Program-made: the position numbers and the translations under genes
In this document: in pieces, positions 1 through 62,792 of the stretch
Layout: every line of letters begins with the position of its first letter
How positions within the stretch are numbered: position 1 is the first letter of the stretch
From: an uncultured Candidatus Saccharibacteria bacterium
GTDB lineage: Bacteria > Patescibacteriota > Saccharimonadia > CAILAD01 > BJGX01
NCBI GenBank assembly: GCA_964425715.1
Contig: CAYRNO010000003.1
Location: forward strand, 1-62,792
Length of the DNA stretch: 62,792 nucleotides
Reading direction: 5' to 3'
The notes under the pieces: model-generated
Told to the model about the DNA's origin: nothing
Seen by the model: the letters and a program-made list of their open reading frames with translations, nothing else
The model's database searches: none

Positions 1-906
1 ATTGTGAGGGCTCAGTATGACATTTGGCATCTTTTCCAACACTGCCAATTCGGCTGATAATTTCAGCTCTTTTGCAGAACCATTCTTTAGTAGTGCCATC
101 TCTTGATCAATATCTATCATTGCTTCTCCGTCTAGTACATCTAGCCCAGCACCAGCCAATTTATTATTTTGCAGAGCATCAATCAGTGCGAGGTTATCTA
201 CTAAGTCACCCCGTGCAGTATTGATAAGTATTGCACTGTTTTTGAATTTATTTAGAGCTTCTTTATCTATAAGTTTTTGATTCTCTTTGACTGCTGGAAC
301 GTGAAGAGTTACGAAATCAGAGTTCGTGAGTAGATCGTTTAGCTCAACATATTCAAAACCCAGTTGCTTAGCTACTTCAGGCCTTGGGAAAGGATCATAG
401 GCGATGACTCTCATTTCGAAGCCTTTGGCTATCTTGATTACCCTTTGACCTATTTTGCCTGCCCCTATTACACCCAATGTAGATCCAGCCAAATCAGTAC
501 CAACCAGAAGCGTGTGGTCTATCTGTCCGTATTGTACTTGAGTAATGGAGTCTTGTATCTTACGAGTGAGAGAGAGTAGAAGTGCAAAAGTATATTCTGC
601 TACTGTATGCTCGCCATAGTTTGGCACATTGCAAACCACCACGTTATGCTGCTTGGCCGATTTGATATCTATATTGTCATATCCCGTAGAACGACAAACT
701 ATATATTTCAAATTTGGTAATTTGGAAAGCATTGCAGCTGTTATCTTTGAAGTCACAAAGACCGAGATCACCTCTGCATTACTAGCTAGATCCATCGAGT
801 CTTCATTGAGTGGCTCAGGGTGACATTCTACTTCGGTGGACACACCCAGCAACTGACTGTATATTTCGATTTCATTTTGTTCTAAGTCAAATAATACTAC
901 TTTCAT
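1..906 (-). CDS. D-isomer-specific 2-hydroxyacid dehydrogenase family (glycerate/lactate dehydrogenase-like); C-terminus outside window
   Basis: Not in ORF track because it runs off the edge. Hand translation from ATG at 906-904 gives MKVVLFDLEQNEIEIY... and stays open to position 1. NAD-binding TLGVIGAGKIGQRV read at about 421-480. ATGA overlap with the eno stop. Confidence 0.8.
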   Translation of the reverse strand, partial: MKVVLFDLEQNEIEIYSQLLGVSTEVECHPEPLNEDSMDLASNAEVISVFVTSKITAAMLSKLPNLKYIVCRSTGYDNIDIKSAKQHNVVVCNVPNYGEHTVAEYTFALLLSLTRKIQDSITQVQYGQIDHTLLVGTDLAGSTLGVIGAGKIGQRVIKIAKGFEMRVIAYDPFPRPEVAKQLGFEYVELNDLLTNSDFVTLHVPAVKENQKLIDKEALNKFKNSAILINTARGDLVDNLALIDALQNNKLAGAGLDVLDGEAMIDIDQEMALLKNGSAKELKLSAELAVLEKMPNVILSPHN

Positions 907-2114
907 TCTATCTCCTTTGATATTTCTAATAATCTATCATATTTGGCAACCCTTTCGCCTCGTACAGGTGCACCTATCTTGATACCATATGCACCTACTG
1001 CATAAGCCAAGTCACTTATAAAAGTACTTGATGTTTCGCCGCTGCGATGACTAACTATCACTTTCATGTTGTAGTCATTTGCAGTTTTAATAGTCTGCAT
1101 AGTCTCAGTCATTGTGCCTATCTGATTGGGTTTGATTATAACGCCATCGATAAGACCTTCTTTTGAATATTTGTCAGTGAGTTCTGAATTGGTGACAGTT
1201 AGGTCATCACCGACAACCAAGTACGAGTGATCAGATGTTGCTAATTTCTTCCAGGCATCTATGTCATCTTCAGCGAAAGGATCTTCTATGGACAACATGC
1301 CGTAATCTCTACTGTATTTATTGTAAGTTTCTAACAGTTGTTGCGAGTCTAGGCTCTTCTTCTCGTAAATATATTTTCCATCTTTATAAAATGAGCTTGC
1401 TGCAGAGTCTAGTGCAAAATCAAAATAATTATCCATAGAGTCATTGATGGATTTGTATATTTCCAAAATTTGCTGTGCCGTGGCACCAACAGGTGCAAAT
1501 CCACCTTCATCGCCAACTAGTTCTGCGCCAGTTCCAAATATTTTGGAAAGTTCTTGTTTGAGATTGTTTCTAAAATGAGTAATTTTTTCGATCGAGTCTG
1601 GCATATCGTTGTTTTTTGGAACAACCATGAACTCCTGTATGTCTAGACCTGGAGCATGCTTACCGCCATTTACCATATTGGCATATATTCTAGGGAACCC
1701 AGTAGAGCTGGAGTAGGTCTCGCTTATATATTGCCAGAGATATTGTTTCTTGGCTTTGGCACAAAGCATAGTGTAAGCTAGGCTAGCTCCTACAATTGTG
1801 TTCGCTCCTAAGTTTGATTTGTCTGATGTACCATCAAGCTTTATGAGTAATTCATCGAATTTTTGTTGATCAAATAGTTCAAAACCTATAATCTCTTGAG
1901 ATATAGACTCGAGCTTTTCAATTGCTTTTTGTACGCCCTTACCATCGTATCTATCCGAACCATCTCTTAGTTCATGAGCCTCTTGCTTACCTGTACTAGC
2001 ACCAGCTGGCACTCCAAATACTGCATTGATATCATCGCATGATAGCGCAACTTCTATTGTTGGTTCACCGCGAGAGTCTAGTATTTCTGTAGCACTTACA
2101 TCCGTAATTTTCAT
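903..2114 (-). CDS. eno: enolase (phosphopyruvate hydratase)
   Basis: 403 aa. ILDSRGEPTIEV N-terminus and SHRSGET motif typical of enolase. Confidence 0.93.
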   Translation of the reverse strand: MKITDVSATEILDSRGEPTIEVALSCDDINAVFGVPAGASTGKQEAHELRDGSDRYDGKGVQKAIEKLESISQEIIGFELFDQQKFDELLIKLDGTSDKSNLGANTIVGASLAYTMLCAKAKKQYLWQYISETYSSSTGFPRIYANMVNGGKHAPGLDIQEFMVVPKNNDMPDSIEKITHFRNNLKQELSKIFGTGAELVGDEGGFAPVGATAQQILEIYKSINDSMDNYFDFALDSAASSFYKDGKYIYEKKSLDSQQLLETYNKYSRDYGMLSIEDPFAEDDIDAWKKLATSDHSYLVVGDDLTVTNSELTDKYSKEGLIDGVIIKPNQIGTMTETMQTIKTANDYNMKVIVSHRSGETSSTFISDLAYAVGAYGIKIGAPVRGERVAKYDRLLEISKEIE

Positions 2115-3379
2115 TTTTTACCACCTAGAGCTAGCATAAAGTCAGAAACATTCGCAGTGACTCTATTGATCTGTAGATGATCATTAAGGATGTGTAGGGT
2201 ATCATATCCACTATTCTTTTCAACTGCATCAGCTGCATTTAGATTATGCTCTTTTAATTCTTTGATGCTTATTTCGCTATCAGCAATAGCTCCAGCTACA
2301 TCTACATTGTCCTTGCCATCACTAGCAGCTGAGATTATTACACTGTTTTTGGGTAGGCTCGGTATAGCCGAGAGTACAACATCTTGATTGCGACCACCCT
2401 TACCAGGATGTTTGACTACGACTTGAGTTTCTCCACATGCTAGCAATGCAACACCTGGACGGATATTTTTTGCCAATTCGGGGCCTATCTTGTTTGCCAT
2501 ACCAGCAATCTCTCTACTATATATCTTTGGTTCATAACCTAGTTCAATTGCTTTTTGTTTCATGCCTTCAACTGCAGTGGATCCGCTAGCAAGTATGATA
2601 TTGGTCACACGTTTGAAATATTTTGGATCTTTAGGGGTATCGACAAGTTCTATTTTGGGCAGTTGATATTTGTTGATTATAGCGAGCGCATCATCAGTAC
2701 TTGTCTTGTCGAGTACTGTTGGACCGGATGCGATGAAGTTGAGATCATCGCCAACCACATCGGAAATCACCATTGAGACTACTTCGGCAGGATAAGCATA
2801 TTGTGCTAAATATCCACCGTGAATGAGCGACACATGTTTTCGGACTGTATTTATTTCTTGTATGCTAGCACCTTGTCTCAAAAGAAAACTTGAAATAAAC
2901 TGTAGCTCCAAGCAGGTTAATCCACCGGGCTTGCAAAATAAGGACGATCCTCCTCCGCAGATGATAACAAGTACTAAATCGTCTCTTTTTGCATTGGACA
3001 GAAGATTGGTGATTTTTTCTGTTGCCTCGATGTTTTGTTCTGAGGGAAGGGGATGAGTTCCTTTCAAGGTTTCAATCTTTTGCAATTTAATTGAAACAGT
3101 GTCAATCACAAAACCTGCTTTTATCCTTCCAGGAGTAAGTATTTCTTCTAGAGCCTTTGCAGCATGATCTGAGCCTTTACCAACTCCAACCACATATATA
3201 TTGTTGTATCTTGCTAGATCAAATTTATGGTTTTCGATTTGCAATTCATCGTTTTTTAGTGATATTTTACTCTTAAATATATCTTCCATTTTTATAGCTT
3301 CGTACCCAGCTTCAACTATTTCTAAAGCATCGCTACGAAGTTTATTCTTGGCTAGTTCTTTTGTGTTTTTTATTATCAT
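2111..3379 (-). CDS. glycerate kinase, GckA/TtuD (MOFRL) type
   Basis: 422 aa. VVGVGKGS and CGGGSSL motifs and a C-terminal MOFRL-like region. 4-nt overlap with eno. Confidence 0.75.
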   Translation of the reverse strand: MIIKNTKELAKNKLRSDALEIVEAGYEAIKMEDIFKSKISLKNDELQIENHKFDLARYNNIYVVGVGKGSDHAAKALEEILTPGRIKAGFVIDTVSIKLQKIETLKGTHPLPSEQNIEATEKITNLLSNAKRDDLVLVIICGGGSSLFCKPGGLTCLELQFISSFLLRQGASIQEINTVRKHVSLIHGGYLAQYAYPAEVVSMVISDVVGDDLNFIASGPTVLDKTSTDDALAIINKYQLPKIELVDTPKDPKYFKRVTNIILASGSTAVEGMKQKAIELGYEPKIYSREIAGMANKIGPELAKNIRPGVALLACGETQVVVKHPGKGGRNQDVVLSAIPSLPKNSVIISAASDGKDNVDVAGAIADSEISIKELKEHNLNAADAVEKNSGYDTLHILNDHLQINRVTANVSDFMLALGGKK

Positions 3380-3424
3380 TTATAGTTATAGTTTATCATA
3401 TTACTACTTTATTATGCTCAATCA

Positions 3425-3462
3425 TAAAAAAGCCGCCAACCATATAATCTAGTTGACGGGCT
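3425..3462 (-). terminator. intrinsic terminator overlapping the stop of the 142-aa ORF
   Basis: Minus strand AGCCCGTCAAC-loop (contains the TAG stop)-GTTGGCGGCT followed by a T-run. Confidence 0.55.
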
Positions 3463-3877
3463 TGAGGTGGGTCGGTTGGTCCGGAGTATCTGACTCATCT
3501 GCGGTACTTAGTTCGTATGACCATCCGGTGTTTAGTCTGGGAATCACATCAGGTACTAATTCATGAGTTTGATTTTTATTGACTACAGTGAGCACTACAC
3601 TACCAAGTCCTGCGATGCCATGTGTATAGTATCTATTTCCTCTACACATTTTTAGTAGGTGTAGACGATCGTCGAACATTATCCTAATTCGTTTTGTGAA
3701 AGTATTATCTGGCTTGATAATCTTAACTGCAAATATGATATGTACTATTCCGTGTCGTACATAGAATTCTACTACTTGTCCTACATATAGCATGTCTTCA
3801 GTCATTATCGCTAAGTGCACTTGAAGATCGGATTGTTCATGGAGATCTGCTAACTGGCTCCAGCGGTACAAGTTCAT
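3449..3877 (-). CDS. hypothetical protein (142 aa)
   Basis: Long ORF with its own terminator. No motif recognised. Somewhat higher GC than neighbours. Confidence 0.55.
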   Translation of the reverse strand: MNLYRWSQLADLHEQSDLQVHLAIMTEDMLYVGQVVEFYVRHGIVHIIFAVKIIKPDNTFTKRIRIMFDDRLHLLKMCRGNRYYTHGIAGLGSVVLTVVNKNQTHELVPDVIPRLNTGWSYELSTADESDTPDQPTHLKPVN

Positions 3878-3972
3878 TCCCCCTGTTAAGGTATCCGGAT
3901 CAAAACTTCAGACCATAGAGTAATACAATAATTTATATAAATCAATCATATAATATTATTATTGGACATTTT

Positions 3973-5214
3973 ATGTGTGTTAGCATATATATTATGAAGG
4001 AAATTGCTACTAGCTCTATTCACGCACTTCAGGATTATGCTGAAGTGTTAGGTGAAGACATTATTAAAAAACTAGAGGTCAATTCGAAAGACTTAAGTAC
4101 AACTAAGATAGTAGAAATAAATTCTACTCCAGAAGGTGGAGTCGCTGAGTTATTGAGGTCGCAAATACCTATGATGCGAAGCCTGGGTCTGGATACGAGT
4201 TGGTATGTGTTGCCAGAAAACAAAAAATTCTTCGATACGACCAAAGAATTACACAACTGCCTGCAGGGACAGTGCTCTATAGATCATGGTCTCGATCTTG
4301 AGTTTTACGATGATTATTTGGAAGACGCTGTAAAAGATATACCTCCTGCAGATTTATATATTCTGCATGATCCACAGACACTAGGTCTAGCAAAACACAT
4401 CAAAAATACACCATTGGTTTGGCGTTGTCATATAGATACTACCGATGCTCATGAGCCAAGCTACCAATGGATGTCTAATCATTTTAAATATTTTTCTGAG
4501 ATCATATTCTCTCTTGAGAGTTTTGTGCACATAGATTTAAACAGCAAGATAAATATAGTCCAACCTGCCATAGACCCTTTGTCAGATAAAAATATTACTC
4601 TGAGTCCAAGCCAAATAAAATCTCATCTCAAAGAACTTGATATTGATAAAACTGAGAAGTACATACTGCAGGTTTCGAGATTTGATAAATTCAAAAATCC
4701 AATCGGTGTACTTGAGATGTATGAAAAAATACACCAAAATACAGAAGATCTTACTTGTATTTTGGCGGGTAATTTCCCGAGCGATGACCCTGAAGGTCCA
4801 GAATATTCCAAGCTTCTAAATCGAAAAATTAAAAGCCTCAAGGGTAATATCAGACTTATTACTCAGTCCAACGATTTGCAGATAAATGCATTACAGTCCA
4901 ATGCATCAGTTGTAATTCAAAACTCAACCCGAGAAGGATTTGGCCTTACCGTTTCTGAGGCGATGTGGAAGAAAAAAATAGTATTCTCGAATGAAGTTGG
5001 AGGTATCACTGAGCAGATCATCGATAACAAGACTGGATTTTATCTCACTGGCGATATACATAAAGACGCTACCAGTATAAGGCAAGTCATAGAATCTCCC
5101 GACGAATTTATAGGTATTTGTGACTCGGCACATCAACGAGTCAAAAATAGATTTGTACTACCTGTGATGATAGATGGGTATATTACAGTTTACAAAAAAG
5201 CATTAAATATATAA
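3973..5214 (+). CDS. GT4 glycosyltransferase, trehalose synthase (TreT)-like
   Basis: 413 aa. QVSRFDKFKNP and REGFGLTVSEAMWK motifs resemble TreT-type GT4 enzymes (from memory). An alternative start exists at 3994. Confidence 0.65.
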   Translation: MCVSIYIMKEIATSSIHALQDYAEVLGEDIIKKLEVNSKDLSTTKIVEINSTPEGGVAELLRSQIPMMRSLGLDTSWYVLPENKKFFDTTKELHNCLQGQCSIDHGLDLEFYDDYLEDAVKDIPPADLYILHDPQTLGLAKHIKNTPLVWRCHIDTTDAHEPSYQWMSNHFKYFSEIIFSLESFVHIDLNSKINIVQPAIDPLSDKNITLSPSQIKSHLKELDIDKTEKYILQVSRFDKFKNPIGVLEMYEKIHQNTEDLTCILAGNFPSDDPEGPEYSKLLNRKIKSLKGNIRLITQSNDLQINALQSNASVVIQNSTREGFGLTVSEAMWKKKIVFSNEVGGITEQIIDNKTGFYLTGDIHKDATSIRQVIESPDEFIGICDSAHQRVKNRFVLPVMIDGYITVYKKALNI

Positions 5215-6513
5215 TTATTTTACAGAGGCCATCGAATCAAATCCAAGTAGGGGTTTATTGAATGCTGGATGTTTTACGAACTCTAAACTATCATCATTGA
5301 GTTTGTCAAAGAAGTTGCCTGACAGTACGCAGTTGACAGGACCTATAATTTTGCCATTTTCAATATATAGAGCCGAGGGGCAGGGAAGAGAATAATCTCC
5401 AGTAGTCGGATTTTGAGTGTGTATCCCTAGCACTGACAGTATTAGAATAAATCTTGGGTGTGTCGTCAGGTAGTCTTCATAGTCGTTGGTGCCATATTCA
5501 GCGCTACTTAGAGATGACAATACTAGAGGTTTGAGCCCAAGCTTGGAGGCCGTCTGTAAGTCACATATTGGATCGACAAGTCTACCTTTCTCAAGAATGG
5601 TGAATTTTTTACCTACAATACCTTCGGTAGAGAAATTGAAACTATCAGTATCCATTGGCTTAGTTTGATCGACATTTATGTTGATATCGTTTCTTGCTAT
5701 TTGTTTGTCCTTAGCAAAGTCATCAATATCAAACCTAGATACTTTAGACTCCACTAGGGTGCCGTTGATATTTTCTAGTATATATTTATCTAAAATACCA
5801 AATCCAGCATATGGAATGAATAGAACGGGTAAATTGTGGCCAGATAATTTGACCGGCTTTTGTTTTAGATCTTTGGCAAATTGGGCGATTCGATGAGTTT
5901 TGGAAAATTCGCTAATAGGTATAAAATCGCAAGACTCATTGGATGCTGATATTTCAGCATTGTATTCAATGTAGTAGTCATGCGAAGTGTCAACTGATTT
6001 CATATCATTGCCGTTCGAACTTATGAAGCGTTTTTCATTGTATCTAATCGATACCTGAGATTCGATGGATTTTAAGCCAAGTGATTTTTGGTCTTCAAAA
6101 AGCAACTTGGTGTATTCTACTATTTCTTTTGGACTTGATTTAATAATGCTCTCAAGCTTAGAGCTACTTAGCTGTATAGGATTGTAGTTTGATACTTTTG
6201 GAGCAAGCTTGATCTGGTCAGTATATTTAAATGCAGTCTTTTTGATAACATCTGTTGTAGCTTTAAGATCCTCGATTGCATTTGGATTCAAACTACCTTT
6301 TGCCTGCTTATTGTCTTTAGTAGTGATAAGATAGATAATTCTTGAGTGAGTATGGTTTTGAATTGGCTGATAGATACCACCCAAATCCTCGTTATTGAAG
6401 CCAGCCTTGAGTACCGATTGGTTCTCTTCATAAAGTTGAAATTGATCAAATGTTTTGTCTTTGGATAAATGATCTGCAAGCTGGTCTATAGTTGTACTTG
6501 AACGTCTCATCAT
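5215..6513 (-). CDS. pmbA: PmbA/TldE-family metallopeptidase partner
   Basis: 432 aa. Overlaps the upstream tldD by 4 nt. C-terminal GDYSLP...ENGK pattern of the PmbA/TldD fold. Confidence 0.7.
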   Translation of the reverse strand: MMRRSSTTIDQLADHLSKDKTFDQFQLYEENQSVLKAGFNNEDLGGIYQPIQNHTHSRIIYLITTKDNKQAKGSLNPNAIEDLKATTDVIKKTAFKYTDQIKLAPKVSNYNPIQLSSSKLESIIKSSPKEIVEYTKLLFEDQKSLGLKSIESQVSIRYNEKRFISSNGNDMKSVDTSHDYYIEYNAEISASNESCDFIPISEFSKTHRIAQFAKDLKQKPVKLSGHNLPVLFIPYAGFGILDKYILENINGTLVESKVSRFDIDDFAKDKQIARNDININVDQTKPMDTDSFNFSTEGIVGKKFTILEKGRLVDPICDLQTASKLGLKPLVLSSLSSAEYGTNDYEDYLTTHPRFILILSVLGIHTQNPTTGDYSLPCPSALYIENGKIIGPVNCVLSGNFFDKLNDDSLEFVKHPAFNKPLLGFDSMASVK

Positions 6514-8012
6514 ACCACCTTTATTTTATCTGTTGCATTAAAGAACATTAGCTTGTTACCGCCGCTTCTTACATGAGCTGTTTGCTCTGCTTTACCACAA
6601 AAACCAGCGGTGTTTTTTTCTATATCACCGACTCCATATTCTAGTGCCTCTAGAGCTCCTATCACATTTCCAGAAAACGATACAGGCTTTTTAGCCTCTG
6701 CCTTGTCTTTAGTGAGCTCATATACAAAACATGTTCCAAACATAAAGTCTCCTGTTGCTGGTGATACCATACCCCCGGCCATTTCTATCAAATAAATTAT
6801 CTTCGGATGTTTATTAAATATTCCAAGTTCTTTTAAGGCTGACTGAAGTATGTAGGGGTTGTTAAGATTGGAGTCCTTTGGATGGGTTAATTTTTTTATT
6901 TTATTCATAGAAATATATGTATTACTCATACGTGGTATTGCAGGTGAATGGTATGTTTCTGATCTTTCGCAGTTTTTATTTTCCACTCCTATCTTAGATG
7001 AGCTAAACACATCACTGATTGATTCTTTGAGTATTCCTTTATCGATAATAGTAACTGGAAGTCGCGCATTACCAAATGCTCCATAGGGATGGTAGCCATG
7101 AGCTAGATCTTCTTCATGATCCTCAATTGTCACTTCTTTATGGGCTATCTTTTGGCCTGACCTATACTTGGTATCTTGGCCTGCCAAGACGCTACTATTG
7201 GACTCAACGAGATCGGATTCGGCTGGATGACCAAGCGCCTCGTGAGCAAGCATTCCTCCTAAATCAGCATCAATAATGACAGGGAATTGACCAGGTTGCA
7301 TTGCTGGGGCATTCAGCTGCTCCTCTAGCATATTGATAGTAGCAGAAAGTTTGTCATTGTAATTGTCGGTATTTGAAAACAACAATTCTGGAGTAGTATC
7401 TATCATTCGCAATCTCCCGCTCACTGTATTGGATTTTTGCCTGAGAGTCATAGTCATATTGACTCTTGCCTTGGGGACCACCCAGTCGACATCGGTGCCG
7501 TCGCTTCTAATGATTCGCCACATATCTATTTCGACATTAAATCCAAGCAGAGTATTAAGATTTGGTGATTTCTTCTTGGATATCTTATCCAGTTGGGCTA
7601 GATTAGCTGTTATCGACTTTATATCAATATCCGCAATATTATACTCATGATAATGAGATTGATCTTGACCCAAGTTCTTCTGTTTTTGTAGATTATAAAT
7701 TTCTGCTGCGCTGTTGAGATTCTCTTCTTCGTTTTTTGATGCAATGGCCTTTAGATTGTCAAATAACTCGATACATGAATCCTCAGTACAGTTATTGGTA
7801 GACCCAAAAGATACATGACCAGATTTGGTAAATACATACATTCCAATTCCTATATCGCTAACCACGCTAGTTTTGTCAACAGCACCGTTCTTGTATAAAA
7901 GGTTGAAAATTTCATGCTTGTGAATTCGGATTACTGTATAGTATCCCTGCTTTTTTGATCTTTTCAAAACGGTGTCGATAGTACTGTTGAATTCTTGTAA
8001 CAATTTACTCAT
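6510..8012 (-). CDS. tldD: TldD-family metallopeptidase
   Basis: 500 aa. HEALGHPAESD (HExxxH) motif. Confidence 0.85.
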   Translation of the reverse strand: MSKLLQEFNSTIDTVLKRSKKQGYYTVIRIHKHEIFNLLYKNGAVDKTSVVSDIGIGMYVFTKSGHVSFGSTNNCTEDSCIELFDNLKAIASKNEEENLNSAAEIYNLQKQKNLGQDQSHYHEYNIADIDIKSITANLAQLDKISKKKSPNLNTLLGFNVEIDMWRIIRSDGTDVDWVVPKARVNMTMTLRQKSNTVSGRLRMIDTTPELLFSNTDNYNDKLSATINMLEEQLNAPAMQPGQFPVIIDADLGGMLAHEALGHPAESDLVESNSSVLAGQDTKYRSGQKIAHKEVTIEDHEEDLAHGYHPYGAFGNARLPVTIIDKGILKESISDVFSSSKIGVENKNCERSETYHSPAIPRMSNTYISMNKIKKLTHPKDSNLNNPYILQSALKELGIFNKHPKIIYLIEMAGGMVSPATGDFMFGTCFVYELTKDKAEAKKPVSFSGNVIGALEALEYGVGDIEKNTAGFCGKAEQTAHVRSGGNKLMFFNATDKIKVV

Positions 8013-8053
8013 AACGAGTATTATAACCTGATAGGCATATTATATGTATAGAT

Positions 8054-8419
8054 TTAGCTGAGTATTTTATTGACGTTACTTACCAGCTTGGCCAAAGATG
8101 TATCAGTTTTTAGGATATAGCATTCAATACCTAGTTTCTCCGCAGCATCTACTTTGTCTGGTTCTTTGAAATTGGAGAATATTATTACTGGTACTTCTGA
8201 GTTCGCTTCACTCCGGATATACTCGAGTACTTCTAGTCCATTTTTTTTGGGCATTGCTATATCTAAGAGTACTAGATCAGGCTTGATACTATCAAACAAT
8301 TCAATGCCTTCTTCGCCGTCCATAGCATAAGACACCTGGTACTTGATGCCATCAAATTTAGCTTTGATGGCCTTGATAAGCGATGGGTTGTCTTCGATGA
8401 TTAATATACGATTTGCCAT
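8054..8419 (-). CDS. stand-alone response-regulator receiver domain (CheY-like)
   Basis: 121 aa. ILIIEDN...DLVLLDIAMPKKNG phospho-acceptor pattern. No output domain and no kinase nearby. Confidence 0.85.
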   Translation of the reverse strand: MANRILIIEDNPSLIKAIKAKFDGIKYQVSYAMDGEEGIELFDSIKPDLVLLDIAMPKKNGLEVLEYIRSEANSEVPVIIFSNFKEPDKVDAAEKLGIECYILKTDTSLAKLVSNVNKILS

Positions 8420-8547
8420 AGATGATTTGTATTGAACTTATAAATACATTCATAATCATAATAGATTAAAATGCTGCTTCTAACAATATGTATTATCCTA
8501 AGTCTATTTATATGATTTAATGATTCTAATCTGCTAGTATAAAACTA

Positions 8548-9813
8548 ATGTTAGGAAGAACCAGGCAATTACTACACGTATTTCAAAGAAAGAACAAAGA
8601 TCTCAAACAAGAAGATGTTGCAGAGGCTCGCAAGTATATTGAGCAATATTGGAAACATCTCAAAAGATTCAATCCCAAGCAAGATTCTACTCTGATTGCA
8701 TTGCCCAATCCTTATCTTGTACCGGCTTATGAGCCGGGTAGAGAATTTGATTTTCCAGAACAATATTATTGGGATAGTTATTTTATAGCCCAAGGAATGT
8801 TGGACAACAAACACAAAGATGTAGTAGTTGGGATGTTGGAAAATCTAATATTCATGTTTGATAGATTTCATATTATCCCAAACGCTAGTAGAAGCTATCT
8901 AATGGGTCGATCACATCCACCACTACTGAGTAGCTTTATATTTGACGTCTATCACGCATTCAATATGGATAAAAGATGGCTCAAGAAGATGCTTGATACT
9001 GCCAAGGCTGAATATGAAATCGTATGGATGGGTACGCACAAGCCGAATGTGCGAAGAGTTTATGGTGGATTGAGTAGGTACTATGATGTAAATGTACTAC
9101 ATGATTTAGCTGAAGCTGAGAGTGGGTGGGATATGACTACCAGATTCAATCGTAAATGCCTCAATTATCTACCAGTAGACCTAAACTCGCTTTTGTACAA
9201 ATACGAGACTGACTTCGCAAAAGCCGCTGAGATATTTGATAAGCCCGAGGAGCGTAAAGAATGGCTACAAAAAGCCGCAAAACGCAAGAGAGCCATCAAT
9301 ACTCTGATGTGGGACAATTTACACAAAACTTATTTTGACTACAATTTTGTAAAACATCGCCATTCGATGGTCAATTCTCTAGCTAGCTATTATCCTATGT
9401 GGGCGGGGATGATAGATAGTAGAAGAGCTGAGCATCTAGTCCGCAATCTGCGCAGATTTGAGCATAAGGGGGGATTGTCTTGCACTGAGCTTCCCACTAT
9501 AGCAAAGGTATCGCGCAATTCCGTTCCTACTCAGTGGGCTTATCCAAATGGTTGGGCGCCATTGCACTTTTTAGTGGTCAAAGGCTTGCAGCGATATGGT
9601 TATCATGCTCAGGCTCGTCGGATTGCCATGAAATGGCTGAGGAACAATTTAGAATGGTTCAATGCTCACGGTGATTTTATTGAAAAATACAATGTTGTAT
9701 CGCCTGAAAAACCACCAGTAAAAGGGGTTTATCCAAGTCAAGTGGGGTTTGGTTGGACTAATGCTATTTTTGAAAGATTTTGCCAAGAATTTATAGATAA
9801 TACCAAGGGCTAA
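8548..9813 (+). CDS. treA: alpha,alpha-trehalase (GH37)
   Basis: 421 aa. EQYYWDSYF and QWAYPNGWAPL match the two GH37 trehalase signatures. Confidence 0.85.
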   Translation: MLGRTRQLLHVFQRKNKDLKQEDVAEARKYIEQYWKHLKRFNPKQDSTLIALPNPYLVPAYEPGREFDFPEQYYWDSYFIAQGMLDNKHKDVVVGMLENLIFMFDRFHIIPNASRSYLMGRSHPPLLSSFIFDVYHAFNMDKRWLKKMLDTAKAEYEIVWMGTHKPNVRRVYGGLSRYYDVNVLHDLAEAESGWDMTTRFNRKCLNYLPVDLNSLLYKYETDFAKAAEIFDKPEERKEWLQKAAKRKRAINTLMWDNLHKTYFDYNFVKHRHSMVNSLASYYPMWAGMIDSRRAEHLVRNLRRFEHKGGLSCTELPTIAKVSRNSVPTQWAYPNGWAPLHFLVVKGLQRYGYHAQARRIAMKWLRNNLEWFNAHGDFIEKYNVVSPEKPPVKGVYPSQVGFGWTNAIFERFCQEFIDNTKG

Positions 9814-9847
9814 TATCGAACTATAATAAATGTGTTAAAATCTAGCT

Positions 9848-10333
9848 ATGAAGAAGTACAAACCATTGATTATCGGAATAGCTGCAGTAGTGTTGTCAGT
9901 TATTATTGTAGTAACTGTGATGTATTTCAAAAATTCCAATCAAGCAACAAAAGAGAATGAGTCAATCTCTCAATCCACTGCCACCTCAGACAATTCATCT
10001 ACCAGTACAGTAGTAGAATCAAATAATCCTGGTGCATATATAGACTATTCTCAAGATACTATAAAAAGCACCAAAGGTACTAAGGTATTGTTCTTCCATG
10101 CCCCATGGTGTCCACAATGCATGATGCTAGACAAAAGCATTAAGTCCGGCAATATCCCTGATGGCGTGACGATACTCAAAGTAGACTATGATAGCAATCA
10201 AGCCTTGCGTAAACAATACGGAGTCACACTGCAAACCACACTTGTTCGAGTAGATGACGATGGTAAGTTGATCAAAAAATATACTGCATATAATGAACCG
10301 ACACTACAGGCTCTAATAGATAACGTTTTATAG
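9848..10333 (+). CDS. membrane-anchored thioredoxin-family protein
   Basis: 161 aa. N-terminal TM helix and WCPQC active site. Confidence 0.85.
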   Translation: MKKYKPLIIGIAAVVLSVIIVVTVMYFKNSNQATKENESISQSTATSDNSSTSTVVESNNPGAYIDYSQDTIKSTKGTKVLFFHAPWCPQCMMLDKSIKSGNIPDGVTILKVDYDSNQALRKQYGVTLQTTLVRVDDDGKLIKKYTAYNEPTLQALIDNVL

Positions 10334-10334
10334 T

Positions 10335-11051
10335 ATGCCACTGATATTTTTAGCATTCTTGGCCGGTATCCTGACTGCCTTAGCGCCTTGTGTGCTACCA
10401 ATCATACCAGTAGTGATTGGCAGTTCAGTTGCAGATAACGACAAAAAGAAGCCATACATAGTAGTCTTTTCTTTGTTTATATCTATCATAATATTTACTC
10501 TGCTTCTTAAGGGCTCGACACTGCTTATTGATATACCAGATATATTCTGGAAGATATTGTCTGGTGTGTTTATCATCTTGTTTGGCCTGACATTAGTATT
10601 TCCCCAGTTCTGGGACAAGATTACAGTACCACTACAGTTTTATAACAAATCACAAAGGTTACTCGCCAAGTCATCGCAAAAGAAAGGCTATGGAGGGGAC
10701 ATGCTTATCGGATTCGCTTTGGGCCCAGTGTTTTCAAGCTGTAGCCCTGTGTATTTATTTATTCTTTCAGCAGTACTCCCGACTAATTTTGCGCTAGGTC
10801 TTGTGTATATTATTTCCTATGCGCTAGGTCTTTGCCTGGTATTGTTGCTAGTAGGAATCTTTGGTCAAAAGATTATTAATAAATTCGAGTGGGCTATCAA
10901 TCCATACGGATGGTTCAAGAGAGGGCTTGGTATCATCCTGGTATTGGCAGGAATATTTATTATTAGTGGTTTAGATAGAGCTATTCAGCAGTACGTGATT
11001 ACTACGGGATTTTTAGATATTACAATTATTGAAAAATCGTTCTTGAAATAA
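10335..11051 (+). CDS. ccdA: cytochrome c biogenesis CcdA/DsbD-like thiol-disulfide transporter
   Basis: 238 aa polytopic protein. LAPCVLP and SSCSPV Cys motifs. Immediately follows the thioredoxin gene. Confidence 0.85.
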   Translation: MPLIFLAFLAGILTALAPCVLPIIPVVIGSSVADNDKKKPYIVVFSLFISIIIFTLLLKGSTLLIDIPDIFWKILSGVFIILFGLTLVFPQFWDKITVPLQFYNKSQRLLAKSSQKKGYGGDMLIGFALGPVFSSCSPVYLFILSAVLPTNFALGLVYIISYALGLCLVLLLVGIFGQKIINKFEWAINPYGWFKRGLGIILVLAGIFIISGLDRAIQQYVITTGFLDITIIEKSFLK

Positions 11052-11154
11052 GCTTCATTTATCAATCTTATGATTGTAAAAAACACGTTTTTATGGTAAA
11101 TATAATCCGATCTTTGCAATACAAGACGTAACCCTTGACATAAGAGGAGTAGAG

Positions 11155-13143
11155 ATGGATATTACCGATCTCATCAAGACGATTCTCGAAAAAGGTACCT
11201 ACACCACACTAGACAGACTAGTTGATACAGAGGACTTTCAAGACAGACTGGCAGATAGAGAAAGACTTTTTGGTCTACTTGCTAATTCAGACTCTGATAT
11301 TGCTATAGCTCTCAGGGCTGGACATATTGAAATGTGCGAGCTCTTACACTCAATGCCAGAGTACTTGGCTTTGCAGCAAGCTTCACAAGGCGATATTCCG
11401 GACCCATATATGTATGAGCTTCTGGATGCAGTCGGCAGAGCATTGGTTGAAGTTGCAGGATTCTGCTTGCCAACACCTATACTTCAGGTAGCAGAGCACA
11501 TTGGTGCTCTGGACGCTGATGAGCAGATCAAATGGATCGGCCTAGTCTACGACGGATTTCAATACGCCTATGATGCTGCGAAACAAGTTCCTAAGAAGAA
11601 TAGTTCAGGCGTAGATGTGATCTGGACTATGGATACTGATAGCTTAGGTGAGATAGATATCACACAATCTGATATAGATACTATAGTTGAATACTACACA
11701 CACGCCGGAATGGTAGATCAAGCCAACACAGTGTGTAGAGCTTTGGAATGGCTCTCTGAAGAAGAATTGGATGATCAACCTGATTATTTCGATGAAGCTG
11801 TCAATCTAATCCTGGATTATTATGACAACAAGCATGTTCAAGTCTTTCCCTGGCTATATGACGTAACAGAGCTTGAGTATCCTCTAGAACGAGCCATGCC
11901 GGCTTCATATGGTGTCTTTGGCCAGTCTGGCAATATCCCTACCTGTTTTGGTATGAGTATCATGCTGACGGCTTTCGCAAGAATGACTGGGCTAAAAACC
12001 ATGTTGGTTAGTCCGATTGAGGTCGCCGATGACTTGCACAAAGAAGCTAGAGGAATTGATGCAGTTGCCAAACTAGATCATCTAGATGCAGTTGGTTTTG
12101 AGCGACAGGAATTTAGGGATAAACTCCATGCAGTTGCCAAAGAATCAGCCGACTATCAAGCTAGGATCTACGACTTCCATTACTCCATAGCCATACAGGT
12201 AAGTGATGGACGATGGGTTCATCTTGACCCGTATATGAGGCACTTTGGTGTTTTCGATGACGATTGGGAGCTACAAAGAATATTTGAGATTCTAGAGAAG
12301 TATCAATCGGTACTTCCGGGTCTCAACCTGATCAGCTTTGATGGAGGGTCTTTGAGGCGTCGACTTGTAGAGTTTATCGATGTACTCAAAAAAGCAATCA
12401 ATCAAGCTGAAAGAGTGATGCAGGCTATAATAGAGAAACCATATCCATCTGAAAATATCCTAGAATACTTTGATGATGGTATTGCCTGGCTGAGCTTTGA
12501 TGACACTGGCGATGTGATCTGGCTTACAGATACACTCAATGCACTAGAAGATACAGATGAGCTTTTTTTGAACTATCTCGCCCCATTTGGAGACCAGATT
12601 ACCCCCGAGCACGTAATAAGTCTACGAGAGTATTTTTTCTCCTCACAATTATTGGGAGATCCTCAGATCGATGATCCTGATCAGGAAATATTCAATGAAC
12701 GAATTCAGGCCTATTGGGATCTCTTCTATGATGACGAAGAATTTAAGCGAGATAAGATTGAAAACATTATCTTGCATTTCATCAGAATAGTAATAGAAAG
12801 ATGGAATACTCTCATGGGGGAAATAGAACATACTCTACTAGATCCTGTAATGCAATTCTCTTTGCCAGAGTACAATATAGCTCTTGCTGCAGTAGGTCAT
12901 GCAAGGTGCTGGACAGAAAACGATGTATCTGGTAGAGTATTGCTAACACTGTCATCGTCGCAGTTCTACTGGCACGATGCAGTTGATCTTTCCAGTGGGT
13001 ATGAGCAGAGTGATGCAGATCATTCGGATGCGCTAAGAGCAGAGCAAATGCTTCGCGCACTTCCATTTCTGCATCGTGCTTGTACTAACAAGCTGGAGTA
13101 CCTGTCGCAAATGCGAGAAACACAACCAACCAGGGAGGAATAG
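11155..13143 (+). CDS. large acidic hypothetical protein with a transglutaminase/papain-like Cys-His-Asp arrangement
   Basis: 662 aa. GNIPTCFGMSIMLTAFARMTG (Cys), then FHYSIAIQVSDGRWVHLDPY (His...Asp). SD AGAGGAG precedes the ATG. GC in the low-to-mid 40s by sampling. Confidence 0.6.
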   Translation: MDITDLIKTILEKGTYTTLDRLVDTEDFQDRLADRERLFGLLANSDSDIAIALRAGHIEMCELLHSMPEYLALQQASQGDIPDPYMYELLDAVGRALVEVAGFCLPTPILQVAEHIGALDADEQIKWIGLVYDGFQYAYDAAKQVPKKNSSGVDVIWTMDTDSLGEIDITQSDIDTIVEYYTHAGMVDQANTVCRALEWLSEEELDDQPDYFDEAVNLILDYYDNKHVQVFPWLYDVTELEYPLERAMPASYGVFGQSGNIPTCFGMSIMLTAFARMTGLKTMLVSPIEVADDLHKEARGIDAVAKLDHLDAVGFERQEFRDKLHAVAKESADYQARIYDFHYSIAIQVSDGRWVHLDPYMRHFGVFDDDWELQRIFEILEKYQSVLPGLNLISFDGGSLRRRLVEFIDVLKKAINQAERVMQAIIEKPYPSENILEYFDDGIAWLSFDDTGDVIWLTDTLNALEDTDELFLNYLAPFGDQITPEHVISLREYFFSSQLLGDPQIDDPDQEIFNERIQAYWDLFYDDEEFKRDKIENIILHFIRIVIERWNTLMGEIEHTLLDPVMQFSLPEYNIALAAVGHARCWTENDVSGRVLLTLSSSQFYWHDAVDLSSGYEQSDADHSDALRAEQMLRALPFLHRACTNKLEYLSQMRETQPTREE

Positions 13144-13147
13144 CCTG

Positions 13148-13351
13148 ATGCCCAGGCGTACCCAGAAGGACATGGCAAGAGAGATCCAGGGTCTGCTCGA
13201 CGCCGGCAAGACCCATGCGTGGATCATGGAGCATCACCCGGAGCTCGCCAACGGCTGGAATGAGGTAGCCAAGGGCAAGATTGCCCAGCGACCCCCTCGT
13301 CCACCGGGCACCATCGAGCTTCGTCGCACCGTCACCGCCGACCTTCCCTAG
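13148..13351 (+). CDS. high-GC cassette ORF A (67 aa, basic, Pro-rich tail)
   Basis: ATG at 13148 lies 8 nt after the GGGAGGA SD. About 64% GC by hand count with G/C-rich third positions. Chosen over the longer ORF-track start at 13076, which overlaps the upstream gene. Confidence 0.6.
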   Translation: MPRRTQKDMAREIQGLLDAGKTHAWIMEHHPELANGWNEVAKGKIAQRPPRPPGTIELRRTVTADLP

Positions 13352-13360
13352 GGAAGGTCG
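13339..13360. repeat. 22-nt perfect palindrome centred on CTAG, containing the TAG stop of ORF A
   Basis: cgaccttccCTAGggaaggtcg is self-complementary. The stop codon is 13349-13351. Confidence 0.9.
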
Positions 13361-13366
13361 CAGAGG

Positions 13367-13419
13367 CCTCACGAGCGAGGTAGCAGAGCAGTCTGCTACC
13401 TCGCTTAGTGGGGTTTTTT
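13367..13419 (+). terminator. bipartite hairpin plus T-run (cassette module copy A)
   Basis: CCTCAC-GA-GCGAGGTAGCAG-agcagt-CTGCTACCTCGC-TTA-GTGGGG-TTTTTT. Confidence 0.8.
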
Positions 13420-13435
13420 AATTCGATATCAACAA

Positions 13436-13463
13436 TTGACAAAAAGCAATAATAGTGTATACT
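13436..13463 (+). promoter_or_regulatory. sigma70-like promoter for ORF B
   Basis: TTGACA, 16 nt, TATACT. AT-rich sequence between two GC-rich units. GGGAGAG SD before the ATG at 13498. Confidence 0.55.
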
Positions 13464-13497
13464 AATATCGACGATCGTCATCTACAAAGGGAGAGAA

Positions 13498-13860
13498 ATG
13501 AAAACGATCGAGTTCTTGTATAAGACGTGGGCGGGCGTATTGCTGGCCTTGGTCCATACGGGGATCCTGGTCTACTGGGCCCAGCCTGGTGATCACAACA
13601 GCATGTGGGTGAACATCACACTGTCCATCTTCATGTTCCTGCCCATCGCCACGATCATCGTGCTGATCAACCGTGGCGGAATGAGCATGGCCCTCGGCCT
13701 GATCTACGCGTTGAGCTTCTCCATCTTCGTGGTGGGGCTGGCGTACTTCGATCGAGCGCTGCTCACCAGCATATACCTCGGTGTGCTGGCTTCGCTGATG
13801 TGCAACGACGTGATCCGTCATTTCATCGAGGTCGAGCAGCGACATTTCTCCGCGCCCTAG
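13498..13860 (+). CDS. high-GC cassette ORF B (120 aa, 3-4 TM membrane protein)
   Basis: About 56% GC. Roughly five-sixths of third codon positions are G/C by hand count. Hydrophobic segments throughout. Promoter, SD and terminator are all present. Confidence 0.7.
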   Translation: MKTIEFLYKTWAGVLLALVHTGILVYWAQPGDHNSMWVNITLSIFMFLPIATIIVLINRGGMSMALGLIYALSFSIFVVGLAYFDRALLTSIYLGVLASLMCNDVIRHFIEVEQRHFSAP

Positions 13861-13871
13861 GGCAAGCGCGG
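13850..13871. repeat. imperfect palindrome centred on CTAG, containing the TAG stop of ORF B
   Basis: ccgcGCCCTAGGGCaagcgcgg. Perfect 10-nt core GCCCTAGGGC plus outer complementary arms. The stop codon is 13858-13860. Confidence 0.8.
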
Positions 13872-13875
13872 ACCG

Positions 13876-13929
13876 CCTCACGGGCGGGGTGACAGAGAAA
13901 TCTGTCATCCCGCTTAGTGGGGATTTTTT
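13876..13929 (+). terminator. bipartite hairpin plus T-run (cassette module copy B)
   Basis: CCTCAC-GG-GCGGGGTGACAG-agaaat-CTGTCATCCCGC-TTA-GTGGGG-A-TTTTTT. It starts 15 nt after the stop, the same offset as copy A. Confidence 0.8.
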
Positions 13930-13942
13930 ATTTGGCTTAAGA

Positions 13943-13971
13943 TTGAAAATAACGAACTTATCTGATATATT
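13943..13971 (+). promoter_or_regulatory. sigma70-like promoter for the 150-aa ORF
   Basis: TTGAAA, 17 nt, TATATT. Confidence 0.55.
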
Positions 13972-14020
13972 TTGCTACTACAGCACCTTAGTAGCCTAGC
14001 CGACAAACGACAAAGGAAGA

Positions 14021-14473
14021 ATGATGGCAGAAGAAGATACGGTTGAAGTATATAGCCGAAATTGTTTGGTAGCAGTTGTATATGCTCCAGATCACGGCAC
14101 TGCAGTACAGGTTTTTCAGGTTGTTGAATGCGAGGTAATATCTAGCGGCAGCCCAAATACAGTTGTCGAATTTGAATCAGATGTTGAAATCAGAACCCCA
14201 CGAGATTATCTACACGTGGGTCCGATTGGTTCAGAAAACCGTCACATCTGTGTTTATCGAACTGTGGGTGGAGGACATCGAGTAACTTGTGGCTGTTGGA
14301 ACTCCGACAAAGATATAAAAGGCGGTACTATCGATGAGTTCGCCGAGCGCGTAGAGCAAGTTTATGGAGATGATGATGAGGAGCATTTCCAAAACAAGCT
14401 CTATTACGATCAATACATGGCATTTGTCGCTATGGCCAGGTCTCGTATCTCAGAGTGGCAACAAGAAGCATGA
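14021..14473 (+). CDS. hypothetical cytoplasmic protein (150 aa, acidic, Cys/His-containing)
   Basis: AAGGAAG SD. HRVTCGCWN segment. No family recognised. Confidence 0.6.
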   Translation: MMAEEDTVEVYSRNCLVAVVYAPDHGTAVQVFQVVECEVISSGSPNTVVEFESDVEIRTPRDYLHVGPIGSENRHICVYRTVGGGHRVTCGCWNSDKDIKGGTIDEFAERVEQVYGDDDEEHFQNKLYYDQYMAFVAMARSRISEWQQEA

Positions 14474-14556
14474 TATATGGCGTCTTACACAGAAATGTAG
14501 GGCGTTTTAATTTTGTGCTAAAATAAGCATAACAACGTAATAAATATGGAGTATAT

Positions 14557-15318
14557 ATGCAAAAAAAGTTAGTTTCTCTTCGTAAGTTCAATTTTGTAAT
14601 GTCAGGACTGCATTTTGCCCAGGCAGTTGCGATAATAGTACTGGCAACTGATTTCAAACTGCCTCTCAACTATACATATTTGCAATTTAATCCATCTACC
14701 CAGACCCTATTTCAACAAACCAAATTGATTGCAGATATCCCATTAGTCTGGCTGATAGTGGCTTTTTTACTGCTCTCATCTCTTGCACATCTTTTTATAG
14801 CTACAATACACAATAAAAAGTACAATCAGGATCTAGCAAAAGGCATCAATAAGGCAAGATGGATAGAGTATAGTCTATCGGCATCAGTCATGATGGTCGC
14901 TATAGCTATGCTAGTAGGAATATATGACATCGGCACATTGATACCGATATTTGCACTAATTGCAGTCATGAATCTTTGCGGACTTATCATGGAAGTACAC
15001 AATCAAACTACTGAGAAGACCAACTGGCTTAGCTACTGGGTAGGATGCTTGGCAGGAATAGTCCCATGGATAATTATCGGCATATACTTCTGGGGCAGTG
15101 CGCAAAATGGTGCTGCACCACCTACTTTTGTATACTTCATCTTCTTCTCGATATTCGTATTCTTCGATGCCTTTGCTGTCAATATGGTGTTGCAGTACAA
15201 GAAAGTTGGAAAATGGCAGGACTATCTATATGGAGAAAAAGCTTATATTATACTGAGTCTTGTAGCCAAGTCCGCATTGGCATGGCAAGTATTTGCAGGG
15301 ACTTTGCGACCTGTTTAA
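14557..15318 (+). CDS. heliorhodopsin
   Basis: 253 aa, 7 TM. RWIEYSLSASVM, GCLAGIVPW and YGEKAYIILSLVAKSALAWQVFAGTL closely match heliorhodopsin 48C12 as remembered. Schiff-base Lys at residue 238 (AAG 15268-15270). GGAG SD. Confidence 0.88.
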   Translation: MQKKLVSLRKFNFVMSGLHFAQAVAIIVLATDFKLPLNYTYLQFNPSTQTLFQQTKLIADIPLVWLIVAFLLLSSLAHLFIATIHNKKYNQDLAKGINKARWIEYSLSASVMMVAIAMLVGIYDIGTLIPIFALIAVMNLCGLIMEVHNQTTEKTNWLSYWVGCLAGIVPWIIIGIYFWGSAQNGAAPPTFVYFIFFSIFVFFDAFAVNMVLQYKKVGKWQDYLYGEKAYIILSLVAKSALAWQVFAGTLRPV

Positions 15319-15343
15319 TCTAAAGAAATAAAAGGAGTAATAT

Positions 15344-15517
15344 ATGGCAGATAAAAAAGACGACAAAGGTGGTGCTGCAGCACTATTTATACCGGCCGGA
15401 GTGATAGGCGGTATGGGGGTAGGTTTCTTGATCAATAATCTTCCAGCAGGAATGTTTATAGGTCTTGGACTGGGATTTGCAGCATTTGCGATAGTCTCTC
15501 TGGCTATAAAAAAATAA
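15344..15517 (+). CDS. small two-TM membrane protein (57 aa)
   Basis: Below the ORF-track cutoff. AAAGGAG SD 6 nt before the ATG. Sequence MADKKDDKGGAAALFIPAGVIGGMGVGFLINNLPAGMFIGLGLGFAAFAIVSLAIKK. Confidence 0.55.
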   Translation: MADKKDDKGGAAALFIPAGVIGGMGVGFLINNLPAGMFIGLGLGFAAFAIVSLAIKK

Positions 15518-15598
15518 AACTATCATAAATACAGTCACAGTAGAGCGGATGTATGGTTATTTATATTGCAATAATAATTAAGCAAAGGAGAGATAATT

Positions 15599-15997
15599 AT
15601 GACGCATAACAAGAAAATAGCCTTAGTAGCACTATCGCTTGCAACTGTAGTACTTATGAGTGGAGCAGCTGGTGTTGCACAGGCGGACAATCGCAATGTT
15701 ATGGAACAAAGAAATGAAATGAGGCAATCCAAGCACAATAAACAAAATAGGCTAGAACACCTCAATAAAAGATTAAATCAAGCTGTAGCAGACGGAAAAA
15801 TTACAGAAGAACAAAAAAATCAAATAATTGAACAGATGAAGCTACATCGTGATCAAATTCAACAAAATCGTCAGATAGAAGACAAAACAGAGCGACATGA
15901 AGCTATGAAGAGTGTGCGCGATCAAATGAGACAATGGTTGCAAGATAAGGGTATTGATCCCAAGGTCATCCTCCCAAGACCATTCTTCCATCGATAA
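15599..15997 (+). CDS. secreted helical protein (signal peptide), function unknown
   Basis: 132 aa. Signal peptide ending AQA-DN, Gln/Arg-rich helices, GGAGAG SD. Confidence 0.7.
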   Translation: MTHNKKIALVALSLATVVLMSGAAGVAQADNRNVMEQRNEMRQSKHNKQNRLEHLNKRLNQAVADGKITEEQKNQIIEQMKLHRDQIQQNRQIEDKTERHEAMKSVRDQMRQWLQDKGIDPKVILPRPFFHR

Positions 15998-16018
15998 AAA
16001 TATAGAAAGTCAACTCAG

Positions 16019-16047
16019 AAAAACTTCCACAAATGTGGGAGTTTTTC
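16019..16047 (+). terminator. intrinsic terminator
   Basis: aaaaCTTCCAC-aaat-GTGGGAGttttt. Confidence 0.75.
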
Positions 16048-16134
16048 TTATGCTTATTTAATTTTATAAATATTCGTTGTACAATGTGTTAAATAGTGTT
16101 CAATAAATAGTAATTAAAAAGGAGTTTTATAAAA

Positions 16135-16551
16135 ATGTACGATTATTCAACAACCACAGTTACTACCACCGATCCTGGTGCAGCAGCTGCTGTTGTAGCA
16201 TTCATGACAGCTTATTTCTTAGTAATTTTGGTTGTCGGAGTTATCATGATTGTAGCCCTGTGGAAGATATTTACTAAAGCTGGTAGACCTGGCTGGGGCG
16301 CTCTGATCCCACTGTACAATACCTATCTTATGATTGAGACTGCTGGCAAACCTGGTTGGTGGTTGTTGCTACTATTTATACCATTTGTGAACATCGTAGT
16401 GATTATTATGGTCATGCTTGCTCTTGCTCAAGCATTCGGTAAGAGTACCGTATTTGCAATATTTGGTCTGATGATATTTAGCCCAATCGGCATGTTGATG
16501 CTTGCATTTGGCGATGCAAAATACAAACTGCCCAAACCAAAAACTGCATAA
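16135..16551 (+). CDS. small membrane protein, DUF5684-like
   Basis: 138 aa. WKIFTKAGRPGWGALIPLYN...AGKPGWW pattern remembered from the DUF5684 family. AAGGAG SD. Confidence 0.65.
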   Translation: MYDYSTTTVTTTDPGAAAAVVAFMTAYFLVILVVGVIMIVALWKIFTKAGRPGWGALIPLYNTYLMIETAGKPGWWLLLLFIPFVNIVVIIMVMLALAQAFGKSTVFAIFGLMIFSPIGMLMLAFGDAKYKLPKPKTA

Positions 16552-16565
16552 GTAAATAGAAACTC

Positions 16566-16597
16566 AAAAAAGACCCTATAAACAAAGGGTCTTTTTT
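16566..16597 (+). terminator. intrinsic terminator
   Basis: AAAAAAGACCC-loop-GGGTCTTTTTT. Confidence 0.8.
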
Positions 16598-16673
16598 GAT
16601 ATTGAACACAAACTTGCAACACAAACATAATAGTTTTAACATATGGGTAAGTAAACTAATTTAAGGAGTTAAA

Positions 16674-17396
16674 ATGCCCGAAGACAAATCATCAAAACCT
16701 GTAAATAAGCAACCAGAACCAGCCGCTAGCAAACCAGTAGAAGCGCCAGTCGCAAAACCAGCTGGTACCAAAACTAGTGGTATGGCAATAGCCGCAATTA
16801 TACTAGCATTCTTCTTTCCAATTATTGGATTGATACTAGGTATAGTTGCCCTGTCTGGTATCAAAAAAAGTGGCGAAAAAGGTAGAGGTCTTTCTATAGC
16901 TGCGATCATTATATCTATCGTATTGATGCTAGCTTCAATAGGTGTAGTATGGGGATTGTATTATACAGCCAACAAAGCCGTAAAGGATGCAGGCCTCGAT
17001 ATCAACACTCAAGAGAAGACTGTAACAGTAAATAAAGACGGAGAGTCTGTGTCGGTAGGTGAAAATGCCAAGCTTCCAGATGGATTTCCTAGTGATGTAC
17101 CAATCTATGAGCCTTCAGATGTAATCGCGTCTCTTAGCACTGGTAAAGATTCTTACAGCGCAAGTCTAGTAAGTAATGATAGTGTTTCAAAAATATCAGA
17201 TTATTATACAAGTGAACTTACCAAAAATGGATGGCAAAGCTCAGAAGATACAACTTCGATAACTCTACAAAGTGGATCGGGTGCTACTTATGTAAAAGGT
17301 GACCGTACATTGCTTGTAATATTGGCTTCTGACAAATCATCATCCAGCAAGACTAACATTACATTGAGCGTATCAAAGACCGATAGCGCACAGTAA
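16674..17396 (+). CDS. membrane protein with DUF4190-like TM hairpin and Ser-rich extracytoplasmic domain
   Basis: 240 aa. GMAIAAIILAFFFPIIGLILGIVALSGIKK motif. AAGGAG SD. Confidence 0.65.
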   Translation: MPEDKSSKPVNKQPEPAASKPVEAPVAKPAGTKTSGMAIAAIILAFFFPIIGLILGIVALSGIKKSGEKGRGLSIAAIIISIVLMLASIGVVWGLYYTANKAVKDAGLDINTQEKTVTVNKDGESVSVGENAKLPDGFPSDVPIYEPSDVIASLSTGKDSYSASLVSNDSVSKISDYYTSELTKNGWQSSEDTTSITLQSGSGATYVKGDRTLLVILASDKSSSSKTNITLSVSKTDSAQ

Positions 17397-17404
17397 AACT
17401 ACAA

Positions 17405-17995
17405 ATGCATCTCGACAAAGAACAGGCCGTACAGGTATTTGGGCTCAACCTAAAGCAGATTGTTAGAATATTATCTTCTGGCCTTCTGCTTTTGGTATTA
17501 GTCAATATCCGAGTTATTCTACAGGTCATTACTAGCGAGACTATACTTTCCAAATCAGACGTACAAGCAAGCTTTACGGATCAGATCAAAAGCTGGTTAT
17601 CTTTGCCTTTTCTCAACTTCACAACACTTGTGATATTTTGGATAGCTGTAGGACTAGTGGCTTATTCTGTGTTGTATTGGCTATACAGTATATACTATGA
17701 GGCTCGTAACGAAGTGACAGTAGAAAAAGAATATATTCGACCTAAATCTGATCAAAAAGAATTGAAAAAATGGCCCCTAGTAGAATTTGGCCTATTTGCA
17801 GCGCTTGTGGCATTTTCTATACTTACTGTTATGTTCTTCTTCCCAGTTGTGAATAATTGGTTTGTAGAGTTTGCCATAAATATCAAATTAGAATGGATCT
17901 CTGCTCTTATTGATTTGCTACTTGCTTCAATAGGTATATTTGCGACTATATATGTCTACAAAGTACTCATCAGCTGGATGCTCATAATAGAGTAG
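17405..17995 (+). CDS. hypothetical polytopic membrane protein
   Basis: 196 aa with several hydrophobic helices. Confidence 0.55.
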   Translation: MHLDKEQAVQVFGLNLKQIVRILSSGLLLLVLVNIRVILQVITSETILSKSDVQASFTDQIKSWLSLPFLNFTTLVIFWIAVGLVAYSVLYWLYSIYYEARNEVTVEKEYIRPKSDQKELKKWPLVEFGLFAALVAFSILTVMFFFPVVNNWFVEFAINIKLEWISALIDLLLASIGIFATIYVYKVLISWMLIIE

Positions 17996-18008
17996 ATACA
18001 ATGCGAAA

Positions 18009-18049
18009 GGCCCCATAGAACCTCTCGTAGTGAGAGGCCCTATGAGGCC
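18009..18049 (-). terminator. bipartite hairpin (cassette module copy C)
   Basis: Minus strand reads GGCCTCATAG-GG-CCTCTC-actac-GAGAGG-TTC-CTATGGGGCC, then CTTTCG (weak U-tract). Confidence 0.6.
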
Positions 18050-18055
18050 AGAGTG

Positions 18056-18069
18056 AAGGACTAGTCCTT
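18056..18069. repeat. 14-nt perfect palindrome centred on CTAG, containing the TAG stop of ORF C
   Basis: aaggaCTAGtcctt. The minus-strand stop is at 18063-18061. Confidence 0.85.
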
Positions 18070-18438
18070 GTAGTGATCGACGATGCGGTTGAGGTCGGCG
18101 ACCATCTGCTCGCCGATAATCCCAGACTCCACACCCTGAAGGTATGGGATCGAGTCCGGGTCGGACATGATCTTGGTGAGCTGCTTCACGCTCAGCGGAG
18201 GATCGAAGCACTCCCAGTAGCCGTAGGGGACCAGAGCTGAGAGCTGACGACCCACCTTGGCCAGCACCCTGGGCTTGTTCTGGTATACCTCACCGCGTGC
18301 AACGCGGGTGATGGAGTGCAGAGCCCTGCTCAGCGGGTTGGAGTGACAGACCACCACTTGCTTGCTACGCAGCTCACTCAGAAGCGAGACGGTGAGCAGT
18401 ACCGGCGGTGGCTTGAGTGGTTCCTTCTTTTTGCCCAT
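18061..18438 (-). CDS. high-GC cassette ORF C (125 aa)
   Basis: About 59% GC by hand count with G/C-rich third positions. ATG at 18438 is preceded by an AAGGAA SD. The ORF-track TTG start at 18486 is judged less likely. Confidence 0.6.
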   Translation of the reverse strand: MGKKKEPLKPPPVLLTVSLLSELRSKQVVVCHSNPLSRALHSITRVARGEVYQNKPRVLAKVGRQLSALVPYGYWECFDPPLSVKQLTKIMSDPDSIPYLQGVESGIIGEQMVADLNRIVDHYKD

Positions 18439-18527
18439 GTACTCATTCCTTTCGTAGATAGCACAGGTGGACTTATTAAACCACAATAGTATAAATATAA
18501 CAATATATTATATGATAATATGAGAGT

Positions 18528-18989
18528 ATGTTGATAAGACAAGCCACAATTAATGAACTAAAAGTAGTTCAAGATCTCAATTACAAGCTGTTTGTGCATG
18601 ATTATGGTTATGACCCAGTACTAGATGTTGATTGGCCATATAGCAAAGAAGGTGAAGAATACTTTACTGATAAAGTTAGTGGAAAATCAGGTATTTGTTT
18701 TATTGCTTTAGAAGATGACAAGTTAGTCGGCTATATAGCAGGTAGTATGATGAAGCCAGATTCAACTCGATCAGTTTCGGTTGCTAGCCTAGACAACATG
18801 CTGGTTGAAGAAGAGTACAGAGGTAATGGTATTGGAACTTCACTCCTTGAACATTTCAAAAAGTGGGCAAAGGCAAAAGGAGCAGGAAGTGTTGAAGTGA
18901 GTGCCTATTTCAATAACAAAAAAGCTATTCGGTTTTATCAAAGCGTAGGCTTCAAAAAACTTGCCATAAATCTAGAGAAGAAGATTTAG
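18528..18989 (+). CDS. GNAT-family N-acetyltransferase
   Basis: 153 aa. EEEYRGNGIGTSLL acetyl-CoA binding motif. Confidence 0.85.
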   Translation: MLIRQATINELKVVQDLNYKLFVHDYGYDPVLDVDWPYSKEGEEYFTDKVSGKSGICFIALEDDKLVGYIAGSMMKPDSTRSVSVASLDNMLVEEEYRGNGIGTSLLEHFKKWAKAKGAGSVEVSAYFNNKKAIRFYQSVGFKKLAINLEKKI

Positions 18990-19609
18990 TACTTACGAAT
19001 AAGACCAATTATTACGCCTTGGATCTTCAGAGGAGTATCTGCATCTACATAGATAGGTTCCATACTAGAGTTGGCAGGCTGCAAACGTATCCGTCGAGCT
19101 TCTTTGTAATATCGCTTCAGAGTTGCTTCAGAGTTGTTGATAAGGGCGACTACGATCTCGCCATTGCTAGGTGTTTCTTTTTCTTGTACCACCACGTAAT
19201 CTCCGCTGTTGATGCCGTCTTCTATCATACTGTCACCTTTGACCTGTAGTACGTAGGAGTTCTTGCTGCCCACCATAAATGCGGGGACTTCTAGAGTCTC
19301 TTTGTGCCCAGTGATAGTCTCTATAGGACTACCAGCAGCAATAAGACCGAGAATAGGCAATCCCACCATAGGCTTCTTCATCTCTTCCTGTAGCTCTTCT
19401 ACGGGCATGAGAGAGCGTGCAGAGTTGTTGCCCTTGGCCAACAGTCCTTTGGCGACTAGAGTATCGATGTGTTGAGCTACAGTAGCAACAGAGTTGAGCT
19501 TGAGGCCATTGGCTATTTCACGATAACTTGGTGAGTATCCGCGCTGTTCTATAAAAGTAGATATATAGTCTAGTGTTTTTCGTTGTTTCTTAGTGAGTGC
19601 TTGTTTCAT
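18986..19609 (-). CDS. lexA: LexA repressor
   Basis: 207 aa. N-terminal wHTH. AAG cleavage-site region, VKGDSM Ser and a downstream Lys of the S24 peptidase domain. Confidence 0.9.
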   Translation of the reverse strand: MKQALTKKQRKTLDYISTFIEQRGYSPSYREIANGLKLNSVATVAQHIDTLVAKGLLAKGNNSARSLMPVEELQEEMKKPMVGLPILGLIAAGSPIETITGHKETLEVPAFMVGSKNSYVLQVKGDSMIEDGINSGDYVVVQEKETPSNGEIVVALINNSEATLKRYYKEARRIRLQPANSSMEPIYVDADTPLKIQGVIIGLIRKY

Positions 19610-19634
19610 TTTTCCTCCGATTTACTTATTAATC

Positions 19635-19664
19635 ATTATAACGAACAGTATGCGAACATGTCAA
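19635..19664 (-). promoter_or_regulatory. lexA promoter with candidate SOS operator in the spacer
   Basis: Minus strand reads TTGACA-tGTTCgcatactGTTCgt-TATAAT. Consensus -35 and -10 with an 18-nt spacer. Direct repeat GTTC-N7-GTTC (plus strand GAAC at 19643-19646 and 19654-19657). GGAGG SD before the ATG. Confidence 0.65.
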
Positions 19665-19865
19665 CTATTTTTGAGGATAGTTTTTATGTTTATATTTACA
19701 CCTAGGCTTATTGCAAATCAAGCAATATTACAACAGGTGTAGTCAAGGTCATGGATAAAATGCCAATCTGTAAAATCAACAAAAGTCGATTACACCTATT
19801 GACAATGATTTCTACCTCTAATAACCTAGAGTTCAGAAGTATTAATAACGAGGAGGAAAAATTAA

Positions 19866-20069
19866 ATGGCATTTGAACAAGTAAACTCAAAAGGTCAAAC
19901 ATATTATTTACACCAGCGTGAAGTAACGCTAAAAGGCGGAAGATTACAAAACATCTTCTTCTTTGCAAAAGAAATCAAAGACGGTGCTATCGATGAATTA
20001 CCAGAAGGATACGAAGTGATCGAAAACACACGTACTGGTTTGCCAATCTTGAAAAAGTCAAACAAGTAA
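19866..20069 (+). CDS. small conserved-looking hypothetical protein (67 aa)
   Basis: Strong GAGGAGG SD, terminator downstream, divergent from lexA. Confidence 0.65.
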   Translation: MAFEQVNSKGQTYYLHQREVTLKGGRLQNIFFFAKEIKDGAIDELPEGYEVIENTRTGLPILKKSNK

Positions 20070-20088
20070 ATAAGTAAGTGTTTATCGC

Positions 20089-20113
20089 AAGAGCGCCTTC
20101 GAGGCGCTTTTTG
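20089..20113 (+). terminator. intrinsic terminator
   Basis: AAGAGCGCCT-tcg-AGGCGCTTTTT. Confidence 0.75.
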
Positions 20114-20182
20114 CGTTTCACAAAAAAATAAGTTATTATTATCAGGTTAGAGAAGTCAATATGACTTCCTTGACGATGATAC

Positions 20183-20258
20183 GGGCCTGTAGCTCAGTGG
20201 TTAGAGCAGTCGGCTCATAACCGATTGGTCGTAGGTTCAATTCCTACCAGGCCCACCA
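20183..20258 (+). tRNA. tRNA with CAU anticodon (elongator Met or Ile2/lysidine), CCA encoded
   Basis: Hand-folded cloverleaf. Acceptor GGGCCTG/CAGGCCC, anticodon loop CTCATAA, T-loop GGTTCAATTCC. Confidence 0.85.
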
Positions 20259-20269
20259 GAATGATTGAA

Positions 20270-20303
20270 AAAGACCTTTAAAGGTCTTTTTTGCTATGAT
20301 AGA
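20270..20303. repeat. direct repeat copy 1 (terminator hairpin plus 12 nt)
   Basis: AAAGACCTTTAAAGGTCTTTTTTGCTATGATAGA. 30/34 identical to 20942-20975. Confidence 0.8.
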
Positions 20304-20306
20304 GAA

Positions 20307-20783
20307 ATGAATTATAAACTTATTATTCTTGCCCCATCTTGTGGCGGTAAATCATCTCTGATGCGTTATCTTCGTGAACATACTGATTTACATATTGCAG
20401 AGACCGATGAAGAGGTAATGAAGGCTAACAATGATGTGTGGCCTAACGATGAATTAAAAAACAAAGTTCTTGTACCAAAAACTACCAATGAAATCATTAC
20501 GAGAGAGCATGTCATTTACTTTGCAAGTTACATTCCAACCGAACTATTACAAAAAGCAAAAGATAAAGGGTTCAAGATTATTGTTTTAGAAACACCACTT
20601 AGTGTTCTAAGAGAGAGGAATGAAAAGAGAATAAAAGAGGAGGGGTATGATGATGTTTCGCAATGGTTTGAAGGTCAGCTAGATAATTATGAGGATTTAG
20701 TTAAAGACCATATAGTCGACAAAACAATCAATGGCAACCAAGCTGTTGAGAAGGTTGTTGCAGAAATTAAAAACTTAATATGA
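20307..20783 (+). CDS. P-loop NTPase / nucleoside(-monophosphate) kinase-like protein
   Basis: 158 aa from the ATG at 20307. Walker A APSCGGKSS. The ORF-track TTG start at 20265 lies inside the tRNA terminator hairpin. Confidence 0.6.
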   Translation: MNYKLIILAPSCGGKSSLMRYLREHTDLHIAETDEEVMKANNDVWPNDELKNKVLVPKTTNEIITREHVIYFASYIPTELLQKAKDKGFKIIVLETPLSVLRERNEKRIKEEGYDDVSQWFEGQLDNYEDLVKDHIVDKTINGNQAVEKVVAEIKNLI

Positions 20784-20941
20784 TTGCGGTTTTCACCTAT
20801 AACATTACGCAAAGTAGTAGTTCCAATCAAACACGGTAGAGTACCGTATCTTGCTCATGCATCTTCAGGTGAAATTCAACCAGGTCTTTCTTGAATTGGT
20901 TCCAAATTTCAAGTGAGAGGCTACCATAGAACTTATACTTT

Positions 20942-20975
20942 AAAGACCTAGATAGGTCTTTTTTGATATGATAGA
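20942..20975. repeat. direct repeat copy 2 (terminator hairpin plus 12 nt)
   Basis: AAAGACCTAGATAGGTCTTTTTTGATATGATAGA. Confidence 0.8.
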
Positions 20976-21720
20976 TTTTATGAAACCAACTATAGAAACC
21001 TTTGCAAAAGAAAATAACTTACCGATATTGAACCAAGGATCTCAATTTCCAGATTATTTTGCTACCCATGCAATAGAACCAACATTTGATCTTACTTCTA
21101 CAGAGTTGAAAAGCTCCGATGAACTCAAACACGCCAATTTAACAACAAATATCGATAAGCTGCTTGGCACTACTAATAATGTATTCTTTGCACTTGGCAA
21201 AGGCTATCTAAAGAGTAAACATTCTATAGGCCTCATATATGACCCATTTATTATTGCAGGGTCCGTTGGCGCAACAATGGTTCTAAATGACTTAATGTAC
21301 ATTCTCAACGATACCCAGCTACTGCAAATTTTTTGCAATAAACACAATCAAGAAATTAAGAAAATCATGGATCGTAAATTTTCAGTAGAAGAACAAGAAA
21401 GATTCTGGCAAGCAGTAAATAAAGGAGAATCTCTGTTGATCGGGGATGAACCTAGCTCACCAGCGCATGTTTTTGATAGTCTATTAGTTTGGTTACCTAT
21501 CGAGCTAAAAGGAGAATTGAGTATGCAGCTAAAAACTGATGTTGTAAATCCGAATGTTATTACAAATAACCTAGAGCAAGTAATAAAGGATGTTTTTATA
21601 GAAAACGGTCGATTGATGGATTCTTTTTTAGATAAATCCACAGAAGAAAGGGTGGTTGAGATTCAGGTACCAACTTCTTATCCAATAAAAAAAGGTCTGC
21701 TCGCTGTTTATGTAACCTAA
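20968..21720 (+). CDS. hypothetical protein (250 aa)
   Basis: Long ORF with no motif recognised. The first ATG lies inside the repeat, so the real start may be 20980. Confidence 0.5.
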   Translation: MIDFMKPTIETFAKENNLPILNQGSQFPDYFATHAIEPTFDLTSTELKSSDELKHANLTTNIDKLLGTTNNVFFALGKGYLKSKHSIGLIYDPFIIAGSVGATMVLNDLMYILNDTQLLQIFCNKHNQEIKKIMDRKFSVEEQERFWQAVNKGESLLIGDEPSSPAHVFDSLLVWLPIELKGELSMQLKTDVVNPNVITNNLEQVIKDVFIENGRLMDSFLDKSTEERVVEIQVPTSYPIKKGLLAVYVT

Positions 21721-21750
21721 GATACGCTATTCATATAAGGATTAGAACTA

Positions 21751-22056
21751 TTAATTGTTTAGCTGATTGATTTGCTGCTGTATAGAGGCAGTGGTACTTG
21801 CCGTATCGTTGTCTGAGCTTGAGAAATTGGTCTGATGTGTCCTATATCGCATCTCATTGATCTTGGCCTGAAGCTTAGCGGTGTCTTGTACGGCACGACT
21901 ACTATTGGGGTCTCTGGTGATAACCTTCCGCCTGGTGGCAGGTGGTGGAGTGTGTTGGCGCAGGTATGCGCTCTGCGCAGGCGTGGTGATACTATACTCG
22001 GTGACTTCACCCAGTGGCTTGTGTGCAATAAATTTTTGTATCCTACTCTTTGGCAT
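21751..22056 (-). CDS. hypothetical protein (101 aa)
   Basis: ORF with mid-40s GC. Shadow ORFs in other frames make the frame choice uncertain. Confidence 0.4.
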   Translation of the reverse strand: MPKSRIQKFIAHKPLGEVTEYSITTPAQSAYLRQHTPPPATRRKVITRDPNSSRAVQDTAKLQAKINEMRYRTHQTNFSSSDNDTASTTASIQQQINQLNN

Positions 22057-22070
22057 ATAGACCTACTTGT

Positions 22071-22613
22071 TTAAAAAGCCGAAAGTGCACTAGCAACATG
22101 GCTGAAGAATGGACCGACTAGCAACACTAGTAACAATATCGCAGCTGCATAAGCTATCACTAGCTTCCAGCTATCACTGCTTTGCTTGAGTCCATCGATC
22201 TTCTTGGGTGCATTGTATTGATGCAGTAATGCTCGGGTACGTATTTGCTGAATTCTCTTCTGTGTCTCTAGCTCTGATTGATAGCGAAGTGTTTGTGAGG
22301 TTATTGCAGCGTTTTCGTCGACTACACTCTCTGGCATTGGTATCTTGACCATATTGTCTTCGCGACTGACGATATTCGGCCTGATAGAGACCATATCAGC
22401 ATCATCCACAAAGATACCTGTGGTATAAACATCTATCCTTGAGTTACCATTATCAGAATGGTTCTCATCTCGCTTAGTAGACTTGTTGAATTTACTGATA
22501 TCCACTGCCTTTGTACTAGTAGAGCTATGGTGCATAACTCTATTGTATTTTTTTGGTATAGATTTTACAACAAGCATAAGCTTATAAAAGTATCTGAATA
22601 AGGCAATGTTCAA
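22071..22613 (-). CDS. hypothetical C-terminally membrane-anchored protein
   Basis: 180 aa, or 154 aa if translation starts at the ATG at 22535. C-terminal TM helix. Confidence 0.5.
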   Translation of the reverse strand: MNIALFRYFYKLMLVVKSIPKKYNRVMHHSSTSTKAVDISKFNKSTKRDENHSDNGNSRIDVYTTGIFVDDADMVSIRPNIVSREDNMVKIPMPESVVDENAAITSQTLRYQSELETQKRIQQIRTRALLHQYNAPKKIDGLKQSSDSWKLVIAYAAAILLLVLLVGPFFSHVASALSAF

Positions 22614-22669
22614 TCACGGTGAGTATAAATTGGTAAATTAACTGCATTATAAGTAAAATATATACTTGT

Positions 22670-23929
22670 ATGACCAAAAACAATCCAGTACAAGACAAAT
22701 ACACATATCTAGTGGACTCCAAAACTAAGCTCATAGTGTTTAGCGATATCCATCTTGGCGCCAAAAAAACCAAAGCTAGTGCCAATGTAGACAATGAGAT
22801 ATCCAAACAGATAGACTCGCTCAACCAAGAACCAAGTGCCATTGTGGTACTCAATGGAGATATCTTTGAATTGTGGGCCGGTGAGAAGCCGACAGTTCAG
22901 AAGGCCGTAAAGGCTCACCAGAAATTTGCCAATAGTCTTATAGCTCTGTCGAAAAACCCCAAAAACAAAATAGTATTCGTGGTGGGCAATCACGATGGTG
23001 CTTTGGGATGGGATGAATCCCAACAACAATATCTTTTAAAAACATTCAAAGCCAATATATGCTTTGCGTTTGAGCTCAACGTCAAAACCAAGGACGGAAC
23101 CAAATCAGTACTATTTGAGCATGGGCATATGCTCGATCCTGAAAATGCCTTTGAAGATCCGCGCGACCCACACGACAAACCTTTTGGTCAGTATTTGGTA
23201 CAAAAAGCTTTACCGATGGTAATCCAATCTCAAGGCAAGCTAATATCTGGTATCAGCCATCTAGCTGAGCCTCATCAGTTTCCGAAGTTTGTTGCTTCTA
23301 GAGTGTTTTATAGAGAACTACTCAGTAAGTCCTGGTGGCTGCTGATACCCATAGTGATTACTCTGATATTGCGTTTGATAGTCGGCTACGACATATATAT
23401 TGCTACTGGACTCTCACCAGCTGATACCTCGCGTATACTTTTCTTTACAGAAGTTGCAGTGTTTTTTACTGTATTAGGATTCTTTGTGGCTATTGTCTTC
23501 ATACTATTCCAGCTACTCTCACGTGCCAAGACAGTCCCTTCCAATTTCGGACCAGATGGTCATCACAATGCTCTAGCTCGCCAAAAAGCCCAGGACCTTA
23601 TCAGCTTTGATAAAAATATCGGCTACATCACCGGACATACTCACCGAGCAGAGATCAGAAAGCTACAAAATGGGTTCTATGCCAACACCGGCTGTGGTGT
23701 AGAAATGGTAGAGAGTACTAAGACTCACCTCAAGCTACCCAAGACCTATGTGAGCAGAGTGCATCTTCACTGGCTCGAGATAGATATAGACAAATCCAAT
23801 CTTCATATCAACCATTGGCAGATGATAACAACTGTAGACAACCAAACTTTGCTAGAGAAGATAGCTACCAAGAAATCCAAGAAAAGCAGTCCATTAGAGA
23901 TACAAAAACAATTGTCAGTAGATCTCTAA
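22670..23929 (+). CDS. membrane-embedded calcineurin-like metallophosphoesterase
   Basis: 419 aa. Motifs SDIHLG, NGDIFELW, VGNHDG, EHGH and GHTHRAE. About 75 aa of TM helices are inserted between the last two motifs. Confidence 0.8.
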   Translation: MTKNNPVQDKYTYLVDSKTKLIVFSDIHLGAKKTKASANVDNEISKQIDSLNQEPSAIVVLNGDIFELWAGEKPTVQKAVKAHQKFANSLIALSKNPKNKIVFVVGNHDGALGWDESQQQYLLKTFKANICFAFELNVKTKDGTKSVLFEHGHMLDPENAFEDPRDPHDKPFGQYLVQKALPMVIQSQGKLISGISHLAEPHQFPKFVASRVFYRELLSKSWWLLIPIVITLILRLIVGYDIYIATGLSPADTSRILFFTEVAVFFTVLGFFVAIVFILFQLLSRAKTVPSNFGPDGHHNALARQKAQDLISFDKNIGYITGHTHRAEIRKLQNGFYANTGCGVEMVESTKTHLKLPKTYVSRVHLHWLEIDIDKSNLHINHWQMITTVDNQTLLEKIATKKSKKSSPLEIQKQLSVDL

Positions 23930-23965
23930 AGCCTTAGCTATATCGGCTATGGTAATATATAGATT

Positions 23966-24358
23966 ATGCGAAAGGTATTTAATTTCTCAAAAACAGCTTT
24001 CTGGGTAGGACTGATATTCATCCTATATATGTTTGCTATTCTTACCAACGAGACGGGCAAGAATTATCAGCTCCGATCTAAGTCAGATGAGTTAGAGCAA
24101 GAGATAGCACAAATGCAATCTCAGATAGAGGAGCTTGGCTACAAAGTTACCTATTATAGGACTGAGAGCTACCAAGATAGACTAGCAAGAGAGAAGCTTG
24201 GTTTGCAAAAACCTGGTGAGTCAGTAGTAATAGTCAAGAAAGACAACAATCAAACCTTTGAAGTACCAGCTGAGAATATCAAGTTGCAAGACAAAGATGA
24301 ATACGAGCTATCTAAGTCTCACTGGCAACAATGGCGTGAATTCTTGTTTGGTAGTTGA
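23966..24358 (+). CDS. septum formation initiator (FtsB/DivIC family)
   Basis: 130 aa. TM helix, then coiled coil, then the YQDRLAREKLGLQKPGE motif. Confidence 0.8.
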   Translation: MRKVFNFSKTAFWVGLIFILYMFAILTNETGKNYQLRSKSDELEQEIAQMQSQIEELGYKVTYYRTESYQDRLAREKLGLQKPGESVVIVKKDNNQTFEVPAENIKLQDKDEYELSKSHWQQWREFLFGS

Positions 24359-24386
24359 TGAAATTGGTTGTATACAAAATATAGAC

Positions 24387-24415
24387 TTGAAAAATTGTCT
24401 TATTTGAGCTATAAT
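24387..24415 (+). promoter_or_regulatory. near-consensus sigma70 promoter upstream of tRNA-fMet
   Basis: TTGAAA, 17 nt, TATAAT. Confidence 0.65.
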
Positions 24416-24563
24416 TTCCAAGTATCACCAGCATTCCATTAGCCAAAAAAGAATCCGAATGAACAACGTGAATGTTTCTTTTTTGGAAGAGGAGAGTGAC
24501 TTGTGAAAAGCGAAAGAAATATCTATCTAGCTATTTCTGAAGCTGATAGTAATCACTTGACGC

Positions 24564-24638
24564 CGCGGGGTAGAGCAGTGGCAGCTCGTCAGGCTCATAA
24601 CCTGGAGGTCGTAGGTTCGAATCCTACCCCCGCTACCA
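24564..24638 (+). tRNA. initiator tRNA-fMet (CAU), CCA encoded
   Basis: CGCGGGG 5-prime end with a C1 x U72 mismatch. Anticodon loop CTCATAA. T-loop GGTTCGAATCC. Confidence 0.8.
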
Positions 24639-24642
24639 AGAT

Positions 24643-24668
24643 AAAAGCACAACTACGGTTGTGCTTTT
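24643..24668 (+). terminator. intrinsic terminator after tRNA-fMet
   Basis: AAAAGCACAAC-tacg-GTTGTGCTTTT. Confidence 0.75.
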
Positions 24669-24788
24669 ATCTTGAATAATGTGTGTAGTTCGAAACCCAA
24701 AGGTTCGGTGGAGTAAACCGCGCAGTGTCAAAAGCAAATTGATTTGCGCTTTGACCAAGCACTTTACGGAAGTTTGATTTACCAAACC

Positions 24789-24807
24789 ATCCTACCCCCG
24801 CTACCAA
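24789..24807 (+). repeat. 19-nt perfect duplicate of the tRNA-fMet 3-prime end
   Basis: ATCCTACCCCCGCTACCAA occurs at 24621-24639 (inside the tRNA) and again here. Confidence 0.9.
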
Positions 24808-24846
24808 AACAAGTTCCCAACTTTTATAGTTGGGATTTTGTTTTTA
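24806..24846 (+). terminator. intrinsic terminator after the duplicated tRNA end
   Basis: AAAACAAGTTCCCAAC-loop-GTTGGGATTTTGTTTT. Confidence 0.65.
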
Positions 24847-24893
24847 TTTAACTAAGAGAATCCTTATAAAATAAGTTTGCTATAATAGCTCTT

Positions 24894-26552
24894 ATGAATA
24901 AAGATATACCAGACTCTCAGTACGTTGCTGATGCGCTGTGGGTAGACGAGTCAGAACTGCAAAAAATTCTCAAAGATATTCAAGACAAATTGCAATCGGC
25001 CAAACACTCACCAGAGGCATACGGTGAACGAATGCGTGAGTATCTCAAGCGACTCACGCAAAAACAGCAAAGTCACAATCCAAACTACAAAAAGCGTTAT
25101 AGAGAATTGTCCAAACATATAGACAAGCTCACGCCGCATCAAGCCTACACTATCATTGCTAGATTCTTGGGCAACAACACCACCCAGTTCTTTGATCAGA
25201 TACCACCCAAGGCCAATCTGCAGTTTCCACGTGATCATCAACCCAAGCTTACCAGCCAAGTAGGGTGGCACTTCTTTGTTGGAAGTGTATGGGCCGAGGA
25301 CGGTCAGGAATATGGGATAGAGTTGATGTTCTTTCGCCAAGCCATATTACCCCCACAGCTTGCCAAAGAACTTGGTCTGACCGATGTAGAGAATCAAGTG
25401 ATCGAGATACAGCTCGGTATATCCAAGGCTGGTGATGTGCATCATCAAGTTGATCCAATAGTTGTGGCTGGTACATCTGGGCTTATTGAAGTAAGTAGTA
25501 AACCTTTCCGATATGCACTGGGCAAAAATATTATTGAGGGTTCAGGCAACAAAGAATTACTACCACTTACAGTAAAAGCTCGTGGTGTAGATCGTTCAGG
25601 CTCTGAGCCATTTGAGCTGGAGCTAGATCTCAAGCTCACTGGAGGCAAAGACTATCTACTGCAAGGTGATGATGGAGCTATGCCATCGGTAGCTGGTACC
25701 GGCTCTTTGTATTATTCGATACCCAATATACAAGTCAGCGCAGGTAGTACATTGAAGTATGGCGACAAAAAAGTGAAGCTCAATAAAGGCATGATGTGGT
25801 TCGATCACCAATGGGGGTTCTTGAGTGGCAACCCTCAGTCAGATGTCTTGCGAGCAGCCAACAATATATCCGCACCTGGTCCAAGCGGCTGGGATTGGTA
25901 CATGGCACAATTTGATGGAGATAGGCAGATAACAATGTTTGCTGCACATAGCAAGAAGTTTATAAGTTATTATTTTCAGTCAGGAGCCACTCCGCCACCT
26001 GTCATGACCGTGCCTGTTGCTGGTAAATACATGGATGAGCAAGGAGAACTACACAATACGTGGGGTAATCTCAAGATCACCAAGTGGGGTAAAGCTCAGA
26101 CTAGCCCCAATCCCAGCAAATATCCTATTACTCACGTGTGGCACCCCAATGAATGGCATTTTAGCTTTGATAGCACCATGCCAGCCGATATTCGTAAGTT
26201 TAGTATGACTCAAATAGTTGAGGGTGTGCAGACCAATTTCTTTGCCAATGGAGCACAGTACAATGAAGGTGCCGTAATACTCAAAGATCCAGATGGCAAA
26301 GACATAGGTCGCGGATTTGCTGAGGCAGTACAATACGCTGATACCACCGACAATGGCTTGAAGCTAGCTGGTCTAGAAGGAAGTGCTGAACTCAAAAAAG
26401 TACTTACAAATAACACTGCATCTTTGCCGCGCCGTATAAGCAGCTTGGTATATATGCTGACTCATCAAAAAGAACTAAAAGAAGTGCTCAAAAATTCTAA
26501 AGGTCTAGAGTTTTTTGGTAGTCCCAAGAAGACTCCCAGGGGCCGACACTAA
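24894..26552 (+). CDS. AttH/CrtC (carotenoid 1,2-hydratase-like) lipocalin-fold family protein with N-terminal helical extension
   Basis: 552 aa. FPRDHQP...GWHFFVGS...IELMFFR and GMMWFDHQWG match family motifs as remembered. Confidence 0.65.
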   Translation: MNKDIPDSQYVADALWVDESELQKILKDIQDKLQSAKHSPEAYGERMREYLKRLTQKQQSHNPNYKKRYRELSKHIDKLTPHQAYTIIARFLGNNTTQFFDQIPPKANLQFPRDHQPKLTSQVGWHFFVGSVWAEDGQEYGIELMFFRQAILPPQLAKELGLTDVENQVIEIQLGISKAGDVHHQVDPIVVAGTSGLIEVSSKPFRYALGKNIIEGSGNKELLPLTVKARGVDRSGSEPFELELDLKLTGGKDYLLQGDDGAMPSVAGTGSLYYSIPNIQVSAGSTLKYGDKKVKLNKGMMWFDHQWGFLSGNPQSDVLRAANNISAPGPSGWDWYMAQFDGDRQITMFAAHSKKFISYYFQSGATPPPVMTVPVAGKYMDEQGELHNTWGNLKITKWGKAQTSPNPSKYPITHVWHPNEWHFSFDSTMPADIRKFSMTQIVEGVQTNFFANGAQYNEGAVILKDPDGKDIGRGFAEAVQYADTTDNGLKLAGLEGSAELKKVLTNNTASLPRRISSLVYMLTHQKELKEVLKNSKGLEFFGSPKKTPRGRH

Positions 26553-26555
26553 ATT

Positions 26556-27239
26556 ATGTCTATTCCACCAAACACCATACCATTTTTTATTGGTTCAATA
26601 GTCACACTGATAGTGGGTATAAAATCACTTCAATCTTATCATAAACTCAAAACTCCACTAATAAGGCATTTTGCAATTACTGGCTTTTTGGCTGCAGCTG
26701 GTTTGGGGTTCAACTCTATACCATTTTATTTATCTAATAATCCTGACGTATTAAGAATATGCTTAACGTTGGGCAGGTTTTTCTTAGATATGGTGGGGTA
26801 TTGGCAGTTTTACTTAATATGGTATTTAACATGGCTCAGAAAATACCCGTTATGGTATTTTGTGATGCCTCTGACTATATTAGGCATAATAGGATTTGTT
26901 GACCAAGCTATTTTTTATCTAAACAATCCATTTATCATAAATGACGGATTGGTATTGTATAAATTCTCTGATTTTTCAAGGTATATACGTATTGTTTCAC
27001 TTATGATTGTATTTGTTGCTGGAATAGTTATAGGCATAAATGCTTTGGAGCAATCCAAAAAAAGCTCTAGAGTAAGATTAATGTCTATTTCTGTCTTGTA
27101 TATTTTTGCATCTATTGCAATTATTTATACCGTCTACTTGCAGGCCTTTAGTAATTCTTGGGTATTTCTAATGGGCTCTATAATTGCTGCAGGCATATTT
27201 TTTACAAATCCTTTCATAATTAAGAAAAAAAGAAAGTAA
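26556..27239 (+). CDS. 7-TM hypothetical membrane protein
   Basis: 227 aa with seven hydrophobic segments. Begins 4 nt after the AttH-like stop. Confidence 0.6.
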   Translation: MSIPPNTIPFFIGSIVTLIVGIKSLQSYHKLKTPLIRHFAITGFLAAAGLGFNSIPFYLSNNPDVLRICLTLGRFFLDMVGYWQFYLIWYLTWLRKYPLWYFVMPLTILGIIGFVDQAIFYLNNPFIINDGLVLYKFSDFSRYIRIVSLMIVFVAGIVIGINALEQSKKSSRVRLMSISVLYIFASIAIIYTVYLQAFSNSWVFLMGSIIAAGIFFTNPFIIKKKRK

Positions 27240-27245
27240 AACAAT

Positions 27246-28142
27246 TTATTTAGTATACATATCTATGAATTTGGCAGTATTATCGATAGCTTTTTGAGCT
27301 TCTGGTACAAATCGTGCAAATATGTGCCAGACATGCCATAGACCCTGTTCTTCATATAGCTCTGCTTCAACTCCAGCAGATTTAGCCTTCTTGACTAGAG
27401 CTACGGCATCGCCATATAGTACCTCACTCTTGTCTATATGAATCATGATAGGAGGTAAGCCTTTATAATCTCCAAACAACGGAGATGCTATAGGGTCGTT
27501 GCGAGGTGTATCTTTGAAGTATAGATCCATAAAGAAGTCTAAGTTATCATCCTTAATAATATAATCTTTTGGGTTGGAATACTTCTTGTAGCTCTCCAGC
27601 GTAGCATCGGTAGGCGGAGCGATAGCAATAGCGCAAGCCGGCATCGGTAATTTGTCGCGCTTGATCATTTGTAGTAGTGATAATGTCATGGCACCACCAG
27701 CCGAGTCACCCATGATTACTATATCTTGTGGCCTGTAGCTCTCAAGCAGCCATTTGTAAGCACTCATTGCTTCATTTACTGCAGTTGGGTAGGGATGTTC
27801 TGGAGCCAAGCTATAGTCTAGAGAGAAAGCTTTGTGCTTAGTGGCTTTTGATAGTCTAGAAATATAATCTCGGTGATGAGGAGTGAAATTGAATATAAAT
27901 CCACCGCCGTGGAAATAAAGAATCACCTTGTCATCTCTAGATTCGGGTACTTTTATCCATTCCCCTTTAAAATCCTTGGTTTTGTAAGGCTTGATAGATA
28001 CATCCTTATTTACTACAGCAAATTTAGCTAGCTTAGCTACACCCTCACGTTTGGATTTGAGGTTGTCCAAAGTAATTGGAGTACTAAATAGCTTGGAGGT
28101 CCGTAAGGCCAACAGTATTGCTTTACTTCTTACACTAGTCAT
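27246..28142 (-). CDS. alpha/beta hydrolase, hormone-sensitive-lipase-type esterase
   Basis: 298 aa. HGGGF oxyanion motif and GDSAGG nucleophile elbow. Confidence 0.85.
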   Translation of the reverse strand: MTSVRSKAILLALRTSKLFSTPITLDNLKSKREGVAKLAKFAVVNKDVSIKPYKTKDFKGEWIKVPESRDDKVILYFHGGGFIFNFTPHHRDYISRLSKATKHKAFSLDYSLAPEHPYPTAVNEAMSAYKWLLESYRPQDIVIMGDSAGGAMTLSLLQMIKRDKLPMPACAIAIAPPTDATLESYKKYSNPKDYIIKDDNLDFFMDLYFKDTPRNDPIASPLFGDYKGLPPIMIHIDKSEVLYGDAVALVKKAKSAGVEAELYEEQGLWHVWHIFARFVPEAQKAIDNTAKFIDMYTK

Positions 28143-28179
28143 TTAGATAGTATAGCAAAGCTTACGCGACTATTTGCGA

Positions 28180-28341
28180 TTATTGCATGATGGAGTCGAC
28201 TGTAGCAGCACTTGCATAGAGCACAAATATAAGTCCACCTATTACGATACATGCTATTGTGACTACAATGGCTGGGTCTACATATGACTTTTTGCTTCTT
28301 GAATTAGATGATCTTGATACAGATTTCTTTTTGGCTGGCAT
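28180..28341 (-). CDS. possible small membrane protein (53 aa)
   Basis: Hand-found ORF: MPAKKKSVSRSSNSRSKKSYVDPAIVVTIACIVIGGLIFVLYASAATVDSIMQ. AGGAAA SD. Confidence 0.35.
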   Translation of the reverse strand: MPAKKKSVSRSSNSRSKKSYVDPAIVVTIACIVIGGLIFVLYASAATVDSIMQ

Positions 28342-28559
28342 AAGTTTCCTTTGTTTATTAGTAATATATTAACTTCTTATGATTGTTACTGCAAGTGCTG
28401 TCTTGAAAAATTGTTAAAAATATGCAAAGATAACAGCTTAGAAATTGTTCTTCTTGGCGATTGAAAAATACTTTTTTCAATCGAAGAGGAGAATTATTGC
28501 AATTACTGAAGTAAAATAGTAATTACTGTTTTACGAAAGTATGGGTAATAATTGTACGA

Positions 28560-28636
28560 GGCTGCGTAGCTCAGTCGGTTAGAGCGCAGGACTCATAAGC
28601 CTGAGGTCGTAGGTTCGATCCCTACCGCAGCCACCA
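28560..28636 (+). tRNA. tRNA with CAU anticodon (elongator Met or Ile2), CCA encoded
   Basis: Acceptor GGCTGCG/CGCAGCC, anticodon loop CTCATAA, T-loop GGTTCGATCCC. Confidence 0.85.
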
Positions 28637-28727
28637 TAATAAGCCCAGCATTAAAGCAGATGCTGGTTTTATTTTTGTAAATTTGCAATAATATAACAGT
28701 ACTTGCACCTAATCGAGGAGGCTAAAG

Positions 28728-29261
28728 TTGTCTAACTCACCAACTTTACCGTTGGAGTTCACCGCACAACAGCTATTTGATATGTGTACAAAAGCGCTAA
28801 AAGACGCTAGTAAAGCTAGGTTCGATGCCTCACTGATACGCGGCCAAAGCCCAAGAATTGTTATTAATGGCGATGAAGAACAGGCTAGGCAAATACGTGA
28901 ATTAAGAGAACAAGCCCAAGAGCTTGAAGACAAAGCCAAAAGGTCAAATGCCGTTGCAAACGAGCATGCTCAAGCACTCGTGGGCAGCACAGTTATACTA
29001 ACTGGCAAAATATTTCGGGATGCAGACGAGTGGGTATCGGGTATGCCCGGTCTACTTGGTAGCGGTCACAACGTCACAAATACTCATTCACTAGATGTAG
29101 AAAGCTCAAAACATACTATTACTAGAGTAAAAACAATAAGAGAACAATTTATGGATAGTACGACCATAAGGTTCTATTTCAACTATCATGGTGGGAGTGA
29201 GTATTACTTTGAACTGCCACACAGGCCATACAAAGGTGAACTAAAAGTAGAGTTTGCTTAA
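28728..29261 (+). CDS. hypothetical protein (177 aa)
   Basis: TTG start 7 nt after a GAGGAGG SD. Terminator downstream. Confidence 0.55.
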   Translation: MSNSPTLPLEFTAQQLFDMCTKALKDASKARFDASLIRGQSPRIVINGDEEQARQIRELREQAQELEDKAKRSNAVANEHAQALVGSTVILTGKIFRDADEWVSGMPGLLGSGHNVTNTHSLDVESSKHTITRVKTIREQFMDSTTIRFYFNYHGGSEYYFELPHRPYKGELKVEFA

Positions 29262-29275
29262 GACGCATAAATAAC

Positions 29276-29308
29276 AACCAATCAGCTAGCAAGTTGATTG
29301 GTTTTTTT
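29276..29308 (+). terminator. intrinsic terminator
   Basis: AACCAATCA-loop-TGATTGGTTTTTTT. Confidence 0.8.
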
Positions 29309-29325
29309 CGTATAATAATAAGATA

Positions 29326-30657
29326 GTGTTAACAAAATTTCACAATCACCTAATAGACACCAATATATTACCCCCACATTCAAAATTACTTATTGCTGTT
29401 TCTGGTGGGGTTGATTCGATTACCTTACTACATGCCATCAACCAGATGAATAGTTTTTACAATTGGAAAATTGCAGTAGCTCATTATGATCACAAGCAAA
29501 GACCAGACAGCTATAAAGATGCTGAGCTAGTAGGGTTGTTGGCTGAGAGTTATGGCAACAAGTACTATCTCAATAAGCACGTAGATGGCATACAATCCGA
29601 AGCTGAACTTCGTCGGGCACGATATAATTTCTTAGAAAATCTTCGAGATGACATTGGTTTTGACTATATTGTAACAGCACATCATGGAGATGACAGGATA
29701 GAAACGGCAGTATTCAATACCATAAGAGGAGCTGATAGACAGGGTATGGCCTCAATGAAACGACAACGAGGCAAGTTACTCCGACCACTACTGCCATTTT
29801 CAAAAGCAGAACTTATCACTTATGCCAATTTGCAAAATCTCGCCTACAATGAAGACAGTACCAATACCAATATCGACTTTAGTAGGAACTTTGTACGCCA
29901 TGAGTTGGTACCGCTGGGAAGTATGATATACAAAAACTTTCATCATTCGTTTACCAACAAACTCAACGAGCTAGATGCGCTCAATGAATCTATCGCAACA
30001 AGGTTGAATAGTATATTGGATAGCCTAACTGTGAACCAAGATGAATATTCTATCACGCTCGACAAAGACAAATACCTGGAATTACCTCAGAATATTGCAC
30101 TGAATCTATTGGTGCATGTTTTCAATAAGTTGAAGCCGGGCATAGGGTTGAGTCGTAAAAATATCATGCAGGCCGAAAGAAATATCATCGATTCTAATCA
30201 ACCAAACAACTATCATGTAAAGGGCAACTTGCACATCGAGATAGGCTATGGTACTTTAAAAGTCACGTGTCAACCTGAAACATTCAATCACTTCAAGAAT
30301 TTCTCGACACACATTTTGACACCTGAGTATCCATTCTCAAATGATATGTTCCGTCTTTATGTCGGGGATAGCAAGAAGGATAATGTAGCAAATATCAATT
30401 TGCCAGAACAAAAACTTATAGTCCGACATCGACAAGTAGGAGACAGGGTGTATCCGCAAGGTATGACTGGTAGCAAGAAGCTACAAGACATATTTGTAGA
30501 CAAGAAGATATCTCGTGCTCACAGAGATCACTGGCCATTGGTAGTAAATGACAAAAACGAGATTTTATGGGTTCCGTTTGTAGTTACCGACAGAAGATCT
30601 GAAGCCGAAGATAGTGAAATGAAAATAATAAGCATAATTTGTGAGGTAAACAAATGA
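29326..30657 (+). CDS. tilS: tRNA(Ile)-lysidine synthase
   Basis: 443 aa. PP-loop SGGVDS. GTG start. Confidence 0.88.
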   Translation: MLTKFHNHLIDTNILPPHSKLLIAVSGGVDSITLLHAINQMNSFYNWKIAVAHYDHKQRPDSYKDAELVGLLAESYGNKYYLNKHVDGIQSEAELRRARYNFLENLRDDIGFDYIVTAHHGDDRIETAVFNTIRGADRQGMASMKRQRGKLLRPLLPFSKAELITYANLQNLAYNEDSTNTNIDFSRNFVRHELVPLGSMIYKNFHHSFTNKLNELDALNESIATRLNSILDSLTVNQDEYSITLDKDKYLELPQNIALNLLVHVFNKLKPGIGLSRKNIMQAERNIIDSNQPNNYHVKGNLHIEIGYGTLKVTCQPETFNHFKNFSTHILTPEYPFSNDMFRLYVGDSKKDNVANINLPEQKLIVRHRQVGDRVYPQGMTGSKKLQDIFVDKKISRAHRDHWPLVVNDKNEILWVPFVVTDRRSEAEDSEMKIISIICEVNK

Positions 30658-32492
30658 TCAAGAAGATTCCTAAACAGCTTATATATGTTGCAATAGCAGT
30701 AGTTGTAATTGTCGGTCTTTTGACTTTGGCAAATTACAATGAAAAAAAACCAGCTCAAGTACCACTTAGTAAGGTGATAGAGCAAACTGCTGCAGGCCAA
30801 GTAGAAAAAATCGAGGTTGTGGGTAATCAGTTGAATGTAACTCTTAAGGACGGCACCAAACAAACTACCTACAAAGAAGAATCGGCCAATCTTAAAGATT
30901 ATGGCTTGGACTACACTAAGGTATCGGTTGAAGTTAAAAATCCAGATGACGGCAGTGGTCGTTGGCTAGATATTTTGCTAAGTATTTTACCTATCGCAAT
31001 TATTATTGGATTTTTCTACTTTATAATGCGCCAAGCTCAAGGTAGCAATAATCAAGCTATGAGCTTTGGTAAAAGCAAGGCTAGAGTATTCGGGCTAGAG
31101 AAAGAAAAAGTTAAGTTTACCGATGTGGCTGGAGCTATTGAGGCCAAAACAGAACTGCAAGAAATAGTTGAGTTCTTAAAATACCCTAGTAAGTTCGAGA
31201 GCTTGGGTGCGAAGATTCCAAAAGGTGTATTGCTCTTTGGATCACCTGGCACCGGTAAAACTTTGTTGGCTCGAGCTGTGGCTGGAGAAGCCGATGTTCC
31301 ATTCTTCTCAATATCAGGATCTGAATTTGTAGAAATGTTTGTAGGTGTTGGTGCTAGTAGGGTGCGAGATTTGTTTAATAAAGCCAAGAAGAATGCTCCT
31401 TGTATTATATTTATCGACGAAATCGATGCGGTTGGCCGCCAACGCGGTACAGGACTGGGTGGAGGTCATGATGAGCGCGAACAAACCCTCAACCAGATAT
31501 TAGTCGAGATGGATGGGTTTGAACAAGGTACCAATGTCATAGTAATGGCTGCTACAAACCGACCAGACGTACTAGACCCAGCTCTGCTAAGACCTGGTAG
31601 ATTTGATAGACGAATCACTCTTGATAGCCCAGACCTAAAAGCTCGTGAAGAAATCTTAGAAGTTCATACCAAGAACAAACCACTCGAGAAAGACGTAGAG
31701 CTCGGTGAAATAGCCAAAAAAACCCCAGGTGTTTCTGGTGCAGACTTAGCCAACATAGCCAACGAAGCAGCAATATTTGCAGCTCGCCAAAACCGCAAGA
31801 AAATAGCTCAAGGTGACTTCCATGAAGCAGTCGAAAAGATTGCGCTTGGACCTGAACGCAAAAGCCATGTCCTCAATGATAAAGAAAAAGAAATCACTGC
31901 TTATCACGAAGCCGGGCACGCTCTACTATCTCATTTGTTGCCCAACTGTAACCCCGTACACAAGGTATCTATAGTATCCCGTGGTATGGCTGGGGGAGTG
32001 ACATGGAGCTTGCCAGAAGAAGACAAACACCTGCACTCCGTAACAGACTTCAAAGATGACATCGCGATGAGTCTTGGTGGTCGCACAGCCGAGCAAATAG
32101 TATTCAAAGACATTACTACAGGTGCAAGTAGCGATCTCAAGCATGCCAACGAACTTGCTCGTCGCATGGTTACAGATTACGGTATGAGCCCTAAACTATC
32201 CAACCAGGTATTTGGTGAATCTGAAAATTCCGTATTCCTAGGTCGATCGATGGGCGAAGGTCGTAACTATTCTGAAGAAGTTGCAGCGATTATCGACGAA
32301 GAAGTCAAAGCTCTAATCAATGAAGCTAGTAAAAAAGCCCATAGTGTCATCACCAAGAACAGATCCAAGCTTGACCTTATAGCCAAGACATTGATAGAAA
32401 AAGAAACTATTGAAGGTCCAGAGTTCAAAAAGTTATTCGATATTGTCGATAAATCAGCTCCAAAGAAAAATACCAAAACTGCACTTGAGTAA
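30654..32492 (+). CDS. ftsH: ATP-dependent zinc metalloprotease FtsH
   Basis: 612 aa. Walker [15 protein letters not shown] zinc site. Confidence 0.95.
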
Positions 32493-32544
32493 CCTGATGA
32501 AATAGTTTACAATCTCCTAGACCACTCAAGAACGGAGAACTCGC

Positions 32545-32913
32545 ATGAGAGCCAGGGATAAGCTGTCTCTTGCATCAAATATTGGGATTGTGGTAATTGC
32601 ATTTTTCGGTCTTGTAATTCCCGAGTTGGTAGCGACTTTGTTGGTCAACGCATCTCTGCTAGGAATATTCTCTTGGGGAGTCATCACCCTCAAGGACACC
32701 ACTGCAAAAGCATATGAAAGGCTCTGTGGTCTATACGTTGCTTTCGCAATTGTGGCCTCGTTTGCAGTGTATTATCTCATCGCTGGACCCGCAGAAGGCA
32801 TCAAGTTCAATTTGTTCCTGCTGCTCATCATCTCGTCGGTTTATATATCTTTTGGATTAGCGCTGTTCAATTTCAACAAATATATCAGCAAGATTGAAGA
32901 TCAAAATAAATAA
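32545..32913 (+). CDS. hypothetical 4-TM membrane protein
   Basis: 122 aa. GC a little above neighbours. Confidence 0.55.
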   Translation: MRARDKLSLASNIGIVVIAFFGLVIPELVATLLVNASLLGIFSWGVITLKDTTAKAYERLCGLYVAFAIVASFAVYYLIAGPAEGIKFNLFLLLIISSVYISFGLALFNFNKYISKIEDQNK

Positions 32914-32921
32914 TCCGCCCT

Positions 32922-32942
32922 AGCCCTAGAACATCTAGGGCT
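32922..32942 (+). terminator. hairpin built from CCCTAG/CTAGGG arms
   Basis: AGCCCTAG-aacat-CTAGGGCT, preceded by a second CCCTAG. Weak U-tract. Confidence 0.5.
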
Positions 32943-33021
32943 TATTATATTAATTAACTCACTTTAAAAACTCATCATATATGTTCCCACAAATGACCTT
33001 ATCTTGGTATAATACATCTCA

Positions 33022-34611
33022 GTGAAAAATATTCTAAAACGACTAAATAAATCACGAACGCTCTCTGTAGCGGCGTTTTTGATTTCACTCAGTTATTTCT
33101 TGAGCAGACTGTTAGGATTGGTCAGAGACAGATTGCTTGCCAGTAACTTTGGTGTGTCGGCTAGTACTGATGCCTATACTGCCGCTTTTCGAATACCAGA
33201 TCTCTTATTTACTATATTGGTATCTGGTGCTTTTGCCGTATCATTTATACCGGTCTTTATTGGTTACTTAGAGAAAAACAAGACTGATGAAGCTTGGCAT
33301 ATTACTAGCTCGTTGCTAAATATATTTTCTGTTGCTACTATACTGCTTTGCACATTGGCATTTATCTTTGCTCCGCAACTAGTGGGTTTGCTTGCACCGG
33401 GTTTTGATCAACAAAGATTTGATCTCACTGTCAATCTTACTCGAATAATGCTCGTGACCCCATTCCTTTTTTCTATATCAAGCGTACTTGGTGCAATTCA
33501 ACAAGCTTTCAATAGGTTTACGCTTTTTGCCATGGCGAGCGTGCTTTATAACATCGGCATTATTATAGGTATAGTATTTCTTTCAAAGCTATTTCCAGAG
33601 CAACCTATCTATGGTGTAGCCTATGGTGTAGCCCTTGGCGCAGCTTTACAGTTAGCTTTGCAGTTCTTCGGTATTATAGGGTTACATTTCAAATATAGCC
33701 TGAGCTTTGATTTCTTTCATCCTGGAGTTTTACGTACTATCAAGCTGATGATACCTCGATCTATTGACCTTGCAATCGATCAATTCAATTGGATTATACA
33801 AACTGCCATTAGCTCAAAACTCGCAGTCGGTAGCCTCACATCTTATTACTATGCCAATAATCTCAAAAATGTACCGCTTGGTATATTTGGCATGGCAATC
33901 ACCACTACAGTATTCCCGAGTCTTATTCGTGCTGCTAAGTCTGAAGACAAGGCTAGACTGTCCTCAGCAATAGTACGCGATATGAGTCTTATCATGTTTT
34001 TTGTCATACCGTCTGCTGCTATTGCATTAGTGATGCGAGGTTACATAGTGCGACTTTTATTTGGCTTTGGAGATCAGGCTACAGCAGATACATTAGGTTG
34101 GTTGGCCGGATCTATCATAGCAACAAGTCTGTTCTTCATGATCGCAAGGGTTTATTATTCGCTAGAAGATACGCTTACTCCATTACTTACCAGTCTTAGC
34201 TCTATCATAGTCAACATTATATTTAGCATAATTTTTTCAAGTAGATTTGGTGTGTCTGGTCTTGGTCTAGCACTTACGATATCGACATTTTATGAACTAA
34301 TAGTTCTAATGATACTTCTAAAGCGAAAGATTGGTAATTATGGCTATAAATCTATTGGACGTTCTGCACTCAAGATATCTATAGCCAGTCTTGCTATGTC
34401 AGCCTGGATATATTTACTCATCAACAGGGTGATACCGCTATATCGCGATGATATTGGTTTTACGACTATTGCACCTAAATTCTTTGTAATAGCATTCAGT
34501 GGAGTAGTGGTGTATTTTATTGCTGCCAAACTATTGCGTGTACATGAGACTGAAAAAATATTGCAAAAAATAATGCATCCAATAAAAATCATCAAAAGAA
34601 TAAGTAGGTAG
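33022..34611 (+). CDS. murJ: lipid II flippase MurJ
   Basis: 529 aa polytopic protein. RLLGLVRDRLLASNFG N-terminus typical of MurJ/MviN. Confidence 0.88.
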   Translation: MKNILKRLNKSRTLSVAAFLISLSYFLSRLLGLVRDRLLASNFGVSASTDAYTAAFRIPDLLFTILVSGAFAVSFIPVFIGYLEKNKTDEAWHITSSLLNIFSVATILLCTLAFIFAPQLVGLLAPGFDQQRFDLTVNLTRIMLVTPFLFSISSVLGAIQQAFNRFTLFAMASVLYNIGIIIGIVFLSKLFPEQPIYGVAYGVALGAALQLALQFFGIIGLHFKYSLSFDFFHPGVLRTIKLMIPRSIDLAIDQFNWIIQTAISSKLAVGSLTSYYYANNLKNVPLGIFGMAITTTVFPSLIRAAKSEDKARLSSAIVRDMSLIMFFVIPSAAIALVMRGYIVRLLFGFGDQATADTLGWLAGSIIATSLFFMIARVYYSLEDTLTPLLTSLSSIIVNIIFSIIFSSRFGVSGLGLALTISTFYELIVLMILLKRKIGNYGYKSIGRSALKISIASLAMSAWIYLLINRVIPLYRDDIGFTTIAPKFFVIAFSGVVVYFIAAKLLRVHETEKILQKIMHPIKIIKRISR

Positions 34612-34612
34612 T

Positions 34613-36388
34613 ATGAGTAGTATTCGTAATTTTTGCATTATTGCTCATATCGATCACGGCAAAAGTACACTGGCAGATCGTATGCTAGAACTTACTGGTA
34701 CTGTTGAGAAGCGAGAGATGAAGTCCCAGCTGCTCGACTCTATGGATTTGGAGAGAGAGAAAGGTATTACCATCAAACTCCAGCCAGTCCGTATGAACTG
34801 GAAAGACCATCAACTCAACCTAATAGATACACCTGGTCATGTAGATTTTAGCTATGAAGTCAGTCGGAGCTTGGCAGCCTGCGAAGGTGCTGTGTTGGTG
34901 GTAGATGCCGCTCAGGGTATACAGGCGCAGACCTTGGCCAATGTGTATCTTGCACTTGAAGCCAACCTGGAGATAATACCCGTACTCAATAAGATAGACC
35001 TACCAGCCGCCGAACCTGAAAAAGTCGCAGCTGAGATAGCATCACTTCTGGGCTGTGACCCCAGCTCTATATTGCGTATTTCTGCCAAAGATGGTTCTGG
35101 GGTAGAAACATTACTGGATAAAATTGTAGAAGATATACCTGGGCCAACAGTAAATATCGACAAGCCGCTTAGGGCTTTGGTATTTGACTCAAACTACGAT
35201 GAGTATCGCGGAGTTATCTTGTATTTCCGAATATTAGATGGAGAAATCAAGAAGAACGACCAACTCAAGCTAATAATTGCTGATAAAAACACAATGGCTG
35301 TAGATGTAGGATATTTCAGTCCTAGCATGGTTTCTAGCGGAACTATAAGCTCTGGAGAAACTGGCTATGTAGTGACCAATCTCAAATCAATTACTGATGC
35401 CAATGTCGGCGATACTATTACTCATAGCAATCATCCGGCGACCGAAGCACTACCCGGATACAAGACTATCAAGCCATATGTATATGCTGGGTTCTTTCCT
35501 AATTCCGCCGAAGACTATCCAGCTCTCAAGGATGCGCTAGAAAAGCTTACTCTCAATGACTCAGCTCTACAATACTTGCCCGAAAATTCTCAAGTATTAG
35601 GATTTGGTTTTCGGCTAGGATTTCTAGGTCTACTACACCTCGAAATCATCAAAGAGAGGATAGAGCGAGAGTTCAATATTAGCCTTGTGATTACCAATCC
35701 AAGTGTGGATTATCAAGTAGAGACCACTTTAGGTGATAAATTGGAAGTAAAAAGTGCCGCCGATCTGCCGGATGTGAGTAGGATAGCAAAGATATTAGAA
35801 CCATGGATCAGCGGTGAAATAATAGTACCCAAGGAATACCTTGGTGCAATTATCCAGCTCATTAATTCTGTTCGTGGTATACAAAAAAATCTCAGCTATA
35901 TAGATGAACACTTGGCACTTGTGAGCTTTGAAGCTCCTCTTGCCAATGTGCTTACTGACTTCTATGATGAACTCAAATCAGTTACTTCTGGATATGGGTC
36001 ATTCAATTATGATTTAGCTGATTATAGAGAGCAAGACTTGGTCCGTGTCGATATATTAGTTGCATCTGAGATGGTGGACAGTCTTAGTATGATCACTCAT
36101 CGTAGCGAAGCATTAGCATTGGGTAGAAAGATTATTGAAAAACTCAAAGACGTTATACCCCGACAATTATTTGAGATTAGCCTTCAAGCTGCCATTGGCA
36201 GTAAGATAATCGCTCGAGAAGACATCAAGGCGCTGGGCAAGAACGTAACAGCCAAACTATATGGAGGCGATGTGAGTCGTAAGAACAAGCTTCTGGACAA
36301 GCAGAAGAAGGGCAAGAAACGACTCAAGAAAATCGGTAAAGTAGATATTCCTGCTGAAGCTTTTATGGTTTTACTCAAGAAGGATTAA
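34613..36388 (+). CDS. lepA: elongation factor 4 (LepA)
   Basis: 591 aa. IRNFCIIAHIDHGKSTLADR, DTPGHVDF. Confidence 0.95.
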   Translation: MSSIRNFCIIAHIDHGKSTLADRMLELTGTVEKREMKSQLLDSMDLEREKGITIKLQPVRMNWKDHQLNLIDTPGHVDFSYEVSRSLAACEGAVLVVDAAQGIQAQTLANVYLALEANLEIIPVLNKIDLPAAEPEKVAAEIASLLGCDPSSILRISAKDGSGVETLLDKIVEDIPGPTVNIDKPLRALVFDSNYDEYRGVILYFRILDGEIKKNDQLKLIIADKNTMAVDVGYFSPSMVSSGTISSGETGYVVTNLKSITDANVGDTITHSNHPATEALPGYKTIKPYVYAGFFPNSAEDYPALKDALEKLTLNDSALQYLPENSQVLGFGFRLGFLGLLHLEIIKERIEREFNISLVITNPSVDYQVETTLGDKLEVKSAADLPDVSRIAKILEPWISGEIIVPKEYLGAIIQLINSVRGIQKNLSYIDEHLALVSFEAPLANVLTDFYDELKSVTSGYGSFNYDLADYREQDLVRVDILVASEMVDSLSMITHRSEALALGRKIIEKLKDVIPRQLFEISLQAAIGSKIIAREDIKALGKNVTAKLYGGDVSRKNKLLDKQKKGKKRLKKIGKVDIPAEAFMVLLKKD

Positions 36389-36404
36389 TGCTATTTTATA
36401 AATA

Positions 36405-36641
36405 ATGAGTAAAAACAACACATCAAGATTATTAGCCAAAACACTACTGATACTAGGTGCAGTAGTACTGAGTATAGGGCTCGCTCTGCTAATCAGAATG
36501 GTTTTCTTCAAGCCGCTTCCTGCAAAAGCACCCAGTGAACAGCTAGATATTGATACTCAAGATGAAGCATTGTCAGAAGAACAGCCCAACGACCCTCAGC
36601 TTCTAGAAGAGGAACAGCTTGAAAAATCAACTATTGAATAA
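36405..36641 (+). CDS. small membrane-anchored acidic protein
   Basis: 78 aa, one TM helix. Confidence 0.5.
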   Translation: MSKNNTSRLLAKTLLILGAVVLSIGLALLIRMVFFKPLPAKAPSEQLDIDTQDEALSEEQPNDPQLLEEEQLEKSTIE

Positions 36642-36648
36642 AAATATA

Positions 36649-36675
36649 TTGGCACTCTTGACACTAGAGTGCTAG
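36649..36675 (+). promoter_or_regulatory. CIRCE operator overlapping the hrcA-dnaK operon promoter
   Basis: TTGGCACTC-N9-GAGTGCTAG versus the consensus TTAGCACTC-N9-GAGTGCTAA. TTGACA at 36658-36663 lies in the spacer, and TATAAT is at 36682-36687. Confidence 0.85.
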
Positions 36676-36748
36676 TTTTTATATAATAAATGCATGTTGG
36701 CACTATAGAGTGTTGACTGCCAAAATAAATGGTATTACCATATATATT

Positions 36749-37450
36749 ATGACAAATCGTCAAAAAGAAATTTTAGCTAGTATCATCCAGCTCTATGCAG
36801 ATTCGGCCGAACCGGTGAGTTCACGCGAACTCGTGAGCATTTTTGAGCTTAGCTCAGCTACTATTCGAGCCGAAATGGCTGTGCTAGAAGAAAATGATTA
36901 CATATTTCAACCACATATTTCTAGTGGTCGCGTACCTACAGATAAAGGATATCGCTATTTTGTCAACAATCTAGCGGCTTATAAATCGGATAAATCAAAC
37001 AAAAGCGTGCAAACTATAGCAAAGCGCGTAGATAGCCTCAAGGATCGTACGGATGGCGCTATCAAGATAGCAGCAGAAACCCTAAGTGATCTTACAGGTA
37101 ATATGGCTTTCGCTACATTGAGTGATTCGGTGTATTTTCATGGCATGGGACAGTTGTTTTCCCAGCCAGAGTTCATGGATCAAGTAAATGCCTTGCAAGC
37201 AGCTAGATTTCTAGATGCCATTCAGCAATGGCTTACTAGCGCTAAGATAGACTCATTGCAGGTATATATAGGTTCTGAAAATCCAGTAGTGCGTAGCAGT
37301 GGACTCACTATGATGGTCAATCGGTTTACTAGCCCATACTCAGACTATAGTTACATCGGCATAGTAGGGCCCACCAGACAAAGTTATGACAAAGTAATAA
37401 GTCTCGTAGAAGGTACTACCGAAGCTTTAGAACAAGTATTTCAGGAGTAA
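36749..37450 (+). CDS. hrcA: heat-inducible repressor HrcA (short form)
   Basis: 233 aa from the ATG at 36749 (MTNRQKEILASIIQLY...). wHTH N-terminus. About 100 aa shorter than typical HrcA. Confidence 0.8.
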   Translation: MTNRQKEILASIIQLYADSAEPVSSRELVSIFELSSATIRAEMAVLEENDYIFQPHISSGRVPTDKGYRYFVNNLAAYKSDKSNKSVQTIAKRVDSLKDRTDGAIKIAAETLSDLTGNMAFATLSDSVYFHGMGQLFSQPEFMDQVNALQAARFLDAIQQWLTSAKIDSLQVYIGSENPVVRSSGLTMMVNRFTSPYSDYSYIGIVGPTRQSYDKVISLVEGTTEALEQVFQE

Positions 37451-37453
37451 ATT

Positions 37454-39914
<2,461 letters not shown>

Positions 39915-39915
<1 letters not shown>

Positions 39916-40265
39916 TGTCGCAACCTGCAGAAGGAAAAGATTTTATTGGAAAAAATATCCATATAAAATTTGACCGACCATTAGGATCAAAACATCCAAA
40001 GTTTGATGATATTTATCCAATTAATTATGGATTTGTTCCTGGAGCAACTGCAGGTGATGGTGACGATATAGATGTATACTATCTTTCTTCAGACAAGCCA
40101 CTAAAAGAAATAGATGGCTACTGTATAGGTTATGTTCATCGTTTTGATGATAACGAAGATAAGTTAATCGCTACCAATGGTGAGAATTTTTCAATTGAAG
40201 AAATTGAAAAGAAACTAGATTTTCAAGAAAAATGGTTTAAGCATGAGATAATCTTAGATAAATAA
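39915..40265 (+). CDS. short inorganic-pyrophosphatase-like protein
   Basis: 116 aa. [21 protein letters not shown] resembles the family I PPase YPxNYGFIPxTxxxDGDPxDV motif. TAATG coupling to dnaK. Confidence 0.55.
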
Positions 40266-40266
40266 A

Positions 40267-41163
40267 ATGGATAAAAGAGATTACTACGAAGTACTAGGTG
40301 TAGATAAGTCTGCATCACAAGATGAGATCAAGCGTGCTTTTCGTAAGCAAGCTGTCAAGCTTCATCCCGACAAAGAGACGGGTGACGAAGCTAAGTTCAA
40401 AGAGCTCAACGAAGCTTATGAAGTATTGGGTAACGAGCAAAAGAAGCAAGCCTATGACCAATTTGGCCATGCAGCTGGTGCAGACCAAGCCGGTGGTGGA
40501 CAAAACCCATACGGTCAAGGCAATCCATTTGGTGATGGCGTGCAGTTTGATTTTTCTGGTTTTGGCGGAGGCGGTATGGGCGATCTATTCGAGATGTTTT
40601 TCCGCGGAGCTCAGAATCAAACTCGAGATGTAGAGATCGCGCTTACTATAGATTTTATGGATGCTGCCAAAGGTACCACCAAAGAACTTAGTCTGCGAGT
40701 AGCAGATAGAAAATCCGGTGGTCGCAAACAAGAGGATATCAAGGTCAAGATACCTGCTGGCATCGACGATGGGCAATCTATCAAGCTAGAAGGTAAGGGT
40801 GAGATAAATGCACAAGGTCAAAGAGGTGATCTGTACGTACATATACGAGTTCGACCACACAAATCTTTGCGCAGAGAAGGTGCCAACATAATATCTGAAG
40901 TTACATTGGACATGGTAGATGCTGCACTCGGTACAGAGGCCGATGTAGAGACTCTTGATGGCGAAGTAACAGTCAAGATACCAGCTGGATCTGGACATGG
41001 TAAGGTAGTCAAGATATCTGGCGAAGGGTTGCCTATTATAGGTACCAACAGAAGAGGCGACCACCTAATAGTGATAAGTGTAGCAGTACCCAAGAAGCTC
41101 AATCACAAACAGCGCCAAGCTCTCGAAGATTACCAAAAAGCTACCAAAAAACATTTCTGGTAA
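40267..41163 (+). CDS. dnaJ: DnaJ-family co-chaperone lacking the zinc-finger domain (class B/CbpA-like)
   Basis: 298 aa. J-domain with HPD, G/F-rich linker, and no cysteine anywhere in the protein. Confidence 0.88.
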
Positions 41164-41214
41164 TATTTTATAAATTTGCTGCAACAATAAGCATAAGGGT
41201 ATAATATATGTATT

Positions 41215-41715
41215 ATGAACCAGATACCCCAACTTACATTCAACCTAGTGTTTTTTATAATTATTGGTGGACTCGCAGTAGTAGGATTATTCTTTGGCGA
41301 AGGTCGCATACGCTTAGTAGCACTAGGTGCTTTTATGGCACTGTTCGTGATGAATCAAATATCAGATCCGTCCTTTAACACGATATCTAGACCTGTAGGT
41401 ACACTAGTAGGAGCAAATAATGTAGGAAGTGCTATTGGTGGAATCATATTCTTACTATTCATAGTAGGTGCATTTCTGGGCAATCACAAGAAAGGCTCAA
41501 ATATCCGTGGTATGTTGCTTGGAATAGTAACAGGTTTATTTGTAATGGCATATGGAACCGCACTGTTGCCTAGTCAAGTTAAAGAATCGATAGTAGGTAA
41601 TTACAATCTAGCAGCAATCATTACCTCTATAAGACCATATATACTTATCGCATTGATCGTACTTATTCTAGTTTCGATATTTATGCCTGAGAAAAACAAG
41701 GACGACAAGAAATAG
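41215..41715 (+). CDS. hypothetical polytopic membrane protein
   Basis: 166 aa. Confidence 0.55.
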   Translation: MNQIPQLTFNLVFFIIIGGLAVVGLFFGEGRIRLVALGAFMALFVMNQISDPSFNTISRPVGTLVGANNVGSAIGGIIFLLFIVGAFLGNHKKGSNIRGMLLGIVTGLFVMAYGTALLPSQVKESIVGNYNLAAIITSIRPYILIALIVLILVSIFMPEKNKDDKK

Positions 41716-41718
41716 CCT

Positions 41719-43554
41719 ATGAGTGAGAAACTAGCACTATATCCAGAAAGACCAAGCCAATCAAGCGAGAGTTTTAGTAAATATATAGAAATACTCGGAC
41801 GCCCTCCGGAATTTGAACTAAGTGAGTCGCAAAGAAATGATATTGTTGATTTTGAATCAAGATTCTTAGAAGGAGATATAGAAACAACGGTAGTATTTGA
41901 TGAAAAACCTAAATCATACGCAGAAATTAATCGAATTACTGCAGCAGAAAAGAAAGTTTGTTTAGATTATTTCCTAACAGAAGAAGGCAAGAATATACTC
42001 TCAGAAGCTATTCAAAATGTAGAATTGCCAGACACAAAGAATGGTTTAATAGCTTTATTGACAGAAAAAGCTTCGGATATAGGGGTAAAAGAATGGAAAT
42101 CTTTAACGGTAAAAAGCTCGAATTGGGCAGAGAAAAAGTTAGTACACCAATTAGAAATGCGAATAAAAGGTGATGAGCCTGAAGAAGAGCCAGAATATTT
42201 TAGTATCATTAAATCTCCAGATAAATTAATTGAGAAAGCAAAATACTCTAGAGAACTAAAAAAATACTATAAAGCTGTTGAATCAGACCTAAAATCAGAA
42301 GACACTAGTGACCCTGTCATTCAAATGAAGCTAGAGTTGGTAAGAATCGCCAGAGAGAGGCTAAACTTACTTATTACTGAGCAGTATAGACAAGCAATGC
42401 TATTGCAAGAACAGTCTAGGCACGTCGATAGCAACAACTTAAACGATAGATTAGATGAGTTGTATACATATTTACCTGCATTACAGAAAAAACCAAACGA
42501 GAAGAGACAAGAAGAGTTTAGAGATAAGGCAGCAAGGTTCCTATCAAGAATAGATAAATTTGTAAACGGTGTTTCCTCGGATGGGTCAGTATCGCCAATA
42601 ACAGAAGATCTGTTACGGATACAAGAGAGAAACAAAGAACAGGGTGAAGGCCATACTATGCAAGCTGAACCCGGTACATTTAGTGATATCGACCAAGAAG
42701 TCCTTAAGTCTACTTATATAGATGCTGATGAGTTTAAAAAAATGACCGAGATGGTCTTAGAAACATATGGTCTATTGAGTAGTCAAGAAGAGTATGACTC
42801 AGATCGCGAAGGCTGGGCAACTGATGGTAAATGGCAAGTAATTATTGACGATACAGTACATAGCCTTTCAATAAATGGAGTAAAAGGTATAGTAAGGATA
42901 CCCGGTGATTACAATAGGGAACTTACATCGATAAGCCCAGCAGGCCCGTTACAAGTATTAGATCATGAAGTAACCCATGTATTACAACATCAAAACGCAC
43001 TCAAAATCGGATTGCAATCATTCGATAACGTAGCCATTCCAAGAACTTCTCTCTGGGCAGAAGCAGGAGGAATTTATAAAGAACAGATTGCAAAGAAAAG
43101 AATACTTGGATTAGAGTCGGAAACTCCAGCTACACATTATTTAGCAGCGCTACAAAGAAGAATAGAAGGTGGTACTATTCTAGATTCAGCACAGGCATTC
43201 TATGATGATTCAATGAAGCGCAATCCGGAGACTAGCCAGGCTGATGCTATAAAGTTGGCAGTAAATAGAACACTTAGATTATTTAGAAGAGGCGGAGAGC
43301 TTACACTTAATTCTCCATATTGGTCCAATACTGCACCACTTGATTATGCCGAACAAAGTGTTTTGATTGAACAACTACCTGAAGATAAAAAAGACTGGCT
43401 ATTGATTGGTCGTAGTAACTTAGGTGTACTCGCTCAGCTACATCGGCTGGGTTGGTTACAAGGTAAAGATTTCATAGTGCCTGAAATGAGTCCATCAGAA
43501 ATTTTAGAACCTTACGTGAGAACAGAATTATTAGGGCTAGGGTCAAATAGCTAA
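41719..43554 (+). CDS. hypothetical protein with HExxH metallopeptidase motif (possibly DUF1704/MATCAP-like)
   Basis: 611 aa. LDHEVTHVLQHQN followed by WAEAGG. Long acidic helical N-terminal half. Confidence 0.5.
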   Translation: MSEKLALYPERPSQSSESFSKYIEILGRPPEFELSESQRNDIVDFESRFLEGDIETTVVFDEKPKSYAEINRITAAEKKVCLDYFLTEEGKNILSEAIQNVELPDTKNGLIALLTEKASDIGVKEWKSLTVKSSNWAEKKLVHQLEMRIKGDEPEEEPEYFSIIKSPDKLIEKAKYSRELKKYYKAVESDLKSEDTSDPVIQMKLELVRIARERLNLLITEQYRQAMLLQEQSRHVDSNNLNDRLDELYTYLPALQKKPNEKRQEEFRDKAARFLSRIDKFVNGVSSDGSVSPITEDLLRIQERNKEQGEGHTMQAEPGTFSDIDQEVLKSTYIDADEFKKMTEMVLETYGLLSSQEEYDSDREGWATDGKWQVIIDDTVHSLSINGVKGIVRIPGDYNRELTSISPAGPLQVLDHEVTHVLQHQNALKIGLQSFDNVAIPRTSLWAEAGGIYKEQIAKKRILGLESETPATHYLAALQRRIEGGTILDSAQAFYDDSMKRNPETSQADAIKLAVNRTLRLFRRGGELTLNSPYWSNTAPLDYAEQSVLIEQLPEDKKDWLLIGRSNLGVLAQLHRLGWLQGKDFIVPEMSPSEILEPYVRTELLGLGSNS

Positions 43555-43599
43555 TTTAACACTTGGTAAATAACACCTTATATGGTAGAGTTTTAATCT

Positions 43600-44901
43600 A
43601 TGGAAAGAAGTTTGTTATTTAAATATCGACGTCTCAAAATAAAGTTTATAGCAATATTTTTAGACCACTATGTGCGTGTAGCTCAAAAAAAACATGATAT
43701 CAAAATAGTGGCCGTAACAGGCACTATCGGCAAGACGTCTGCCAAAGTAGCCATCTCACAGCTACTTGCGAGTAAGCATAGGGTATTTATTGAGGATCAA
43801 AATCACAACTCTGATAGAGCAATAAGGCTTAATTTCTTTGGCGTAGAATTTCCACACAAAAGCAGGCAAATGACACGTTGGGTGCCGGTACTATTTGAAG
43901 TGCGAAAACTGGCCAAGAACTTCCCCTATGATGTAGTTGTGATAGAAATGGCCGAGAGCAGACACTCATCTCTCAAGAGATTTATAGCAGAGATTCAGCC
44001 TGACATCGGAGTAATCACAGCAGTATCACCAGTGCATATGAGATATTTCAAATCACTTGATAGGGTGGTGAAGGCTACTTGGGATTTGGTCAATCTATCT
44101 AAGAAAGTTGTATACAACACAGATTTCGAAGAATTGGAAAATTTAGCAAAAGGCACCAATCATACAATAGGCTATGGAATCGAGGGTGGTAAAGTAAGGT
44201 TTAAAAATATAAAGAGAGATAAAAATAACTATTTGACGGGTCAGCTATGTGTAGGATCGCAAAGTGTACAGGTCAAATCAAATTTTATAGCTCAGCAATC
44301 TCTGTATAGTCTTTTGGCTGCAGCAACAACAGCAATTGAGCTCGGCTGGGATCTTGAAGATGTAGCAAAAAATATCAAATACATAAAATCAGTAAGTGGC
44401 AGGATGAACTTACTAGACGGTAAGAATAATTCAATTATTATTGATGACAGTTTCAATGCTAGCCCTATCGCTGTAAAAGCGGCCTTAGAAACCTTACGAG
44501 AATTCAAGGGCTATAAGATAGCAGTGCTTGGCAGTATGAATGAGCTTGGTGAAGAAAGCATCAGGGAGCATACCAAAATTGGACAGCTAGCAGCAGAAAT
44601 TGCTGATATAATCATAACTGTAGGTAAAGAATCCAAGAGATATCTGGTACCTGCGGCTATCCAGGCCGGATTTGATAAGCAGAATATATACTCTTTCATG
44701 AAGTCAAATCAAACTGGTAAATGTCTCAATACTGTTTTGAGGCCAAATAGCATAGTACTGTTCAAAGGATCTCAAGGCGGCATATATATGGAAGAGGCTA
44801 TAAAATTTATATTGAAAGATCCAAAAACCGCAGATGAAGTGCTTGTAAGGCAAAAAAACGAGTGGCTAAGACGTAAGAAAAACTTCTTTTCAGACCTGTA
44901 A
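43600..44901 (+). CDS. murF: Mur ligase family, MurF-like (UDP-MurNAc-tripeptide--D-Ala-D-Ala ligase)
   Basis: 433 aa. VTGTIGKTS P-loop and DDSFNASP motif. Confidence 0.7.
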   Translation: MERSLLFKYRRLKIKFIAIFLDHYVRVAQKKHDIKIVAVTGTIGKTSAKVAISQLLASKHRVFIEDQNHNSDRAIRLNFFGVEFPHKSRQMTRWVPVLFEVRKLAKNFPYDVVVIEMAESRHSSLKRFIAEIQPDIGVITAVSPVHMRYFKSLDRVVKATWDLVNLSKKVVYNTDFEELENLAKGTNHTIGYGIEGGKVRFKNIKRDKNNYLTGQLCVGSQSVQVKSNFIAQQSLYSLLAAATTAIELGWDLEDVAKNIKYIKSVSGRMNLLDGKNNSIIIDDSFNASPIAVKAALETLREFKGYKIAVLGSMNELGEESIREHTKIGQLAAEIADIIITVGKESKRYLVPAAIQAGFDKQNIYSFMKSNQTGKCLNTVLRPNSIVLFKGSQGGIYMEEAIKFILKDPKTADEVLVRQKNEWLRRKKNFFSDL

Positions 44902-44965
44902 TTACATTGACTTTTCAGGTGAAAAAGTGTAAACTATACGAAATTTATAATTCAACTATATACCC

Positions 44966-45391
44966 ATGGAAAACTTAAATGTACTAGGAAGAAAAGCATC
45001 GGTAAAATTTGTAGATTTACCATTAGATTCTACAATGGCCAAGATCGATACAGGTGCGTATCACAACGCTATTCACTGTAGCGATGTTGTTGTTGAAAAA
45101 ATAAATGGCAAGAAATACTTATCATTCTATGTACTTGATGCCTCTCACCCAGATTTTAAAAATCAAAAGATCACAGTCGATAAATTCACCAAGACTATTG
45201 TAAAAAATTCTTTTGGTGAGTTTCAGCGTAGGTATGTAGTGAAGATGAGATTCAAGATAGATGGGATCAAGAAAATATATCATTCTGATTTTACATTGGC
45301 AGATCGAAGTAGGATGAAGATACCCGTGCTCATAGGTCGCAAATTTCTCAAAAGAGGTTTTTTGGTTGACGTAACCAAAGATAAAATCTAA
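44966..45391 (+). CDS. RimK-associated retropepsin-like aspartic protease (Zn_protease/DUF785 family)
   Basis: 141 aa. AKIDTGA motif. Directly upstream of rimK. Confidence 0.7.
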   Translation: MENLNVLGRKASVKFVDLPLDSTMAKIDTGAYHNAIHCSDVVVEKINGKKYLSFYVLDASHPDFKNQKITVDKFTKTIVKNSFGEFQRRYVVKMRFKIDGIKKIYHSDFTLADRSRMKIPVLIGRKFLKRGFLVDVTKDKI

Positions 45392-45401
45392 AGTTAATAG
45401 T

Positions 45402-46304
45402 ATGAAGATAGCAGTACTATCCAGAGGAAGTGGTAACTATTCCACAAAACGACTTGTCGAGGCAGGTAAAAAACGCGGTCATGATATGGTAGTTATCAAT
45501 CATGCCAACTGTAATATTGATATAGAAAGAAATAAACCAGGGATACTGTATAAGAACCAGGTCATAGACGATGTAGATGCTATCATACCTCGGATTGGTC
45601 AATCTATCACCTCCTATGGTTCAGCTGTAGTAAGACAATTTGAAATGATGCGAGTTTATACTTCGGTATCATCATTGGCGCTAGTCAGATCTCGAGACAA
45701 ATTCCGAGCATTGCAACTATTGGCAAGGTCGGGAGTAGGGATTCCTCGCACTGTTTTTGCTCGCCAGAGTCAAGAACCAGATAGCCTAATTGATGTTGTT
45801 GGTGGCTCGCCTGTAGTTATTAAGTTGTTAGAGGGTACTCATGGTATTGGTGTAGTATTGGCAGAGACTCGCAAGGCAGCTAAGTCTGTTATACAAGCAT
45901 TCTATGGACTCGGTGCAAGCCTCTTGGTGCAAGAATTTATTGAAGAAGCTAATGGTGCTGATATACGGGTGATAGTAGTAGGAGATAGAGTAGCTGGAGC
46001 ATTTATGAGAAAAAACGATGAAGACTTTAGGAGTAATCTGCATCGGGGAGGACAATCTCTACCAGTAGAACTCAACAAGAAAGAGACCAATATAGCGCTT
46101 AAAGCTGCAAATACACTTGGTCTACCGATAGCTGGTGTAGATATCATTCGCTCTAAGCGTGGACCACTTGTCTTAGAAGTCAACTCTAGTCCTGGACTTG
46201 GAGGAATTGAGAAACAAACCGGTGAAGATATAGCTGGTGAAATAATCGACTATGTGGTAACAAAAGCATCCGGGAAAAGACGCAAAGATAGGATTGGAGC
46301 CTAG
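45402..46304 (+). CDS. rimK: RimK-family ATP-grasp alpha-L-glutamate ligase
   Basis: 300 aa. MKIAVLSR...STKRL N-terminus and ATP-grasp motifs (VVIKLLEGTHGIGV, EVNSSPG). Confidence 0.88.
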   Translation: MKIAVLSRGSGNYSTKRLVEAGKKRGHDMVVINHANCNIDIERNKPGILYKNQVIDDVDAIIPRIGQSITSYGSAVVRQFEMMRVYTSVSSLALVRSRDKFRALQLLARSGVGIPRTVFARQSQEPDSLIDVVGGSPVVIKLLEGTHGIGVVLAETRKAAKSVIQAFYGLGASLLVQEFIEEANGADIRVIVVGDRVAGAFMRKNDEDFRSNLHRGGQSLPVELNKKETNIALKAANTLGLPIAGVDIIRSKRGPLVLEVNSSPGLGGIEKQTGEDIAGEIIDYVVTKASGKRRKDRIGA

Positions 46305-46358
46305 ACCAAAGGATTGATTTATTGTCTTAATTAAGGTTAAATATATAGATATTCATAC

Positions 46359-46435
46359 GGGTCCGTAGCTCAGTTGGTTAGAGCACCTGCCTTTTAAGCA
46401 GGGTGTCGTGAGTTCGAGTCTCACCGGACCCACCA
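46359..46435 (+). tRNA. tRNA-Lys (UUU), CCA encoded
   Basis: Acceptor GGGTCCG/CGGACCC. Anticodon stem CCTGC/GCAGG with loop CTTTTAA. Confidence 0.9.
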
Positions 46436-46470
46436 AAGCAAAAACCTCACTTTGTGGGGTTTTTGCTTTG
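46436..46470 (+). terminator. intrinsic terminator using a CCTCAC/GTGGGG stem
   Basis: AAAGCAAAAACCTCAC-ttt-GTGGGGTTTTTGCTTT. Confidence 0.8.
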
Positions 46471-46681
46471 GTGAAACCTAGTAGGGTTTGAAATCACGAA
46501 GTGAGGGCGGCGAAATGAGCTCACGCGTAGAAGCTTACTTCGAGTATGAGCGATTGGAGAAGGCGCTAGCCGCTGTCTCACTATTATCAATTATGTTTTA
46601 CTATACTTGATAATAATTACTCTGTAATTTTAAACTTCTTCAAGCTTGCTCATGAATATCTAATATTTATAAGCTAGATAA

Positions 46682-48166
46682 ATGAAGAGAAAGTGGCAGA
46701 TTATATTGGCGTCAGCAGGATTTCTGATCGGGATAATATTTGCAGCTAATTATGTAGTACGTGTTGTTTATCTAATTTTTATATGTCTTATATTAGCTTC
46801 TGTTGTTAGTTTGTTCGTAGTAAAGAGTAAGCTTGGATATATATTGCTTATCATAATTGGATTGCTTATGGGGATAGCAAGATTCGAATTCTATATCGAT
46901 ACAGTATTGCCAAGTGCTCAAAAGTTTGATGGTCAAAAAGTAAGTGTGGTCGGAAGAGTTAGTGGCGAACCAAGATGGGATGAATATCGCAATTACGTAT
47001 TTTATATGAGTGATGCAAGTATAGACCAAGCTCGTGTTGATGGTCTAGTCAGGATAAAGACTATGGCAGGGAATGTAAGAGAAGGCCAGGTAGTAAAAGC
47101 AACTGGAAAAATCAAAAACGGACAAGGTAAAGCCGATACTTATATTAGTTTTGCACAAGTTGATATTCTAAATAGCTCTCAACCACTAAATGTCCAAATT
47201 AAACAAATATTTATACAGGGACTACACAACACTCTGCCAGATGATTCTGTAGCATTTATGTCAGGGATACTTATAGGCTCTAGGAGCGCCTTGCCAAAAT
47301 CCTATACTGATATTTTATTGGCACTTGGTTTGAGTCATATAGTAGCTGTGTCTGGTTACAATCTTACAGTACTCATAGGTTTTTTGAATCGAAGACTATC
47401 TAAGAATTGGCGCTGGGGAGGGCTGATGGCATCTCTTTGGATCATACTTGGGTTTGTAATAATATCCGGTGCAAGTGCCTCAATACTTCGCGCGGGGATT
47501 ATGAGTTCGATATTCTTGATTGCAATTTACTACGGCAGAAGATTGAATCTGGTAGTTTGCTTATCAATAACTGCAGTTGCAATGATTGCTTTGCAGCCAC
47601 AGAGTTTGTTGAGCGACATGGGCTGGCAACTATCATTTTTGTCTCTGTTTGGTATTACCATTCTTGCGCCAAGAATTTCAAGAATTCTTCCATCCAAGCC
47701 AAGGTTGCTCAACGATATACTCGCCGTGACACTATCAGCACAAATAGCTACTGCTGGACTTGTCATCTATAAGTTTGGTCAAATAAGTCTTTTGGCTCCA
47801 CTAAGTAATCTAGTAGTGATTCCACTTGTACCAACTTTAATGCTTCTGGGTATATTGGCTGCTTTTGTGGGGATTGTATTGCCTCAGTTTGCTTTTATAT
47901 ACTTCGGAAGATTTATACACTATGTTTTTACGTTGCTGTTTGATTTCTTGGCCTATCTGTCCAATTGGCAAATATCTGTATATAAATTCAACAGTGTTAA
48001 GCTAACTACGGTAATAGTGTATTATGCATGTGTTTGTATATTTGCTCTTATGGTTCGGTCCAAGTCCGAATACTCGTTTATAGCTACAAATCATGATAAA
48101 ATTAATCGAGAAAATAATACTTTAGATAATGTGACTAGGAAAGGAGAATTAGGTGTCAGGACATAG
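46682..48166 (+). CDS. comEC: ComEC/Rec2 DNA internalisation channel (no beta-lactamase-like domain)
   Basis: 494 aa. N-terminal OB/DUF4131-like region plus the competence domain (LGLSHIVAVSGYNLTVL). Confidence 0.8.
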   Translation: MKRKWQIILASAGFLIGIIFAANYVVRVVYLIFICLILASVVSLFVVKSKLGYILLIIIGLLMGIARFEFYIDTVLPSAQKFDGQKVSVVGRVSGEPRWDEYRNYVFYMSDASIDQARVDGLVRIKTMAGNVREGQVVKATGKIKNGQGKADTYISFAQVDILNSSQPLNVQIKQIFIQGLHNTLPDDSVAFMSGILIGSRSALPKSYTDILLALGLSHIVAVSGYNLTVLIGFLNRRLSKNWRWGGLMASLWIILGFVIISGASASILRAGIMSSIFLIAIYYGRRLNLVVCLSITAVAMIALQPQSLLSDMGWQLSFLSLFGITILAPRISRILPSKPRLLNDILAVTLSAQIATAGLVIYKFGQISLLAPLSNLVVIPLVPTLMLLGILAAFVGIVLPQFAFIYFGRFIHYVFTLLFDFLAYLSNWQISVYKFNSVKLTTVIVYYACVCIFALMVRSKSEYSFIATNHDKINRENNTLDNVTRKGELGVRT

Positions 48167-48887
48167 TAAATGGCATTCTATCAAACACAAAAAAGGTGCT
48201 GCTGATGCCAAACGCGGTAAAATATTTACAAAGCTTGGTCATGAGATAGCTATCGCAGCTCGTGATGGTGCTGATCCTAGCATGAATTTCAAGTTGAGAT
48301 TGGCTGTACAAAAAGCAAAAGCTGCAAATATGCCAGCAGCAAATATCGAGCGTTCTATTGCTCGCGGGGCAGGAACCGGAGAAAGTGCAGCTCTAGAAGA
48401 GCTCAACTACGAAGGCTACGGTCCGGCTGGAGTAGCCATAATGGCACGGGCACTGACTGACAATCGTAATCGTACTGGACCCGAGATAAAATCTACTTTT
48501 ACAAAGTTCGGTGGCAACTTGGGTGCGACAGGCTCAGTAGCTTATTTGTTTGAACAAAAGGGCATAATAGTTTGCAAACCAGGCATAGACAAAGACGAAG
48601 TTACACTCAAAGCAATAGATGCTGGCGCTGCTGATGTCGATGACAGTGGTGATCAAGTAATAGTCTATACCAAACCAAACGAGCTCGAGCAGATTCGCGA
48701 AAAGCTAGGTGAAGATGTAGAATCTGCGGATGTAGAAATGAGTCCAAGTCAAACTATCTCAGTGGATGATGTAAAAAAAGCTCAAACACTTATAAAGCTC
48801 ATAGATGCACTAGATGATATCGATGACGTAGTCTCTGTTACCGCCAACTATGATATAAGTGATGAGATAATGAACCAACTTAGCTAA
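48153..48887 (+). CDS. yebC: YebC/PmpR-family transcriptional regulator
   Basis: 244 aa. MSGHSKWHSIKHKKG N-terminus. GTG start overlapping the comEC end. Confidence 0.92.
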   Translation: MSGHSKWHSIKHKKGAADAKRGKIFTKLGHEIAIAARDGADPSMNFKLRLAVQKAKAANMPAANIERSIARGAGTGESAALEELNYEGYGPAGVAIMARALTDNRNRTGPEIKSTFTKFGGNLGATGSVAYLFEQKGIIVCKPGIDKDEVTLKAIDAGAADVDDSGDQVIVYTKPNELEQIREKLGEDVESADVEMSPSQTISVDDVKKAQTLIKLIDALDDIDDVVSVTANYDISDEIMNQLS

Positions 48888-48890
48888 CTC

Positions 48891-49364
48891 ATGAAGATTC
48901 TTGGCATTGACCCAGGGACTGCTACTACTGGCTTTGGTGTGATTGAAAAAAATGCTGGCAAATTAATATCTATAGACTGCGGAGTATTCTCTACACCAAA
49001 AGAATTGCCTATGAGCAATAGACTGCTTATTATCTATGAAGATATCAAAGAGATAATAGACCATCACAAACCAGACGTTATAGCTGTAGAGCAGCTATTC
49101 TTTGCACGTAACGTCACGACAGCTATCACTGTCGGACAAGCTCGAGGGGTAGTGTTGCTAGCAGCTCAAAAATCCGATTTGAAACTTTTAGAATTCACCC
49201 CTCTGCAGGTCAAACAGTCAGTCACGGGCTATGGTCAAGCTACCAAAAAGCAAGTACAGGAAATGGTAAAAAAGATATTAAATTTGGACAAAATACCAAA
49301 ACCAGATGATGCGGCTGATGCGCTTGCTATAGCGATATGTGCTAGCAATACAAAGCTATTATGA
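48891..49364 (+). CDS. ruvC: Holliday junction resolvase RuvC
   Basis: 157 aa. ILGIDPGTATTGFGV. Confidence 0.9.
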   Translation: MKILGIDPGTATTGFGVIEKNAGKLISIDCGVFSTPKELPMSNRLLIIYEDIKEIIDHHKPDVIAVEQLFFARNVTTAITVGQARGVVLLAAQKSDLKLLEFTPLQVKQSVTGYGQATKKQVQEMVKKILNLDKIPKPDDAADALAIAICASNTKLL

Positions 49365-50146
49365 AAAATAACTACACTCTCAATTATAAAATAGTAGGCA
49401 TGGGTCCAGTGGTGGTGATGTTGCACGGTCTAGCTGGCACTAGTCAGTATTTCGATCGAATCACTAAATACATAGATAACCGTACAATTATTAGTATAGA
49501 CTTGCTGGGTTTTGGAGATTCGCCGAAGCCGAGTCACATCAAATATACTATCGAGGATCATACAAGAGCTATCAAGAATACTCTACAAAACTTAAAAATC
49601 AAAAAACCTTTTGACATCCTTGGCGTCTCGATGGGTGCAATCTTGGCTTTAGAATATGCAAAGAAATACCCTCAGAACATACGATCGATTGTATTAGTTT
49701 CGCCGACCCTCTATTCGAGCCCTTCGATTGCTAGAAAAAAAATCGATGAAACGCGCGCACCTAATATACTAATGTTCGGACCAGTTGCCAAATTTGTGTG
49801 CAAAAACATTTGTGCTAGACAAAATCTAGCTAAGAAACTAAATCCAGTATTTATGCGTCATATACCAAAGGACGTAGCTAAAACTGTTTGTGAGCATTCT
49901 TGGGAATCATATTCATGTTCAATGCAAAATGTAGTCATCAATCAATCGGGGCAAGATATCTCCAAAGTATCAAAAATTCCTCTTTATATTTTTTATGACA
50001 AGAAGGACAACTTAATAGAACAAGATCTCTTAGAAGGATTAGTCGATCATGGTAATAATATAGAGATAACCTATATTGCTGGAGGTCATGGAATGCTTGT
50101 CAATAATACTGCTCTGGTGGCTGAGCAACTCAATCGTTTGCTATAA
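49361..50146 (+). CDS. alpha/beta hydrolase
   Basis: 261 aa. HGLAGT and GVSMGA nucleophile elbow. 4-nt overlap with ruvC. Confidence 0.8.
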   Translation: MKNNYTLNYKIVGMGPVVVMLHGLAGTSQYFDRITKYIDNRTIISIDLLGFGDSPKPSHIKYTIEDHTRAIKNTLQNLKIKKPFDILGVSMGAILALEYAKKYPQNIRSIVLVSPTLYSSPSIARKKIDETRAPNILMFGPVAKFVCKNICARQNLAKKLNPVFMRHIPKDVAKTVCEHSWESYSCSMQNVVINQSGQDISKVSKIPLYIFYDKKDNLIEQDLLEGLVDHGNNIEITYIAGGHGMLVNNTALVAEQLNRLL

Positions 50147-50153
50147 TATAAGA

Positions 50154-50714
50154 ATGATTGCGAAAATAAACGGAACAATAACAGATATTTTATCTGGGGG
50201 TGTCATCGTTGATGTATCCGGAATAGGTTATGAAGTATTATTGACGGATACTCATAGGGATGATATTTCACTGAACTCAACTATCAGTCTTTATATCGCT
50301 GAAAACATCAAGGAAGATGAGCATACATTGTATGGTTTCCCCGATCTAGATACAAGAACGTTATATTATCAACTCACATCAGTGAGTGGTGTCGGTCCAA
50401 AGGCTGCGATGTCGATTCTTTCTGCTCATCAAACCGACGAAGTTGCTCAGGCCATACTCAGAGATAATATTGGATTATTCTCTAGTGTCAGCGGTATAGG
50501 CAAGAAAACTGCCCAAAGAATCATCTTGGATCTAAAAGGTAAGTTGGTAAATATTGAAGAAAAATCAGTGTTTGATACAAGCGATGCAGCATACAAGGCT
50601 CTTATTAGTCTTGGCTATAGAGCCAGTGATGCCAAGGATGCCCTCAGCGGTATATCAAGTGATTTGAATACACAAGAAAGGGTAAAGCAAGCACTCAAGG
50701 GGGACGGCAAATGA
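50154..50714 (+). CDS. ruvA: Holliday junction helicase subunit RuvA
   Basis: 186 aa from the ATG at 50154 (MIAKINGTI...). HhH motifs GVGPKAA and GIGKKTAQRI. Confidence 0.9.
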   Translation: MIAKINGTITDILSGGVIVDVSGIGYEVLLTDTHRDDISLNSTISLYIAENIKEDEHTLYGFPDLDTRTLYYQLTSVSGVGPKAAMSILSAHQTDEVAQAILRDNIGLFSSVSGIGKKTAQRIILDLKGKLVNIEEKSVFDTSDAAYKALISLGYRASDAKDALSGISSDLNTQERVKQALKGDGK

Positions 50715-51754
50715 TAGAGCGCAATGAATCTAGTGCAGTAAAAAACGAAGATACGATTGATACTCCAGATGAGCACAAATTTGAAGATAGCCTTAGACCA
50801 AAAGATTTTGCAGAATACATAGGTCAAGAACAGATAAAGAAAGGGCTAAATTTGGCAATAACCGCTGCAAAACAAAGAGGCGAAACTATTGATCACGTAT
50901 TGCTATATGGTCCACCGGGACTCGGCAAAACTACTTTGGCTTATGTAATAGCCAATGAAATGGGTCGTCAAGTAAAGGTCACTAGTGGACCAGCTATAGA
51001 GCGTGCAGCTGATTTGGCTGCACTACTGACCAATCTAGAAGAAGGTGATATTTTATTTATCGATGAGATTCATCGGTTGCCAAGAGCTATCGAAGAGATA
51101 CTGTATCCAGCAATGGAAGACTATGTGATAGACATAATGCTTGGCAAAGGACCATCGGCTCAAAGTCTACGCTTGGACTTGCCGAAATTTACCTTGGTAG
51201 GAGCTACTACAAGATTCGGTGCACTATCAGGACCTATGCGCGATAGATTTGGGATAGTAAATCGTCTTGAATATTATACTCCAGAACAAATTGAAAAGAT
51301 TATTGAACGTTCTGCTAAGATTCTTGAGATATCAATAGATCAAAATGCCATGGAGCAAATGTCACGTCGTGCTAGGCTGACTCCTCGTATAGCAAATAGA
51401 CTTATTCGCAGGGTTCGTGATTACGCTCAAGTACACGGATCAGGAACTATAGATAGCAATGCACTCAGCAATACTCTTCAGCTTCTTGATATTGATGAAC
51501 ACGGATTAGAAAGTGCAGACAGAAAAGTACTTAGTATCATAGTAGATCAATACAACGGCGGTCCAGTAGGTGTTGCAGCGATAGCGGCGGCCACGGGGGA
51601 AGAACGTCAAACGATCGAAGATGTGTACGAGCCATATCTCATCCAGATAGGCATGCTTCAAAGATCCCATAGAGGCCGCATAGCGACAGATGCTGCTTTT
51701 GATCATCTCAAGAAAAGCAAGAATGTCAGTGGTAAACAAAATAAACTTTTATAA
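50711..51754 (+). CDS. ruvB: Holliday junction helicase RuvB
   Basis: 347 aa. GPPGLGKTT, FIDEIHRL. Confidence 0.95.
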   Translation: MIERNESSAVKNEDTIDTPDEHKFEDSLRPKDFAEYIGQEQIKKGLNLAITAAKQRGETIDHVLLYGPPGLGKTTLAYVIANEMGRQVKVTSGPAIERAADLAALLTNLEEGDILFIDEIHRLPRAIEEILYPAMEDYVIDIMLGKGPSAQSLRLDLPKFTLVGATTRFGALSGPMRDRFGIVNRLEYYTPEQIEKIIERSAKILEISIDQNAMEQMSRRARLTPRIANRLIRRVRDYAQVHGSGTIDSNALSNTLQLLDIDEHGLESADRKVLSIIVDQYNGGPVGVAAIAAATGEERQTIEDVYEPYLIQIGMLQRSHRGRIATDAAFDHLKKSKNVSGKQNKLL

Positions 51755-51785
51755 TTCAACCTAATATGATAGAATAACCGAAATT

Positions 51786-52409
51786 ATGGATACTCAAAAC
51801 AATTACAATCACCACGACAGTCATCATCGCTCTAGACCCCTAAGAGAGGGCTTGAGGACTATGTTCAAGCAAAGTAGATACTATCCAGGACAACCTAGAG
51901 AAGAGATAACACAAAGAGTGGTTTCTAAGCACATTATGTCTATCATTCCGTTTTTAGCGGCTATATTTCTATTGGCCATTGCAGGAATCGTTGGCTCTTA
52001 TTACCTAGGTATTTATCAGGCCAGTATTTCAGATGCACTTACATTGACGCTTATCAATCTCGGTGGTTTCTTGTTTATGGTATTATTGGTATTTCTGTTC
52101 TTTTCAATTCTTTGGATATGGCGTAGAAACAAGCTTGTGATTACAAACGAGCATATCGTAGATATTGATCAGACAGGTCTATTCAATAGGCGTGTGTCTG
52201 CGCTTCGTCTTGAAGAAATACAAGACATCTCTGCCAAAATTTTGGGACCCAGCCAAACTATTTTTCAGTATGGTACCCTGACTATTCAGACAGCTGGAGA
52301 GCGTAAGAATTTTATTATGGATTATATCTATGATCCTTTTGAGTTAGAGCATTATATATTAGAAACACGTAAGAAATATTACGAATCAGATCAGGAAAAT
52401 CCTCTATAA
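51786..52409 (+). CDS. membrane protein with bacterial PH domain (bPH_2/DUF304)
   Basis: 207 aa. Two TM helices followed by a VITNEHIVDID...TLTIQTAG pattern. Confidence 0.7.
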   Translation: MDTQNNYNHHDSHHRSRPLREGLRTMFKQSRYYPGQPREEITQRVVSKHIMSIIPFLAAIFLLAIAGIVGSYYLGIYQASISDALTLTLINLGGFLFMVLLVFLFFSILWIWRRNKLVITNEHIVDIDQTGLFNRRVSALRLEEIQDISAKILGPSQTIFQYGTLTIQTAGERKNFIMDYIYDPFELEHYILETRKKYYESDQENPL

Positions 52410-53456
52410 TAATCTGTGCGCCAGAGCGATTGCTCCAGAAAACTTTGGAAGTCGAGACTTTGGAATAGGCTTGAGAGGGTATAAACTAGTTTCTGCCCAT
52501 GGATCTAAGGTATCGATATTTAAACTGGACTGATTACTCAGGCTTTCTAAGAATCCTTGCATACCCACGATACTGCCGGTGATGAAGATATTTATATCGG
52601 AGATATTATCTATGTTAAATATCTCAGCGCTATCTTCGGCAAATTGTTTTATATTTTTTGATAGTTGATCTAACTCATCAGACAAAATTATTTCTATCTT
52701 ATTTGACAATTGACTGCCTCTAATTCCTACTTTTTTTTGTATATCCATAGCTTTGTTGATAGATACGTTTAGCTCTTGAGAGATTTTATTTGTAATATTT
52801 GATCCACCAAGATTTATTCTTCTTTCAATACAACTATTGTCATTACAAAAATATGCCCTAGTAATATTGTGTCCAATATCTATCAACATGCTAGCTTTAT
52901 TGTTTTGATTATATATATTTGATAACTGTCTAGATGTAGAAGAGTTGTATGAGGATACCTTGAATCTTCCTAGCTCTATATATCTTTTAAAATTGTTATA
53001 AAAATTTATATCAATTATTTCGACCATATATAGTTGGGCTGAGTTCGGTGCATTTGGTTTTGTCTCAATTGGGTGATAATCGAAGTAGAAATCTCTAGGG
53101 TTAAGGTTTAGTTTGGAAGACATAAATCTTTGCACAGCTTTATCGATATCTATATTATCTAAAATCTCTAGACTGGCAAAATGATTGCGGCCGATATGTC
53201 TTGGGAGGCTTAGATTAATTTCATCTGCTTTGAAATCTCCAAGGATTGGAGTTTCTAATAATTTTGTAATATTTCTGTACAAAGATCTAGGAGTTATGTC
53301 GGCTGTACTATTATTTGTTAGTTCTGCATAGGCAACCAATCTTGTACTTTTGCCATCATGAGACAATTCTACTGCCTTGATGCTGTTAGTACCTACATCT
53401 ATTCCAACTATGGAATCTGTCTTACGATTTCGTAATAGATCTATGTTAGTTTTCAT
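52404..53456 (-). CDS. pilM: type IV pilus assembly protein PilM (actin-like ATPase)
   Basis: 350 aa. VGIDVGTNSIKAVEL. Confidence 0.8.
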   Translation of the reverse strand: MKTNIDLLRNRKTDSIVGIDVGTNSIKAVELSHDGKSTRLVAYAELTNNSTADITPRSLYRNITKLLETPILGDFKADEINLSLPRHIGRNHFASLEILDNIDIDKAVQRFMSSKLNLNPRDFYFDYHPIETKPNAPNSAQLYMVEIIDINFYNNFKRYIELGRFKVSSYNSSTSRQLSNIYNQNNKASMLIDIGHNITRAYFCNDNSCIERRINLGGSNITNKISQELNVSINKAMDIQKKVGIRGSQLSNKIEIILSDELDQLSKNIKQFAEDSAEIFNIDNISDINIFITGSIVGMQGFLESLSNQSSLNIDTLDPWAETSLYPLKPIPKSRLPKFSGAIALAHRLL

Positions 53457-53478
53457 TTGTGTAGATTATAATATAAGG

Positions 53479-53904
53479 TCAGTTTGAGCTGTTGATCTCA
53501 TAAATATTGGAGGTACCAGACTTGACGTCTTTGTCGCCATCATTCTCAAGAGTAACTTTTATCAAATAATTACTAGGCGGGTTTCCAGTAGTTGTATATA
53601 CGTATGCTTCTTTTGTCTTTGGGTCTACGGGTAATGTCTTGATATAAGGTGTCGTTCCTTCTGTCAGTACATTGAGACTAGTAGGATAGAAATTATTGTC
53701 ATTATAGTAAGTCTCTAAGGCAGTCTTGATAGTCCTCATATCGGCTTTGCGTTGACTATCGCGCGCTCTTGCAGGACCAGAGAGAAGATTTGGAACTATA
53801 ATTATTGCTAGTACAAATATTATGACTATCACAATAAGCATTTCTAGCAAAGTAAAGCCTTTTTGTGGTTTAGATCTTTTTAATATATTCATTGCTCTTT
53901 CCAT
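53479..53904 (-). CDS. type IV pilin / GspG-like pseudopilin
   Basis: 141 aa. Prepilin motif KGFTLLEMLIV, then ARDSQRKADMRTI. The start may be the ATG at 53892. Confidence 0.88.
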   Translation of the reverse strand: MERAMNILKRSKPQKGFTLLEMLIVIVIIFVLAIIIVPNLLSGPARARDSQRKADMRTIKTALETYYNDNNFYPTSLNVLTEGTTPYIKTLPVDPKTKEAYVYTTTGNPPSNYLIKVTLENDGDKDVKSGTSNIYEINSSN

Positions 53905-54042
53905 CTCTATGATTAGTTTATTGTAATCCTGTTGTGCTTATGTGGTCAAGTCTAATAAAATTTTATGATTTTAGTTACGCTTTACTTTCGGCAAATCATC
54001 AATATATAATTTCAAATAATAATTCATAAAATAGGGGGTGAG

Positions 54043-55338
54043 ATGAAGGTTCAGCTTATAATATTGGGTTTAATAATATCTTGTTATAGTTTGTTTTTGC
54101 CAATGCAGACAGAAGCTTCAAATTCAGATGTTGTTATTTCTGAGTTGAGTATGGGTAGCGCTACTTCAGCAACAGAAGAGTTTGTAGAATTATACAATAA
54201 CTCAGATAATTCGATAACTATTGCAAACTGGTCAATATACTATCGTTCAGCCTCGGGCACTACTTATTCAAAAAAAGCTAGTTTGACAGTTACGGCAGAT
54301 ATTCAACCGCATAGTTTTTATTTGATTAGCACAAACTCTACAAATAATGCCTTACTTATTTCGGGTATGGCACAGACCGGAGGGGTTGTTGAGCTTCGAG
54401 ATGATAAGGGTAATGTATTAGACAGAGTTGGCTATGGTAATGCCAATCTATCAAATGGCAAACCGGCTGCAGCTGCTCAAGCTGGCGAGAGTATTTATCG
54501 ACAGTACGATGAATCTAATCGAAGCATGATAAACACAGGTGATAATTTGTCGGATTTTTATATTACATCACTTCTAAGCCCAGGAGCCATACCAACCCAA
54601 GAAATCGAGGAACAAATTGATACGATAAACTATCCAAATATACAAATTAACGAAATATATCCCAATCCCAACCCTGAGCAGTCAGAAAGTATTGATGAAT
54701 ATATTGAATTGTTTAATCCCAATGATTTCCCAGTTGACATAAGTGGGTGGCTATTAAAAGATAGCTCCGGCAAAACTTATATTATTAAGAATACATCAAT
54801 TGAGGCAAAAGGATTTTTGAGTTTCAATAGTGGTGAAACAAATATATCACTCAATAATACAGGTGATGTAGTCGAATTATATAGTCCAAATTCTGAGCTC
54901 AAAGATCAGACACAGGATTATGGTGATGCCAAAGAAGGTTTGAGCTGGGGATTGGTCAACGGAGAATGGGCATGGAACAACTCAACTACACCAGGGGCTA
55001 CTAATTCTACAATATATATAGAGACCATTGCTCCAAAAGCAATTGCATCTAAATCAAGCAATGCCAAAAAAACTACTGCAAAAAAAGTAGCAACCGCAAA
55101 GAAAGCTACTGCAAATAAACCAAAGGCCACAAAATTGAAATCCAACAAAGCTCAGGCAAGCAGCTCTGGTAGTGAGACCGAAAATGCTCCAGAAATACAA
55201 TCAAAATTTGCAAATATCTGGCCATGGTTGATGATTGTACTCGGAACAGCTACCATAGGGTATGGAATATATGAATACCGACCAGAAATCACTAACACTT
55301 ACTTGCGACTTAAGAAAAAGTTCGGCTCTAGCAGCTAA
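54043..55338 (+). CDS. secreted protein with two lamin-tail domains, Lys/Ala-rich tail and C-terminal TM anchor
   Basis: 431 aa. Signal peptide. VVISEL...EFVELYN...ANWSIYY and IQINEIYPNP...EYIELFNP...ISGWLLKD. KKTTAKKVATAKKATANKPKATK tail. Confidence 0.75.
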   Translation: MKVQLIILGLIISCYSLFLPMQTEASNSDVVISELSMGSATSATEEFVELYNNSDNSITIANWSIYYRSASGTTYSKKASLTVTADIQPHSFYLISTNSTNNALLISGMAQTGGVVELRDDKGNVLDRVGYGNANLSNGKPAAAAQAGESIYRQYDESNRSMINTGDNLSDFYITSLLSPGAIPTQEIEEQIDTINYPNIQINEIYPNPNPEQSESIDEYIELFNPNDFPVDISGWLLKDSSGKTYIIKNTSIEAKGFLSFNSGETNISLNNTGDVVELYSPNSELKDQTQDYGDAKEGLSWGLVNGEWAWNNSTTPGATNSTIYIETIAPKAIASKSSNAKKTTAKKVATAKKATANKPKATKLKSNKAQASSSGSETENAPEIQSKFANIWPWLMIVLGTATIGYGIYEYRPEITNTYLRLKKKFGSSS

Positions 55339-55741
55339 GCTTGCAAAGTCTATAGACACACCTCAGCTAATAGAGCTAGTAGGCGATTTGGGTGGTGGAA
55401 AAACTGCCTTTACCAAGTCATTAGGTAAATCGCTTGGGGTAGAACAAACTATTACAAGCCCGACTTTTAATATTCACAGAAGCTACAAATACCCAGGCGG
55501 AGTATTGGAACACTTTGATCTATACAGGCTAGACAATGACGAGATAGTCCAAAATGAACTTTTAGAATGTGTCGAAAACCCAAATGCAGTTGTAGTAGTT
55601 GAATGGGCCGGACATTTTCAGGCGCATATGGCTAAAGACAGACTGGTCATAGGATTTAAATACAAAGATGAAGATACGAGAATAATCAAGATAAGTGCGA
55701 CTGGTCCGAAAAGCCAAAAATTATTGGAGGTATTGATATGA
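55262..55741 (+). CDS. tsaE: tRNA t6A biosynthesis ATPase TsaE
   Basis: 159 aa. GDLGGGKTAFTK P-loop. Overlaps the preceding gene by 68-77 nt, depending on which start is used. Confidence 0.85.
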   Translation: MEYMNTDQKSLTLTCDLRKSSALAAKLAKSIDTPQLIELVGDLGGGKTAFTKSLGKSLGVEQTITSPTFNIHRSYKYPGGVLEHFDLYRLDNDEIVQNELLECVENPNAVVVVEWAGHFQAHMAKDRLVIGFKYKDEDTRIIKISATGPKSQKLLEVLI

Positions 55742-56130
55742 TACTAGCTTTACGAACAGACAAGCCTCTTGCAGAACTTTACCTAATAGCTGACAGTTCA
55801 GAACAAATAGATTGTTATAAGTGGGAAGCAAATAGACAGCTGGCTGATGAATTGTTGCCAGCAATTCAAAAGATTGTCATAAGTAATAAGTATCATCTGC
55901 AAGATATAGATGGAATAGTAGTATTTACGGGCGAAGGATCATTTACTGGATTGCGTATCGGTACAACCGTAGCAAATACTTTGGCTTACTCACTTGAGAT
56001 ACCTATTGTAGATTCGATTGGTGAAGATTGGTTGGCAGCTGGAGTGATTAAACTTGAAAAAGCAAAACCTGGTAACTATGTAGCTCCCAAATACTCATCA
56101 GAACCAAATATCACCAAGCCAAAAGCTTGA
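55738..56130 (+). CDS. tsaB: TsaB (YeaZ)-like protein, N-terminal domain only
   Basis: 130 aa. GEGSFTGLRIGTTVANTLAY. Confidence 0.75.
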   Translation: MILALRTDKPLAELYLIADSSEQIDCYKWEANRQLADELLPAIQKIVISNKYHLQDIDGIVVFTGEGSFTGLRIGTTVANTLAYSLEIPIVDSIGEDWLAAGVIKLEKAKPGNYVAPKYSSEPNITKPKA

Positions 56131-56277
56131 TTATTGCTATATAAAAGACAATAATGAAATTAGTCTGAAACGCTTTATATCTCTGCAGCTCTTTTAGCAA
56201 AAAAGAATAAACAATTTAATATTAAATCACTCAGCACAGGATTGCCTATTATCAGCTGAGAATCAGGAGAGTGAATT

Positions 56278-57795
56278 ATGCCAACCATATTTTTTATAGT
56301 AGCCATACTAGGTGCTGGAGCACTTGGGTATGGTGGTAGTGTTGTTATTAGCAAACAAAAAAACAAAGACAACAAAGCTGCCTCTGACAAGATATTAGAA
56401 GAAGCCAAAGTAAAATCAAAAGAACAAATCCTGCAGGCCAAAGAAGAAGCACTGAAGATACTAAATGAAGCAAAAGATGAAGACAAGAAAAGACGTGAGA
56501 GATTAGACGGTCAAGAAAAAAGATCTCTGGAACGAGAGAAATTACTAGACAGCAAACTCGAAACAGTTGAGCGAAGAGCAGAAGCATTGCAAAATGATGA
56601 AAAAGAAATAGAAGCTATCAAACAAGAGCTTCGAGATATTCGAACTAGACAGGAAAAGAATTTAGAGAAGATAGCAAAGCTCAAGAAGCAAGATGCCATA
56701 GATAAACTAATGGCTATGACCGAAAAAGAAATCAAAGCAGATTTAGTAGAGTATGTAGAAAAGCTCAAACGTGATGCCAAAGAAAATGCCGATGAGGATT
56801 CCAAAGAGATTATGGCCGAAGCGATGGAGCGTATGGCTACTAGCCAAGCTACTGAGCGAACAATTACAACTGTTGCTATTCCAAACGATGAAGCCAAAGG
56901 CAAAATCATCGGTAAGGAAGGTCGTAATATACAAGCCTTCGAAAGACTCACGGGGGTAGATGTACTCATTGATGAAAGTCCGGGTGTAATTACTTTGTCA
57001 GGATTTGACCCGGTGCGCCGTCAGGTGGCTCGTGTTGCGATGGAGCAACTAGTCAAAGACGGACGCATACACCCCGGTAGAATTGAAGAGATAGTATCCA
57101 AATCTCAAAAAGAAATAGATCAAGAGATAAAAAAAGCCGGTGAAGATGCAGCTCGTGAAGCCAAGGTATTTGGTTTGCCACCAGAGATCAACAAACTCAT
57201 GGGTCAATTAAAGTTTAGAACTTCTTTCTCACAAAATGTCTTACATCACTCAGTAGAAATGGCTCATCTTGCCGCAATGATTGCTGAGCAGATTGGTGCT
57301 GATGTAAAGGTGACTCGTACCGCGGCTTATCTACATGATCTTGGTAAGGCAGTTAGCCATGAAACAGAAGGTAAGCATCACCATATCACTGGAGATATAA
57401 TGCGAAAAGAAGGTTTTGATGAAGCTACCGCACATGCTGCTGAAGCACATCATGATGACATCGAAGCCACAACTGCCGAGGCTCTCATTGTCCGAGCAGT
57501 AGATGCACTAAGCGCCGGTAGACCTGGGGCACGGGGAGATAGTGCCGAAAACTTCGGAAAGCGCATGACTGATCTGGAGAACGTTACCAAGTCATTCCCT
57601 GGTGTAGAAAAAGTCTATGCAATGAGCGCTGGTCGTGAGATAAGGGTATTTGTAAACCCAGAAAATATTGATGATCTTACTGCCATCAAGTTAGCACGTG
57701 ATGTTGCTACCAAGATAGAAGCTACACTAAAATATCCGGGTACTATCAAGGTTAATGTGATCCGAGAGACTCGTGCAGTGGAGTTTGCAAAATAA
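56278..57795 (+). CDS. rny: ribonuclease Y
   Basis: 505 aa. N-terminal TM, coiled coil, KH domain (GKIIGKEGRNIQ) and HD domain (LHDLGKA). Confidence 0.93.
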   Translation: MPTIFFIVAILGAGALGYGGSVVISKQKNKDNKAASDKILEEAKVKSKEQILQAKEEALKILNEAKDEDKKRRERLDGQEKRSLEREKLLDSKLETVERRAEALQNDEKEIEAIKQELRDIRTRQEKNLEKIAKLKKQDAIDKLMAMTEKEIKADLVEYVEKLKRDAKENADEDSKEIMAEAMERMATSQATERTITTVAIPNDEAKGKIIGKEGRNIQAFERLTGVDVLIDESPGVITLSGFDPVRRQVARVAMEQLVKDGRIHPGRIEEIVSKSQKEIDQEIKKAGEDAAREAKVFGLPPEINKLMGQLKFRTSFSQNVLHHSVEMAHLAAMIAEQIGADVKVTRTAAYLHDLGKAVSHETEGKHHHITGDIMRKEGFDEATAHAAEAHHDDIEATTAEALIVRAVDALSAGRPGARGDSAENFGKRMTDLENVTKSFPGVEKVYAMSAGREIRVFVNPENIDDLTAIKLARDVATKIEATLKYPGTIKVNVIRETRAVEFAK

Positions 57796-57799
57796 AACG

Positions 57800-58351
57800 A
57801 TGGTAACTCTAATCTTTGAAGCACACGGTACGACATTTGATAATGAGTCTCATAAGTCTTCTGGCTGGAATGATATCGGGCTATCTCCACTTGGTATGAA
57901 GCAATCTGGGGAAATGGGTGATCGTTATAAAGAAGATCATTTTGATGCAATCTTTACGTCAGACTTACAAAGAGCTTATATGTCTGCAGAAATAGGTTTT
58001 GTATATAAGGATTGGCCGATAATACAAGATAAACGTTTACGTGAATGTGACTATGGTGATTTTACCCAACAACCGAGTGAAAAAGTTGATAAAATTAAAG
58101 TAGAGCATATTTCGATTCCTTTTCCAAATGGAGAGAGCTATGAACAAACTGGCGAACCCATGAAAAGCTTCTTACAAGACTTATTAAAAGAATATGATGG
58201 AAAAAAGGTCATGGTGATTGGTCATCGAGCTACACAATTTGGAATAGAACATTACTTAAATGGCAAAAGCTACAAAGAACTAACAACCACTCCATTTAAA
58301 TGGCAACCAGGCTGGGAATACAAATTTAATAAGGTTATTACTAATGACTGA
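57800..58351 (+). CDS. histidine phosphatase (phosphoglycerate mutase-like) family protein
   Basis: 183 aa from the ATG at 57800. LIFEAHGTT (a variant of the family RHG catalytic motif, with Ala in place of Arg) and GHRAT. Confidence 0.75.
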   Translation: MVTLIFEAHGTTFDNESHKSSGWNDIGLSPLGMKQSGEMGDRYKEDHFDAIFTSDLQRAYMSAEIGFVYKDWPIIQDKRLRECDYGDFTQQPSEKVDKIKVEHISIPFPNGESYEQTGEPMKSFLQDLLKEYDGKKVMVIGHRATQFGIEHYLNGKSYKELTTTPFKWQPGWEYKFNKVITND

Positions 58352-58400
58352 TTGCAAACATTTTGTTAAAAATAAATTGGTATTATAATTAGAGGCAAGT

Positions 58401-58673
58401 ATGACACATCGAGAACTAATAGAAGAATTTGCTGATAGCGCCAATATCACCAAGCGACAAGCCGAGAAGCTCTTGGGCAAGTTGAGTATGATAGTGATGA
58501 GTGAAGTCAAGCATGGCCAGAAGGTAAACATCACTGGTTTCGGCACATTTTATTTGGGTAAACGTGCTGCAAGGAACGGGATCAATCCAATGACTGGAGA
58601 AAAGATCGATATTCCAAAAATAATGCTACCCAAGTTCCGGGCAGGTTCTAGATTTAAAAAAATGGTGCGTTAA
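58401..58673 (+). CDS. hup: nucleoid protein HU
   Basis: 90 aa. GFGTF...R.ARNGINPMTGEKI. Confidence 0.92.
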   Translation: MTHRELIEEFADSANITKRQAEKLLGKLSMIVMSEVKHGQKVNITGFGTFYLGKRAARNGINPMTGEKIDIPKIMLPKFRAGSRFKKMVR

Positions 58674-59932
58674 TGTCTAATTCGTATGTAGCTGACGAAA
58701 AGGTATTGGACCAACTTACCAAACTTCCCAAAGTGCGGCTTACGATTTTTAGAGATATTGATATCAGTCAGCAGGGCTTTGTGCTGTTGAAATTATCCAA
58801 GCGCATCAGAGGTAGTATATTAGAAGATCTAGACAATGATGAGCTTATCAATCTACTTAATCAACTAGATCCAGACAAAGCCACGGATATCATACAAGAA
58901 CTCAAGCCCCATAGAGCCAATCGGATAACTGCCAAACTTAGCGATGATGTTCGTGAAAAAGTCGAAACTCTACTGAGCTTCAATCCTCGTACTGCAGCTG
59001 GGCTGATGAATCTTGACTATGTAGTGATTGAGCCTAAATCAAGCTTTCAAGATGTATCTGAGAATATACTTGAACATGAGAAAAGGACAGGTAAATTCCC
59101 AGCAATTCTAGTGGTGGATTCGGGTAAACTTATCGGTGAATTGCAGGGTCATGAATTGGCGCTTCATAAAGGTAACGAAAAAGTTGATAAGTATATAAAA
59201 AGAGTTCCTTCAATAAGATTTGACAATGATGAACGTAAGGTAGTGAACTCGTTCATTCGTCATCCACACAATAAAGTAGTAGTTCTAAATGACGACGAAA
59301 CTATATTGGGAGTAATACACTCAGATGATTTATTGGGACTTATAGATAAGCGTACGGCCAATGACTTATATGGATTTGCCGGCGTAAATAGAGAAGAAGA
59401 TGCTCTCGATAGTGTGGGGCAAAAAGTCAAGAATCGTTATCTATGGTTGATGATCAACTTGGGTACTGCGTTCCTGGCTGCCTCAGTGGTAGGACTATAT
59501 GAAAGTACAATCGCCAAATTCACTCTACTTGCTGTTTATATGCCAATAGTTGCCGGTATGGGTGGTAATGCTGCTACACAGACTCTTGCTGTAGCTGTAC
59601 GCGGACTTGTGATGAAGGAGATAGATCTCCGTCATAGTCTCAAGTTCGCAATGAGGGAATTTGGTGCTGGAGTAGTCAATGGACTTATCAATGGTGTTAT
59701 CGTCGCTTTGGTGGCAATACTTGTCAACAAAGATCCATTGCTCGGTTTAGTATTGGCTCTTTCAATGATAGGTAATCTCATCATAGCTTCTGTTGCAGGT
59801 GCTGTGATACCACTTATCATGAAGTCACTCGGCAAGGATCCAGCTACCTCAGCTACAATATTTATCACGACATGTACTGATGTAGGCGGATTCTTCATAT
59901 TTTTAAGTCTCGCCCAACTTATGCTAAAATGA
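58673..59932 (+). CDS. mgtE: magnesium transporter MgtE
   Basis: 419 aa. MgtE N-domain, CBS pair, and a TM domain with GMGGNAATQT. Confidence 0.9.
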   Translation: MSNSYVADEKVLDQLTKLPKVRLTIFRDIDISQQGFVLLKLSKRIRGSILEDLDNDELINLLNQLDPDKATDIIQELKPHRANRITAKLSDDVREKVETLLSFNPRTAAGLMNLDYVVIEPKSSFQDVSENILEHEKRTGKFPAILVVDSGKLIGELQGHELALHKGNEKVDKYIKRVPSIRFDNDERKVVNSFIRHPHNKVVVLNDDETILGVIHSDDLLGLIDKRTANDLYGFAGVNREEDALDSVGQKVKNRYLWLMINLGTAFLAASVVGLYESTIAKFTLLAVYMPIVAGMGGNAATQTLAVAVRGLVMKEIDLRHSLKFAMREFGAGVVNGLINGVIVALVAILVNKDPLLGLVLALSMIGNLIIASVAGAVIPLIMKSLGKDPATSATIFITTCTDVGGFFIFLSLAQLMLK

Positions 59933-59952
59933 TATAAATAGACTTAAGTATT

Positions 59953-61263
59953 ATGGAAAAAGAAACCACAACTCAATCACAGACCCCTCAACTCAATAGT
60001 GCCGAAAAAGAAGTCGCACATTTTATAGATGCTTTTATAGACAGAGAAGCTGACAAAATGCGTTCATATATGACTGATAACTTTCAGGGTAATTACGACT
60101 TTGAATCTATCAAGTCCGAGCACCCTCAAAAAAGAATGCCCGTATCATTTAGAATGATTAGAACAAGTAAGGAGGGTGGAAGTATTACCGTGGTAGTAGA
60201 GATAATGTTTGAGAATCAAAAATCAGGCAGTCAAAAACCAACGCAATTCTCATACGAACTCATAAAAGATCCAAGCAGCGGTAAATTATTAATTAATTCA
60301 GAAAAGAATCTTAAGAAAAATAGGCCTTTTTACAAAAAACCTCTTTTCTGGATTCTTACAGTCTCAGGTGTATTGCTTTTGATTACTCTTGGATTATGGA
60401 TAGTTTCATCCCGAAACACTAGCCAAAATCAGCAGTCCATAAAGAGCGGATGGCACTTAGCAGTAGAGGGCGCCAAAGGGGTAGATGATCTATCCGCAAG
60501 TGCTACAAAGGACCAGGAAAGTTATGATAATTACACAAAGAAGCTCAATGATTATAAGAATCTGATTGATGAAGTAAAGTATAAAGCCGACCAAATAAAA
60601 CCATCTGCAACTGATAAAGATGATTTGAACAATTACAAGTCTGCTCTAAGTACAATGAGTGACTATATATCTGAAGCATCTTCTCAGAGCAAGAATGTTG
60701 CGGAGCTCACTACGGCTGATAGCTCTAAGCTAGAAGAGCTGTCTGGAGTCGCTGAAAAAGCCACTAACAATTTTCAGGATAACGCTAATTTTATAAGCGA
60801 TAAAATGCCTCCAGCTATATTCGATATAGGAAAAACTATATCTGCACAAGCCGACAAGTTAGAAGAAGCAGAGCTCAAGGCGCAGGAAGCTCAAAATGCA
60901 GCAGCTGAAGCAACGGCAAAAGATGCGGCTGACAAGACCACAGTTACTAATAATATCACTGTATTTGAACAAGGCTATATTGCTGGTAATGCCAATCAAA
61001 TGAGACCAGTCATGACAACTGGTTTTCAAGGAGAATACAACTTCAATCAACTTTCTCCAGAACAGCGCCAATATCAATACCCAAGTAGCTTTAGAATTAT
61101 CAATGTTACAAAGCAACCTGACGGCTCTTACAAAGCCCAGGTCAATGTGCTCAATAAATACACTGACAATCCCAATCAATATACTCAAGGATTTGAATAC
61201 AGTGTAATTAGCCAAAACGGCAAATGGCTAATCAACAATGAGAAAACTGTCAACGAGTTCTAG
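59953..61263 (+). CDS. single-pass membrane protein with duplicated ~100-aa domain on both sides of the TM helix
   Basis: 436 aa. The N-terminal and C-terminal domains align with each other (MR..MT..FQG.Y.F...SFR.I...GK.LIN.EK). Confidence 0.6.
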   Translation: MEKETTTQSQTPQLNSAEKEVAHFIDAFIDREADKMRSYMTDNFQGNYDFESIKSEHPQKRMPVSFRMIRTSKEGGSITVVVEIMFENQKSGSQKPTQFSYELIKDPSSGKLLINSEKNLKKNRPFYKKPLFWILTVSGVLLLITLGLWIVSSRNTSQNQQSIKSGWHLAVEGAKGVDDLSASATKDQESYDNYTKKLNDYKNLIDEVKYKADQIKPSATDKDDLNNYKSALSTMSDYISEASSQSKNVAELTTADSSKLEELSGVAEKATNNFQDNANFISDKMPPAIFDIGKTISAQADKLEEAELKAQEAQNAAAEATAKDAADKTTVTNNITVFEQGYIAGNANQMRPVMTTGFQGEYNFNQLSPEQRQYQYPSSFRIINVTKQPDGSYKAQVNVLNKYTDNPNQYTQGFEYSVISQNGKWLINNEKTVNEF

Positions 61264-61390
61264 TCAATAATTGCAATAGTCTATGTATTAGTTTATAATA
61301 TCAAGACTTATCCAGCCAATGTTTTGTTGATCTAACAGATAAGAGACTGTATTCAGTAGAGTATTTTACTGATACAATAGTATACTATGA

Positions 61391-61467
61391 GCCCCCGTAG
61401 CTCAGCTGGATAGAGCATCGGTTTTCTAAACCGAGGGTCGTAGGTTCGAATCCTGCCGGGGGTACCA
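61391..61467 (+). tRNA. tRNA-Arg (UCU), CCA encoded
   Basis: Acceptor GCCCCCG/CGGGGGT. Anticodon stem TCGGT/ACCGA with loop TTTCTAA. Confidence 0.88.
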
Positions 61468-61468
61468 T

Positions 61469-61546
61469 GGTGGGTGTAGCTCAGTTGGTTAGAGCGTCTG
61501 GTTGTGGTCCAGAAGGTCGTGGGTTCAAGACCCATCACTCACCCCA
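61469..61546 (+). tRNA. tRNA-His (GUG) with encoded G-1, CCA encoded
   Basis: G-1 plus GTGGGTG/CACTCAC acceptor and C73. Anticodon loop TTGTGGT. Confidence 0.88.
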
Positions 61547-61550
61547 AAAT

Positions 61551-61585
61551 AAAAAGCTCTCTATTTAAGGAGAGCTTTTTATTTT
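61551..61585 (+). terminator. intrinsic terminator after the tRNA pair
   Basis: AAAAAGCTCTC-loop-GAGAGCTTTTT. Confidence 0.8.
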
Positions 61586-61621
61586 AGATATTCATTTTAC
61601 ATTTGTACAATTTTTGAAAAT

Positions 61622-61696
61622 TGGAGCGGGTAGCGGGAATTAAACCCGCATCACCTGCTTGGAAGGCAGGAGTAATAATCATTATACGATACCCGC
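61622..61696 (-). tRNA. tRNA-Gly (UCC), CCA encoded
   Basis: The reverse complement folds with acceptor GCGGGTA/TACCCGC and anticodon stem CCTGC/GCAGG with loop CTTCCAA. Confidence 0.88.
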
Positions 61697-61749
61697 ATGT
61701 TTATAGTGGTACATTGAATTACTCATGAGTAATCTATAACTACAATATT

Positions 61750-62298
61750 TTAGGTTATTTCTGTCTTATTTTCAAGCTTATCAGTTTCTGCAAGACTAGA
61801 TCTTAGTTTGGTTTTATCAAGTGCCGAGTCTAAAATACAAAGTACCAGAAATGCTATAGCCGAGATATACAATTCTATTTGCAAGTTAAATCCACCAAAA
61901 GCAATCAATATACCGACTATTGCGTATAACACACAAAGTAAAATGTAGCTTAGGTTAAATCTATAAAGTATTGCTGTAAACAACATAGCAGTGCTACACA
62001 TAAAAAACCAACCAGATACCATTCCGTGTAATCCCAATTTAATACCATATCTTAGTTCTAAGTAGGTCAATAATATTCCAAAAACAACTACGGCCACCCA
62101 GCTGAGTTGTATTAGTATTGACTTGATGTCTTTCGCAAAGCCGAGCCAAACTTGTGTACCCAGGCCCACGCTTCCAATAAATGTCCAAAGTATCAATAAT
62201 GCCATTTGATTTGACAATAAGCTCCAACTCAATACATACCCTATTGCAAGCAAAATGCCCCAAGTAATTAGTATTTTTTGATAATTATTTAGTTTCAT
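61750..62298 (-). CDS. hypothetical polytopic membrane protein
   Basis: 182 aa, five or six TM segments. 4-nt overlap with the upstream gene. Confidence 0.55.
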   Translation of the reverse strand: MKLNNYQKILITWGILLAIGYVLSWSLLSNQMALLILWTFIGSVGLGTQVWLGFAKDIKSILIQLSWVAVVVFGILLTYLELRYGIKLGLHGMVSGWFFMCSTAMLFTAILYRFNLSYILLCVLYAIVGILIAFGGFNLQIELYISAIAFLVLCILDSALDKTKLRSSLAETDKLENKTEIT

Positions 62299-62711
62299 TG
62301 CTGATATGTTCCTACTTGTTGCAGTAAGTTCAATTTAGATTTGCCATGCGGAGATTGACCGATAACAGAGCTCAAGTCTTTACCACAACGGGCCTTTCCA
62401 CCCGAAGGCGAGTGAAGTCCATCTACCCACAATGCAAATCCAGATATGCTATAGACCACATCATCCACTACTACATAGCAAGGATTTCCGTCTTTGCCAT
62501 TTGCACTAGCGAGCTCACTGGAGGAGATCGATTTGTCCGTAGAAGAAGTACTGCTGGATTCGGTATTGGAATTGGTCTGCTGAGTCTGAGTGCTATTGTT
62601 AGAGTCATTCGGTTTATCCGATAAATAAATCTCATTTATCGCTATACCGACCCCTACTAGTATTACTACTAGCACTACTGATATTGTTGAGATTATTCTT
62701 GCATTCATCAC
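62295..62711 (-). CDS. membrane-anchored protein with cytochrome b5-like (heme/steroid-binding-like) domain
   Basis: 138 aa. TM anchor, Ser/Thr-rich linker, then CYVVVDDVVYSISGF...HSPSGG...CGKDLS. Confidence 0.4.
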   Translation of the reverse strand: MMNARIISTISVVLVVILVGVGIAINEIYLSDKPNDSNNSTQTQQTNSNTESSSTSSTDKSISSSELASANGKDGNPCYVVVDDVVYSISGFALWVDGLHSPSGGKARCGKDLSSVIGQSPHGKSKLNLLQQVGTYQQ

Positions 62712-62792
62712 GTGTCTTATTGATAGTATAAAAAATATTGCTTAACAATTGCAGAAATCTACAAAAGCGTGTTTAATAATAGGTAAGTAATA

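Follow-up and report, generated by a model that had tools for sequence, protein, structure and literature searches.

Several described systems resemble parts of the locus analyzed here. Phage morons are extra prophage genes with a promoter and a terminator of their own and a deviant GC content. Integron attC sites have the core consensus RYYYAAC...GTTRRRY, and integron cassettes are promoterless. A third comparison is with canonical Rho-independent terminators and with two published observations on how terminators are arranged. Clusters of two hairpins within 15 nt of each other, located after stop codons, are common termination units according to Gupta & Pal (2021, PMC8355165). For a terminator to fold fully, 10-15 nt of mRNA must reportedly lie free between the A site of the ribosome and the hairpin (Li et al. 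2015, PMC4824070), a conclusion reached experimentally with the E. coli terminator tR2.

The 62.8-kb stretch of DNA that we analyzed, called the window below, is Saccharibacteria chromosome and not phage. It carries the chromosomal genes dnaK, dnaJ, ftsH, lepA, rny (RNase Y), ruvB and murJ. An earlier note on this DNA had singled out two adjacent small genes, ORF A and ORF B, as a pair of GC-rich, moron-like cassettes sharing a structured 3' module. Windowed GC, GC3 and codon usage all bear out the contrast in composition. The two genes form the sole high-GC island in the window: among 1-kb bins over its whole length, the island bin stands at 0.537 GC and is the only one above 0.46, with the other bins at 0.34-0.46. 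GC3 lies between 0.27 and 0.43 for all 21 large ORFs of the window, and codon preferences in ORF A and ORF B run opposite to those of the genome. An assembly artefact was rejected: more than 20 independent assemblies contain the island, each time between the same flanks. Every claim that the earlier note made at the level of the sequence itself holds, with refinements on the base of the hairpin, the spacing and the CTAG at the stop codon.

Apart from one antisense ORF, all features described below lie on the plus strand. ORF A (13148..13351; ATG at 13148, TAG at 13349-13351) encodes 67 aa, with a GC content of 0.64 and a GC3 of 0.76. It starts 4 nt past the TAG of a 662-aa gene (11155..13143), its upstream operon partner, and its Shine-Dalgarno sequence AGGGAGGA (13132..13139) lies within the last codons of that gene and is unchanged in 5 strains. 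No promoter precedes ORF A itself, which invariably occurs coupled to the 662-aa gene. The protein is predicted to consist of a three-helix N-terminal domain (pLDDT 73) and a disordered Arg/Pro/Gly tail, predicted to be basic; a Foldseek search of the model against the PDB gave no fold match. Its dN/dS is 0.23-0.44. The 662-aa protein has no Pfam family above threshold. It does contain a Cys...His...Asp motif (residues 262-359) and a sub-threshold match to a transglutaminase core. Among strains this gene is hypervariable, with a dS of 0.75-0.97 versus 0.07-0.13 in its neighbours when the window is compared with relative L001.

In relatives, the 662-aa gene is always followed by an ORF A homologue at the same 4-nt spacing. 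The pair persists across 53-100% ORF A identity in the close clade and recurs in two distant lineages, L107 and L110, despite an identity of just 36-37% in the large gene. Remote relatives of ORF A were found at E values of about 1e-7 to 1e-8. In all relatives, L107 and L110 included, the small gene is richer in GC than its large partner. These observations define a conserved gene pair made up of a large protein with a transglutaminase-like motif and a small GC-rich protein with a predicted three-helix fold.

ORF B (13498..13860; GC 0.56, GC3 0.84) encodes a predicted membrane protein of 120 aa with four hydrophobic segments, in which NRGG and GLAYFDR motifs are invariant. A sigma-70-type promoter precedes it (13436..13463; TTGACA-16-TATACT), which matches at 11/12 positions, is the best promoter match in 10 kb and is kept in relatives as TTGACA...TAGTGTAT. 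The Shine-Dalgarno sequence AGGGAG (13488..13493) is likewise conserved in the alignment of relatives. The view that both ORFs are self-contained units therefore stands for ORF B, a complete promoter-gene-terminator unit, but not for promoterless ORF A with its Shine-Dalgarno sequence inside the preceding gene. ORF B occupies the same locus, intact and with a GC3 of 0.74-0.94, in both sub-clades, and is missing from some relatives, so that its suspected variable presence proved real. Comparison of synteny thus gave a divided answer: ORF B comes and goes, but ORF A is fixed after the 662-aa gene, and both are vertically conserved.

The ORF B family comprises only 3 clusters among 5.8 billion proteins. 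It is nearly invisible in protein databases because gene callers often choose the antisense frame in its place. Antisense coding was rejected as the cause of the GC3 pattern: the antisense ORF (13462-13908) is broken in L001 (CTA) and shortened in L011, and it is open because it is codon-aligned with ORF B, where TTA, CTA and TCA codons are avoided. A 5' stem that would join the ORF B leader to codons 3-5 (CGATCG) was also unsupported, with -0.19 kcal/mol in RNAalifold and no covariation.

Downstream of each ORF lies a large hairpin. In terminator hairpin 1 (13367..13419), CCTCAC/GTGGGG forms an outer stem of 6 bp, an inner stem of 14 bp carries a GCAG loop, and TTTTTT follows; terminator hairpin 2 (13876..13929) is built alike, except that its loop is GAAA and an A precedes its TTTTTT. 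We built a covariance model of the module, R1, and scanned the window with filters off. The two hairpins scored 80.8 and 82.1 bits, and the 62.8 kb held no further copy, the next match reaching 13.8 bits. A search for the CCTCAC module pattern gave the same two matches where 0 were expected. Over 58 nt the modules share 79% identity, and they fold at -58.9 and -49.1 kcal/mol (z = -8.5 and -5.9). The shared 3' layout reported earlier is thus common to both copies, but two of its details need revision. The "2-nt bulge" and the TTA opposite it pair in RNAfold as G.U and A-U, giving a nearly continuous stem of about 20-22 bp with a 1-nt bulge and a 4-nt loop. The interval from stop codon to CCTCAC, exactly 15 nt at both places in the window (13367 and 13876), varies from 12 to 17 nt among relatives.

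The surroundings of the modules are those of a transcript end. Both lie on the coding strand directly past a stop codon, and the next promoter comes 17-21 nt after each T-run; after hairpin 2 this is the promoter-like site of a downstream 150-aa gene (13943..13971; TTGAAA-17-TG-TATATT). A T-tract of 4-6 T within 0-3 nt of the stem is present in 13/13 copies, the weakest being ATATTTT in L013. The stem of about 20 bp contributes roughly -40 kcal/mol, and other terminator-like sites in the window are far weaker, with 10-14 pairs and AT-rich. In Rfam, only tRNAs passed in the window; within 13000-14100, the top score of 24 bits, from a generic hairpin match, fell short of the threshold of 40. REP- or MITE-like palindromes dispersed through the genome do not describe the element either, with 2 copies in the window scan and 0 in scans of GTDB and IMG/VR.

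The claim that the fold is under selection was based on the two copies in the window, whose 12-bp stems differ by three compensatory pair changes and one G-C to G-T change. It is upheld by a larger set of 13 copies, relatives included. Across 260 cells of this alignment, 99.6% are paired, and 11/20 pairs have changed on both sides. None of 500 shuffles matched the observed values, and slid controls paired at 42-50%. The high pairing together with the two-sided changes therefore indicates selection on the fold. The outer stem occurs as CCTCAC...GTGGGG, CCCTAC...GTAGGG or CCTCGT...GCGGGG, and the loop as GCAA, GAAA, GAGA, GCAG or GAAG. The closing AGA/TCT is invariant; indeed the whole apical AGAG-N-A-N-TCT is, and the remaining stem covaries.

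Ahead of each large hairpin, a smaller one encloses the stop codon. Stop-codon hairpin 1 (13339..13360) is a perfect 22-nt palindrome with TAG at its apex, its 11+11-nt arms 100% complementary and the 5' arm formed by the last ORF A codons. Its local minimum free energy, -17.5 kcal/mol, is below that of all 79 control ORFs. Stop-codon hairpin 2 (13850..13871; CCGCGC/GCGCGG, TAG at the apex) is weaker, with an outer stem of 6 bp and 2-3 inner pairs, at -12.2 kcal/mol; such hairpins are uncommon at the stop sites of other window ORFs, where the median is -2.8 kcal/mol. A hairpin around the stop was present in 15/15 copies examined, built from at least four unrelated arm sequences and enclosing TAG, TGA or TAA. 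At hairpin 2, for example, relatives have GCTCGA/TCGAGC arms with TAG or TGA. Individually, the ORF B stop hairpin is weak (z from -0.9 to -1.6), and a synonymous change in L001 weakens it further. The palindromes centred on TAG are thus present at both ORFs as the earlier note had described. The CTAG centre itself is not the conserved feature, because one ORF B allele has CTTAGG in place of CCTAGG and another has a TGA stop. Stop-codon read-through or recoding was rejected despite an in-frame TAG inside the window's module; the frame is not kept past the stop, as the spacing in relatives shifts by 1-3 nt.

We consider it likely that these structures are paralogous, compound Rho-independent terminators closing two transcription units, that the genes they follow are old and vertically inherited, and that ORF B has been lost by recombination between the repeats. 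Each module begins with a short hairpin that holds the stop codon and uses the last 3-4 codons as its 5' arm. After a gap of 12-17 nt there follows a very stable stem of about 20 bp with a GNRA-type tetraloop and a U-run. Module 1 would close the operon of the 662-aa gene and ORF A, and module 2 the ORF B unit, presumably driven by the near-consensus promoter in front of it. Through compensatory substitutions, selection on the folded RNA has preserved the pairing. The anatomy suggests that transcription ends at the modules: they combine a stable GC-rich stem-loop, a U-tract 3' of the stem and a 3' position on the coding strand, as intrinsic terminators do. The small stop hairpin may insulate or aid the terminator.

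Like canonical Rho-independent terminators, the modules have a GC-rich stem, a stable tetraloop and a U-run on the coding strand past the stop, with a promoter next. They differ in the conserved apex, in the stop-containing hairpin that precedes them and in a stem longer and more stable than those of the window's other sites. They also recall the hairpin clusters of PMC8355165, with two hairpins less than 15 nt apart and within 80 nt past the stop; as a difference from those clusters, the first hairpin here is half coding, has the stop in its loop and has arms whose evolution is tied to that of the C-terminal codons. With its 12-17 nt, the gap is about as long as the mRNA covered by a terminating ribosome. 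It agrees with the 10-15 nt stated as a minimum in PMC4824070, a relation suggested for this locus by the spacing. For Saccharibacteria, a group with hardly characterised transcription signals, the modules provide a well-supported covarying terminator structure.

The terminator reading leaves the composition of the genes unaccounted for. Even between lineages in which synonymous change in the flanking genes has reached saturation, ORF A and ORF B keep a GC3 of 0.73-0.94, and their synonymous sites diverge 2-4x slower than those of the flanking genes. Save for this long-lasting GC excess, the feature is largely ordinary. One possible explanation, which we entertain only tentatively, is that GC-rich bodies and oversized 3' hairpins are co-selected for stable or structured messages, with purifying selection on synonymous sites. 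Such messages might avoid AU-rich endonuclease sites and attack by 3' exonucleases. In favor of this, 4-fold sites in conserved codons are identical in 70% of cases in ORF A and 44-78% in ORF B, above the 34-39% of the flanks, and G<->C swaps are few. Three synonymous differences separate the window's ORF A from its nearest relatives, and all are GC-to-AT in the window, in agreement with AT-biased mutation opposing the retention of GC. The message body of ORF B folds better than shuffled sequence (z = -2.9), but that of ORF A does not do so significantly (z = -1.5), and no covarying structure is evident within the ORFs. Because the locus is a recombination mosaic, an island that coalesced more recently could also give the impression of slow synonymous change. 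Moreover, the Ala/Gly/Pro/Arg-rich composition of ORF A (GC1 0.66, GC2 0.49) supplies part of its GC.

A more far-reaching form of this idea strikes us as doubtful. It holds that the minigenes are hyper-stable messages whose GC-rich bodies have long been kept by synonymous purifying selection, along with the stop-codon hairpin and the oversized GNRA-capped terminator, and that the terminator repeats are also breakpoints at which units are shuffled between strains. For ORF A, such selection would date from before the split of lineages in which the partner gene is now only 36% identical. If true, it would represent an unusual nucleotide-level selection that overrides the genomic mutation bias on whole genes, in an AT-rich CPR genome.

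We think it improbable that the modules are regulatory RNA devices, although several features could be read that way. In a translation-coupled attenuator, a ribosome paused at Pro-UAG would mask the terminator at its base, 12-17 nt farther on, and so permit read-through into the next unit. Alternatively, the apical AGAG-NAN-TCT would be a binding site for a protein such as the ORF A product. The spacing is at the limit of the ribosome footprint (PMC4824070), and ORF A in the close clade always ends in Pro-TAG. However, that spacing is variable, and ORF B ends in Leu-Glu-stop in one sub-clade. Read-through would also be unnecessary for expression, because each downstream unit has a strong promoter of its own. 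As for protein binding, an invariant apex on an otherwise covarying stem could reflect sequence-specific recognition beyond mere stability. The stretch of 120 nt spanning hairpin 2 and the following promoter (13870-13990) is 95% conserved relative to L011, compared with 60-85% identity in the coding flanks, and the small predicted three-helix domain and basic tail of ORF A would suit a binding partner. Yet the ORF A model matches no PDB fold and nucleic-acid binding is only putative, and the distant ORF A homologue of L107 is followed by a different terminator.

The gain and loss of genes at this locus bears on another alternative, which we judge very unlikely: that a small cassette array recombines at the hairpins, which would be attC-like or single-strand transposase substrates, with units such as ORF B excised and inserted by a site-specific enzyme acting on the folded strand. 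With one base left outside the helix, the stems form imperfect palindromes and, as attC sites do, lie 3' of small co-oriented genes; gene units are gained and lost. In two sub-clades, hairpins delimit the segment that either carries or lacks ORF B. Hairpin type is independent of position: in L016, the A hairpin shares 88% identity with the B hairpin of the window, and the B hairpin of L016 only 67%; the history of the locus therefore includes exchanges. Gene content between DsbD and the heliorhodopsin gene also differs among relatives. The junctions themselves argue otherwise. In L013, ORF A and the module 1 spacer are followed by the hairpin and flank of module 2, which places the junction at the 5' edge. 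In L102, an A-type hairpin is joined to the flank found downstream of the B hairpin, a junction at the 3' edge or T-run. The crossover points therefore differ and both lie inside the repeats, which fits homologous crossover and not a fixed cleavage site. Strain L104, which is 99.93% identical elsewhere, lacks both the 662-aa gene and ORF A, and this deletion ends in promoter sequence, not in a hairpin.

Other properties also separate the locus from an integron. CCTCAC/GTGGGG does not match the attC core, ORF B has a promoter matching at 11/12 positions, and neither an integrase or other recombinase (among the 18 larger window ORFs scanned) nor an attC array was found. A T-run and a GNRA loop are what one expects of an element that works as RNA. 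The element occurs as two copies per locus with none elsewhere in the 62.8 kb, and pattern scans found 0 copies in GTDB genomes, 0 in IMG/VR and a single contig in JGI metagenomes, from the same locus; the further module copies anticipated at other loci are thus absent from these scans. The junctions inside the two repeats point to repeat-mediated loss of ORF B rather than a dedicated recombinase. Under the terminator reading the two terminators are direct repeats, so that recombination between them has probably removed the ORF B unit in some strains, and the indels would be homologous rather than site-specific events.

Least probable of all, and largely refuted, is the proposal that both genes are recent moron-like cassettes from a high-GC donor (an actinobacterial host, a phage or a plasmid), brought in with native terminators and with their GC not yet ameliorated: the setting is chromosomal, both genes are conserved at the same locus, and they have no outside homologues. 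Its appeal is clear enough. GC and GC3 are far above the genome, codon usage is inverted, ORF B shares with morons the promoter-gene-terminator layout, the deviant GC and the variable presence, and the 662-aa gene and ORF A can disappear together from a nearly identical strain. Unlike morons, the two genes sit at the same locus through deep divergence, ORF A is promoterless, and the locus is not inside a phage or prophage.

Searches with ORF A, ORF B and the 662-aa protein revealed no donor in Pfam, PADLOC or PHROGs (with no PHROG or PADLOC matches), and in GTDB, JGI metagenomes, IMG/VR and GenBank phages and plasmids they returned only relatives in the same gene context, none of them from IMG/VR, phages or plasmids or from outside the lineage. 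The same was true of 5.8 billion clustered proteins and 1.84 billion representatives. With no relative outside this context, the searches yielded no donor. Of three outcomes that the earlier note had set against its own proposal, two were observed: the genes are vertically conserved with the same GC, and further copies did not turn up. The third, failure of the covariation, was not, because the covariation does not fail. Insertion does not appear recent: the composition is deviant, yet ORF A stays beside its partner even in the lineages with 36% identity. We therefore favor the view, as part of the terminator reading, that ORF A and ORF B are probably old, lineage-restricted Saccharibacteria genes inherited vertically. 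The feature resembles imported DNA but is native by the comparative evidence, so finding a GC island with strong terminators at its borders in a CPR genome does not prove horizontal transfer. ORF A keeps a GC3 of 0.73-0.84 and its partner although the flanking genes are saturated (pS 0.72-0.82), and in L107 and L110 the small gene is again the GC-richer of the two, so the excess is a property of the gene family and not a mark of recent transfer.

Two small genes form the window's sole GC island: ORF A (13148-13351, 67 aa) and ORF B (13498-13860), whose 120-aa product has four hydrophobic segments. In the 13-14 kb bin the GC content is 0.537, compared to 0.34-0.46 elsewhere, and GC3 is 0.76 in ORF A and 0.84 in ORF B, compared to 0.27-0.43 in 21 large window ORFs. 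The codon preferences of both genes are the inverse of the genome's. ORF A starts 4 nt past the TAG of a 662-aa gene (11155-13143, + strand), and its Shine-Dalgarno sequence lies within that gene. Ahead of ORF B lie TTGACA-16-TATACT, the highest-scoring promoter match within 10 kb, and the Shine-Dalgarno sequence AGGGAG. At these coordinates, the earlier note had described the sequence correctly.

Downstream of each ORF is a module in which CCTCAC...GTGGGG surrounds a long stem, followed by a T-run. This pattern occurs twice in the window, with none expected. The two 58-nt modules are 79% identical, and their stems differ by three compensatory pairs and one G-C to G-U change. In RNAfold predictions, G.U and A-U pairs bridge the outer and inner stems, giving a helix of roughly 20-22 bp that has a single bulged A and a 4-nt loop.

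The compensatory changes had been taken as evidence of a covarying fold, and this claim held when we aligned 13 distinct module copies found 3' of ORF A or ORF B in relatives. Across the 20 long-stem pairs, 99.6% of 260 cells contain standard pairs, and 11 pairs have changed on both sides. None of 500 shuffles attained either the pairing or the covariation of the real alignment, and pairing dropped to 42-50% when the partner strand was shifted by 1-3 columns. The loop varies among copies (GCAA, GAAA, GAGA, GCAG or GAAG), the closing AGA/TCT is invariant, and 4-6 T residues follow the stem every time. The covarying fold is real, and its anatomy is that of a predicted strong Rho-independent terminator; the next promoter begins within about 20 nt of each one.

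With filters off, a covariance model of the 13 copies scored the window copies at 82 and 81 bits and the next match at 13.8 bits, leaving no third copy in the window. A wider scan with a degenerate pattern of the conserved positions found no match in GTDB species genomes or IMG/VR and a single contig, carrying the same locus, in JGI metagenomes. No Rfam family matches the module. The most plausible reading of the fold is a compound intrinsic terminator, specific to this lineage, of which the locus carries two paralogous copies.

The second element of the module encloses the stop codon. In the window, TAG occupies the apex of a perfect 11+11 nt palindrome at the end of ORF A (13339-13360) and of a weaker one at the end of ORF B (13850-13871). 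In each of the 15 copies examined the stop is enclosed by 6-11 bp, and at least four unrelated arm pairs are used (CGACCTTCC/GGAAGGTCG, CCGAC.TGCC/GGTAGTCGG, CCGCGC/GCGCGG and GCTCGA/TCGAGC). The stop is mostly TAG, with TGA in the relative L105 and TAA in the distant L110, where it forms part of the loop of a 5-bp hairpin immediately preceding a terminator. Because arms and stops vary, the conserved feature is a hairpin whose apex contains the stop; the CTAG palindrome emphasized in the earlier note is not itself conserved. We compared stability using the same 38-nt stop-centred segment in 79 window ORFs of at least 100 aa (median -2.8 kcal/mol). The ORF A segment, at -17.5 kcal/mol, lies below all 79 controls, and just one control is lower than that of ORF B (-12.2 kcal/mol). 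The ORF B hairpin is individually modest and is weakened in one allele.

The spacing between stop and terminator stem is exactly 15 nt in both window copies, as had been reported, and ranges from 12 to 17 nt across copies. This range agrees with a reported requirement for 10-15 nt of free mRNA if a terminator is to fold behind a ribosome located at the stop codon (PMC4824070). Another study describes pairs of hairpins lying no more than 15 nt beyond stop codons as a common kind of termination unit (PMC8355165). The small hairpin would sit in the ribosome-footprint spacer, where it may prevent competition between the terminator stem and the GC-rich 3' part of the coding sequence.

The composition of the island had also suggested phage-moron-like cassettes gained by horizontal transfer, a reading that finds no support given their chromosomal setting, their conservation at the same locus and the lack of any match to either ORF in Pfam, PADLOC, PHROGs, IMG/VR, GenBank phages or PLSDB plasmids. 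The window is cellular chromosome: it encodes DnaK, DnaJ, FtsH, LepA, RNase Y, RuvB and MurJ, and its LepA is 73-81% identical to those of Saccharibacteria MAGs. Exact or near relatives of ORF A come only from Logan and ENA assemblies. In all of them the gene lies 4 nt past the 662-aa gene, with identity falling from 100% to 53%, GC of 0.62-0.66 and GC3 of 0.73-0.84. Between those lineages the flanking 662-aa, DsbD and heliorhodopsin genes are synonymously saturated (pS 0.72-0.82).

A profile search of 1.84 billion representatives added four remote ORF A relatives (E about 1e-7 to 1e-8), and we inspected the genomic context of two, L107 and L110. In both, the small gene overlaps the end of a larger gene homologous to the 662-aa one; identity to the latter is 36% along the entire length in L107 (E 3e-136) and 37% across the C-terminus in L110. 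GC3 of small gene and partner is 0.81 versus 0.55 in L107 and 0.65 versus 0.47 in L110. The pairs, at L107 1990-4207 and L110 3-996, belong to distant lineages of about 50% GC. This recurrence indicates that the large-plus-small gene pair is ancient and that the small gene's GC excess belongs to the family and does not stem from recent import. ORF B is likewise intact, at the same position, with the same promoter and a GC3 of 0.74-0.94, in both the sub-clade with a 67-aa ORF A and that with a 77-aa ORF A. We conclude that ORF A and ORF B are native, old genes.

Only three ORF B clusters occur among 5.8 billion proteins, partly because gene callers repeatedly picked an open antisense frame (13462-13908, - strand; 89-148 aa), leaving ORF B homologues mostly absent from protein databases. 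Such calls concern this window interval and the relatives L002, L003, L005, L011, L016 and L103. We ruled out an antisense gene, as the frame is codon-aligned with ORF B and open only through avoidance of TTA, CTA and TCA.

Gene content at the locus turns over. In L013, which lacks ORF B, ORF A and the module 1 spacer continue directly into sequence identical to the hairpin of window module 2 and the flank downstream of it. L102 is likewise without ORF B; its remaining hairpin is of the A type and abuts the flank found downstream of the B hairpin in the related L105. ORF B is missing from L017 too. The indel junctions fall inside the two direct-repeat modules at differing ends, which is easier to reconcile with homologous crossover than with a fixed cleavage site, and no recombinase was found among 18 larger window ORFs tested. 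ORF B has been lost repeatedly via the terminator repeats.

Another deletion removed the 662-aa gene, ORF A and module 1 from L104, whose downstream sequence is 99.93% identical to that of L001 over 5.9 kb. The junction falls within promoter sequence: the ORF B promoter directly follows DsbD (L104 8300-9601; JGI contig OEIV010000292.1), and the four mismatches of the long match are all grouped in the promoter spacer at that point. Terminators have also been exchanged or converted between the two sites, as hairpin likeness does not track position. The window B hairpin (13876-13922) is 88% identical to the L016 A hairpin (6255-6300) and 67% identical to the L016 B hairpin. More broadly, ORF B hairpins of the 67-aa clade are nearest to ORF A hairpins of the 77-aa clade (82-88%, versus 67-71% to ORF B hairpins there). 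In the 786-nt ENA scaffold L100, sequence of 0.59-0.68 GC with an antisense 114-aa ORF directly follows the ORF A terminator (500-786). The near-identical L101 has an AT-rich continuation there, and L100 is probably a chimeric low-coverage assembly.

High GC3 is accompanied by slow synonymous change. At 4-fold sites of codons with a conserved amino acid, compared between deep lineages, identity is 70% in ORF A and 44-78% in ORF B, versus 34-39% in flanking genes, and G<->C swaps are few. The locus is a recombination mosaic, so a younger coalescence of the island could contribute. Amino-acid divergence, however, is large (ORF B: 49% identity, dN 0.45), and selection at synonymous sites is therefore a serious possibility. 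The mRNA bodies fold just slightly better than shuffled sequences (z -1.5 for ORF A, -2.9 for ORF B). Window ORF A differs from L001, L002, L004 and L010 at three sites only, all synonymous, with A/T in the window and G/C in the relatives; this would fit AT-biased mutation of a GC-rich gene.

The neighbouring genes diverge unevenly. Among close strains the 662-aa gene is hypervariable (dS 0.75-0.97, 83-86% amino-acid identity); for the adjoining DsbD, ORF A and heliorhodopsin genes, dS is 0.07-0.13 between the window and L001. Residues 262-359 of its product contain invariant Cys264, His342 and Asp358, a pattern like a transglutaminase/cysteine-protease core, with a sub-threshold match to Pfam Transglut_core (E 0.1-0.14). 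After ORF B, a 150-aa gene (14021-14473) matches phrog_20532 (E 6e-14; PHROG function unknown). It differs strongly among strains (dS about 0.9, with 77-78% identity at the amino-acid level) and is missing in L016, L017, L102 and L105. The heliorhodopsin gene (14557-15318; Pfam PF18761, E 9e-100), about 700 nt downstream of the island, is not in some relatives (L016, L017). The most conserved stretch of the locus, 13870-13990, spans terminator 2 and the promoter region of the 150-aa gene and is 95% identical to L011, with 58-87% in the coding surroundings.

Follow-up and report, generated by a model that had tools for sequence, protein, structure and literature searches.

A heliorhodopsin with a conserved retinal-binding site encoded in a CPR-like genome fragment

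Does the open reading frame (ORF) at positions 14557..15318 of the + strand encode a heliorhodopsin (HeR), and if so, what would such a protein do in a CPR bacterium and from where would it obtain its retinal? We analyzed these questions in the whole 62,792-nucleotide stretch of DNA in which the ORF lies (hereafter the window). The ORF, which comprises 253 codons and a stop codon in the ORF list, is located exactly where a preliminary description of this DNA had placed it, and its translation, profile matches and structure matches all identify it as the HeR coding sequence. The protein aligned with the complete Pfam profile PF18761 (profile positions 1–242 of 242, E = 8.8e-100, 333.5 bits against a cut-off of 26.7); a significant match to the family profile is what the preliminary description had proposed to look for. 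It also matched the NCBIfam equivalog NF038020 "heliorhodopsin HeR" (344.8 bits; cut-off, 100). Among proteins of solved structure, matches were obtained with the HeR of Thermoplasmatales archaeon SG8-52-1 (TaHeR; PDB 6IS6, 7U55 and 7CLJ; E = 1.4e-75 with 6is6) and with 48C12, the founding member of the family (PDB 6SU3, 6SU4 and 6UH3; E = 9.5e-60 with 6su3). Because of these bit scores and E-values, the HeR identity is well past chance. The likeness to 48C12 on which the preliminary description relied is real (47% identity), but among the solved structures TaHeR is closer (53% identity over 242 aligned residues). The three peptides quoted in that description were found at residues 101, 163 and 226, and the 48C12 strings given there for comparison proved correct against PDB 6su3.

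The predicted fold leads to the same identification. The AF2 model (pLDDT 84.4, pTM 0.80) is that of a seven-helix opsin in which helices 1 and 2 are linked by the long β-hairpin specific to HeRs (strands 34–45 and 50–62). TaHeR (6is6) was the top Foldseek match of this model with a TM-score of 0.91, and the 10 best matches were all HeR structures (TM 0.84–0.91); type-1 rhodopsins scored 0.55–0.7 with 8–17% identity. On the predicted cytoplasmic loops (N-terminal side) we counted 12 Lys and Arg residues versus 3 on the outside, which by the positive-inside rule predicts a cytoplasmic N-terminus and an external C-terminus, i.e., the inverted orientation that had been anticipated. A type-1 microbial rhodopsin is ruled out by this charge bias, by the lack of a match to Bac_rhodopsin (PF01036) at E ≤ 0.01, by TM-scores of 0.55–0.69 at 8–17% identity and by the motif of helix 7, which is SxxxK in HeRs and DxxxK in type-1 rhodopsins (PMC9166423). 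Here S234 and K238 align with S237 and K241 of 48C12 and with S234 and K238 of TaHeR, and the motif is invariant in 73 relatives. Two curated profiles, the alignment with solved structures and the predicted fold thus agree in supporting that the ORF encodes a heliorhodopsin, as the preliminary description had claimed.

The residues expected to hold the chromophore are retained. The Schiff-base Lys is K238 (codon AAG, 15268..15270, in S234-L-V-A-K238; K241 in 48C12 and K238 in TaHeR), and the single counterion Glu in helix 3 is E104 (codon GAG, 14866..14868, in RWIEYS; E107 in 48C12 and E108 in TaHeR). The two Schiff-base cavity His are also kept, with H19 encoded at 14611..14613 (H23 in 48C12) and H78 at 14788..14790 (H80 in 48C12, H82 in TaHeR), both codon positions being counted from the first nucleotide of the ORF. 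All 73 relatives share each of these 4 residues. The Lys, its codon and both His had been correctly named, and the counterion, given as E103, does align with its counterparts in 48C12 and TaHeR once renumbered as E104. The roles of the counterion Glu and of the cavity His pair have been described for 48C12 (PMC9726877), and no residue of the hydrogen-bond network published in that work is missing: N12, H19, Q22, S74, H78, Y89, R101, E104, Y105, S108, E146, E227, S234, K238 and W243 are all present. Outside this fully conserved network, S112, N138, F162, N207 and Q213 of 48C12 are replaced by A, I, Y, D and M, respectively. The protein shares with TaHeR the SLVAK motif, the E/H/H cluster, the Tyr at the first aromatic position of the fenestration (Y164 in TaHeR, Y160 here) and the A113/M210-type residues. 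Unlike TaHeR, which is archaeal, the protein from this CPR bacterium has D204 instead of N204, I135 instead of T139 and an EF loop that is longer by 4 residues.

These residues also bear on whether the protein could transport ions, driven or gated by light as in the viral V2HeR3, and thereby supply or dissipate proton-motive force. Proton transport by a viral HeR is reported (PMC9448325), and CPR cells have few means of making a proton gradient (PMC9296517), which would give such an activity a use. Yet the protein groups with TaHeR (53%) and 48C12 (47%), and the HeR Schiff-base proton, although released, does not go toward the bulk surface, with no light-induced pH change observed (PMC9726877). 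Furthermore, R101 and its salt-bridge partners E146 and E227, which in 48C12 fix the Arg (PMC9726877), are conserved, and the protein has the fenestration motif, whose absence from the ion-transporting viral subfamily is reported in a preprint. We thus regard transport as very improbable.

The lateral fenestration itself was compared by sequence alignment with criteria taken from a preprint (48C12 positions 162, 166, 169, 206 and 210, plus Asn 207; bioRxiv 10.1101/2025.11.27.691015). Y160, C164, G167, F203 and A207 are retained, and an Asp is found at position 204 (codon 15166..15168) in place of the conserved fenestration Asn (N207 in 48C12, N204 in TaHeR). Among the 73 relatives scored, 59 have Asn and 3 have Asp at this position; the conserved Asn is proposed to act at the lateral fenestration (bioRxiv 10.1101/2025.11.27.691015). 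A possible alternative is a light-harvesting HeR with 2 antennas, in which an exogenous xanthophyll bound at the fenestration, in the outer leaflet, would pass energy to retinal. The carotenoid-site motif of the same preprint, defined on 48C12 as an aromatic pair (162/206), Gly 169 and small residues at 166/210, occurs in 91% of HeRs (bioRxiv 10.1101/2025.11.27.691015) and is matched here by Y160, F203, G167, C164 and A207. In an episymbiont both pigments would be host-derived, and since this proposal concerns the input side it would be compatible with a sensory output. However, carotenoid binding by HeRs rests in the preprint on docking and sequence motifs, the Asn proposed there to position the carotenoid is D204 in this protein, and non-viral HeRs have no known energy-using output. 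An antenna function is therefore unlikely in our view, though less so than ion transport.

The host assignment is relevant to the source of retinal. The top genome matches of the HeR (61–69% identity) and of LepA (66–81%) are MAGs of Candidatus Saccharibacteria or Patescibacteria, in line with the CPR-like genome proposed in the preliminary description. A saccharibacterial host, as suggested by these HeR and LepA matches, would fit the restriction of HeRs to organisms that have no outer membrane (monoderm). Among GTDB species representatives, the closest complete HeR is 69% identical, and a partial one (L006) is 92% identical. At 90% identity or above, 12 proteins fall into one cluster with it, only 2 of which are named, both as "hypothetical protein"; beyond this cluster, metagenome proteins reach 73% identity. 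With the nearest complete HeR at 69% and metagenome proteins outside the cluster at 73%, the locus therefore belongs to a separate species-level lineage. Relatives named "heliorhodopsin HeR [Candidatus Saccharibacteria bacterium]" by NCBI are 62–65% identical. HeRs of Saccharimonadia have been described before, with 80 occurrences that likewise carry the SLVAK motif (Chiriac et al. 2022, PMC9166423), and this protein shares lineage, family, motif and predicted N-in orientation with those Saccharimonadia/CPR HeRs. It is one more well-preserved HeR in a lineage where HeRs are already known to be common.

We searched the window for genes that could supply retinal. No Pfam match to Blh/BCD, RPE65/CCD or CrtE/B/I/Y was found in the 63 kb; of the 76 non-overlapping ORFs with at least 50 amino acids, 66 were scanned, the other 10 being 50–95 amino acids long or overlapping tRNA genes. 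The statement of the preliminary description that the window holds no retinal-biosynthesis gene stands for the ORFs scanned, and a second, more lenient scan (E ≤ 1) of those membrane proteins in the window that had no annotation did not detect a retinal or carotenoid gene either. Rhodopsin-bearing Saccharibacteria are reported to lack blh and proposed to depend on external retinal (Jaffe et al. 2022, PMC9296517). Saccharibacterial type-1 rhodopsins (SacRs) load external retinal within 30 s, and TaHeR takes it up rapidly through a lateral opening in the apoprotein (PMC9296517). SacRs share with our protein the host group and the proposed dependence on external retinal; they differ in being type-1, DTS-motif outward proton pumps of the usual orientation, whereas this HeR has no PF01036 match. 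From the content of the 63 kb window and these published data, the cell probably scavenges retinal from neighbours, its host or the surroundings. A HeR in Saccharibacteria that do not synthesize their own retinal is a combination already published (PMC9166423 and PMC9296517), and a CPR episymbiont that depends on others for its chromophore would be well suited to the study of HeR signalling targets and of the movement of retinal between cells. A gene for a CrtC/AttH-like lipocalin is located 10 kb downstream of the HeR gene. This product, the sole "Crt" match in the window, was considered and discarded as a retinal-forming enzyme.

A window without a retinal pathway, and a stand-alone HeR gene without a fixed partner, could also be expected if the protein were a relic, either an opsin that is idle for want of retinal or one with a light-independent structural role. 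Comparison of the HeR gene with 7 strain loci gave dN/dS values of 0.03–0.05, and strong purifying selection thus acts on it. Together with the retention of every chromophore-site residue, with the persistence of the gene in many Saccharibacteria MAGs despite genome reduction (PMC9166423) and with the 30-s uptake of external retinal by saccharibacterial type-1 rhodopsins (PMC9296517), this leaves the relic reading hardly credible.

The analysis instead favours a functional saccharibacterial HeR that binds scavenged retinal and modulates a partner rather than moving ions, which we consider probable; its most likely role would be that of a slow-photocycle light sensor or regulator. By analogy with TaHeR and 48C12, K238 would bind all-trans-retinal covalently, and light would isomerize the retinal, upon which the Schiff-base proton would pass to the E104/H78/H19 cluster and stay in the protein. 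The long-lived intermediate would then alter the cytoplasmic and outer surfaces and modulate a partner protein without ion movement. Retinal from the host or the surroundings could enter through the lateral fenestration, where Y160, C164, G167, F203 and A207 are kept.

Three other members of the family provide the model for a HeR that binds and modulates another protein in response to light. Published work describes regulation of glutamine synthetase by AbHeR (PMC9529153), of a photolyase by TfHeR (PMC9769723) and of the ABC transporter OmrDE by OcHeR (PMC11109279); in each case the gene of the partner studied lies beside the HeR gene or in its vicinity. Unlike in those systems, none is adjacent here: glutamine synthetase, photolyase, an OmrDE-type ABC transporter and histidine kinase were found neither beside the HeR gene nor elsewhere in the window (Pfam, E ≤ 1e-5). 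To extend the comparison, ORFs were called and clustered in 80 related loci. The top neighbour clusters encode an ABC ATPase, a PD-(D/E)XK nuclease, SerRS, a class-II tRNA synthetase of the Asp/Lys/Asn type and MsrA, followed by a hibernation factor, BipA, RsmE and a sortase, and no cluster lies near the HeR gene in more than 8 of the 80 loci. ABC ATPases reach this number (8/80) and are absent beside the HeR gene in the window; MsrA is present in 7. A conserved neighbourhood thus fails as a pointer to the partner and, because no neighbour is conserved across the family, the output of the protein is probably lineage-specific.

Redox repair is the sole neighbourhood theme, and a weak one, made up of MsrA in 7 loci and of thioredoxin (Trx) and DsbD in the window and 2 others. 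In the window, a receiver-only response regulator (8054..8419), Trx (9848..10333) and DsbD (10335..11051) are encoded upstream of the HeR gene, and Trx and DsbD adjoin it in L014 and L017 as well. Redox and two-component genes are enriched around HeRs (PMC8612252). HeRs have been linked in the literature to protection from light-induced oxidative stress, and the upstream Trx/DsbD pair agrees with this.

The nearest candidate partners in this lineage are encoded immediately downstream. Between an upstream 150-amino acid ORF and the HeR gene, a pattern scan found a terminator-like hairpin (14479..14506, + strand; consensus match only), which suggests that HeR starts its own transcript. A possible extended -10 element, TGcTAAAAT (14516–14524), and a ribosome-binding site, GGAG (14548–14551), were read by eye before the ATG (14516..14551, + strand); the promoter scan did not list this -10 element because it has no -35 match. 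An ORF for a Gly-rich hydrophobic protein of 57 amino acids, with 2 membrane spans suggested by its sequence (15344..15517, + strand), starts 25 nucleotides past the HeR stop codon, has its own AAGGAG and is separated from HeR by no terminator, an arrangement from which it is probably co-transcribed. It matched no family in any of the libraries searched and was found in close relatives only (L006, 91% identity; L081; strain loci L162–L174), which rules it out as a general HeR partner. Possibly the last gene of the unit is the ORF at 15599..15997 (+ strand), whose 132-amino acid product looks secreted, with a signal-peptide-like hydrophobic N-terminus followed by a polar, K/E/Q-rich, helical-looking stretch. 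Its match to NCBIfam Spy (E = 5.7e-5; 23 bits, below the cut-off of 174) is a hint of the chaperone Spy but not membership. This ORF is kept in L006 and the strain loci, and a terminator-like hairpin with a 14-bp stem followed by T's comes after it (16017..16048, + strand).

The unit formed by the HeR, 57- and 132-amino acid ORFs is common to close strains only. It might couple light and the supply of retinal or carotenoid from the host to a response at the surface of the symbiont, either of the envelope or to oxidative stress, with D204 altering pigment uptake or colour; we hold this proposal to be quite doubtful, more so than an antenna function. If it were true, the pigment-dependent sensor would also signal contact with a pigment-producing host. 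The locus raises no new question, and it provides a clean candidate for expression together with 2 small, probably co-transcribed genes as possible partners of the HeR.

Directly upstream of the HeR gene lies a strain-variable, GC-rich cassette region. We considered the 2 GC-rich cassettes as integron cassettes and set this reading aside, as the window contains no integrase-type domain (Pfam, E ≤ 1e-5), the ends of the hairpins depart from the attC R''/R' consensus, and a terminator-like T-run comes after each hairpin. The hairpin pattern of the cassettes had no exact match in 185,579 GTDB genomes. A defence or phage origin of the block was likewise discarded: PADLOC detected nothing and PHROGs gave only a function-unknown match for the 150-amino acid ORF. 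An assembly chimera at the right-hand junction of the GC jump is rejected by an independent Logan assembly (L081), which spans 13519–15918 at 99.75% identity, and the same arrangement across this junction is present in several other samples.

The open reading frame (ORF) at 14557-15318 on the + strand encodes a protein of 253 residues that falls within the heliorhodopsin (HeR) family. It gave a significant full-length match to the Pfam profile PF18761 (Heliorhodopsin; E = 8.8e-100, positions 1-242 of 242 covered) and scored 344.8 bits against the NCBIfam equivalog NF038020 ("heliorhodopsin HeR"), for which the curated cut-off is 100. No type-1 rhodopsin profile matched the protein in the profile search. 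Among solved structures, the best match was TaHeR, the HeR of Thermoplasmatales archaeon SG8-52-1 (PDB 6is6, E = 1.4e-75), followed by the founding member of the family, 48C12 (PDB 6su3, E = 9.5e-60), with identities over aligned columns of 52.9% and 46.6%, respectively. A preliminary description of this DNA had named the protein a HeR by comparison with 48C12. The 3 peptide stretches that it quoted were found at residues 101, 163, and 226, and the 48C12 strings set beside them are those of PDB 6su3. The Schiff-base lysine K238 (AAG, 15268-15270) was verified, and both histidines, H19 and H78, are there. The counterion glutamate assigned to the RWIEYS motif is also present, but its number is E104 (GAG, 14866-14868) and not E103. 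With this correction, the observation of a HeR is confirmed and the interpretation that accompanied it is supported.

The 48C12 residues named in PMC9726877 were mapped onto the protein with two alignments, one from HMMER and one from MAFFT that included 73 relatives. The network of 48C12 is complete (N12, H19, Q22, S74, H78, Y89, R101, E104, Y105, S108, E146, E227, S234, K238, and W243), and 13 of these 15 residues are invariant among the 73 relatives, Q22 and S74 each being substituted in one. The motif in helix 7, SLVAK, is one of the 3 commonest in CPR HeRs, the others being SLIAK and SFVAK (Chiriac et al. 2022, PMC9166423). Retained as well are Y160, C164, G167, F203, and A207, which correspond to 48C12 positions 162, 166, 169, 206, and 210, the residues that a 2025 preprint (10.1101/2025.11.27.691015) assigns to the lateral fenestration. 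Adjoining the fenestration, D204 (codon 15166-15168) takes the place of a conserved Asn (N207 in 48C12, N204 in TaHeR), and Asp occupies this position in only 3 of the 73 relatives. Because the residue sits at the proposed site of retinal uptake and carotenoid binding, D204 could alter pigment uptake or colour. A carotenoid-antenna role of HeRs has been put forward in a preprint; use of an exogenous carotenoid in this way would concern the input side and be compatible with sensing, and we regard it as rather improbable for this protein.

The hydropathy profile was used to position the 7 helices. In this arrangement 12 Lys and Arg residues fall on the side of the N-terminus (N-terminus and loops together) and 3 on the opposite side, so a cytoplasmic N-terminus is predicted by the positive-inside rule. 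Such an inverted orientation, the defining one of the family, is what the preliminary description expected and what is described for other HeRs from CPR genomes (reversed orientation, PMC9166423). The AlphaFold2 model, built with 38 sequences (mean pLDDT 84.4, pTM 0.80), contains 2 long strands between helices 1 and 2 (residues 34-45 and 50-62). The ten best matches of this model in a Foldseek search of the PDB were all HeR structures, headed by TaHeR (TM 0.91, rmsd 2.3 Å), and type-1 rhodopsins ranked after them (TM 0.55-0.69, identity 8-17%). Strain variants of the gene in 7 loci from other samples differ by 2-4 amino-acid changes at ~3% nucleotide divergence, and dN/dS is 0.03-0.05 (NG86); because of this ratio, a functionless relic is unlikely. 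The GC content of the gene (0.396) equals that of the whole window, and a GGAG lies 5 nt 5' of the ATG. Altogether, these results show an intact, selected HeR with a complete chromophore site.

With one genome per GTDB species, the best matches of the protein were in Candidatus Saccharibacteria and Saccharimonadales MAGs (61-69% identity), with an additional partial match of 92% in a Patescibacteria MAG. The LepA protein of the window (34613-36388) matched ten Saccharibacteria and Patescibacteria MAGs at 66-81%, and other phyla at no more than 57%. The remainder of the window holds 7 tRNA genes and ordinary housekeeping genes, which include enolase, TreT, trehalase, TldD/PmbA, LexA, FtsH, MurJ, LepA, HrcA-GrpE-DnaK-DnaJ, RimK, ComEC, RuvC/RuvB, PilM with pilin, RNase Y, HU, and MgtE. 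The HeR and LepA matches and this gene content support the earlier claim of a CPR-like genome. HeRs of this kind have been described: a screen of 1326 CPR genomes found them mainly in Saccharimonadia, with 80 occurrences (PMC9166423). At E <= 1e-20 our protein search gave at least 7993 relatives, and NCBI names several of them "heliorhodopsin HeR [Candidatus Saccharibacteria bacterium]". Given these precedents, the protein was identified correctly, as one more member of a group already described, and we infer its mechanism by homology. The 90% cluster of the protein has 12 members across NCBI, ENA, JGI, and Logan, and both named ones are called "hypothetical protein".

By homology, retinal would be bound at K238, and photoisomerisation would be followed by proton transfer to the E104/H78/H19 cluster, the proton staying inside the protein, and by a long-lived state that changes the protein surfaces (PMC9726877). 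The output may be modulation of another protein, as reported with other HeRs for glutamine synthetase (PMC9529153), photolyase (PMC9769723), and an ABC transporter (PMC11109279). Ion transport, known from viral HeRs, is unlikely here because the sequence is of the TaHeR/48C12 type and the Arg is held by salt bridges. Pfam scans of 66 of the 76 non-overlapping window ORFs of at least 50 aa found no Blh/BCD, CCD/RPE65, or CrtE/B/I/Y within the 63 kb, and scanning the window's membrane proteins without annotation again under lenient settings gave no retinal or carotenoid gene either, in line with the earlier statement that the window has no retinal-biosynthesis gene. This agrees with the rhodopsin-bearing Saccharibacteria of Jaffe et al. 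2022 (PMC9296517), in which blh was not found and for which retinal uptake from Actinobacteria hosts was proposed; the same paper remarks that TaHeR rapidly binds external retinal via an opening in the apoprotein. The window and this literature suggest that the retinal would be scavenged.

A 552-aa protein with CrtC/AttH two-domain (two-lipocalin) architecture is encoded at 24894-26552 (PF07143, E 5e-19; PF17186, E 1e-4; PDB 2ich "putative AttH", E 5.6e-6), which is unexpected, since the part of the genome seen here shows no carotenoid pathway. A hydrophobic protein of 227 aa without annotation, apparently a multi-pass membrane protein, is encoded 4 nt 3' of it (26556-27239). Three Saccharibacteria MAGs, 2 of them with a HeR as well, hold relatives at 80% identity; a link to pigment handling would be speculation.

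Downstream of the HeR gene, a 57-aa Gly-rich hydrophobic ORF (15344-15517) with its own AAGGAG starts 25 nt after the stop codon, and a 132-aa ORF (15599-15997) begins 81 nt past it. Because hairpins flank the trio (terminator-like at 14479-14506, between the upstream 150-aa ORF and HeR; strong and with T's at 16017-16048, after the 132-aa ORF) and no terminator was found between HeR and the 57-aa ORF, a single transcript of the 3 genes is plausible from the sequence. The trio is kept in L006, the locus of the 92% partial match, and in all strain-level loci, and is not found in more distant Saccharibacteria. The 132-aa ORF has a hydrophobic, signal-peptide-like N-terminus followed by a polar K/E/Q-rich remainder, and faintly resembles Spy, a chaperone of the periplasm (NCBIfam E 5.7e-5 and 23 bits, well under the cut-off).

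In a comparison of 80 related loci, the gene clusters located within 6 genes of HeR were each found there in 8 loci at most; the commonest are housekeeping genes, plus MsrA, which lies within 3 genes of HeR in 7. In the window, thioredoxin and DsbD (9848-11051) lie upstream of HeR; they directly adjoin it, in different orientation, in 2 other Saccharibacteria loci (L014 and L017). A receiver-only response regulator is located 6 kb upstream. These neighbours are consistent with published work (PMC8612252) in which genes for redox and two-component functions are enriched around HeRs; they hint weakly at a redox-repair theme and single out no partner. Immediately 5' of HeR, the 150-aa ORF (14021-14473) is kept in all strain loci; it has no Pfam or NCBIfam match and matches the phage protein family phrog_20532 (function unnamed) with E 6e-14.

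Just upstream of HeR, GC content rises to 0.55-0.60 over ~13050-13950 (window, 0.40). This region includes a 67-aa ORF (13148-13351, +, GC 0.64) and a hydrophobic, probably membrane-spanning 120-aa ORF (13498-13860, +, GC 0.57), each followed by a long hairpin with a T-run (~13367-13420 and ~13876-13930). The 2 hairpins are clearly related, differing at 3 stem pairs (2 compensatory, one A-U to G-U), and fold with -42.5 and -36.9 kcal/mol (z-scores -9.3 and -6.8); no exact match to their pattern was found in GTDB genomes. The composition of this region suggests foreign origin, and no family, defence, or phage library searched named the proteins of this upstream block. Strong promoter-like sites lie 5' of the 120-aa and 150-aa ORFs. 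The cassette with the 120-aa ORF comes immediately after DsbD in strain loci L170-L174. The window and L162-L164 have an extra block of 2.36 kb (~11072-13434) inserted just 5' of the -35 box of this cassette, made up of a 662-aa acidic ORF (function unnamed), the 67-aa ORF, and one hairpin. This block is a strain-level presence/absence polymorphism.

Elsewhere in the window, the TreT (trehalose synthase) and trehalase genes (3973-5214 and 8548-9813) lie within 6 kb of each other and make up a compact module for trehalose synthesis and breakdown in this reduced genome. A stretch of 8.5 kb holds 3 tRNA genes whose anticodon is CAT (20183-20258, 24564-24638, and 28560-28636), and TilS (29326-30657) is the second ORF 3' of the third, with an unannotated 177-aa ORF between them. 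One of the 3 is probably the tRNA-Ile2 modified by TilS.

Follow-up and report, generated by a model that had tools for sequence, protein, structure and literature searches.

A GC-rich 125-aa gene with its own predicted promoter and 3' hairpin, a probable self-contained accessory unit in a variable region of a Patescibacteria genome

ORF C and its two GC-rich counterparts

The stretch of DNA analysed here, referred to as the window, comprises 62,792 nucleotides of a freshwater Patescibacteria genome. Its GC content is 39.6%, and only three sharp GC islands stand out from it, at positions 13081-13440, 13501-13940 and 18001-18440; these are the places of three small genes, ORFs A, B and C. The elements in and around ORF C are:

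18474-18503, minus strand: predicted ORF C promoter, with a -35 element TTGTTA, a 17-nt spacer and a TG-extended -10 element TTTAAT
18446-18451, minus strand: Shine-Dalgarno sequence AAGGAA of ORF C, 7 nt before the ATG, with an AT-rich upstream region (read from the sequence)
18061-18438, minus strand: ORF C, taken from the ORF list, with an ATG start and 125 aa, lysine-rich at the N-terminus and followed by a helical domain
18056-18069, minus strand: palindrome aaggaCTAGtcctt holding the TAG stop codon of ORF C (plus-strand CTA at 18061-18063)
18009-18049, minus strand: C-type hairpin, a putative terminator of 41 nt with an 18-bp stem and a 5-nt loop, followed by CUUUCG
18528-18989, plus strand: GNAT acetyltransferase gene (Pfam Acetyltransf_1, E 8e-21), an accessory companion of C

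The original prediction had described ORF C as a minus-strand frame of 125 aa with about 59% GC, an AT-rich upstream region and an AAGGAA ribosome-binding sequence, and all of these traits were confirmed from the sequence. The GC content of the gene is 0.593, with values of 0.62/0.37/~0.79 at the first, second and third codon positions; the corresponding values for 29 long ORFs of the window are 0.51/0.35/0.34. Substitutions in ORF C fall mostly at third codon positions.

Related loci were fetched from metagenomes using the window proteins as queries and are designated here by L numbers. In an alignment of 10 members of the C family, which come from different genomic contexts, the TTG of the -35 element and the pattern T..T..AATA are invariant, and all 10 have the same layout of a -35 TTG, a TG-extended TTTAAT and a leader with CGAAAGGA, the last of these being a motif of the ORF C leader that the alignment shows to be kept in relatives. 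Control of C by the SOS response was considered and rejected, as the TGTTCG repeat of the lexA promoter is missing from the C promoter. In the genus of the window, C lies between the convergent genes lexA and p196, in a gap that is otherwise nearly empty. In the window the GNAT gene was inserted there together with C; L001, L002, L007 and L138 have a nucleoside deoxyribosyltransferase-like gene as the companion instead, and C has no companion in L012 and L017. The GNAT gene is also missing in L055.

Searches among 5.8 billion proteins yielded just 6 protein clusters for C, and a profile search of 1.8 billion representatives added 7 weaker matches, six of which were characterised (P0014 was left out). 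These six distant members have 133-165 aa and a lysine-rich N-terminus. C is a member of a small protein family limited to Patescibacteria. Its members in L014, L135 and L137 lie in unrelated genomic contexts, and L012 (LexA 87%) has a syntenic homologue with the same promoter layout, a plain terminator and a GC3 of 0.31. The possibility that C is a conserved core gene, which the original prediction had named as a test, can be dismissed, the gene being missing in L055 and in most relatives at 75-90% LexA identity. Because of its patchy presence, the unrelated contexts of its homologues and their common promoter layout, C is an accessory gene that moves as a unit of predicted promoter, gene and putative terminator.

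A, B and C gave no sequence match in Pfam, NCBIfam, PHROG, PADLOC or PDB. A first structure model of C was poor (pLDDT 47); an alignment of 12 sequences yielded a model with a pLDDT of 80 that is all helical and has no fold match in PDB or BFVD. Neither a tblastn search of 50,697 phage records nor a search of IMG/VR returned a match to any of the three proteins, and a phage origin of A, B and C was rejected on the basis of these empty searches. Within the genome collection searched, C is carried by one MAG only, a river-water Patescibacteria bin, and contigs that share one C protein have identical DNA. Among CPR bacteria of freshwater, heliorhodopsins, one of which is encoded in the same variable region of the window, occur predominantly in Saccharimonadia (PMC9166423). 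The genome that the window comes from is probably of the Saccharimonadia as well.

The two other GC-rich genes lie on the opposite strand:

13148-13351, plus strand: ORF A, 67 aa, GC3 0.76, starting 4 nt past the stop codon of p662
13340-13419, plus strand: 3' module of A, consisting of an 8-bp hairpin with the TAG in its loop, a 48-nt bulged hairpin (13366-13413) and a T6 tract (13414-13419)
13436-13463, plus strand: putative ORF B promoter, TTGACA, a 16-nt spacer and TATACT, with 11 of 12 consensus positions
13498-13860, plus strand: ORF B, 120 aa, GC3 0.84, with four hydrophobic stretches that appear by eye to be membrane-spanning
13850-13929, plus strand: 3' module of B, consisting of a CCGCGC/GCGCGG stem round the TAG, a 48-nt bulged hairpin (13875-13922) and a T6 tract (13924-13929)

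ORF A lacks a separate promoter and is coupled to p662, which always accompanies it (L001, L017 and L138-L141). The ORF B promoter is kept in L001, L002, L017 and L055, and the gene itself is missing in L138 and L141 and frameshifted in L002. The hairpins of A and B form a 58-nt direct repeat with 79% identity and are true homologues. Read-through of the TAG codons of A and B was rejected, the in-frame extension (read from the sequence) not being conserved in L001.

Structure and conservation of the 3' hairpins

Read from 18049 down to 18009, the C hairpin has the sequence GGCCTCATAGGGCCTCTC-ACTAC-GAGAGGTTCTATGGGGCC. The segment 18000-18075 that contains it folds at -37.3 kcal/mol (z = -7.2), and the hairpin is more stable on the sense strand than on the antisense strand (-32.8 vs -23.5 kcal/mol). 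The distance from the stop codon to GGCC is 11 nt, not 13 nt as had been claimed. The U tract is weak in the window, where the tail is only CTTTCG; in L007, L017 and L135 the tail of the C copy is T-rich, with TTTT(T). In L135 the hairpin, including GGGGCCTTTCG, is kept, with a protein that is only ~34% identical, and the stop codon is the very TAG that lies in the 5' arm of the hairpin.

The TAG stop of ORF C does lie inside a CTAG-centred palindrome, aaggaCTAGtcctt, as the original prediction had stated. The same palindrome is found in the window, L001 and L002, and L017 has another stem with the same geometry; it is absent from the L007 and L138 copies of C. A stem of at least 5 bp around the stop codon occurs in 8 of 70 window ORFs, C included. 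The palindrome was therefore rejected as a special signal of C, being within the range expected by chance and not conserved.

C had been described as a third, inverted copy of the cassette architecture, ending like A and B, with the outer stem GCCTCAY..RTGGGG and its T-G wobble in common. The motif occurs three times in the window against an expectation of 0.11, and since these matches are exactly the A, B and C hairpins, the observation as such is correct. Relaxing the motif gives 14 matches in the window vs 7.7 +/- 3.7, which is no enrichment. The common stem is short, however: what the C hairpin has in common with those of A and B is no more than 6-7 nt at the stem base, and the CCTCAC/GTGGGG stem, with the same T.G wobble, also closes the bidirectional terminator of tRNA-Lys at 46445-46459 (CCTCACTTTGTGGGG followed by T5). 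The wobble is present in the window copies, but in relatives the corresponding pair of the C hairpin is C-G, U-A or U.G. What stands of the claim is the similar two-part build; the hairpin belongs to the C gene family and not to that of A and B. Because only the stem base is common and both the wobble and the stop-codon stem vary, C is built like A and B without being a third copy of their 3' element.

Conservation of the hairpin structures was observed directly in both families. The A/B hairpin, represented by eight copies from five genomes, comprises 21 pairs, with 97.6% of the cells paired and nine pairs changed on both sides; none of 500 shuffles was as good, and slid controls were 42-47% paired. 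The C hairpin, in seven copies, comprises 18 pairs, with 96% of the cells paired and three pairs changed on both sides, compared with 31-64% paired in slid controls. In the L001 copy of A the inner stem has the same shape with an entirely different sequence. Most copies of the A/B hairpin keep a bulged A, and all have the T6 tail. In all copies the hairpins begin 11-16 nt past the stop codon. G.U pairs are frequent in both families, and in 7 of 9 hairpin copies the sense strand folds better than the antisense strand by 5-11 kcal/mol, a strand bias that is likewise a direct observation.

Scans against the RNA families of Rfam gave no match for the GC islands or the hairpins: at the gathering thresholds only seven tRNAs were reported, and a permissive scan of 12.9-18.7 kb gave only sub-threshold noise. 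Matches to the hairpin DNA motifs in IMG/VR lack the full hairpin and were set aside as chance matches.

Given the compensatory pairing, the bias towards folding of the sense strand and the T6 tracts after A and B, the hairpins are best read as intrinsic terminators that would travel with their genes. They resemble such terminators in being GC-rich stem-loops 11-16 nt past the stop codon, with T6 in A and B, in tolerating G.U on the sense strand only, and in the stem shared with the tRNA-Lys terminator of this genome. They differ in that the stems of A, B and C are, at 18-21 bp, far longer than usual, two-tiered and usually furnished with a bulged A, in the poor U tract of the window copy of C, and in a second small hairpin that often holds the stop codon in its loop. 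The hairpins may have a further role beyond termination, because of this length, an architecture that is kept better than a terminator needs, and the bulged A. The C unit would run from a promoter of the sigma-70 type, through a short leader that holds the ribosome-binding site and through the 125-aa gene, to a long GC-rich hairpin at which transcription most likely ends. A and B would be two more units in this variable region, similar to C in their general build.

Gene content of related loci and exchange of units

The gene order between the conserved neighbours differs among close relatives as follows:

L055 (LexA 99%, HeR 98% identical): DsbD-B-p150-HeR-p57-p132-p138-p240-p196, then lexA; no C and no companion gene
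L138: p662-A, then p150-HeR and following genes, and C; no B
L002 and L055: heliorhodopsin (HeR) present, no p662-A
L017 (LexA 98%): p661-A-B-p132-p240-p196-C-lexA; no p150, HeR or p57
L141: A, then directly p57-p132; no B, p150 or HeR

In L055 the stop codons of lexA and p196 are 9 nt apart, and in about eight relatives with 81-90% LexA identity the two genes are directly adjacent. These comparisons show directly that the units are present or absent independently of one another; those seen in a variety of combinations among close relatives are [p662-A], [B], [p150-HeR], [p57], [p138], [C] and [GNAT or deoxyribosyltransferase-like]. Since the units vary one by one, cassettes have accumulated in one permissive locus, which the original prediction had offered as its fallback. 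A strain-variable region of an ultra-small genome is thereby shown to be built from single-gene units.

The arrangement that had led to the other proposal, in which hairpin-ended or inverted-repeat-bounded modules carry the heliorhodopsin as one mobile unit, is real: the plus-strand B and the minus-strand C point towards each other from the two sides of 13.9-18.0 kb, with GCCTCA..TGGGG common at the base of their stems. The comparison of presence and absence that had been set as the test of this proposal nevertheless refutes it. C is missing from L055, B from L138 and A from both L002 and L055, all of which have HeR, and A, B and C are all present in L017, a locus that lacks HeR. As the gene content of L017 and L141 shows, the heliorhodopsin indel covers only ~13.93-15.52 kb, and its right edge lies between p57 and p132, ~2.5 kb from the C hairpin and not at C. 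C and its hairpin are also older than the block, adjoining lexA in L012, where there is no HeR. Beyond the 6-7 nt of the stem base no inverted repeat joins the B and C ends; a Pfam scan of 30 window ORFs found no transposase or integrase, the called genes of the relatives' loci included no integrase, and the empty site of L055 showed no target-site duplication when compared with filled sites. A mobile element with the B and C modules as its inverted ends is extremely improbable. B and C are not the ends of one element; their facing orientation reflects nothing more than the transcription of each in the direction of its own terminator. This removes the tempting but wrong idea that the heliorhodopsin of these bacteria rides on a hairpin-ended mobile element.

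Another reading of the hairpins takes them as recombination sites of integron-like cassettes, at whose base a site-specific recombinase encoded elsewhere would insert and excise the cassettes. The attC sites of integrons have cores with the consensus RYYYAAC (R'') and GTTRRRY (R'). The likeness lies in a small ORF followed by an imperfect palindrome in which structure rather than sequence is conserved, with a bulged base in most copies; in the same-orientation tandem of A and B, with directly repeated sites; and in a single cassette-sized indel, the absence of B from L138, whose junction falls inside GCCTCAC at the base of the hairpin. On a reading of the sequence, GCCTCAC/GTGGGGT is one compensated base pair off the attC cores. 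Yet the core consensus is not matched, A and B having GCCTCAC and GTGGGGT with six of seven positions each and C having GCCTCAT../..ATGGGGC, and an IntI-type recombinase is found neither among 30 scanned ORFs of the window nor among the called genes of the relatives' loci. Integron cassettes lack promoters and are read from a shared one in a single orientation; B (TTGACA-16-TATACT) and C each come with a predicted promoter, and C lies on the opposite strand, with a hairpin of another family. The hairpins have T tracts behind them, and the strand bias, with G.U pairs that favour the sense strand, fits a sense-strand RNA. The motifs are not repeated elsewhere in the 62.8 kb, nor do they occur as full modules in viral contigs, and an 8-nt identity can also give rise to a deletion by ordinary recombination or slippage. 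We regard integron-like recombination sites as highly unlikely.

By comparison, we consider it probable that ORF C is a self-contained accessory unit and that A, B and C have been gained, lost and exchanged singly in this variable region rather than as parts of one element. Under this accessory-unit reading, related strains would gain, lose and exchange the units singly, with homologous recombination as the probable means. The genome nearest to the window is L002 (HeR 98.8%, LexA 98.6% and DsbD 97.5% identical), but its C is only 75% identical to that of the window, compared with 84% in L001, although L001 is the more distant genome (HeR 93.7%). Flanking genes of the window and L001 are near synonymous saturation. 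In this pair, identical codons exceed the expectation at saturation by 0.50-0.60 for A, B and C and by 0.11-0.31 for p662, p196, HeR and LexA. The proteins of A, B and C nonetheless evolve faster, with a dN/dS of 0.23-0.67 compared with 0.10 or less in the flanking genes.

In L138, A continues at its 3' end into a hairpin and a downstream flank matching, except for the T tract, the ones that follow B in the window. The switch from A to B, seen in this one case, is located in GCCTCAC(G), where the two directly repeated hairpins have their base, and B was therefore presumably lost or gained by recombination between the two repeats. Crossover within an integron-type site and recombination between the 58-nt repeats would explain the L138 junction equally well. 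ComEC is encoded at 46682-48166, which makes DNA uptake followed by homologous replacement a plausible route of exchange.

Persistent GC-richness and comparison with known systems

The GC3 of the genome is ~0.35. The boundaries of the GC-rich segments are sharp and coincide with the coding sequences of A, B and C; promoters and leaders are AT-rich and native-like. GC3 values of the genes and of their neighbours are:

A, B and C in the window: 0.76 / 0.84 / ~0.78; neighbours 0.28-0.43
A, B and C in L001: 0.84 / 0.94 / 0.76; neighbours 0.42
A, B and C in L017: 0.73 / 0.78 / 0.74; neighbours 0.37
C family in L014: 0.69; neighbours 0.45
C family in L135: 0.65; neighbours 0.47
C family in L137: 0.79; neighbours 0.56
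C family in L012: 0.31; neighbours 0.32

Wherever they occur, A, B and C are GC-rich (GC3 0.73-0.94), and ordinary gene turnover does not explain such values in these three genes alone. The window and L017 copies of B and C have reached synonymous saturation, yet both have a GC3 of 0.74-0.84, and in six of eight lineages of different genome GC the GC3 of the C family exceeds that of its neighbours. The lasting GC-richness of the three orphan cassettes is a real oddity: they hold a GC3 of ~0.8 in a genome of ~0.35, with neighbours near saturation and no donor in sight.

Two simple causes were rejected. DnaK and enolase have GC3 values of 0.35 and 0.32; because highly expressed genes use AT-ending codons, the GC-rich codons are not the preferred set, which excludes translational selection or codon adaptation. 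Structured mRNA does not account for the high GC either, as the whole-transcript z of about -3.8 comes largely from the terminator hairpins and, with the hairpin set aside, the coding regions of A, B and C are not notably more folded than shuffles. Among third-position singletons of C, 23 changes run from S to W and 10 from W to S; because of this excess, some decay of GC is under way in C, and the implied equilibrium of ~0.6 is far above the genome value. Protein, phage and viral-contig searches revealed no GC-rich donor. The alternatives are either repeated re-import of the cassettes from an unseen GC-rich pool or selection for GC-rich messages.

A recent arrival of A, B and C from a donor of high GC content, such as an actinobacterial host or its phage, with the drift towards AT still incomplete, would fit the step from ~0.35 to 0.76-0.84 in GC3 at the edges of the coding sequences, the presence of ComEC and the prevalence of G/C to A/T changes in C. 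We find recent import unlikely, since no search produced a homologue outside AT-rich Patescibacteria contigs, L012 has a syntenic low-GC homologue of C with the same promoter layout, the saturated copies of B and C in the window and L017 are still GC-rich, and promoters and leaders look native. A tentative possibility is that the high GC is kept by selection or by a recombination-linked bias, either through stable mRNAs capped by the hairpin (for example resistant to RNase Y, which is encoded at 56278-57795) or through rare-codon throttling of costly proteins. As such maintenance would have it, GC3 holds steady in lineages with flanks near saturation, the C family exceeds its neighbours in most lineages, and the GC-rich codons are not those of highly expressed genes. 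Against it, the coding regions do not clearly exceed shuffles in folding when the terminator hairpin is disregarded, the copy in L012 functions at a GC3 of 0.31, and S to W changes outnumber the reverse. It is quite unlikely that A, B and C represent a previously undescribed cassette system of Patescibacteria, with small self-expressed genes kept GC-rich by selection and long two-tier 3' hairpins serving both as terminators and as sites for the swapping of cassettes among related genomes, without an integron integrase. Should the GC3 of ~0.8 stem from selection acting on the composition of the mRNA, or from recurrent exchange by way of the structured 3' ends, it would have implications for the control of gene flow and base composition in naturally competent genomes of reduced size.

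Phage morons are transcription units in their own right, of odd composition and inserted between genes (Cumby, Davidson and Maxwell 2012, PMC3594210), and among the systems compared, it is these that the A, B and C units would most resemble in the way they work. B and C each combine a predicted promoter of their own, one small gene and a putative factor-independent terminator (A lacks the promoter), their composition is unlike that of the flanks, and they are present or absent at the same intergenic spot in close relatives. Unlike morons, they reside in a cellular chromosome amid housekeeping genes (lexA, DsbD, trehalase) and not in a prophage, and phage relatives were found for p150 only and for none of A, B and C. 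The odd composition of the units persists across species and is no mark of recent arrival, and A, coupled to its upstream gene, is not autonomous. The locus also resembles flexible genomic islands, in which a fixed site between conserved genes holds small membrane or secreted protein genes that vary by addition, loss and allele replacement; what sets it apart are the three units with a GC3 of ~0.8 and structured 3' modules.

Composition of the GC-rich genes and the p662/ORF A junction

The three GC-rich accessory genes of the variable region, each followed by a 3' hairpin, occupy the following positions:

13148-13351, plus strand, ORF A
13498-13860, plus strand, ORF B
18061-18438, minus strand, ORF C

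ORF A begins 4 nt from its neighbour p662 (13143-13148), and its ribosome-binding site lies within the 3' end of p662. Despite this close packing, the GC content at third codon positions rises sharply from p662 (0.39) to ORF A (0.76), as it does in all relatives carrying the pair. Together, the three genes contain 14 GATC sites where 3.4 are expected, a fourfold excess (P = 0.016 against synonymous-codon shuffles), and the remainder of the window stands at 0.99 of expectation.

ORFs B and C and the p150 gene in relatives

Within the GC-rich islands, gene callers picked long antisense ORFs (6402-6788 and 8821-9093 in the related metagenomic locus L017; 13462-13908 in the window), so that B and C are mis-annotated in the public gene calls of some relatives. 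In locus L002, a frameshift divides ORF B (8191-8546) into parts of 69 and 49 aa; either the copy is a pseudogene or the assembly is at fault here. Two C-family paralogues stand in tandem (298-726 and 741-1013) on the L013 contig, which is 1 kb long with 51% GC.

The segment also includes a gene with a phage-family match:

14021-14473, p150, directly upstream of the heliorhodopsin gene

The match is to phrog_20532 (E = 6e-14). Between the window and loci L002 and L055, p150 is only 76% identical, whereas heliorhodopsin is 98-99% identical. The p150 gene evolves rapidly and has phage relatives.

The lexA promoter and the companion-gene slot

Upstream of lexA stands a perfect TTGACA-18-TATAAT promoter (19635-19664, minus strand), the spacer of which contains a direct repeat, TGTTCG...TGTTCG, a candidate LexA operator of this lineage. 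The slot of the GNAT gene that accompanies ORF C (18528-18989) holds a nucleoside 2-deoxyribosyltransferase-like gene in L001, L002, L007, and L138; both the window and L002 show a 4-nt overlap between the slot gene and the lexA stop codon.

tRNA genes and other hairpins

A further hairpin has the CCTCAC/GTGGGG stem and the T.G wobble that hairpins A and B carry in their outer stem:

46445-46459, bidirectional terminator 3' of tRNA-Lys, CCTCACTTTGTGGGG, T5 on each strand

On the terminator hairpin of gene p132, the ctRNA_p42d family gives a weak hit below threshold (16017-16053; 27.5 bits, gathering score 50), probably a mere hairpin likeness. Three tRNA-Met (CAT) genes are located inside 8.5 kb (20183-20258, 24564-24638, and 28560-28636).
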